From Acaryochloridaceae cyanobacterium VAR_48_metabat_390 (GTDB taxonomy: Bacteria; Cyanobacteriota; Cyanobacteriia; Thermosynechococcales; Thermosynechococcaceae): a stretch of DNA of 32,329 bases. A model generated the notes under the pieces. That model made no database searches, had not been told where the DNA came from, and worked only from the letters and a program-made list of their open reading frames with translations. Every line of letters starts with the position of its first letter. Within the stretch, counting starts at the first letter, position 1. Location of the stretch: NCBI GenBank assembly GCA_031422435.1, contig JANPLU010000065.1:1-32329 (forward strand), in the 5' to 3' direction. Positions 1-32,329 of the stretch are shown here, piece after piece. The position numbers were made by a program, and so were the translations under genes.

Positions 1-2
1 TC

Positions 3-97
3 AAGGCTTCTAAGCTCCTCTCCTGCGTGAGAGGGGCTTAGAAGCCTTTGGCTATAAGAAAGGGGGTGAGGGTCTTAATGCATCATCGAACTCACGT
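3..97. repeat. Dispersed palindromic repeat / MITE-like element (possibly truncated by window start)
   Basis: 20-bp inverted repeat (3-22 / 29-48, one G-U pair), then GGGGGTGAGGG motif, ending in TCGAACTCACGT (86-97), which recurs at 29104-29115. Confidence 0.6.
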
Positions 98-120
98 AAT
101 ACTCAATATAAATCTGGAAT

Positions 121-615
121 TTAGCTGTAGCTTGGGATCTCAACCCTGGCAGTCCCTATAGGAATTTCGCCTTGAATCCCAAGGCGCTCAGCCGTCACTC
201 CATAGAGTAAAGTCTGTCCTCCTGGAGTTGTCATGCGGGCACCTGTAAATGACACTTCTAAATATCCGCCAGGAATCACGGGTTGAGCAAAAGTAATTGA
301 AACACGATCTTTTCCAAGGTCTGTCTTAGCTGCAATCACCTTTCCAAATTGATCCGTAACCCGCACCCCATCATATCCTTCCATTTGGCTGGGAACCGCT
401 ATCATTAAGTCTTTTAGAGACATTCCTATCACCGCAATACGAATGAAGTGAGTGCTGCCGCGCACCCCAGAATTCGTAATAATGGGTGCTGTGAAGTTAA
501 ACACCATAGGTGCTGCTGCTGTCTGTGCAAGAACAATGGGCGTCAACGATGGCATTACTCCTATCGTTGTTGTGAACAACAAAGCAGATAGGCCGCCACG
601 CAGTAAGCGTTTCAT
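121..615 (-). CDS. DUF2808-family secreted protein
   Basis: Signal-peptide-like N-terminus from ATG 615 (MKRLLRGG...); ITFAQPVIPG and C-terminal PIGTAR motifs typical of cyanobacterial DUF2808. Confidence 0.65.
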   Translation of the reverse strand: MKRLLRGGLSALLFTTTIGVMPSLTPIVLAQTAAAPMVFNFTAPIITNSGVRGSTHFIRIAVIGMSLKDLMIAVPSQMEGYDGVRVTDQFGKVIAAKTDLGKDRVSITFAQPVIPGGYLEVSFTGARMTTPGGQTLLYGVTAERLGIQGEIPIGTARVEIPSYS

Positions 616-881
616 GTCAGAATCCTCAAATATGAAATAGTGAATCGCTAATGACGGAGCGCTGAATTTAACGTCCAATCAATTGCGATTAATCAATAGA
701 ATGATTTCTTTCCATGAGGCGAAGCTGACGTAAAACTTAAAGCAGCATTAATGTTTGCACTAAAAAAACTTATTAATTCTAATTTTATATTCAGAAATTA
801 TCTGCGCTTAGATTCTTGAAGTTTTAAGTAAGCATTGTGCCTTAACTAAGCAAATACTCATTCAACCACGGCAATAGATTT

Positions 882-1391
882 CTACTCTACGCTTTCATAA
901 AACTGGAGGCTGTCGGATGGCGAGCCTTGGAGCAATCGACTTGCCTGACGAATCAGTAGTTCAGTGCCTTGGGCAACTAGCAAATATTTGCCTGCTGCAA
1001 GTCGTTGGGCAAACGGCTTTTTTTCACTATCCATGAGAAACTGAGCGCCACCGCCAAAGGTAAAGCCGCCCATCGCACTGGCGATCGCACCAAAGACTCC
1101 ACCAATAAGGTGGTTAATGAGTGGAGAGCCTTGTTCCAGAATGCTCAGATGCGTAATTTCGTTGAAGCTAAACCCTGCAACAAAACCAAAGGGAACGACC
1201 CAGTACAGCATTCGCTTCGCCTGATCCCATGCAACTTGGTTGGGGTCGTAAATATTGATATCTTTTAAAGTCTTATGCCCTGTCCCCAACAGATCAATGT
1301 GGGCAAGGGCGAGATCTGAGGTTTTAAGCTTTTCGTAAGCGGCATCGGCCTGAGGGCGATCGCTAAAGGTAACAACAATATATTGAGCCAT
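882..1391 (-). CDS. Conserved cyanobacterial membrane protein (Gly-rich two-TM hairpin)
   Basis: ATG 1391 (MAQYIVVTF); WVVPFGFVAG and GGVFGAIASAMGG hydrophobic segments; GKYLLV motif. Confidence 0.7.
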   Translation of the reverse strand: MAQYIVVTFSDRPQADAAYEKLKTSDLALAHIDLLGTGHKTLKDINIYDPNQVAWDQAKRMLYWVVPFGFVAGFSFNEITHLSILEQGSPLINHLIGGVFGAIASAMGGFTFGGGAQFLMDSEKKPFAQRLAAGKYLLVAQGTELLIRQASRLLQGSPSDSLQFYESVE

Positions 1392-1561
1392 AAAAATTAT
1401 CGTGCGAAGAAAGAATCGAGGCAGTGAATTGATGCTGCACACTTAGGATAATCCTAAGCCTGCCCCGATTTATCCTGTCGTTGATATATCAAGAGCAATG
1501 ATTTGCAACAGCGTTGGACATGAAGTGCATGTTGCAAACTAAAGGATTTTCACGAACAGCG

Positions 1562-2020
1562 CTAATAAGCGTAAATCTCACCCTTTGCATCAATTTCTAA
1601 AGCTCTTTGACCTTGCCCCTTCGCTGGCCTTACTTCTAGGGTCACAATATTATCTTTGACTGAGACTTTATAGCGGATGTTGATTTTATCTCTGACTGGA
1701 TTAACCGCAACGTAGGCAGGTAAGGGAATCTTGCCCAGTTTGGCAGTCATACCCTTTTTAAGCTCCCGCGCATCAGTATGCCCCATTAAGGTATATCGAA
1801 AAGGCTCTCCAAAGTTATTGACGAAAATAACCTGGACGGGCTTCTTTGGATTGACGCGAGCATTAGGCTGCCAGTCAGCACGATCTGGATCTGAAGCACC
1901 TCGGATGACGTTGGGTGGGCTAGGTTGAGACAGTACATCATGACTTAAAAAAGGAGCTGATAGTACTCCTGCCGCTGTACCTACAGCAAGTACAACTGTG
2001 CCCAAAGCTTTCCACTTCAT
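1562..2020 (-). CDS. Hypothetical secreted protein
   Basis: 152-aa ORF with signal-peptide-like N-terminus and beta-rich body. Confidence 0.65.
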   Translation of the reverse strand: MKWKALGTVVLAVGTAAGVLSAPFLSHDVLSQPSPPNVIRGASDPDRADWQPNARVNPKKPVQVIFVNNFGEPFRYTLMGHTDARELKKGMTAKLGKIPLPAYVAVNPVRDKINIRYKVSVKDNIVTLEVRPAKGQGQRALEIDAKGEIYAY

Positions 2021-2103
2021 TAATTCTGTATCCTTTTCATTTTTTCAGCGTACCTGACTTAGGTATCGTTAGCGATCAATAAGCGAGGCAGTCAAGCACC
2101 TTA

Positions 2104-2619
2104 CTAATTGCTACCAAACCATTTCTGAGCATTGATGCGCTGAATCACGCCAAAAACCAATAGATCCAGCGTAATTTTGCGTTCGTCTACCAAAAAAGGC
2201 TCTAAGGTACTAGGCGCAACTTTTCCGGTTGAGCAAGAAAATGCTCGCACAGAATTGAGGTCAGCCTGAGCAAAATAGACCGTAAAGTTCCGCTGCCCTT
2301 TTAACCACTGCCCTGCAATTTGATTATTTGCAAAGGACAGTTCAAGGTCAGAAACGCTTTTAGCCGCAAAGGCTTTTTCTAAGGCAGGCAGATAGTCTTG
2401 CGAAATGAACTCTGGGAACGGCTTATCTTCTAAAGCTTCTTTTTTAGCCGCTTTTGCCTTAGGAGCCGCTCCAGTTTCTGCCTCTGCACTCGGTTTAGCT
2501 GCTTTCGCTTTGGCAGCTTTAGCTGGCTCGGCAGCCGCATTGGCTATTTCTCCCTTAGGCTCGGCTTGAGGCGGCTCTGCCTGTGGGGGCTGAGGGTTGG
2601 GGGTGATTTCGTCTGCCAT
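2104..2619 (-). CDS. ndhV: NDH-1 associated subunit NdhV (DUF2996)
   Basis: Ala/Lys/Pro-rich N-terminus, then EDKPFPEFI...LEPFLVDERKITLDLLV...QRINAQKW; start at ATG 2619. Confidence 0.8.
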   Translation of the reverse strand: MADEITPNPQPPQAEPPQAEPKGEIANAAAEPAKAAKAKAAKPSAEAETGAAPKAKAAKKEALEDKPFPEFISQDYLPALEKAFAAKSVSDLELSFANNQIAGQWLKGQRNFTVYFAQADLNSVRAFSCSTGKVAPSTLEPFLVDERKITLDLLVFGVIQRINAQKWFGSN

Positions 2620-2638
2620 GATATTGCTTATGTATGGG

Positions 2639-2914
2639 TTAACCCCCTGCGATCGCAGGGATAATGCTGACTTCATCGCCATCCTGAAGGGCTGTGCTTT
2701 TGCCTTCTAAGAAGCGAATGTCTTCATTATTCACATAGAAGTTGACAAATCGGCGCAATTCTCCCTGATCGTCACAGAGCCGCGCTTTAATGCCAGGGCA
2801 GTTCTGGTCAAGAGACTCTAGCAGAGCAGAAATGGTATCTGCCTGACATTCGACGGTGGCTTTATCGTTGGTTAGCTTTTGAAGAGGGGTAGGAATCAGG
2901 ACTTTGATGGACAT
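2639..2914 (-). CDS. MoaD/ThiS/CysO-family ubiquitin-like sulfur carrier
   Basis: 91 aa, [13 protein letters not shown] motif, C-terminal IIPAIAGG (Gly-Gly). Confidence 0.9.
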
Positions 2915-2960
2915 TAAATTGAATCTCAACAACGTAAGGATGGAGTGTTTTGCTGTAAGC

Positions 2961-3026
2961 AACGGGCAGGTTTTGCCGCCGTTTTTTGATTAGCACCAAA
3001 GCGATTGGGCCAAACCTGCCCTTACG
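2961..3026. repeat. REP-like palindrome between thrC-like gene and moaD
   Basis: GGGCAGGTTT (2964-2973) / AAACCTGCCC (3012-3021) inverted repeat, preceded by GTAA on the minus strand; resembles GTAGGGGCGGGTTT-type REPs. Confidence 0.55.
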
Positions 3027-3044
3027 GTATGTGGGTTGGGTTTG

Positions 3045-4343
3045 TTAGACCAAAACAGGTTCCCAATCGAGGCGCTCTAGGGTTCTGGAGCGCTCTAGGG
3101 CGCGCTCGAAGCTGTCGAGATTTGCTTCAATGGTGAAGGGTTCAGAGATATAGCCCTGTATAGCCTCCATTGTTTTGAGTCCGTTGCCTGTGATGTAGAC
3201 CACGGTTTTTTCGTCAGGGTTAATCTTACCCGCTTCGACCAGCTTCTTGAGAACGGCAATGGTGGTGCCGCCTGCGGTTTCAGTAAAGATGCCTTCGGTT
3301 TCAGCCAAGAGCTTCATCCCCGCGATGATTTCAGCATCGGTAACGGACTCAATGTTTCCGTTGGTTTTACGGGCGACGTCTAGGGCATATACCGCATCAG
3401 CAGGGTTGCCGATCGCTAGGGACTTCGCCACGGTGTTGGGCTTGACGGGGTTAATAAAGTCTCGCCCTTCTTTGTAGGCTTGGGCAATGGGCGAACAGCC
3501 TTCGGCCTGGGCACCGCTAAACCGGACGGGCTTGCCTTCGACTAAGCCGACTTCAACAAATTCGTTGAAGCCCTTATAGATTTTGGTAAATAGAGAACCA
3601 GACGCAAGGGGCGCAACAATGTGGTCGGGGAGTTCCCAGCCGAGCTGCTCAATCACTTCGTAGCCGAGGGTTTTGGAACCTTCGGAGTAGTAGGGGCGCA
3701 GGTTGATGTTGACGAAGCCCCAGCCGTGGGTATTGGCAACTTCAGAGCAAAGGCGGTTGACCTGGTCATAGTTTCCGTGGACTGCCATGAGCGTAGGCGC
3801 ATAGACCAGCGTACCAATCACCTTTCCGGCTTCGAGATCAGAAGGGATGAAGACGCAGCAGTCAAGTCCGGCATGGGCGGCGATCGCAGCGGTTGAGTTT
3901 GCTAAGTTACCTGTGCTGGCGCAGGAGACGGTCGTAAAGCCCAGTTCACGGGCGCGGGTCAGCGCCACAGATACCACCCGATCTTTAAAGCTCAGGGTGG
4001 GCATGTTGACCGCGTCGTTTTTGATGTAGAGATTTTTTAGCCCCAACTGACGCGCCAAGCGATGAGACTTGAGCAATGGGGTCATGCCCGTGCCCATATC
4101 AATGGGGTCGTTGGTTTCGACGGGCAAAAACTGACGGTAGCGCCAAATGGAATTAGGCCCAGACTCAATCTCTTTGCGGGTAATTCTGCCTTTGAGGGGG
4201 CTGAAGTCGTAGTTAACTTCTAGAGGCCCAAAACACATTTCACAAACGTGGATGGCTTCAGCCTTATATTCTGTGCCGCACTCTTTACACTTCAGTCCTT
4301 TGAAGTAAACGGTCTTGTCTTGGGTGAGTATGCTTTGGGTCAT
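3045..4343 (-). CDS. thrC: Threonine synthase-like PLP enzyme (fold type II) with N-terminal Zn ribbon
   Basis: CKECG...CEMC knuckles; PTLSFKDR PLP lysine; CASTGN; EGSKT; ITGNGLK. Confidence 0.85.
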   Translation of the reverse strand: MTQSILTQDKTVYFKGLKCKECGTEYKAEAIHVCEMCFGPLEVNYDFSPLKGRITRKEIESGPNSIWRYRQFLPVETNDPIDMGTGMTPLLKSHRLARQLGLKNLYIKNDAVNMPTLSFKDRVVSVALTRARELGFTTVSCASTGNLANSTAAIAAHAGLDCCVFIPSDLEAGKVIGTLVYAPTLMAVHGNYDQVNRLCSEVANTHGWGFVNINLRPYYSEGSKTLGYEVIEQLGWELPDHIVAPLASGSLFTKIYKGFNEFVEVGLVEGKPVRFSGAQAEGCSPIAQAYKEGRDFINPVKPNTVAKSLAIGNPADAVYALDVARKTNGNIESVTDAEIIAGMKLLAETEGIFTETAGGTTIAVLKKLVEAGKINPDEKTVVYITGNGLKTMEAIQGYISEPFTIEANLDSFERALERSRTLERLDWEPVLV

Positions 4344-4401
4344 TGCGCCTATGTCCTTGCCTCGAAGCTAAGTGATGACGGGTTGCTTGTCAGTTCGTTA
4401 G

Positions 4402-4430
4402 ATACTAGCACGGTCAAAAATAGTCGTCAA
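4402..4430 (-). promoter_or_regulatory. Putative sigma70 promoter of thrC-moaD-ndhV
   Basis: Minus strand TTGACG-N17-TAGTAT, ~60 nt upstream of ATG 4343. Confidence 0.6.
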
Positions 4431-4432
4431 AC

Positions 4433-4457
4433 ATACCCGACTAATTAAGTCGGGTAT
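4433..4457. promoter_or_regulatory. Rrf2-family (IscR type 1-like) operator
   Basis: Palindrome ATACCCGACT-AATTA-AGTCGGGTAT with perfect 10-bp arms; 24/25 match to the recalled consensus ATASYYGACTRwwwYAGTCRRSTAT; abuts the -35 box. Confidence 0.7.
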
Positions 4458-4710
4458 TTATTTTGAAGAAACTTTCAGCAGACATATCGAAAGGGCTAAT
4501 AAACTATAGGTAAGGCATTGAGCGTGATCGTAAGGGTAAATTGACTCGCAGTCACGCTCTTGTCTCGCCGCGAAAAGCCTATAGTGGCATAGAGAAATGA
4601 CGTAGAGAATTATGTCTACAGGCGTCCTTGTCACACCTGACTGGGCATTCTTTTTGCAGAGGAATTGTTGTCCCTACCATGTAAACATAAGTCTCTGATA
4701 CCTTGCGCTA

Positions 4711-4788
4711 GCCCCCACTTCCCCAATTCTGAGGGGAGCAACCCGAAAACTAGGGCCAGTTCCCCAAAAATTGGCGGCTAAGGAGGGG
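4711..4788. repeat. Degenerate cyanobacterial dispersed repeat (CCCCCAATTCTGGGGG type)
   Basis: CCCCAATTCTGAGGGG ... CCCCAAAAATTGGCGG..TAAGGAGGG, two degenerate palindromic units. Confidence 0.5.
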
Positions 4789-4873
4789 TTGAACAAACTC
4801 GATAGAAGCTGTTTGGACACCGTAGATTGTTGCTCTTGTTAGGCACTCCCGTTTAAACACTACTGTTCATGTC

Positions 4874-5845
4874 ATGAAAGTACCGACCCACCCTGAAAAT
4901 GAAGCCGTTCGTATCCAGACCCTGCATTCGCTTAACATTCTAGATACAGAGCCGGAAGAGCGATTTGATCGGCTTACACGATTGGCAAAGCGACTGTTTA
5001 ATGTGCCGATTGTCTTGGTGAGCCTCGTTGATAAGAATCGCCAATGGTTTAAGTCCCGAATTGGGATTGATGTCTGCGAAGGCTCAAGGGACACGTCTTT
5101 TTGTGGTCACGCTATTTTAGGGAACGACCTCTTGATCGTGACGGATGCTTTGCTAGATGAGCGCTTTCACGATAACCCCTTTGTGATTAATGAGCCTAAA
5201 ATCCGGTTCTATGCGGGGGTTCCACTCACGGTTTCCAACAATAGTAAAGTGGGTACGCTGTGTTTGATTGACTACAATCCGCACATTTTTGATGAAGAAG
5301 ATCAGTCGCTGCTGCGCGATCTAGGATGCATGGCGCAACAAGAATTGGCCGCAGTTCAGCTTGCGACGACGGATGAACTCACCCTGCTGTCTAATCGACG
5401 TGGATTTATGATGCTGGCTTCCCATGCGTTAAATCTCTGCAAGCGCCTTTACAAACCTGTGCTTCTGTTTTTCTTTGACCTAGATTTTTTTAAACAAATC
5501 AACGATCGGTACGGACATGCAGAAGGAGATCGCGCGTTAATCAGCTTTAGCCAAGTCCTCAAATCGGCCTTCCGAGAATCAGATGTGGTCGGTCGCCTAG
5601 GAGGGGACGAATTTGTTGTGCTTCTCAGTAATGCAACGCTTGATCAGGGTCAGCAGAGCTTAAATCGTCTAGCCCAGATGTTAGAGACGCACAACGCCCA
5701 GGAGGCTCGTGACTACAACATCCGCTTTAGCGTTGGAACCATAGAGTTTGATCCGAATCAGCATGAGTCTATTGAAGATTTACTGCAGGCGGCTGACGCT
5801 TTGATGTATCGGCAAAAAAAGGAGAAACATCAGCAACAAATATAG
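4874..5845 (+). CDS. GAF-GGDEF diguanylate cyclase
   Basis: N-terminal GAF (FCGHAI, IRFYAGVPL); DLDFFKQIND; RxxD I-site (RESD); intact GGDEF. Confidence 0.92.
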   Translation: MKVPTHPENEAVRIQTLHSLNILDTEPEERFDRLTRLAKRLFNVPIVLVSLVDKNRQWFKSRIGIDVCEGSRDTSFCGHAILGNDLLIVTDALLDERFHDNPFVINEPKIRFYAGVPLTVSNNSKVGTLCLIDYNPHIFDEEDQSLLRDLGCMAQQELAAVQLATTDELTLLSNRRGFMMLASHALNLCKRLYKPVLLFFFDLDFFKQINDRYGHAEGDRALISFSQVLKSAFRESDVVGRLGGDEFVVLLSNATLDQGQQSLNRLAQMLETHNAQEARDYNIRFSVGTIEFDPNQHESIEDLLQAADALMYRQKKEKHQQQI

Positions 5846-5885
5846 GCCATAGAAAACAGGCCATAGAAAAGGGGAGTGGCAGCCG

Positions 5886-7271
5886 CTAAGGATTGGGGGT
5901 TGTAAAAGATCCGCCGAAAGTTTGGCAGAGCTGGCGAAAATGGTCGCCGCGATGCTCAAAGCTTTGATACTGGTCGAAGCTAGCGCAGGCGGGCGAAAGC
6001 AGCACGACCTTTGCCAAATGCTGTTGAGCCAATTCCGCCGCACGAGGCACCGCGCGTTCCATCGTCTCAACGATTTCGTACTGAAGGTAGCCGCTTTCAT
6101 CTAGGCGCTTTGAAAACGCATCGGCAGCTTTGCCAATTAGCAATACAGCAGCAGCCTTTGCCTGAATGGTTTGAATCCAGGCAGTGTCATCGCCCACTTT
6201 TGGATCGCCCCCCGCAATCAGAATTGCAGGGGCATCAACGGCATCTAGACCCGTTTGAGCCGCATCGTAATTTGTGGCTTTACTGTCGTTGATAAAGTCC
6301 ACACCATGGTGGGTGCAGATATACTCCAGGCGATGGGGTACGCCAGGGAAAGCGGCTACGGCCTGGGCGATCGCCTCTTTCTCAATCCCCGCTAACCGAG
6401 CCACGGCGATCGCCACCAGCAGATTTTGCTGATTATGCAGTCCGGGCATCCGTAGGGCATTGGCTTCCACAATCGGCTCCCCCTGTACCTTCACCCAACC
6501 CGCTTCAATATAGGTATGGACGGCTGGTAATTGCTCTGACTGGGAATCTGTATTGGTCCAACAAACATCAGGCCAGCGCTGGGATAGATTTTGGCGTAGG
6601 TAAAGGTCATCACCATTAAGCACCCGCTGCTTTGAATTTTGGAGTAACCCCGCTTTAATCTCACGATAGTTTTCTAGGGTTGTATGGCGTTCTAAATGAT
6701 CGGGGGTAAAAGTTGTCCACACTCCAATCTGAGGCGCAAGGGTGGGGGAAGACTCTGCCTGATAGCTGCTGACCTCTGCAATAATCCAGTCAATCGGCTC
6801 ACCAGAAAGAGCCACTTCGCAGGCGCTGTAGCCAATATTGCCGCAGGCGGGTGCCTTTAGCCCTGCCGCCTGAAAAATTGCGGCAATGAGCGCCGTGGTT
6901 GTGGTTTTGCCGTTGGTGCCCGTAATGCCCACCCAAGGAATATCCTTAAGGTAACGCCAAGCCAACTCTAATTCTCCAATCACCTCAACCCCCTGTTCAC
7001 GGGCTTCTGCCAACGCGGGGATCTGCCACGATACTCCTGGACTCACCACTAGGCGATCGGGTTCAGGAAGGTTTTCTGCGGCTAAAGCCTGGAGCGTAAA
7101 GCGCCAGCCCAGCAGTACCGGAATGCCTTCTGCCGAGAGTAACTGCTGCTGCGCCAAAAGTGTTTCAGAGCGCCCCGCATCGCTGACCGAGACTTGCCAC
7201 CCGTCGCGCTTGAGTAGACGAGCCGCAGCAATACCAGAACGACCAAGACCAATAATATGAGCAACAGGCAT
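5886..7271 (-). CDS. murD: UDP-N-acetylmuramoyl-L-alanine--D-glutamate ligase
   Basis: [44 protein letters not shown]; start set at ATG 7271. Confidence 0.96.
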
Positions 7272-7366
7272 AGGAACACAGCACAGACTTTTGCATCCCT
7301 CATGGTACCGTTTGGCGTGGTACGGTACGCCTATAGACCTGAAATATTGAGAGCGGCTATAAACCC

Positions 7367-7804
7367 ATGAATGCTGAGGGAACTGACACGGTGCAGCCGA
7401 TGGCTTCAATGACAACGGCACAAGCCCAAGCCATTCTTGCCCCCTTTAGCTGTCTTGAAACGAAAAAAATTGAGTCTTCGGCAGAAAAAGGTGCCGTGCG
7501 TCAGGCGGTTTTACAGTTGGCAAGCATCACCGATACCCACATGTTTGGGATTTTAGCGGCAGATTGGGAAGGGGCGATCGCCGCGCTCCACAGCTATGCC
7601 AAAGCCTTTGGCTATGAGCCGCCTGCCGTCGTTAACCCCTGTAATGATGCCGTCTATATCAAATTCAATCCGCGTGCAGGGTTATGCTACGCCAGCCCTT
7701 ACCCAGACGATCATCGCGGCGTATTGATTGCCTTTCAGTCTGATTTGGCAGATGGCATTAACGAAATGTGTGGTCATTTGCCCCTAGACCTTTTTGAAGC
7801 TTGA
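7367..7804 (+). CDS. DUF1824-family protein
   Basis: VYIKFNP...Y...RGVLIAFQS...GHLPLDLF signature. Confidence 0.8.
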
Positions 7805-7842
7805 GCCAACGTTGTAATGACTTCATTGCTATGACCTCATTA

Positions 7843-8253
7843 ATGCCACCTCAAGGCTGGCCTCTGACAGATCTACCTGGGATGAGCGCCCAAGACTATC
7901 AGAAGCTCTATGACGTAGAGATTGAGTCTACGGTAGCCTTACTCAAGCGCACTAAAACCCTTGAAAAACAGCGGCATCTTGCCCAAAAGCTTCAGATTTC
8001 CGATCGCTGGGTGCGCAAATGGATGGCGCTGGCGGAGCTGTCTCACCTCAAAAGTGTGGGCTGTCAGTATTGTGGGCTGCTGCTCCATGCAGGGGTTACG
8101 TCTGTCGCTCAGCTTTCTACCATGAGTCCATCCATGCTGCACCGCCATATTTTGCGGCTCCAGGTTGCAAACCTTCAACGGCGGGATTTGTGCCCTAGTT
8201 CTGGGGTTGTGATGCATTGGATTCAAGAGGCAAAGCAAGCTGTACGATCCTGA
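7843..8253 (+). CDS. DUF4332-domain protein
   Basis: WPLTDLPG, KWMALAEL, VGCQYCGLLLHAG motifs; start uncertain (7801/7831/7843). Confidence 0.8.
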   Translation: MPPQGWPLTDLPGMSAQDYQKLYDVEIESTVALLKRTKTLEKQRHLAQKLQISDRWVRKWMALAELSHLKSVGCQYCGLLLHAGVTSVAQLSTMSPSMLHRHILRLQVANLQRRDLCPSSGVVMHWIQEAKQAVRS

Positions 8254-8281
8254 GCATGAAATAATTGCCCGAAAGTTTTGG

Positions 8282-9262
8282 TTACGAATGCTCTACCAGC
8301 GGATGTCCAGCATGATGATCGCAGTTCAGCGTGCAAAACTCTGCGGTATCGCCCAGTTCAATCTGGATGGTCGAATGTTCAATGCGGAAATGGTCATGCA
8401 GTTTTTGGCAGACTTGGGCCAGAAAATCATCCCCAGGGTGCCCTGTCGGCATCAAAAGATGAACGGTTAGCGCAACCTCAGTGGTACTCATCCCCCAAAT
8501 ATGGAGGTCATGGATTTGCGTAACGCCAGGACGCTCTAGCAAAAAGGCACGCACGGCCCGTTCATCCACACTTTCGGGGACGGCATCTAGCGCCAAGCTA
8601 AAAGATTCCTTCAGCAGCTGCCAAGTATTGACCACAATCACAATGCTCACAATAAGGCTGAAGGCGGGGTCTAGCCACTGCCAACCCGTTGCTAAAATGC
8701 CAATCCCTGCCAAAACAACGCCAGCGGAAACAAGTGCATCGGCTGCCATGTGCAAAAATGCGGCTCTAATATTCATATCTCCCTTACGACCAGACATAAA
8801 CATGAGCGCCGTAACGGTATTAATGACAATCCCTACGAGCGCCACCCAGATAATGACACCGCCCTGTACCTTCCCAGGTTCCTGAAAGCGCTGGATGGAC
8901 TCCCAAGCAATGCCCCCCGTTACTATCAGCAAAAATACGGCGTTGAAGAAAGCCGCCAAAATAGAAGACCTGCGCCAGCCGTAGGTGTGACGACGAGAAG
9001 GAGGCCGACGGGATAAAACAGCAGCACCCCATGCTAGCCCCAGCCCTAAAACGTCACTTAAGTTATGGCCTGCATCGGCAATGAGGGCGATGGAATGTGC
9101 CAGCAGCCCATAGAAGAATTCAACACCGACAAAGCCGATATTGAGAACTAACCCGACGGCGAAAGCTCGGCTAAAGTTAGCAGGCGCATGGGAATGGGCG
9201 TGGGAACTACTATGAGAATGGCTATGGCTATGATGATCATGGTCTTTATGGTGCTGTGTCAT
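8282..9262 (-). CDS. Cation diffusion facilitator (Zn/Co/Cd efflux, CzcD/ZitB-like)
   Basis: His-rich N-terminus; ADAGHNLSD; HMAADAL; HDLHIW; about 6 TM segments. Confidence 0.92.
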   Translation of the reverse strand: MTQHHKDHDHHSHSHSHSSSHAHSHAPANFSRAFAVGLVLNIGFVGVEFFYGLLAHSIALIADAGHNLSDVLGLGLAWGAAVLSRRPPSRRHTYGWRRSSILAAFFNAVFLLIVTGGIAWESIQRFQEPGKVQGGVIIWVALVGIVINTVTALMFMSGRKGDMNIRAAFLHMAADALVSAGVVLAGIGILATGWQWLDPAFSLIVSIVIVVNTWQLLKESFSLALDAVPESVDERAVRAFLLERPGVTQIHDLHIWGMSTTEVALTVHLLMPTGHPGDDFLAQVCQKLHDHFRIEHSTIQIELGDTAEFCTLNCDHHAGHPLVEHS

Positions 9263-9435
9263 AGCGCATTAATCCACTATATTGATGGCTGAGAGAGCTT
9301 GACCTATGCAGAAAAAGCTGTCTTTGGGATGGGGCGATTCTCTGAGATTCGCGGAGTAAACGCATCTCTAGAGGTACCGCATATTGCAGTCTGCCGCTCT
9401 ATAATAAGCGAGCAAGCCTTGCGTTGAGACATCCT

Positions 9436-9849
9436 ATGGTTCGATCGTTGACTCAAAAACTCATTCTTAGCCTAAGCATGATCGGCTTATCGGCGATGAG
9501 TTTTGGCGATGCCACTGCCCAAGCTCCACGACGGGCGCTGACGTTGCGTGCAGATATTCAACAGGCTAATGCTAAGACAGGCGTTGTAACGGCTAACGGC
9601 AATGTCCAGCTTAGCTACCCAGCCCGTAAGATTCAGGCGACGGCAAATGCGGCGCAGTATTACAGCCGCGAGCGACGCATTGTTTTAACGGGCAATGTTT
9701 ATGTGCTGCAAGATGGCAATAGCTTAAAGGCTGACACTATTACTTATCTGGTGGACGAGGGTCGGTTTGTGGCAGTTCCTCTCAACCAGCGGCAGGTTGA
9801 GGCGACGCTGTTGATACCTGATGAAGAGCCGACTGTGAGAAATAATTAG
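9436..9849 (+). CDS. LptA/OstA-family periplasmic protein
   Basis: Signal peptide, ADIQQANAKTGVVTANGNV, IVLTGNVYVLQDGN. Confidence 0.85.
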   Translation: MVRSLTQKLILSLSMIGLSAMSFGDATAQAPRRALTLRADIQQANAKTGVVTANGNVQLSYPARKIQATANAAQYYSRERRIVLTGNVYVLQDGNSLKADTITYLVDEGRFVAVPLNQRQVEATLLIPDEEPTVRNN

Positions 9850-9955
9850 TAGACCTATTGCACAAATATTACCCTCTCCCCCAGCCCCTCTCCCATAAAG
9901 GGCGAGGGGAGCCAGAATTAGTCCTTCTCCCTGGGGTGAAGAAAAGTTAGGTGAG
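9850..9955. repeat. Dispersed CCCCTCTCCC/GGGAGAGGGG-type palindromic repeat
   Basis: CCCTCTCCCCCAGCCCCTCTCCC-ATAAA-GGGCGAGGGG hairpin plus degenerate second unit, between convergent genes; similar to 3-97. Confidence 0.6.
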
Positions 9956-9968
9956 CGGAGTAACTGCT

Positions 9969-11330
9969 TTACTTTTTCTGAACGGCGTAGCAAAGACGAG
10001 CAATGAGGGGCTTTTGCTGCTTCATGAGTTCGGCGGTGCGAAGTCTTAACCCTCTCAAGAAGGGGAGTAGGTTATTGGTTTTGGCTCCGTCGAGGTTGCC
10101 TTCTGTGGCGTTCCAGTTATTCCACCAGTCTGGCTCGGTGAAGTCTGTGGGGGATGCGTCAAAGTTGAAGCGGTAGATCCCAGGATCAAGCTGGTCGGAC
10201 TGGATTTTGGTCTTGAAGCGAAGGGCGTTATTTTTGACGCTTAAGTCGGTAATCTGAAAACCCTGAGTCTCGATGGGCTGAAAGCTTTTACCCTGATATT
10301 TTTCGAGGGTGGGGGTGAGAGCGATCGCCCCTCCATCAATGGGCAATACACCATTGAGCGCACGATAGGGAATTTCGACATCGGTAGGTTGGCTATCTGT
10401 CTTTTTAGTGACGACCAAAAACTGAACCGGATCGGTAGACTTGGTTTTGCGTACCATTACGCGACTGTCATTGAGGGCTTTGGGCTGAAGGATATCTTTG
10501 CGAGGGGCAGATTTAACTTCGTTGACGTTAAGGGTTGCAGGTTGCTCAACGGGTTGGGGAGAGAAGATCACAAACTCATTCTCTACGGCACTAAGTCCGT
10601 TGCGCTGGAGCTGGTCGAAGAAGTGGTTGATGTTGCCGTAGCTGCCAATCAAAATGACGTAAAACGGATGAAAGGCTTTGGCGGGTTTGCCAGGAGTAGC
10701 GTATTCAAAGTTTTGGTTAGAGATGCCTACGTCATAGACGGTGCCTTTGAACTCACTTTTGACGGCTAAAATGCCTACGGCATAGCCTTGACTGAGGTAG
10801 CGCTGAGCCAATAAGTTTTGAACTAACCTTACGTCGGCATCTTTTTGATATAGGTCTGTGACAACTAAGCTGAGTTGATTTTCGGCTGGATCGCTGAGGG
10901 CTGCGTCAATACGGCTGGTGCTGAATTCAGCTCCGCCTTGGTAAAAGGCGGGGAGCTGCGCTTTAAGGAAGGTGTCTCGATCAATGGTCTGCTTTTGGGT
11001 GCCAAACCGATAGTATTTTGTGGTGGCGCTATTCCAGCCTGTGGAAGAAGCGCTGTCGATGAGGCGAAGGGTTTTGTTATATCGACTGTCTGGCAAACCG
11101 TTGACGTAGCCCTGCATGGAGGGGGTGCCATCGAGTAATAGCGAAAGCTGTATAGATGGGGTTTGCTTAAGCCGAGCGGTGGCTTCGGCTGAGGGGGTAG
11201 GCAGCGCGCAGGAGAGGGGCTGTTGGTTGGGGCTACATCCAGAGAGTAGATAGGCTGCGGCGATCGCCCCCCAACCTGTCAAAGTGTTGATTTTTCTGGG
11301 CTGAAATCTTAGACGGGAGGTAAATTTCAC
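9969..11330 (-). CDS. Putative lipoprotein with vWA/MIDAS-like N-terminal domain
   Basis: GTG start; lipobox-like LLSGC; LLLDGTPSM (DxTxS) and LVVTD motifs. Confidence 0.7.
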   Translation of the reverse strand: MKFTSRLRFQPRKINTLTGWGAIAAAYLLSGCSPNQQPLSCALPTPSAEATARLKQTPSIQLSLLLDGTPSMQGYVNGLPDSRYNKTLRLIDSASSTGWNSATTKYYRFGTQKQTIDRDTFLKAQLPAFYQGGAEFSTSRIDAALSDPAENQLSLVVTDLYQKDADVRLVQNLLAQRYLSQGYAVGILAVKSEFKGTVYDVGISNQNFEYATPGKPAKAFHPFYVILIGSYGNINHFFDQLQRNGLSAVENEFVIFSPQPVEQPATLNVNEVKSAPRKDILQPKALNDSRVMVRKTKSTDPVQFLVVTKKTDSQPTDVEIPYRALNGVLPIDGGAIALTPTLEKYQGKSFQPIETQGFQITDLSVKNNALRFKTKIQSDQLDPGIYRFNFDASPTDFTEPDWWNNWNATEGNLDGAKTNNLLPFLRGLRLRTAELMKQQKPLIARLCYAVQKK

Positions 11331-11384
11331 GCTTAACAGTTGTTCTAAATGGGTTGCAGCTCACAATCTTAAAAATACCGTACC

Positions 11385-12887
11385 CTAAGCAATTTTTTGC
11401 CAAATTTTAACGGTGTGGTTATCTCCACCGGAAACGAGTTTTTTGCCGTCGGGAGAAAAAGCAACGGGATAACAGCCATCTAGGGTATTGAGCAGTTGAC
11501 CTGTAGGAAGATCCCAGAGTTTGACGGTGCGATCGCCGCCCCCGCTAACAATGGTTTTTCCATCGGGGCTAATGGCAACCGAAATGATACCTGGAGCATG
11601 AGCTGTGATGGAATGGCGAACAAATCCTGCGCTTAAGTCCCAGATTTTTAAGTTTCCGTCAGTACTGGCGCTGACGAGAGTTTGACCGTCTGAGCTAAGG
11701 GCTAAAGCGTGAATCCAAGACTGATGCCCTGTCAAAAAGTGGCGCAGCTTCCCAGTGTCAATGTTCCATAGACCAATGCTTTGATCAACACTTCCGCTAA
11801 CAAGTGTTGTTCCGTCAGAGCTAAGGGCGATGGCGGTCACAGAAGCAGCATGTCCTGGCAGCATTCTCAATAGACTACCCGTCTGGACATTCCAAATTTT
11901 GATGGTTTGGTCTGCCCCCGCGCTGATCAGCTTTTGACCGGAAGGGGTAAATAGAACGGCATGGACTGGCCCATTATGGCTTTTGGCTGTGCCGCTCTGC
12001 ATAAAAGTCCGCAAAAGCTTATGTGATTCTAGATGCCATGCGGTCACTTTTTGGTCAAAACAGCCGCTGGCGATGAATTGCGCGTTGGGGCTTATGGCAA
12101 CTGATGTGACAGCTTGCGATTGCCCCACAAAAGAGAAGTTGTAGCGTCTAGTGTTTAGATCCCATAGGTAGAGGGCGCGATCATCGCTGCCACTGGCAAA
12201 CCAGTTTCCATTTGCACTGATGGTTATTGCGTTAACAGTAGATCTATGGGCTTTAAGCGTGTGCAGACATTCCCATGCGCTAGCTGTTGTTAACTGGGCT
12301 GGAGAAGGAGAGGTGGCGCTTTCTATGTCAACCCACGCTACATCCGTTGGTTTTGCGTCTCGTTCTGCCCAGAATGTATCACGGGCTGTTTGGGCGATGG
12401 TGAGTTCTTCTTTATGGACTTCGGTGAGATTGGTGGTTAGGGTTTTGGCGATCGCCGTTTCCCAGTCTTCTGCAGTTAGCTGAACCACATTATTGGCTGA
12501 TTTAAGCTGATCTTTAGGTACATTAGGCTCTGAGCTTGGTTTTGGCTTAATGCTAGAGACATTAAAACCTCTTGGGAAGATGGTTTTATCGCTATAAAGC
12601 GAACCATCAAGGGTCGCGCCATCCAAGTTTGCACCTTCTAAATTTGTTCCGCGTAGATCAGCTCCTGATAAGTCTGAACGACTAAGATCGGCGAAGGATA
12701 AATTTACTCCTTCACTCAGATTTGCTCGGCTTAAATTAGCACAGCTTAAATTAGTATTTTGAAGATTTGCGTCCCTCAAATCAATCTCAGAAAGACAAGC
12801 CCAAGCAATATTTTCACCTGCAAGATCGATGCCTTGAAAATCTCGTTTCCCCATAGAGTATTGATTTAGAAACTCTCTCGATTTCAT
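11385..12887 (-). CDS. Pentapeptide-repeat + WD40 beta-propeller protein
   Basis: 108-aa pentapeptide module, linker, then ~7 GH...WD/WN repeats. Confidence 0.9.
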   Translation of the reverse strand: MKSREFLNQYSMGKRDFQGIDLAGENIAWACLSEIDLRDANLQNTNLSCANLSRANLSEGVNLSFADLSRSDLSGADLRGTNLEGANLDGATLDGSLYSDKTIFPRGFNVSSIKPKPSSEPNVPKDQLKSANNVVQLTAEDWETAIAKTLTTNLTEVHKEELTIAQTARDTFWAERDAKPTDVAWVDIESATSPSPAQLTTASAWECLHTLKAHRSTVNAITISANGNWFASGSDDRALYLWDLNTRRYNFSFVGQSQAVTSVAISPNAQFIASGCFDQKVTAWHLESHKLLRTFMQSGTAKSHNGPVHAVLFTPSGQKLISAGADQTIKIWNVQTGSLLRMLPGHAASVTAIALSSDGTTLVSGSVDQSIGLWNIDTGKLRHFLTGHQSWIHALALSSDGQTLVSASTDGNLKIWDLSAGFVRHSITAHAPGIISVAISPDGKTIVSGGGDRTVKLWDLPTGQLLNTLDGCYPVAFSPDGKKLVSGGDNHTVKIWQKIA

Positions 12888-12905
12888 ATTGGCAGGCTAG
12901 TAAAT

Positions 12906-13772
12906 CTATCGGTTAAGCTCAGGGGCATTTTGGGCTAAGTATTCTCTAAAAACCTGACGAGCGGCTTTATGTTCTCCATTAGGCATTAAGTCAGATAACC
13001 ACCAAGTCCACTGACATTGATAGCTTTTAGGTTCATCGGTGGCAATAAGACGGGCAAGATGTTCACAATTCCACAAAGTAGAATAGGCCCAATCACCAAA
13101 GACGGAGCGTGCGTAGATGAGACGCTCAATGGTCTTTTGGGGACTAAATACAATACTGTCAATGCCTTCTACAACTTTTGCATCTTGCTTCTCAAAAGGC
13201 TGTAATCCTTTGCCAGTGTCAAAAATATACCGATCTGACAAACCAATTCCGTAGTGCCAAAAAGGATCAGAGGGGTTTTGCCAGTTGAGCAGCCGTCCAT
13301 AACGCTTACTCTTAGTGTCAAATTGGTCTTTGAGTGCTTTGATACTGTCCTGGAATAAAACTGGTTGTTGAGTTGTTTTACCAGACGGAGTTTCTAAGGC
13401 TTGACAATATTCGCTAATGATTGCGGACGGCTTAATCTGAGAACGGTCAAAGCCTTGAGGAAATTGTGTGTTCGAGTTATGGAGGACACCATCTAGTGTG
13501 GCAGAATCTAGACTGGCTCCTATTAAATTAGCATCGTATAAATCTGCACCGCTTAAATCTGCACGACTTAGGTTTGCAAAAGACAAATTTGTCTTTTCAC
13601 TTAAGTTAGCATCACATAAGTTTGCTCCGCTCAGGTTAACATCTTGTAGGTCAGACGCTCTAAGATCTATTTTAGTCAGCGTTGCCCAAGCTAAGTTTTC
13701 GCCCCTTAAACAAACACCTCTAAAATTACGCTGCCCACTTTTGTATTTTTCAACTAACTCTTTAGCTTTCAT
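12906..13772 (-). CDS. Pentapeptide-repeat + LRAT/NC (permuted NlpC/P60-like) domain protein
   Basis: 108-aa pentapeptide module; C-terminal WHYGIG and WNCEHLA motifs. Confidence 0.8.
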   Translation of the reverse strand: MKAKELVEKYKSGQRNFRGVCLRGENLAWATLTKIDLRASDLQDVNLSGANLCDANLSEKTNLSFANLSRADLSGADLYDANLIGASLDSATLDGVLHNSNTQFPQGFDRSQIKPSAIISEYCQALETPSGKTTQQPVLFQDSIKALKDQFDTKSKRYGRLLNWQNPSDPFWHYGIGLSDRYIFDTGKGLQPFEKQDAKVVEGIDSIVFSPQKTIERLIYARSVFGDWAYSTLWNCEHLARLIATDEPKSYQCQWTWWLSDLMPNGEHKAARQVFREYLAQNAPELNR

Positions 13773-13824
13773 GTTGTAATTTAGAAGCTGACAGGGCTGA
13801 ATTTAGTCTATACACATAACTATA

Positions 13825-13833
13825 AGTATTCCC
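13825..13833 (-). promoter_or_regulatory. Putative SigF/SigJ-type promoter element GGGAATACT
   Basis: Exact GGGAATACT on the minus strand ~53 nt upstream of ATG 13772. Confidence 0.45.
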
Positions 13834-13866
13834 AAAAAGAGAGGAAACGCGATCGCTTCTTCATTC

Positions 13867-14439
13867 CTAGAAAATCCCCTTCAGGTTCAGTACAAAACCA
13901 GGCAAAACATCTTCACCTAAAACCTGAGTTGGGGACTGAAGCACTTCAACTTGCTTTCCAATTCGGTAAATTTCAACCATCCGGTCTTGAGGATTGAGCA
14001 GAAACCCTAATAAAACGCCATTTTCGATGTATTCCTGCATTTTGTTTTGTACAGACTTAAGGCGATCGCTGGCAGACCGTAGCTCAATCACAAAATCTGG
14101 TGCAAGGGGTAAAAACCCTTCTGGATTTGGGTTAAATGCCGTAATTCTTTCCTTTACGACCCAAGCCGCATCAGGAGAGCGAACAGCACCATTAGGTAAA
14201 ATAAAGCCTGTTGAGGAATCAAACACAATTCCCAGACCTGCTTGGCGATTCCATAAACCCAAGTCAATCGTAAGATTCGCATTTCGTCTGCCAGATTCCC
14301 ATCCTGTTGGCGGCATCACAATCAGTTCTCCCTTAGCCGTCAGTTCCAGTCTAATATCACGGTTGTCTCGACAAAGCTCACGAAATTGCTCATGGTTTAA
14401 ATGAGTGATCGAGTCTAAATTCAGCGTCAGGGCAGTCAT
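13867..14439 (-). CDS. Uma2-family (PD-(D/E)xK) endonuclease
   Basis: GELIVMPPTG, DSSTGF.LPNGA.RSPDAAW, PDFVIELRS. Confidence 0.93.
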   Translation of the reverse strand: MTALTLNLDSITHLNHEQFRELCRDNRDIRLELTAKGELIVMPPTGWESGRRNANLTIDLGLWNRQAGLGIVFDSSTGFILPNGAVRSPDAAWVVKERITAFNPNPEGFLPLAPDFVIELRSASDRLKSVQNKMQEYIENGVLLGFLLNPQDRMVEIYRIGKQVEVLQSPTQVLGEDVLPGFVLNLKGIF

Positions 14440-14591
14440 AAAACAGCCTCAGAAAGCAGTAACTAAAGCTTAACATTGCTGCTACTAATAGCAGAACTGT
14501 ACTAGAGATATACGCAGGCAGCTCTTATCTTCAATAGATTTCGCCCTCCATCGTCCGGTATCATGACAAGACCTTATGTCATCTTCAGTCA

Positions 14592-15443
14592 ATGTCCTTT
14601 GATAACCTGTGCAAGCTTTTATCAGAAAAGCATCCAGATCGTTTTGCGACCTGGATTTTGGGTCAACCCCTCACCGCCGTAAAAGTGCTCAAAACAGAAC
14701 TGAGCATTGAACCCATTCGTGCAGACTCAATTACCCTACTGCAAACCCAAGACCGGATTTTGCACCTAGAGTTTCAGGTCAAGCTCAGTTCAGACCCGCC
14801 TCTACCGCTCAGAATGTTGGACTACTGGGTGCGGTTACACCGTCTCTACAGAGTGCCCATTACCCAAGTCTTAATTTTGCTTTGTGAGCCAGACAATGCT
14901 GAAACCATCGAAACTGCATTCGTCCTAGAAAAAACCCGACATGAATATCAAGTGCTAAAAATGTGGGAGCAAGACCCCTCCACATTTCTAGAAGATGAGG
15001 CTTTATTAGCCTTAGCGCCTTTGGCAGCAGCCACAATGCCAGAAAGACTTTTGAGCCAGGTTGCAGCTCAAGTCAGTACAATAGAATCAAACTCGGTACG
15101 CCAAACTATATCTTCCTATGTCCAGATTTTGGCTGGTTTAAGATTCAAAAAAGCTCTCATTCGGCAGATATTTCAGGAGGGGATGATGCGTGAGTCTGTA
15201 ATTTACCAAGACATTCTGAAAAAAGGTGAACGTAAAGGTGAACGTAAAGGCAAGCAGGAAGGCAAACAGGAAGAGTGTCTTGCCCTCGTCCTTCGCTTAC
15301 TGATGCGACGACTGGGCACATTAGAGCGTGGGGTGCTTTCTCAAGTCACAGATCTTCCACTGGTTGTATTAGAAGATTTGGCAGAAGCACTCCTTGATTT
15401 TTCGACCGCTGCCGATCTCAATGAGTGGCTACGGTCACGATAG
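14592..15443 (+). CDS. Rpn-family PD-(D/E)xK nuclease / putative transposase with C-terminal DUF4351
   Basis: FDNLCK, PIRADS, LHLEFQ, RMLDY; G(E/K)xxG repeats; LEDLAEALLDF...WL tail. Confidence 0.9.
   Translation: MSFDNLCKLLSEKHPDRFATWILGQPLTAVKVLKTELSIEPIRADSITLLQTQDRILHLEFQVKLSSDPPLPLRMLDYWVRLHRLYRVPITQVLILLCEPDNAETIETAFVLEKTRHEYQVLKMWEQDPSTFLEDEALLALAPLAAATMPERLLSQVAAQVSTIESNSVRQTISSYVQILAGLRFKKALIRQIFQEGMMRESVIYQDILKKGERKGERKGKQEGKQEECLALVLRLLMRRLGTLERGVLSQVTDLPLVVLEDLAEALLDFSTAADLNEWLRSR
15186..15443 (+). CDS. Candidate intragenic small protein (RpnS-like antitoxin, DUF4351 only)
   Basis: AGGAGG at 15175-15180 followed by in-frame ATGs at 15183 and 15186; 85 aa. Confidence 0.5.
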   Translation: MRESVIYQDILKKGERKGERKGKQEGKQEECLALVLRLLMRRLGTLERGVLSQVTDLPLVVLEDLAEALLDFSTAADLNEWLRSR

Positions 15444-15469
15444 CGTCATTTTCTGCGCTGCCTACAGCG

Positions 15470-16480
15470 TTATTTGGGTGACGTGACAGAAATGACCAAC
15501 ATAAGACCCCAGAAAATGATCCCTGCGATCGCCCAAGCCCGTTGATGATTCTTAAACGCCTTAATGCTCTCCCATTTACGGCTTTGCCAAGCCCAGGTAT
15601 TGCCATTGGCTGCCATTCCGATCGCAAACCCAACCGTAATCAAACCACCCCATCCAGGAATCCACATTAACAGCCATAGCCACAACCCACCCGATAGACG
15701 ATTGGGTAAAAACCAAAACCAGGGCAACAAAAACGCACCCCAATTCCAGCTTCCTTTAATACTGGCGGGTACAACGCTTGACTTGCCTTGACCGGAAGTA
15801 TTGGGGCTAAAGACATCTTGAGCGCTAATCGGTTGGGGTGATGACGCAGAAGTCCAGTTCGTTGGCTTTGGTTCTTGCCAGTCGGTAATGGCTGCATCGG
15901 CGACACGGCGTACCTTTTGCAAGAGTTCTTTGGCAAGGTCAAGGTTAGGATTTACAGGGGCTGGCTGGGGTGAGGTTGGCTGAGAAGGGCGATCGCCATA
16001 AGCAAGCGTCTTCTTTCTCCCTTTTGGCGGATGGCTACTTGAGTACTGCTCTAGGTCAACCTCTGGCTGGGCTGGCTCTGAAATGACTGCGACTGGCTGA
16101 AGGGTGCCAGATGCAGACTCTGGGTGCGCAGCGATCGCCCCTGCCCTTATCGGGTCAAAACCTAGAGGAAATTTTGTAGTTTCGTTATAAACCGCCCCTT
16201 CAAGCTGAATACCTTCTAGGTTTGCCCCTTCTAGACGGGTGCCTTTTAGATTTGTATTGCGGAAATCCGCTCGACTTAAATCAGCAAAGGTTAAATTAGT
16301 TTCGCCACTAAAGTTAGACTCGCTAAGGTTAGCGCCGCTAAGGTTCGCATGGCTAAGGTCTGCACCCTGAAAATTCACCCCCGTCAGCTCAACCCAGACT
16401 AAATTTACGCCCGATAGCTGTACGCCACTAAAGTTTCGTTCTCCGGCTTTATACTGCGCTTTGAGTTGAGTAATATCCAT
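15470..16480 (-). CDS. Pentapeptide-repeat + Trp-rich membrane domain (WNWGAF) protein
   Basis: 108-aa pentapeptide module, Pro-rich linker, WNWGAFLL...GNTWAW...F..HQRAW membrane domain. Confidence 0.85.
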   Translation of the reverse strand: MDITQLKAQYKAGERNFSGVQLSGVNLVWVELTGVNFQGADLSHANLSGANLSESNFSGETNLTFADLSRADFRNTNLKGTRLEGANLEGIQLEGAVYNETTKFPLGFDPIRAGAIAAHPESASGTLQPVAVISEPAQPEVDLEQYSSSHPPKGRKKTLAYGDRPSQPTSPQPAPVNPNLDLAKELLQKVRRVADAAITDWQEPKPTNWTSASSPQPISAQDVFSPNTSGQGKSSVVPASIKGSWNWGAFLLPWFWFLPNRLSGGLWLWLLMWIPGWGGLITVGFAIGMAANGNTWAWQSRKWESIKAFKNHQRAWAIAGIIFWGLMLVISVTSPK

Positions 16481-16516
16481 TGGTACAGGTTAGCAACCAA
16501 TCAAAGTCTAATCAAC

Positions 16517-17518
16517 TTATTTAAAAATGCGGGTAGGACTCCCAACCTCTCCACTGCCCACTTTTTGAGTCATAAACTGGGCAAATTGAGCGGCTCGTTG
16601 TTGAGTGGTAAAGGAGGCTACCTGAATCGACTGTATTCCAATATCTTTGCGTGTGATCACTAAAGCATCACGGCAAAAGTTTGCATTGACGTTGCTGAGT
16701 GTATTGGGTGAATTACTAACAAAGACAGGATAAAAATCTACTGGGAAATCGTTGATATTAGTAGGGAGTGGGTCGCCACAACTGTTCTGTGGATACTGAA
16801 TGGCTTCAAAAGGATTGGTTTGAGTCTGAATTAGAGTGGATGGCTTAAATAAGTTCATAGCAGCAAAGCCCAACCCCAGAACCAGAAATATTCCAAACGA
16901 TACACCCAGACATGATGCATTTGAGTTTTTGGTCGTAGGTGCTGCTGCTGACGTTGGGGCAACAGTCACATTCGTGGCAGGAAACAATACCGAATCATCA
17001 GGGTTAACAGCAGGAGGCGGGGTGTTTCCTATGGTGGTTTGAATCGGAGAGAAAATCTGTGAGGGTGGTTCAGCAATAGGTTCTGGTACAAGAACTGTAC
17101 TTTGGGCTGTTTGGGCTTTCAATTGGGTGACGCTGGCAATTCGGCTCTGGCGCTCTAGCTCTTGTGCTGCGATGCCACCTGCCGCTGCAATATCAAAACC
17201 TACGGGGAAAACCGTCTTTTGGTCATAGATGGCACCTTGGGCGATCGCCCGTTCCAAACTCGCCCCTTCCAGATTTGCGCCACTTAAATTCGCTCCAGAC
17301 AGATCGGCTCCATTAAGTTTGGCATAGCCTAAGTTTGTCCCTTCGCTGAAGTCTGCGCGACCCAGCAGCGAATCCATAAACTGAGTGCCGTAAAGATCGG
17401 CTCCTCTAAAGTCAGCTTCGCGTAGGTCTAGCCCACTCAGGTCTACGCCGCTGAGGTCTGCTTTTTGGAAACTGCGATCGCCCTTGTCATAGCGTTGCTT
17501 TAGCTGATTTCTATCCAT
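16517..17518 (-). CDS. Pentapeptide-repeat + single TM + extracytoplasmic domain protein
   Basis: 108-aa pentapeptide module, Pro/Thr linker, TM (LGVSFGIFLVLGLGFAAM), C-terminal domain with SCGD...FYPVFV...NFCRD...QVASF. Confidence 0.85.
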   Translation of the reverse strand: MDRNQLKQRYDKGDRSFQKADLSGVDLSGLDLREADFRGADLYGTQFMDSLLGRADFSEGTNLGYAKLNGADLSGANLSGANLEGASLERAIAQGAIYDQKTVFPVGFDIAAAGGIAAQELERQSRIASVTQLKAQTAQSTVLVPEPIAEPPSQIFSPIQTTIGNTPPPAVNPDDSVLFPATNVTVAPTSAAAPTTKNSNASCLGVSFGIFLVLGLGFAAMNLFKPSTLIQTQTNPFEAIQYPQNSCGDPLPTNINDFPVDFYPVFVSNSPNTLSNVNANFCRDALVITRKDIGIQSIQVASFTTQQRAAQFAQFMTQKVGSGEVGSPTRIFK

Positions 17519-17652
17519 AAATTGATTCGTCGCGCAAAGATCGTCAACTTAAAAATTGTGCTTTGAATTAATGCTCCCAAAAATGCTTAGCGGCAATAAA
17601 TTCTCTAAGGATTTGAGGAAACCCAAAACCTTAAAATTCAGCAAGGTTATCG

Positions 17653-19455
17653 TTAGGTAGGAATTTCTACTTTTTGGGTTTGCCCTAACTCAAAGGATTG
17701 ATGAACCGCCTGAAGAGCTTTAACACCCTCCTCCTTCGCCACGACACAGCTTACCCGAATTTCAGAAGTAGCAATCATCTGAATATTGATGCTGTTGCTA
17801 GCTAACGCCTCAAACATTTGTGCCGCCACACCTGGACGACCCAACATCCCCATCCCCACAATGCTCACCTTAACAATCTCAGAATCTGCCGTAATTTCAG
17901 CGCCTTCCATTTCACGACTGATTTCTTCTAAGAGCGTCTTTGCCGATGCCAGATCGATCTGCGGGACAGTAAAGGCAATATCACGGGTCATCACGCCGTG
18001 GGTAGCGCGCGATCGCTGGGACTGAATAATCATGTCCACGCTAATATTTGCCGCCGCCAGCTTCTGAAAAATGTGCGCTGCCATCCCTGGGCGATCGGTT
18101 ACGTTACGGATTGCCAGTCGCGCCTGTTTGAGGTCAAGGGCAACGCCGCGCACCGCAGGCCAGTTGGGGTCGATAAACGTCCGTGCAGGGGAACTCTCGA
18201 CCTCAAACTGGGTGCAGAGTTCTGCAATAGCGCGATCGCAGTCTTTTTTAGCAATCGTACAGCTCACGTTCACTTCAGAAGTCGAAATCATCTGAAGGTT
18301 GATATTGGCATCGGCTAACGTGCGAAACATCTGCGCCGCAATACCGGGTCTGCCAATCATGCCAGCGCCCACAATGCTTATTTTGGCAATCTCGCGGTCT
18401 ATCATCACTTCCGTTTGGTCGAGGCTGTCACCCCGCTGTTTTTGCAGCATGGGGCCAAAAGCCGTTGAAACCGCTTCGGCTTGATTAAGCGAAGCATGAT
18501 CGACCGTAAAGGCAATATCGTTGGTGTTGCCGTCATGAATAGACTGAATAATAAGGTCAACATTCACCTGCTGTTTCGCTAATACCCCAAACAGATGAGC
18601 GGCAATGCCAGGACGATCTTCTACGCGCAGCAGCGCTACTTTGGCTTGATCTAAGTCAAACCGAACGCCGTCTACGGGGTGGCCTAGCTCTAAGTTTTGG
18701 AGCGGACGGGGCGCAATATCGGGCGCAACAATTTTGGTGCCAGGTTCATCGCTCCAGCTTGAGCGCACCACCATCTGTACGCCGTAATTGCGGGCAATTT
18801 CAACCGCGCGCGGATGCAGCACCTTAGCCCCTAGGCTGGCAAGCTCTAGCATTTCATCGCAGGTAATTTCTTCGAGCAGACTGGCAGTTTCGACAAGGCG
18901 CGGATCGGTGGTAAGCACCCCAGGCACATCAGTATAAATTTCGCACAGGTCTGCCCGTAATGCTGCGGCAAGCGCTACCGCAGAAGTGTCTGAGCCGCCT
19001 CTGCCAAGGGTAGTGACTTCTAGGTCTGCGGTATTGGTAATGCCCTGAAACCCCGCAACCACCACGACCTTGCCTTCCGCAAGATGACGCTCCATCCGCT
19101 CGGTTTCAATGCCTAAAATACGGGCGCGGGTGTGGGCGGCTTCGGTCACAATGCCTACTTGCGCCCCCGTGAGGGAAATGGCAGGCTGTCCTAGGTTTTG
19201 TAGCGCCATGCTTAAAAGGGCGATTGTTACCTGCTCGCCCGTCGAGAGCAGCATATCCATCTCACGACGGGACGGGTTTTCAGAGACTTCATAGGCAAGC
19301 TGCACCAGCCCATCAGTGGTTTTCGCCATCGCAGACACCACCACCACCAGGGAGTGACCCGCATCGACCGTGGCCTTAACCCGCTCTGCAACGGCCTTAA
19401 TGCGCTCCGCCGAGCCAACAGACGTGCCACCGTATTTTTGAACGATGCGTGCCAT
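17653..19455 (-). CDS. lysC: Aspartate kinase (cyanobacterial four-ACT type)
   Basis: VQKYGGTSVG, TTLGRGGSDTSA, YTDVPG, two tandem ACT pairs. Confidence 0.96.
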   Translation of the reverse strand: MARIVQKYGGTSVGSAERIKAVAERVKATVDAGHSLVVVVSAMAKTTDGLVQLAYEVSENPSRREMDMLLSTGEQVTIALLSMALQNLGQPAISLTGAQVGIVTEAAHTRARILGIETERMERHLAEGKVVVVAGFQGITNTADLEVTTLGRGGSDTSAVALAAALRADLCEIYTDVPGVLTTDPRLVETASLLEEITCDEMLELASLGAKVLHPRAVEIARNYGVQMVVRSSWSDEPGTKIVAPDIAPRPLQNLELGHPVDGVRFDLDQAKVALLRVEDRPGIAAHLFGVLAKQQVNVDLIIQSIHDGNTNDIAFTVDHASLNQAEAVSTAFGPMLQKQRGDSLDQTEVMIDREIAKISIVGAGMIGRPGIAAQMFRTLADANINLQMISTSEVNVSCTIAKKDCDRAIAELCTQFEVESSPARTFIDPNWPAVRGVALDLKQARLAIRNVTDRPGMAAHIFQKLAAANISVDMIIQSQRSRATHGVMTRDIAFTVPQIDLASAKTLLEEISREMEGAEITADSEIVKVSIVGMGMLGRPGVAAQMFEALASNSINIQMIATSEIRVSCVVAKEEGVKALQAVHQSFELGQTQKVEIPT

Positions 19456-19461
19456 GAGAAC

Positions 19462-20766
19462 TTACCTATGCCCTGAATAAACAATGTTTCGCGCCATCTG
19501 AATCGCCTCGGCGGCGGTAGCGATCGCCCCTTCGGCGTGGGCTAACTCTAGCGCAGCCAAAAGCTGCCCCACCAAAGGCCCAGAAGCCAACGACAGGGTA
19601 TGCATTAAGACTTGTCCAGATACCAGCGGTGTGGGGTGGGCGATCGCACTTTCCCCGTTCAAAAACTCATCCACCAAGGGTGCAATATCGGCAAGAGGAA
19701 TACCTGCGGCGATCGCCACCACTGCCACCGCCGGAAACGCATCCCGCACCAGCCGAAACAGCACGTACTGCTGGCGACGACTAAGGGAACCCTGGCTCAA
19801 ATCTTGCCGGAGAGAGCCTAAGCCTTGAAGTATCGTCAGCACCAGGTTAATCTCGGCCTTGCTGTATTTCATTGCCTGGAGGGTTTGTTTGGCAATCTGT
19901 AGGTCTGGATTCACCAAGCCCACCAGCTTTGCCGTAGTAAACAGCGTGCGGCGCACCCCTTCGCCACTCTTGGGGCGATCGCTGAGGGTGCGATGCAGCA
20001 GCACTTCTAGCTGCGACCAACGCGCCGTCACTTCGGCTTCGGCCTGATCCATTTGCCCAATCAGCGCCAGACCTTCTGCCGTGGCATGGGCAAAAGATGA
20101 GCGCAGCAGTCCATCTTGCCAAAGATCGCTCAGCCACAGCGTGCCCTTAGCGTGGCTCAACAAATAGCTCAGCTCCACCCGAATCCGCTCAGCGGCAACG
20201 TTACACAGGAGCGGAGCCAAAGCATGAAGCTGAAGCCGCGTCTGGGCATCGACTGAAAAATTAAGCTGGGCAGCCTGACGATAGGCGCGCAGTAGCCGCA
20301 GCGGGTCGTCCTTGAGATTTTCCGCAGACACCATCCGCAGCGTTCGTTTTGCTAAGTCCTTACGACCGCCCAAGGGGTCTACCAGGGTTTGGGTATGGGG
20401 CGAATAGGCGATCGCATTTACTGTAAAGTCGCGCCGTTCTAGATCTTCAACCAGGCTATTGCCCACCTGAAGCGCAAAGTCTGCCGTGGCGTGGTCAAAC
20501 ACCACCCGCGCAATTTGGCGCTCAGCATCTAACACCACAAACCCCGCCTTGTAGTGACGGGCGATCGCCTGTGCGGTCTGGATAGAATCTTGCGGCATTA
20601 CAAAATCGAGGTCTAGGTACGGCGACGCATACTCTAAAAGCGCATCGCGCACACATCCCCCCACCAAATAAGCCGTAGTTGGAATCCAATCCAAACTAAA
20701 CGGCCAGTATTGGGGTGACAAAGCCGAAGACTGCAATAGCGGAGATTTAAGTAACAAAGAATTCAT
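19462..20766 (-). CDS. Class II tRNA nucleotidyltransferase, probably CC-adding type
   Basis: VGGCVRD, DLD, EDLERRDFTVNA, DDPLRLLRAYR, ERIRVEL; short segment between DFA and EDL. Confidence 0.88.
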   Translation of the reverse strand: MNSLLLKSPLLQSSALSPQYWPFSLDWIPTTAYLVGGCVRDALLEYASPYLDLDFVMPQDSIQTAQAIARHYKAGFVVLDAERQIARVVFDHATADFALQVGNSLVEDLERRDFTVNAIAYSPHTQTLVDPLGGRKDLAKRTLRMVSAENLKDDPLRLLRAYRQAAQLNFSVDAQTRLQLHALAPLLCNVAAERIRVELSYLLSHAKGTLWLSDLWQDGLLRSSFAHATAEGLALIGQMDQAEAEVTARWSQLEVLLHRTLSDRPKSGEGVRRTLFTTAKLVGLVNPDLQIAKQTLQAMKYSKAEINLVLTILQGLGSLRQDLSQGSLSRRQQYVLFRLVRDAFPAVAVVAIAAGIPLADIAPLVDEFLNGESAIAHPTPLVSGQVLMHTLSLASGPLVGQLLAALELAHAEGAIATAAEAIQMARNIVYSGHR

Positions 20767-20839
20767 GCGTTGCTAAGCTACAGGGCGACCGTCGGGTTTG
20801 CAAACACTCTACCCAACAGTCTGCCTGTTCTTTAACAAA

Positions 20840-20920
20840 TGGGCGAGGGGAGACTCGAACTCCCACGACCGAAGTCGCCACATTTTGAGTGTGGTGCGTC
20901 TACCATTCCGCCACTCGCCC
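20840..20920 (-). tRNA. trnL: tRNA-Leu(CAA)
   Basis: GGGCGAG acceptor stem, TGGCGGAATGGTAGACGC D arm, CCACA-CTCAAAA-TGTGG anticodon arm, long variable arm, GTTCGAGTC T loop; no encoded CCA. Confidence 0.96.
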
Positions 20921-20996
20921 TTGAATGAGGCTTTTCTATCTTATATCAGACTGAACGATGAGACAACAAGTTTGCGATCGCCCTCTGTCGCTTCAA

Positions 20997-21398
20997 TCAA
21001 ACAGGTGGCTCAGTTGCAAACAGGTCAATATCATCCATTGGGTAGTGTTGGCGATTGCCCGTCCACAAAGGACAGCGTTGCTGATGAGCGGTAGCAGCAA
21101 GCAAATAATCTTCTAGAGAAATGCCTTGAAATGCTTTTCGGTAGCGGTTGGCATAATGTCCCGCCACACGAGCTACTTCTCCATCGAGGGTCACAGCCTG
21201 ACACAACCCAAAGAAGGCTTCAATCTGGCGATGCTCACGCTTGAATGCGCCTGCATAAAGTTCGGCTATCACAATGGGCGACAGCAAAAATATCGTGCCA
21301 TGTTCCGCTAGCGCTACAAAGCGCTCAACGGTTTTAGGATGTTTCTTCATCAAGTGAATGACGACATCAGTATCTAAGACCAAGCGCTCAGTCGTCAT
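20997..21398 (-). CDS. vapC: VapC-family PIN-domain toxin
   Basis: LVLDTDVVI, IAELYAG, LEDYLLAATA, LWTGNRQHY; start 21398 or 21407, overlapping the antitoxin stop. Confidence 0.9.
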   Translation of the reverse strand: MTTERLVLDTDVVIHLMKKHPKTVERFVALAEHGTIFLLSPIVIAELYAGAFKREHRQIEAFFGLCQAVTLDGEVARVAGHYANRYRKAFQGISLEDYLLAATAHQQRCPLWTGNRQHYPMDDIDLFATEPPV

Positions 21399-21651
21399 TT
21401 TGCTCATTTTTGAGTATCCGGCTGGAATTACGGAGCGATCGCACGTATTGCTCTGGTTCGCAGTCGGCAAAGCTTTCTAGTGGTGTCATCTCTTCAAAAA
21501 ACTGGCGCACGTCACTGGTAGAGGAGTTGTGCTGAAGGTCTTTTTCGACTGCCCGACGAATCAACTCAGATATGCTCAGTCCATCAAATCTTGATCGTGC
21601 TTTTAGTCGCGCGTGAAGGTCGTTTGGCAGGTAAATTTGCGTTCGGTGCAT
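21388..21651 (-). CDS. CopG/RHH antitoxin (VapB-like)
   Basis: MHRTQIYL...SISELIRRAV ribbon-helix-helix directly upstream of and overlapping the PIN gene. Confidence 0.88.
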   Translation of the reverse strand: MHRTQIYLPNDLHARLKARSRFDGLSISELIRRAVEKDLQHNSSTSDVRQFFEEMTPLESFADCEPEQYVRSLRNSSRILKNEQNDD

Positions 21652-21669
21652 AGCCTGAAGTTTTTATTT

Positions 21670-21689
21670 GATGTACAGAATTATACATC
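21670..21689. promoter_or_regulatory. Palindromic operator upstream of TA operon (also fits NtcA GTA-N8-TAC)
   Basis: GATGTA-CAGAATTA-TACATC, 19-38 nt upstream of the antitoxin ATG. Confidence 0.55.
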
Positions 21690-21970
21690 GTTTGCAATAC
21701 CTTGATGGTTTCAACCAAAATGCAGTCATGTTCTGCCGATGATTCCGGGGCGATCGCTAAAATATTAGGCTCTACAGGTGTTCCAGGGAGGTCTGAGACA
21801 ATAATCGCCGCAATTCTTTGCTAGGCAAGACTTTTAGGGCTGGAGATTTCCAATTACCAAGGTTCAAGAGCTGTAAGGATTCCAGACTTTTATCATTGTC
21901 CATCTCCCTGAAATACCTATGGAGCCTTTTACATTTGCCGGATGGAGATTTAACGCTCTATTGCCTTCGC

Positions 21971-22867
21971 CTACTGTCGCCAGCTATTGCGACGCAGCAG
22001 CGGGTTAATAAGGTCGTTCAGCCCTTCTCCCACCAAAGACAGCCCCACCACCAGCAGCGTCATCGCCAGCCCAGGAAACAGCGCTGTCCACCAAATGCCG
22101 CCCGTCGATAGACCACTGAGCGCCTGTCGTAAATCATGTCCCCATTCCGGCACCTCTTCCGGTAGCCCCAGTCCTAAAAATCCAAGCCCTGCCAGGGTCA
22201 AAATTGCGTCCGCTGCATTCAGTGTGAATAGTACGGGTACACTCTGAATAACGTTGAGCAGCAAATATCGCGTTAGCACTCGCCACGGGGAAGCCCCCGT
22301 TGCCTGCGCCGCCTCAATAAATAGCTCGGTCTTCACGCTGACGGTATGGTTGCGCACCACGCGGTAATACTGTGGCATATAGGCCACACTTAGGGCGATC
22401 GCCGCATTCAGCACCCCGCGCCCCACCACAAACGCCACCGTCACCGACAGCAATAGCCCTGGCAGCGTATAGATTGTGTCCATTAAAAACAGCAGCGCAC
22501 GGTCTAGTCGACCCCCTAAATACCCGCTAAATAACCCCAGCGGCACCCCAATGACCAAGCTAAACAACGTTGCAACCACCACGACCTGGAGAGCGGCTTG
22601 AGAGCCAAACAGCGTTCGGGAAAATACGTCATAGCCCTGTACATCCGTCCCAAACCAGTGGGTCAACGAAGGCGGATCGTTAATAGGGTTGCTCAAAAAC
22701 TCCGTCGGATTTTGGAGCCAGCCAATGGACTGGAATAATGGCGAGAACAGCGCCGCAAAAACGTATAGCGCACTCAACACAATTCCTACAGCCATAAACT
22801 GTGTTGATAACCCAGACTGCGAGAGGGTTTTAAGGAAATGGGGGCGGCGGGCTTTAGCAAACGTCAT
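21971..22867 (-). CDS. Peptide/nickel ABC transporter permease (DppC/OppC-like)
   Basis: HWFGTDVQGYDVFSR, EAA loop (FIEAAQATGAS), LGFLGLG...PEWG. Confidence 0.92.
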   Translation of the reverse strand: MTFAKARRPHFLKTLSQSGLSTQFMAVGIVLSALYVFAALFSPLFQSIGWLQNPTEFLSNPINDPPSLTHWFGTDVQGYDVFSRTLFGSQAALQVVVVATLFSLVIGVPLGLFSGYLGGRLDRALLFLMDTIYTLPGLLLSVTVAFVVGRGVLNAAIALSVAYMPQYYRVVRNHTVSVKTELFIEAAQATGASPWRVLTRYLLLNVIQSVPVLFTLNAADAILTLAGLGFLGLGLPEEVPEWGHDLRQALSGLSTGGIWWTALFPGLAMTLLVVGLSLVGEGLNDLINPLLRRNSWRQ

Positions 22868-22990
22868 AGACAATTCACGCTTATCTTAAAGAATCAAAAT
22901 ATTTTAATGATGCAAAATTCACTCTTTCAGGTAGAATCTAGACCATCGTTTGCTTTTTTCAGCAAATCTTAGGTGTGTGAGGACGAACCC

Positions 22991-24328
22991 ATGACTCTCT
23001 CTCAAAGCTTACTGAATGATACGGCCTCTCTCTCAGAAGAAAAACCCGTCCTCCACATCTGGGGTCGATCTTCTCTGAAGGGAAATGTGTCGATTAGCGG
23101 GGCTAAAAACTCTGCGCTAGTTCTGATGACAGGCGCTTTACTGGCTTCAGATGCCTGTAAGCTCCGTAACATCCCCAACCTTGCCGACATTGAGAGCATG
23201 GGTAAAATTTTATCGGCCTTGGGCGTTAAGCTCCAGCGTGACGCGGATGCCCTCACCATTGATGCTAGCCATATCACTAAGACAGAAGCACCCTACGAAC
23301 TCGTTAGTCAGCTCCGCGCCAGCTTTTTTGCCCTAGGCCCTCTGCTTGCCCGTACAGGTATCGCTAAAATGCCTTTGCCAGGCGGCTGCGCCATTGGCGC
23401 ACGTCCTGTAGAACTCCACGTTCGCGGGCTTCAGCAAATGGGTGCAGAAGTTTATATTGAGCATGGCGTTGTAAATGCGTTTGCGCGTCGCCTTAAAGGT
23501 GCCCATATTTATATGGATTACCCCAGCGTTGGCGCAACCGAAACGCTAATGATGGCTGCGGCCTTAGCCGAAGGCCAAACCATCCTTGAAAATGCAGCTC
23601 AGGAGCCAGAGGTCATTGACCTTGCTGACTTTTGTAATGCGATGGGCGCAAAAATTTCTGGTGCGGGCAGCAATACCATTGTGATTAATGGCGTGCCCAA
23701 AATGCACGGCGTTGACTACACCATTATTCCAGATCGCATTGAGGCCGGAACGTTTTTGATTGCGGGTGCCATTACGCAGTCCGAAATTACGGTCTCTAAT
23801 GTGGTGCCAGAGCATTTGTTTGCGGCGATCGCCAAGCTCAAAGACATTGGCGTGGGCGTTGTGCAAGAAGACCGAAAGGTTCTTCGCATTGTTCCAGGGC
23901 TACTGCATCGCGGGACAGATATTGAAACCCTTCCCTACCCTGGGTTTCCGACAGATATGCAGGCGCTATTTATGTCTTTGCTGACGCTGTGTGAAGGCAA
24001 TAGCGTGATCACAGAAACCGTCTTTGAAAACCGTTTAGGCCACGTTCCTGAGCTGATTCGTATGGGTGCCCACATTAAGGTTAAGGGCAATCATGCCGTC
24101 ATTCGTGGGGTTCCATTTTTATCTGGTGCGCCTGTTTCTGGCACAGACTTGAGAGCATCGGCAGCCCTTGTAGTTGCAGCACTCGCAGCAGAAGGTCAAA
24201 CCACCATTTCAGGGCTTCAGTATCTAGATCGCGGTTATGAAAACATTGAGGCAAAGCTGCGGGGCTTAGGTGCACGAGTTGAGCGGGTTCAGGGTCAGCT
24301 TTCGCCTGTGCTTGCAGGCGTTTCCTAG
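22991..24328 (+). CDS. murA: UDP-N-acetylglucosamine 1-carboxyvinyltransferase
   Basis: [46 protein letters not shown]. Confidence 0.97.
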
Positions 24329-24351
24329 CCCAGAGAATGATCCAAATATAG

Positions 24352-24391
24352 AAATACCCCTAGGACTCTTTAATATGGCCTAGGGGTATTT
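24352..24391. terminator. Probable bidirectional terminator
   Basis: 13-bp perfect IR AAATACCCCTAGG / CCTAGGGGTATTT between convergent murA and BON genes. Confidence 0.7.
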
Positions 24392-24415
24392 TATTGGATC
24401 TTGATGAGTACCTTC

Positions 24416-24751
24416 TTAAGCAACAGTGACTTGAGAAGTGTCCACAGACGTTGAACCGTTGACTGAATTAGCAATATCAATCATTGAGTTAAGTGCGTTT
24501 TGACTAGAAACTTTTCCCTTTAAGACCACGGTTCCACTGGTTTGAGCAACCCACAGATCGTTTTCATCGGCAAGTTCAGCACTTTCATCAAAGGCGAGGG
24601 CAACGCGTTTGGCTAAGCCACTTTCGTCATATTCTCCATTCAGTCCTACTCGTTCGGGCGCAATGGCTTCTGCGCCCACAGCAGATCCACTCATAGCAGC
24701 CTGAGGGTCTGCGGGTTTCTCCTGTCCAAAAATTCGCTGTAGCCAACTCAT
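24416..24751 (-). CDS. BON-domain (phospholipid-binding) protein
   Basis: MSWLQRIFG amphipathic start; GEYDESGLAKRVALAFD; WVAQTSGTVVLKGKV. Confidence 0.85.
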   Translation of the reverse strand: MSWLQRIFGQEKPADPQAAMSGSAVGAEAIAPERVGLNGEYDESGLAKRVALAFDESAELADENDLWVAQTSGTVVLKGKVSSQNALNSMIDIANSVNGSTSVDTSQVTVA

Positions 24752-25000
24752 AACTAATACTCCTGTATGGATACTTTCTACACTTTATTGGACAACTTTA
24801 AGGGTTTATGGCTCAAGCCCTAAAAAAGTTTTTTACTAATTTCTGTCTAAGAATAGTTCAAGGTACAGCTGTTTCAATCGCTCCATAGACCAGTATCGAC
24901 GTTGATCGACAGGTTTGCTCAAGACACAGCCGATTGATTTGATACATTGTGGTTAAGTACAACATTAATGTTTTTCACTTCATTGCCTCACTCTTAACCC

Positions 25001-26194
25001 ATGCTTGACCTGCCGCTACCCAAACTCACACAACATCGTCAACAGTTTTCAGCACTTCAAAATAAGCTGTACTTTAACTACGGTGGGCAAGGACCGCTCC
25101 CCAAGGTGGCGCTCGATGCCATTGTGGAAAGCTATATCCTTATGCAGCAAGAGGGTCCTTTCTCCCGAGAAACCTTAGATATCATCACGGAGCAAATTGC
25201 CCAAACCCATGAGGCGATCGCCCAAGAACTTAACGTCCCATCCCATACCATCACCCTCACAGAATCCGTTTCGGTGGGCTGCAATATTGCTCTGTGGGGG
25301 CTGCCGTGGGTTAAGGGCGATCGCCTGCTCATGACAGACTGTGAGCATCCCGGCATTGTGGCAGCCGTGCAGGAACTCAGCCGTCGCTTAGGCGTTGAAG
25401 TGGATACTTGCCCTGTACTGGCCACCTTAAATGAAGAGGATAATGCGGCAGTAACGGCGATCGCAGCCCAAGTGCGACCCAATACCCGTCTCGTGGTTCT
25501 CAGCCACATTCTGTGGAATACAGGTCAAGTCTTGCCCTTGGCTGAAATTATTGCAGCCTGCCGTCGTCAGAACCCTGAGGTTTTGATACTAGTGGATGCG
25601 GCTCAGTCCGTTGGCGTATTGCCCCTCAATTTGACAGAACTCGATATAGACTTTTATGCCTTTACAGGGCATAAGTGGCTGTGCGGTCCCGACGGCGTAG
25701 GAGGACTCTATATCCGACCTGCTCTCCATGACATGCTTGCGCCCACCTTTATCGGTTGGCGCGGCATTTGTACAGATGCGTTGGGCTGTCCTACGGGCTG
25801 GAAGCAAGATGGCACAAAATTTGAAATCGCCACCTCAGGTTTTCCGCTCTACCGAGGGTTGCGGGTTGCCATTGAAACTCATCAGCAGTGGGGCAGCGCT
25901 GCCCAACGCTATCAGCGAATCTGCACCTTAAGTCAACGGCTGTGGGCACATCTTCAGGCAATTACACAGGTACACACGCTGCGAACCGCTCCTCCTGAAT
26001 CAGGGCTAGTCTCATTTCAAATTGAAGGTCAGTCCCATTCAGCGTGGGTGGAGATGCTAGAACGTCAACAGGTGATGGTGCGACTGATTGTAGACCCCAA
26101 CTGCATCAGAGTGTGTCTTCATTACCTCACCCTAGAATCTGAAGTAGATTTATTCGCAGAAAAACTGCGGGTGCTCACACAGCATAAACCCTAG
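25001..26194 (+). CDS. Class V PLP aminotransferase; cystine/cysteine C-S lyase (C-DES-like)
   Basis: YFNYGGQG, DCEHPG, SHILWNTG, DAAQSVG, FTGHKW. Confidence 0.85.
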   Translation: MLDLPLPKLTQHRQQFSALQNKLYFNYGGQGPLPKVALDAIVESYILMQQEGPFSRETLDIITEQIAQTHEAIAQELNVPSHTITLTESVSVGCNIALWGLPWVKGDRLLMTDCEHPGIVAAVQELSRRLGVEVDTCPVLATLNEEDNAAVTAIAAQVRPNTRLVVLSHILWNTGQVLPLAEIIAACRRQNPEVLILVDAAQSVGVLPLNLTELDIDFYAFTGHKWLCGPDGVGGLYIRPALHDMLAPTFIGWRGICTDALGCPTGWKQDGTKFEIATSGFPLYRGLRVAIETHQQWGSAAQRYQRICTLSQRLWAHLQAITQVHTLRTAPPESGLVSFQIEGQSHSAWVEMLERQQVMVRLIVDPNCIRVCLHYLTLESEVDLFAEKLRVLTQHKP

Positions 26195-26451
26195 GCTGAA
26201 GCCAGCTCTGGCGGTGAATTTAGGGTTGCACTAGACGGGACCCGTAAATAAACCAACGCAGCACTTTGAGTTGCTGATCGTACACTTGGCCTATTTAAGA
26301 CTTGGGTTGTGGGGTTCACGTTTGGAATCATGAGGGTACAAGCCGCCCACTGACCCTGGACTGCAACCCCTAACCTTTGGCACTCACCCCCGCGATGTCC
26401 AACAAAATCGTAATATTTACAGTATCGGCAAGAAAAATTAGAGTGTGTCAC
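26191..26451 (-). CDS. Small Cys-rich hypothetical protein
   Basis: GTG start; CxxCxxY...GxRGGxC..L...V.G.W.AC pattern. Confidence 0.7.
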   Translation of the reverse strand: MTHSNFSCRYCKYYDFVGHRGGECQRLGVAVQGQWAACTLMIPNVNPTTQVLNRPSVRSATQSAALVYLRVPSSATLNSPPELASA

Positions 26452-26954
26452 AAGATTAAATTGCTGCTCTAAATTTTGAACATTTAAAATGTTGAGGCAG
26501 TTTTAAGATGAATGCTGCTGAACTTAACTACTAAATGCTCCACCTTATACAAGAAGATAGAACTGGGGCGCAAGCAAAATCAAAGGAGGCTCTACACCGT
26601 TGAATTATGAGTATTTAATTCATTAACGCAGCAAAAACTTTTAACCTTTTTATTATAGGTTTTTTAATGAAATGATTTTTGCGTAGCCTATTCCCATAAC
26701 CCTTACGGAGAGGGCACTAGGCTGAAATAAAGCAGGATTAACACGTTTAGATTTTCTTTAGGTTTTGCTCAGAGAAACACCCCAAAAAATCAATCTAAAT
26801 AAATGTTTGTTAAGAAATAAGTTTTTATATTGCCTTATCTAAAAATACCCTGTGATTTTAGATGAAGAACGTTCGTTAGTTTTAAGTTGAGGTGATTTAG
26901 AACTGTATAGATTTAGGAATAGAATCAAAATCTGTCAACGGTCTTTGGATAGAG

Positions 26955-27485
26955 TTATCGGGGTACTTTGAGTAATTGAACCTCAATGTTGGCACCTACC
27001 TTTAGCCCAATGCTGGCAGCTACACCGCCCCGAAGTTCAATCACTTGGTCTGTCGGCTCATCGGGGCCATAGACAGGACAGGGATCAGACGTGCAGGGAG
27101 GAGTATTGGCGGCGATCGCAATAACTTTCCCCTGGCGCAAAAAAATCATGTCTAAAGATAGTCGGCAGTGTTTCATCCAAAACTGCACGGACTGCGGCGG
27201 ATTAAACGGAAAGAGCATTCCTCGATTGGTGGGTAGAAAAGTGCGGTACATTAGCCCCATCGCCTGCTGTTGTCGGCTTTTGGCAACTTCTAGATCAAAG
27301 ACCTGATTGGCAATCTTAGCCGTTGCCGTAATAGGAAGCACTTGACCAGGCAGCAGATGCGGTTTCACAGAAGCTGACACGGTTGGCTCCGCCTGAGTCT
27401 GAGGGATTGAATCACAGGACCACAGCAGCAGACTAGTAAAGCAAACTAGGCTAAGTCCAGAGAATAAATAACGTTTTCTAAGCAT
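26955..27485 (-). CDS. DUF192-domain protein (possible lipoprotein)
   Basis: LEVA...GLMYR...RGMLF...FWMK...LDMIF...VIELRGG; LLWSC near N-terminus; start 27485 or 27497. Confidence 0.9.
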   Translation of the reverse strand: MLRKRYLFSGLSLVCFTSLLLWSCDSIPQTQAEPTVSASVKPHLLPGQVLPITATAKIANQVFDLEVAKSRQQQAMGLMYRTFLPTNRGMLFPFNPPQSVQFWMKHCRLSLDMIFLRQGKVIAIAANTPPCTSDPCPVYGPDEPTDQVIELRGGVAASIGLKVGANIEVQLLKVPR

Positions 27486-28158
27486 CTCGTAAGGCATAGC
27501 CTACGCCACGCACGGTATAGATTAACTTCTTCTCGCCGTCCCCTTCAATTTTGAGACGTAGGTATCGAATATACACCTCAATGACATTAGATTCGCCCAA
27601 AAAGTCATAGCCCCACACATTTTCTAAAATTTGGTCACGGGTTAGCACTTCTCTAGGATGCTCTAGCAAATACTTGAGCAATTCATATTCCTTCATGGTC
27701 AAGCCAATCGGCTGCCCTCCTCGACTTGCGACCCGCGTATTAAGATCTAAGACCAGGTTGTCAAACTTAAGGGTTTCGCCCTGGCTGGCATTTGAAGGCT
27801 GAAGATAAAGATGAATCTGCTTGACAAAGGTATCGCTGCGATAGGGCTTCACAAAGTAGTCATCCGCACCCGCCAGCAGACAGGCTACTCGATCTTCAAC
27901 CGTATCGGTGTTCATAATGACCAAGAGAGGAAAGGTCGCGCCCTCTAGTCGTAGCTGTTTGCAAATCTCAAATCCTGACCCTTGGGCAAAATGCTCTTCA
28001 ACAACCAGCAGCGCAGGCTGAATTTCGCGTGTTTTCCTAAAAACTTCATCTGGATTATGCACAGCCTGAAGCTCATAGCCAGACTGCTCAAGGTCTGCCG
28101 TGATGGCAGTCAATAACGCAGCCTCAGAAGCCGCAACTAAGATCATGGAACGCGGCAT
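27478..28158 (-). CDS. nblR: OmpR-family response regulator, NblR-like
   Basis: Atypical receiver (DTVEDRVACL.AGADDY..KPY); LTMKEYELLKYL..HPREVLTRDQILENVWGYDF.GESNVIEVYIRYLRLKIE; upstream of DUF192. Confidence 0.8.
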   Translation of the reverse strand: MPRSMILVAASEAALLTAITADLEQSGYELQAVHNPDEVFRKTREIQPALLVVEEHFAQGSGFEICKQLRLEGATFPLLVIMNTDTVEDRVACLLAGADDYFVKPYRSDTFVKQIHLYLQPSNASQGETLKFDNLVLDLNTRVASRGGQPIGLTMKEYELLKYLLEHPREVLTRDQILENVWGYDFLGESNVIEVYIRYLRLKIEGDGEKKLIYTVRGVGYALRDA

Positions 28159-28227
28159 TATCAAAATACTCCAAAGCACCAATACGGAATAACATTCAGT
28201 CGTAAAAGCATGAATCGCTTCCCTACG

Positions 28228-28791
28228 CTAAAGCGACGGTATCACAAGCTGCCATTCAGATGCTGCCGAACGGGATAATCCAGGCGTCTCTCCCACAACA
28301 TAAGGACCCCAATAGTGACGAGAGCCATCTAGGGAAAAGGCAACCAGTACGTCTCCCTTTCTTAAGGTTAGATTTCCTTCAGGCAACGAAAGCAGAAGCC
28401 CTGCCCTACTTCCTTCCTTGGGCGCAAAGTCCCAGTGTACAGGGGCACGATAGGCATTGGCAGGCGAATTATTTTGGATAGACTGCTGAGATAACAGCAC
28501 AACTCGGATGGGGTATGGACTGGCGTTGCGGATTCGCAGGCCATTAGTAAGGGATGGCTGAACGATTGATACAGAGGGTGTTGCCGTAGGTAACGCCGTA
28601 GGACTGGGCGCAACCTCTATGACAGGGGGTGTAGAGTCTTTTGGCGTTGAGGGTTCAATCCATACGCTGAACTGAAGCTGAAGCAACATAAATGCCAACG
28701 CTCCGCCGCCTAATGCTGCCAAAATAAGGGACAGAATGGATGGTTTCGCCGCCATCGCTTTTGGAGTAGTGTTTTCGACTGGTTGTGTCAT
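28228..28791 (-). CDS. Hypothetical membrane-anchored protein
   Basis: N-terminal TM, Pro-rich linker, HWDFAP.EG...L.LSLP...YWGPYVVG domain. Confidence 0.75.
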   Translation of the reverse strand: MTQPVENTTPKAMAAKPSILSLILAALGGGALAFMLLQLQFSVWIEPSTPKDSTPPVIEVAPSPTALPTATPSVSIVQPSLTNGLRIRNASPYPIRVVLLSQQSIQNNSPANAYRAPVHWDFAPKEGSRAGLLLSLPEGNLTLRKGDVLVAFSLDGSRHYWGPYVVGETPGLSRSAASEWQLVIPSL

Positions 28792-28927
28792 GCTCTTAAT
28801 ATATTTGTCCAGGATAGCGAATGGCTTAAGGCGAATTTAATGTTTTTCTGAATCTTCAAAGGTTTAGGGTCAAATACTCAAGAATTATCGCTGCTGCTGC
28901 TATGAATCTCCAGTGAGATGATTGGTC

Positions 28928-29115
28928 TTAGGGTAGTTTGGGCACTGCTTTACCAAGGTGGCTTAAGACTTGATCAAAGTCGTCGATGTCGCAAAAGAGT
29001 TGGGTTAGATCGAGGCGAGCTAGACTGTCATGCATAGCTGAGACTGCTTAGACATCAATACTTTTAGCTTAAGGTCTCAGCCTTTTTTTGGGTATGTTGT
29101 CTGTCGAACTCACGT
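28928..29115 (-). mobile_element. IS982-family remnant (left end + truncated transposase N-terminus)
   Basis: Minus strand starts ACGTGAGTTCGAC, has GCTGAGAC...GTCTCAGC IR, then ATG 29035 encoding MHDSLARLDLTQLFCDIDDFDQVL...* (35 aa), resembling the IS982 transposase LFCxVDDF start. Confidence 0.7.
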
Positions 29116-29132
29116 CAATTTAATCTTTAGCA

Positions 29133-30671
29133 TCATTCTGTCGATACCGAGCATTGGGGCGGGATCAAAATGGATGGGTCTAAATAGTTCAGCCTCGCGT
29201 AAGGCTCTAAAGCCACCAGCACTTGAGGCCCATAGCTTCGATGCAGCACTCGGCTATCAAAGAGCGCCAATAGATTGGATTGAGAACGGAGGGGGGCGAT
29301 CGCCTGCTGTAAAATCTGCACCGCCTCTGGTAACAGGTACAGCCGAAACCAATCTTGACGCTGCTGCTTATAGTAGGCTACCCGTCCAGCAACCTTTGGA
29401 TTTTCTAGGGAGGGAAAGGGGAGAGTGGCGATCGCCATGAGATTAGGATGCGGCAGACTGCGCTGGTGTGTCTGCCAAAAAGACCAGCCCGTGATGAGGA
29501 CATCTCCTAGCTGACAGTCTGATCGCTCTACCTTAATGCGAGAGCCAAATTCTGCCGCCAACGTAGAAGCAATGCGAGATTTGAGAGGCAAGTCATCAAT
29601 AATCAACACGCTAAAGGTATCCGCCTCAAATCGGAGCGCCAAAAGCTGATGGAGCTGATGCATGAGCGCGGGGGCAAACTCTGGAGTGTTGGGCATCGGC
29701 ACCCCATCGGGTAGATAGAGCGAAAGTGCCTCATTATGGTGATCGGTCGTAAACTGCACGCAGGTCAAATCCGTTAGACCAATCTGAAGCTGAAATAGCG
29801 CCGACTGAGGATCTAAATCAATTGCGCCATTCAGCAGAATTTGAGTTCGCCCTGCCCACAATGGCTCCAATGCAGAGGCGACCTCAATAGGAGCGCTGTT
29901 GAGGGTAAAGCAGCCCTGTGAGCGATCCAATACCGCCCACACTAATGTATTGGGCTGGAGGAGCGTATCTGTAAATTGCCGCCATGCCCCCAGAAAACTC
30001 TCTCCCGTATCCTTGTGCAATTGCTGAACTATGCGATTCAGCAAGCGGCGATCTTCCGTTTCTACCATCACGCAGCCATAGGGATTGGGTGGATGCTGAA
30101 ACAGCGAATAGGTCAAGGCCGCACGCACATCCCGAATGCTTTCGACCTGATTAGGGTAAGCCCAAAGCAGCACATCCCAATCCTGGGGCAAGAGCGTTTG
30201 GGTGAGATGGGCACGAGTCCAATCCTCTAGACTTTCAGCACCATCAATCACAACAGGCACCCCTGGGGGCAGTGCGGGAAAATGCGGCAAACGATGCTGG
30301 AGCCAATCTTGAGGCGAAAACAGCGCAATGCCAGAAAAATGAGGATCGGGCCAGGTTTTAACAGGGCAGACTGGCTTGGCAAGATTGAGCCATTCTCGTA
30401 GCCGAGGCAGTTCACGATGACACAGCGAATGCTGCACTTCAGGGGGTGCTACCAAAATGATAGGCTCTGACCACAGCAGCAGCGACGCAAGATAACTCAG
30501 ACGATGTTGCCCCTGATAGGCGGCGGTACTGCTCACTTGCATGAGGGTGCTGCGCTGAAGCCGCAGAGCGCGAGCCACCAACCGAGCCACTGTTAAATGA
30601 TGTGGCCAAGTATTGCCCCCCTGCGCCCTCAGCAAAGCCTTAAGCTGCTGATGGACTTCAACCTCAATCAC
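29133..30671 (-). CDS. DinG-like helicase C-terminal domain protein with degenerate ATPase motifs
   Basis: IEVEVH..L, WPHHLT.ARLVARALR; LPFPSLENP...LLPEA...Q...LFDSRV...YG. Confidence 0.8.
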   Translation of the reverse strand: MIEVEVHQQLKALLRAQGGNTWPHHLTVARLVARALRLQRSTLMQVSSTAAYQGQHRLSYLASLLLWSEPIILVAPPEVQHSLCHRELPRLREWLNLAKPVCPVKTWPDPHFSGIALFSPQDWLQHRLPHFPALPPGVPVVIDGAESLEDWTRAHLTQTLLPQDWDVLLWAYPNQVESIRDVRAALTYSLFQHPPNPYGCVMVETEDRRLLNRIVQQLHKDTGESFLGAWRQFTDTLLQPNTLVWAVLDRSQGCFTLNSAPIEVASALEPLWAGRTQILLNGAIDLDPQSALFQLQIGLTDLTCVQFTTDHHNEALSLYLPDGVPMPNTPEFAPALMHQLHQLLALRFEADTFSVLIIDDLPLKSRIASTLAAEFGSRIKVERSDCQLGDVLITGWSFWQTHQRSLPHPNLMAIATLPFPSLENPKVAGRVAYYKQQRQDWFRLYLLPEAVQILQQAIAPLRSQSNLLALFDSRVLHRSYGPQVLVALEPYARLNYLDPSILIPPQCSVSTE

Positions 30672-30765
30672 AAGCGTTTTGTATCCCCAAATTTTCTATG
30701 GCCTTCATTTTGGCACAGTCCCTCTAGGGAAAACAGTGTGCGTTTTACCTATTGCAATACCGCGT

Positions 30766-31794
30766 CTAGGTGGCCTGAGAAAACAGAACGAGCGCCTCTA
30801 ATTTGTCCCAAGCTGCACCGCTTGTCAAAATTTGATGCGCTTGTTTTACCCCTGTGGCGTAATCTTCCACTGCACCGCCGACAAATAGCGCAAATGCTGC
30901 ATTGAGCGCAACCACATCAGCCTGAGCAGTAGTTCCCTTTCCCTGTAAAACAGCCTGAAGGATCTGGGCATTTTCAGAAACGCCTCCACCCTGAAGCGTC
31001 TCTAAAGAGGCTGGCGTTAGCCCTAAATCCACAGGATTTATAGTTTGGGATTCGACAGACTGTTTAGAGATGACAGCAAGATCTGTAATATCTCCTAACC
31101 CTGCTTCATCCAATCGTTCTCTACCATGCAGCACAACGGCTCGTTCTATCCCAAGCTGTTGCAGCGCCTGGGCAACGGGCATCAATAAGCTGGCGTGATA
31201 CACGCCTAAAACCTGACCCGTCGGACGCAAAGGATTAACTAAAGGCCCCAAAAGATTAAAAATAGTCCTAATTCTTAAGGTTTGGCGTAACGGTGCAACC
31301 GCCTTCATGGCAGGGTGCCAGCCTGGTGCAAATAAAAAGGTAATGCCAACCGTTTCTACCGCCGCCTGTGCCAAGGTCAAGTCAGCTGTTAAGTTAAGCC
31401 CCAGCGCCTCCAGCACATCCGCTGAACCCACGCGACTGGAGGCGGAGCGATTGCCGTGTTTGGCAACGGGGATACCTGCTGCCGCTGCAACAAAGGCGAC
31501 TGCGGTAGAAATGTTAAATGTTGAGGCACCATCCCCACCCGTTCCGCAGGTATCTATCAGGTGAAGGGGTTTGTGTCCGGCAGGCCAAGGTGCATGAGAC
31601 TGATCAAGCAGCACCGAGGCCATGCCCACTAGTTCATCCGCCGCTACGCCTTTAGCTTGGAGGGCTGCTAAAATTGCGCCCGACAAAACCGGCTCAATCT
31701 CTTGATTAAGCCATCCCTCCATCAGCTCGACAGCCTGAGGTTGCGTAAGGGACTGTCTCTCTAAAATCTGGTGAAGCAAAGATGACCAATTCAT
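30766..31794 (-). CDS. trpD: Anthranilate phosphoribosyltransferase
   Basis: [48 protein letters not shown]. Confidence 0.97.
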
Positions 31795-31899
31795 GGGTGC
31801 TGACGGGTAACTGGAAAGCAACTACTCTTCAGACTATCATTTGCGAAGTTTATCCCATACCTTAGGGTTGAAGAACAGCGAGACAGAAGGTAGACTCTT

Positions 31900-32329
31900 T
31901 CACCCCGTCCACTGCTGCATTAGCGCAAAGCTAAGGAATCCACTCCCTAAGGGGACGCTTAAGTTATCAAGGCCAAATTTTGAGAAAGATTCTAGGCTCG
32001 TGGCAGCCGCTGCCACGATGACTGCAGTTAGAACAACAGGTGCAGAGAATCCATAGGCAAGGCTCAAGATGAAGGCGCTGACAATTATACTGGTGATCGC
32101 CATGGTAGCGGTTCCTTCCCAGCTTTTGGTCATGCCCCACACAGTATAGGGGTGCTTCCCAAACCGTTGACCGATGAGAGCCGCGAGTCCATCGCCCCAA
32201 GTCATAACCAAAATGCCCAAGACTGCATGAGCCTGAAGCCCTTGAGGCCAAAAGTAAGCAATGAGTAGTCCAATGCTGACGGCATAAAAAAACGTGCCAA
32301 AGCTTTTGCGACCCACGCTGCTAACGCTA
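31900..32329 (-). CDS. Phytol/polyprenol kinase family membrane protein (5' truncated by window end)
   Basis: WGDGLAALIGQRFG, KSWEGT, GLDNLSVP motifs; frame open to the window edge. Confidence 0.85.
   Translation of the reverse strand, partial: SVSSVGRKSFGTFFYAVSIGLLIAYFWPQGLQAHAVLGILVMTWGDGLAALIGQRFGKHPYTVWGMTKSWEGTATMAITSIIVSAFILSLAYGFSAPVVLTAVIVAAAATSLESFSKFGLDNLSVPLGSGFLSFALMQQWTG

Follow-up and report, generated by a model that had tools for sequence, protein, structure and literature searches.

A pentapeptide-repeat head as a predicted docking tag on an actin/Hsp70-fold ATPase of cyanobacteria

Here, we propose that the constant pentapeptide-repeat head of four cyanobacterial proteins is probably a docking tag on a giant actin/Hsp70-fold ATPase, one through which varied tails would join a tubulin-like/ATPase system of the envelope, whose task is most likely surveillance or defence. 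The four genes (A to D) lie in the window, a 32,329-nucleotide stretch of contig JANPLU010000065.1 from Acaryochloridaceae cyanobacterium VAR_48_metabat_390. An earlier note, made from the letters of this DNA, took them for a self-contained system; they belong instead to a larger tubulin-like/actin-fold operon and, together with gene E, form the accessory part of a system that has its core elsewhere in the genome. The note's suggestion of a docking role for the head is supported by an exposed conserved patch and by a predicted partner, the core's ATPase. The defence role of the system we infer from context.

The head genes, their tails and their ancestry

Each of the four genes is on the minus strand and begins with the head. 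Gene A (16517-17518, 333 aa) continues after its head (17195-17518) with a linker, a transmembrane (TM) segment and a SPOR-like Cys-pair domain; gene B (15470-16480, 336 aa; head 16157-16480) with a linker and a Trp-rich membrane domain; gene C (12906-13772, 288 aa; head 13449-13772) with an LRAT-like (permuted NlpC/P60) domain; and gene D (11385-12887, 500 aa; head 12564-12887) with a WD40 propeller. Gene E (9969-11330, minus strand), a predicted lipoprotein gene downstream of D, lies past the piece that the earlier note described. Spacing is operon-like between A and B (36 nt) and between C and D (18 nt). The four do not form one run, since a Uma2 gene (13867-14439, minus strand, within the cassette) and an Rpn/DUF4351 gene (14592-15443, plus strand, convergent with B) lie between B and C. 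The Rpn/DUF4351 gene is an insertion outside the system and is absent at the equivalent place in the related genome G009; the Uma2 gene, also found between B and D in G009 (88% identity), is probably a passenger. All four head genes occur together in this genome only, and three of them in G009.

Over residues 1-108 the heads align without gaps, with 44-65 of 108 identities between them and with Y10, G13, R15, F17 and FPxGF (104-108) invariant, just as the earlier note had it. Its shared break in pentapeptide register stands for the four heads, all of which carry a six-residue repeat at 55-60 that a motif scan of the genome found elsewhere in one unrelated ORF; it does not stand as a constant of the family, being absent from 4 of 25 aligned heads (with a longer insert in one more) and from both heads of genome G453. 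The descent of the heads from one duplicated module is upheld with a correction of its age. The head profile matches 27 ORFs of the genome; in leave-one-out searches the heads score 99-140 bits, while no other protein of the genome does better than 84-87. In the tree, 31 heads form one clade, separated from 17 others by a branch with support 86/95 (not starred), and the copies are thus closest to lineage-specific paralogues. The duplications are old, however, because third codon positions are only 31-42% identical among the four heads, near saturation; dN/dS of 0.04-0.14 in 9/9 head pairs indicates purifying selection. Across genomes the heads cluster by tail type rather than by genome, and most head-tail pairs are therefore stable orthologues and not freely shuffled cassettes; this grouping and the near-saturated third positions rule out a recent local burst of duplication. 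The picture of a constant head with variable tails is supported: eight tail types follow heads across 11 genomes, and head D differs from the head that its closest relatives carry on an unchanged WD40 tail, the head having been exchanged. The resemblance claimed between two 5' flanks fails, with 7 of 13 ungapped positions matching and the likeness not kept in the G009 orthologues. A repeat scan picked up the DNA of the heads and short matches in two copies, with no repeat at a cassette boundary, and a promoter and terminator scan was at or below chance.

The tails are unrelated to one another, as had been noted. Tail A has one TM segment (residues 203-221) followed by the outward SPOR-like domain, which matches PF05036 in 4 of 7 orthologues (best E 0.008). 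Tail B has weak MpPF26/DUF2628 matches only, a WNWGAF motif and a locally variable patch at residues 271-300; genes A and B each have orthologues in 8 other genomes. Tail C, in which a His and an Asn-Cys pair are invariant in 24/24, belongs to a set of 24 homologues of which 15 match PF04970 (E up to 0.1, best 2.5e-5), C itself reaching 14 bits against a cut-off of 24.3. Gene C is, as read from its sequence, a head fused to a captured LRAT-like domain, which other cyanobacteria have as a free protein of ~157 aa; the fusion recurs in G004 and fragment P0142. Profiles of tails A and C found no meaningful solved relative, and PADLOC gave no match except a WD40 match for D. Relatives add ARC6-like IMS, SH3b and FGE tails.

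The core system and its distribution

The core lies on another contig than the head genes (G000:C32:19721-26200) and encodes a 156-aa membrane protein, a 500-aa tubulin-like GTPase, a 1110-aa ATPase and a membrane/coiled-coil protein ending in a domain that we call X. The GTPase has the tubulin-type signature loop GGTGASG (of the GGGTG(S/T)G kind) and scores 34.7 bits against Tubulin_2 of Pfam (cut-off 27), a match covering only 146-210 of 356 model positions. The ATPase has the phosphate-1, phosphate-2 and adenosine motifs of the actin/Hsp70 fold (DFGTS 575-579, DxGGGxSD 783-790 and GGN 914-916, invariant in 25/25), and its profile matches actin, FtsA and MreB (best E 0.0017). SrfB also has an actin-like fold, and the 1110-aa ATPase has no Pfam SrfB match. 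Lipoprotein E, with an invariant Cys32 and a conserved MIDAS-like DGTxS ... TD motif, is a core component of the tubulin-like/actin-fold system; one of its 26 members matches VWA_2 (E 0.07), PDB searches gave nothing below E 0.1 and the Atlas gave unnamed clusters only. Domain X is modelled confidently (pLDDT 93) with no Foldseek match at E 0.001 and a best VIA Z of 2.5, which does not amount to a new fold; its likeness to GrpEL1 is weak (Z 2.0, rmsd 3.0, 49 aligned residues, rank 19/19), sequence searches of the PDB gave nothing useful and its Atlas clusters are unnamed. A metagenome scan with the X-bearing core protein gave 47 pattern matches, of which 0 were confirmed. We found no description of this widespread operon in the literature.

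Among 48 genomes of the order, 10 have heads (143 bits or more, against 114 for the next best), and 10/10 of these also carry E, one X gene and the tubulin-like gene; no genome among the 48 has heads without the core, and the congener G002 (99% complete) is without heads, tubulin-like gene, E and X alike. The head-bearing genomes are mostly of one genus, so this co-occurrence represents few independent events; most of these genomes also went into building the A2 profile. In 6 of the 10 (G001, G003, G004, G006, G009, G022), a head gene comes immediately after the core X gene or at most two genes from it; in G007 and in the present genome, no head gene adjoins the core. More widely, the tubulin-like gene is found in 33 of 401 genomes and accompanies E in 25 of 26 other E genomes of a 400-genome phylum sample.

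In a census drawn from the best 80 of 281 ATPase loci, leaning to close cyanobacterial relatives, 26 of 78 loci had less than 4 kb downstream and were dropped; of the 52 counted, 44 carry at least two X genes without a head, 4 combine a single X gene with pentapeptide-headed genes, 4 have neither a head nor an X array, and 0 have both. The head-WD40 and head-FGE pairs have counterparts with X in the head's place: WD40 genes of this kind occur at 7 of 78 loci, and G021 has an X-headed FGE gene. The headed genes of G020 are of a longer type, outside the head clade and without W29. A phylum-wide head search came back blank, a weak negative because it scored 11 candidates per genome; G453, beyond that sample, carries two W29 heads (136 and 134 bits). 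Among the matches listed (at least 120) in a global head-profile search for longer proteins, all are long repeat proteins of at least 583 aa. No head sits on a core gene (membrane, tubulin-like, ATPase, X or E) in the loci fetched, nor on 170 proteins of the X search.

A conserved patch and its predicted partner

The head is modelled (pLDDT 97) as a pentapeptide beta-helix that is capped at both ends and has a single helix at its N-terminus; it matches PF00805 and, by Foldseek, solved pentapeptide repeat proteins, and has at least eight tandem pentapeptides in the four-sided helix of the Rfr fold. Four exposed residues are conserved, at weighted frequencies of 0.80 (W29), 0.91 (F/Y65), 0.75 (R70) and 0.80 (E84), the i+2 position elsewhere being 1% W, 5% F+Y and 8.5% R. 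W29 is present in 24 of 31 family heads and in 0 of 24 other capped pentapeptide modules. All 7 heads without it are A-type, a type mostly lacking R70 as well, so A may bind otherwise.

Might the four genes simply be tandem paralogues that combine a common capped module with common tails, with no shared function and with the docking score described below a false pass? Such a module does exist elsewhere, both in 4 doubly capped modules of equal length outside the family and in the fold of Alr5209 (TM 0.96, rmsd 0.8 A to the predicted head model); the tail-A domain is also carried by a Ser/Thr kinase of this genome, and the clade's support is the unstarred 86/95. We consider this explanation very unlikely given the family-specific W29, the purifying selection, the out-of-sample find in G453, the presence and loss of heads together with the core, their position in the adaptor slot and their exclusion with X arrays.

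In complex models of head D, the one head type that the docking prediction concerns, with the ATPase, scores of 0.82/0.77/0.82 were obtained against 0.01 for the best of 3 controls, none of them a near relative of the head, for instance a free-standing Alr5209-type protein (such relatives can pass); 98% or more of the contacts recur between runs, and the partner has pLDDT 91. Of 157 solved pairs 116 reach the score mark, as do 2 of 215 mismatched ones, a calibration roughly valid here, where our own alignments were used. The predicted interface on the head (26-31, 44-49, 65-70, 84-90, 105-108) covers the patch of W29, F65, R70 and E84, which had been identified before the model was run. On the ATPase, the predicted contacts are 517-522, 608-623, 654-657, 828-830 and 853-862; going by the Hsp70 motif layout, 608-657 and 828-862 would lie in subdomains IB and IIB, where the nucleotide cleft opens. 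G857, the closest predicted contact of A28 and W29, is invariant in 7/7 head-lineage rows and found in 3% of 65 others, and the contacted insert 515-523 is missing in 63 of 65 rows outside the lineage. The two outsiders that have it are G453, the carrier of two W29 heads, and G454, the latter with no head above 86 bits (its completeness is not given). Lineage-diagnostic residues as a class are not significantly enriched in the ATPase interface (4/23 vs 73/753, p = 0.19), and we set that argument aside. Head D is thus predicted to bind the core ATPase, and from this the head likely serves as a shared docking tag.

A second possibility is that the heads bind each other, assembling A, B, C and D into a complex of their own independent of the core. 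Adaptor domains predicted to be homotypic provide a precedent (the EADs discussed below), and a single head clade with operon-like spacing would suit such a complex. Yet both ends of the helix are capped, A-B and D-E are on different contigs in most relatives, no head occurs without the core among the 48 genomes, and the ATPase model would already account for the conserved patch; we regard head-head assembly as very unlikely.

If the head is a docking tag, what might it do? Membrane members (A and B, and the IMS and SH3b tails of relatives) may report the state of the wall or membrane to the ATPase, soluble members (WD40, LRAT-like, FGE) may be brought in to act as scaffold, enzyme or binder, and docking may control when the ATPase exchanges its nucleotide. 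The same system and docking site could instead aid envelope remodelling or division, the heads being mainly nucleotide-exchange regulators or membrane tethers of the ATPase/tubulin polymer. The predicted site is presumably where Hsp70 exchange factors bind, which counts for this option, as do the wall- and division-type tails (SPOR-like, ARC6-like IMS, SH3b) and the amidase, VanY-type carboxypeptidase and M23 genes flanking head genes in G006, G022 and G004; membrane remodelling has also been proposed for FtsZl1 operons, in the available part of that account (Makarova and Koonin 2010, PMC2875224). Against it, the patchy presence of the tubulin-like gene (33/401), the loss in G002, mosaic alleles and the iSTAND/AAA/vWA and DO-GTPase neighbours at two loci (L039 and L040) resemble conflict systems, and WD40 (beta-propeller), FGE and GUN4 are effector-position domains in the sections available of Kaur et al. 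(2020, PMC7159879). On balance an envelope or division role seems unlikely, and we favour a docking tag in a surveillance or defence system.

A proposed exchange of adaptors and comparison with known systems

In the adaptor slot, the head would have come to play the part that N-terminal X domains play in other cyanobacteria. More tentatively, and with somewhat less than even confidence, we picture a tubulin-plus-actin-fold envelope machine whose ATPase offers a socket for interchangeable sensors and effectors; one cyanobacterial lineage (perhaps G020 separately) would have swapped the X plug for a beta-helix derived from an Alr5209-like protein, its ATPase gaining a matching insert, and new genes, such as a free LRAT-like enzyme, would join by fusing to the tag. 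An unrelated fold would here have displaced an adaptor domain, with the cargo types unchanged. According to the portion available of a 2021 review, cyanobacterial pentapeptide repeat proteins are largely unexplained, and only two kinds of pentapeptide repeat protein have a biochemical function that is explicitly known (PMC8145042); one cyanobacterial beta-helix now has a named predicted partner, a residue-level interface and testable point substitutions, and the heads give a handle on the widespread tubulin-like/actin-fold operon.

The closest structural relative is Alr5209 of Nostoc PCC 7120 (PDB 6OMX, NF052603), with the same capped four-coil beta-helix (36% identity over 108 columns to the predicted head model). 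NF052603 is the top NCBIfam match for 4/4 heads, but at 68.9-88.1 bits against a cut-off of 125 they fall outside that family; they span 109 positions rather than the model's 113, sit on long tails and mostly carry W29.

FtsZl1/Tubulin_2 operons combine a divergent tubulin-fold GTPase with vWA-type and membrane genes, and one locus (Magnetospirillum) has an Hsp70-like neighbour, in the available text of Makarova and Koonin (2010, PMC2875224). Cyanobacterial FtsZl1 is described there as a protein of ~900-1130 aa (~1000 aa as the family's mark) with a long coiled coil and a helical C-terminal domain, whereas the core GTPase here has 500 aa and is followed by the actin-fold ATPase; the word pentapeptide is absent from all 6 supplements of that paper. 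The GAP1-N2 DO-GTPase systems, predicted conflict operons, likewise encode proteins of the tubulin and Hsp70 folds, there alongside vWA genes, but in the sections available these mark separate themes (tubulin; HSP70/GrpE), in Firmicutes and actinobacteria, around a DO-GTPase and GAP1 (Kaur et al. 2020, PMC7159879), neither of which was seen in this core. In the available part of its description, SrfABC has a protein that spans the membrane and is modelled as the platform of a large partner, and the system is flanked by vWA and FGE-type genes (bioRxiv 10.64898/2026.09.18.752743); the core here differs in the lack of a Pfam SrfB match in its ATPase and of any SrfA- or SrfC-like gene seen.

As a layout, the nearest parallel is with the EADs, as set out in the sections available of Kaur et al. 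(2020, PMC7159879). Like the heads, EADs are small, non-enzymatic constant domains, N- or C-terminal to variable effector domains (WD40 and FGE among them), with an NTPase core nearby and with copies closest to lineage paralogues. Unlike the heads, which are beta-helices with none fused to a core component in the fetched loci and with a binding predicted to be heterotypic, to the ATPase, EADs are alpha or alpha+beta, have a copy fused to a core component and are predicted to bind homotypically. Domain X of other cyanobacteria matches this layout better than the head does.

The headed genes of the window

Here, we find that the four headed genes of contig C65, which belongs to a 3.70-Mb cyanobacterial genome (G000), are a real modular feature, in part as the earlier note had proposed, but are part of a bigger machine rather than self-contained. 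All lie on the - strand: gene A (16517-17518; head, TM, and SPOR-like domain), gene B (15470-16480; head and Trp-rich membrane domain), gene C (12906-13772; head and LRAT-like domain), and gene D (11385-12887; head and WD40). B and C are separated by two other genes, Uma2 and Rpn, the latter convergent with B. The claim of a constant head is borne out: the four align without gaps over 108 residues (44-65 identical positions per pair), and left-out heads score 99-140 bits against a profile, vs 84-87 for the best other protein in the genome. Likewise, all 31 heads fall on one side of one branch (86/95, not starred) of a 48-module tree, within which they cluster by tail type across genomes. The register break thought common to the heads is present in most but missing from 4 of the 25 aligned, and the likeness of 5' flanks came to only 7/13 positions and is not conserved.

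The predicted model of the head, a capped pentapeptide beta-helix (pLDDT 97), superposes on Alr5209 (TM 0.96, rmsd 0.8 A); the A-D heads share the fold of the Alr5209 family yet score under its cut-off. Heads are under purifying selection (dN/dS 0.04-0.14 in 9/9 pairs), with W29, F/Y65, R70, and E84 as conserved outward-facing residues. W29 occurs in 24/31 family heads vs 0/24 other capped modules (after one A-type fragment was dropped from the comparison modules and four modules from outside the family were transferred to them), and all 7 family heads without it are A-type.

Elsewhere in the window, a PIN-domain gene lies beside tRNA-Leu(CAA) (20840-21470), and four ORFs of 152-187 aa (121-2020 and 28228-28791) have no Pfam or NCBIfam match, two of the first three having signal-peptide-like starts.

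The variable tails

Eight tail types occur in total across 11 genomes. Tail A is one TM with a SPOR-like domain, and tail B is a Trp-rich membrane domain in which one patch varies. Among relatives there are also ARC6-like IMS, FGE-sulfatase, and SH3b-like tails, and the heads of genome G453 carry an unnamed repeated domain. Since the homologues listed for tail C are nearly all free proteins of ~157 aa (search range 79-252 aa), the LRAT-like domain of gene C looks like a captured gene. Between G000 and two relatives (G003 and G007), the DNA of gene D is 51-63% identical in codons 1-150 and 78-98% after, a jump which marks an exchange of the head allele on the same D tail.

The tail-A domain is also found on a Ser/Thr kinase of G000 (G000:C99:1429-4230; L032), which has an SH3b-like end. 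The next gene is VanY-like, and genes of this type are also neighbours of head genes in G022 and G453. In G008, G007, and G003, which carry the alternative D-head allele, D is preceded by a GUN4-domain gene (L021:3169-5010; L023:3-749; L026:2-796) that, where complete, also has a coiled coil and pentapeptide repeats. In G005, D is broken up into two frames that overlap (L019:7693-9104). In G009, G007, and G003, A is immediately preceded by an unnamed coiled-coil gene of ~190-210 aa (L011:7918-8481; L022:1813-2451; L025:6385-7014), for which tblastn found no match in G000.

The core and its domain X

We consider it very probable that the heads are genomically linked to a four-gene core, which in G000 lies on contig C32 (C32:19721-26200; L031:5722-12201). 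Its products are a membrane protein of 156 aa, a tubulin-like protein of 500 aa, an ATPase of 1110 aa with intact actin/Hsp70 motifs, and a membrane/coiled-coil protein ending in domain X (124 aa; L031:11827-12198). Gene E, a predicted lipoprotein gene downstream of D (9969-11330), is part of the core, being present at 54/78 ATPase loci; in a 400-genome sample, 25 of the 26 E genomes other than G000 have the tubulin-like gene. In G009, the four core genes are followed by two others and then by A, B, Uma2, D, and E. Of the 48 genomes of the order, 10 have heads, and each of these also has the tubulin-like gene, E, and just one X gene; G002, a member of the same genus, has none of the four, and three further genomes of the 48 have the core without the head clade. 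In 6/10 head genomes, a head gene lies no more than two genes beyond the X gene; the genes that come next are unrelated in G000 and G007, and the contig ends there in two more.

Domain X has 1335 representatives (E <=0.001), often in tandem pairs, and a fold search with its confident predicted model gave no clear match. Other cyanobacteria have two to six X genes in the slot after the ATPase. When the count is restricted to the 52 loci with 4 kb or more of sequence beyond the ATPase, two or more X genes without any head are present at 44, a single X gene together with pentapeptide-headed genes at 4 (at one, L080, the heads are longer and outside the clade), neither arrangement at 4, and both at none. 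X itself heads WD40 genes at 7/78 loci and an FGE gene in G021. We infer that the beta-helix head took the place of an N-terminal X.

At L059:6374-9123, a core with a single X gene is directly followed by two genes whose capped pentapeptide heads are longer and lack W29; the same fold may have been recruited independently here. Second ATPase copies behind a fused X (L060:12685-15666; L044:3952-6879) lack the N-terminal region, have decayed nucleotide motifs, and may be decoys or regulators. The G000 core sits between genes that read as anthranilate synthase-like and dihydroorotase-like; in one genome the core is interrupted by an iSTAND/AAA/vWA trio (L039:7410-11376), and another has a weak DO-GTPase2 match among the genes after its X array (L040:610-5566).

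Predicted docking and relation to known systems

What might the heads do? Modelling lends moderate support to their binding the ATPase directly, which we hold to be fairly likely. For the one pair predicted, head D with ATPase residues 335-1110, the scores were 0.82, 0.77, and 0.82, against 0.01 for the highest of three controls, with at least 98% contact agreement and a partner pLDDT of 91; the pass mark, reached by 116/157 solved vs 2/215 mismatched pairs, is roughly valid for our own alignments. To our knowledge, there is no such solved complex that the predictor could have memorised. The predicted head interface covers the conserved patch, which had been identified beforehand. On the ATPase, R853, G857, and R862 occur in 7/7 head-lineage rows vs 5%, 3%, and 17% of 65 others, and a contacted insert (515-523) is absent from 63/65 rows outside the lineage; overall enrichment of lineage-specific residues at the interface is not significant (p = 0.19). 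The two insert-bearing outsiders served as a test: G453 has two tandem W29 heads and G454 none above 86 bits. By Hsp70 motif order, the site presumably extends over subdomains IB and IIB, the region to which exchange factors bind in Hsp70.

Most likely, the heads would dock the tails on the ATPase, membrane-tailed members passing envelope signals inward and soluble-tailed members being recruited, with the ATPase and tubulin-like GTPase serving as a switch or polymer. Whether the purpose is defence or envelope upkeep is about evenly balanced: patchiness, mosaicism, and conflict-system neighbours weakly suggest defence, whereas wall-type tails and neighbours, along with no relevant PADLOC match, speak against it.

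In the literature searched, mostly open-access, we found neither the core nor pentapeptide adaptors for it described, though the Kaur or bioRxiv supplements could hold such loci. The core is set apart from FtsZl1 operons (PMC2875224) by length and architecture, and the heads work like EAD adaptors yet fail two of their defining features (Kaur 2020, PMC7159879). The heads are of the constant-adaptor/variable-cargo kind.
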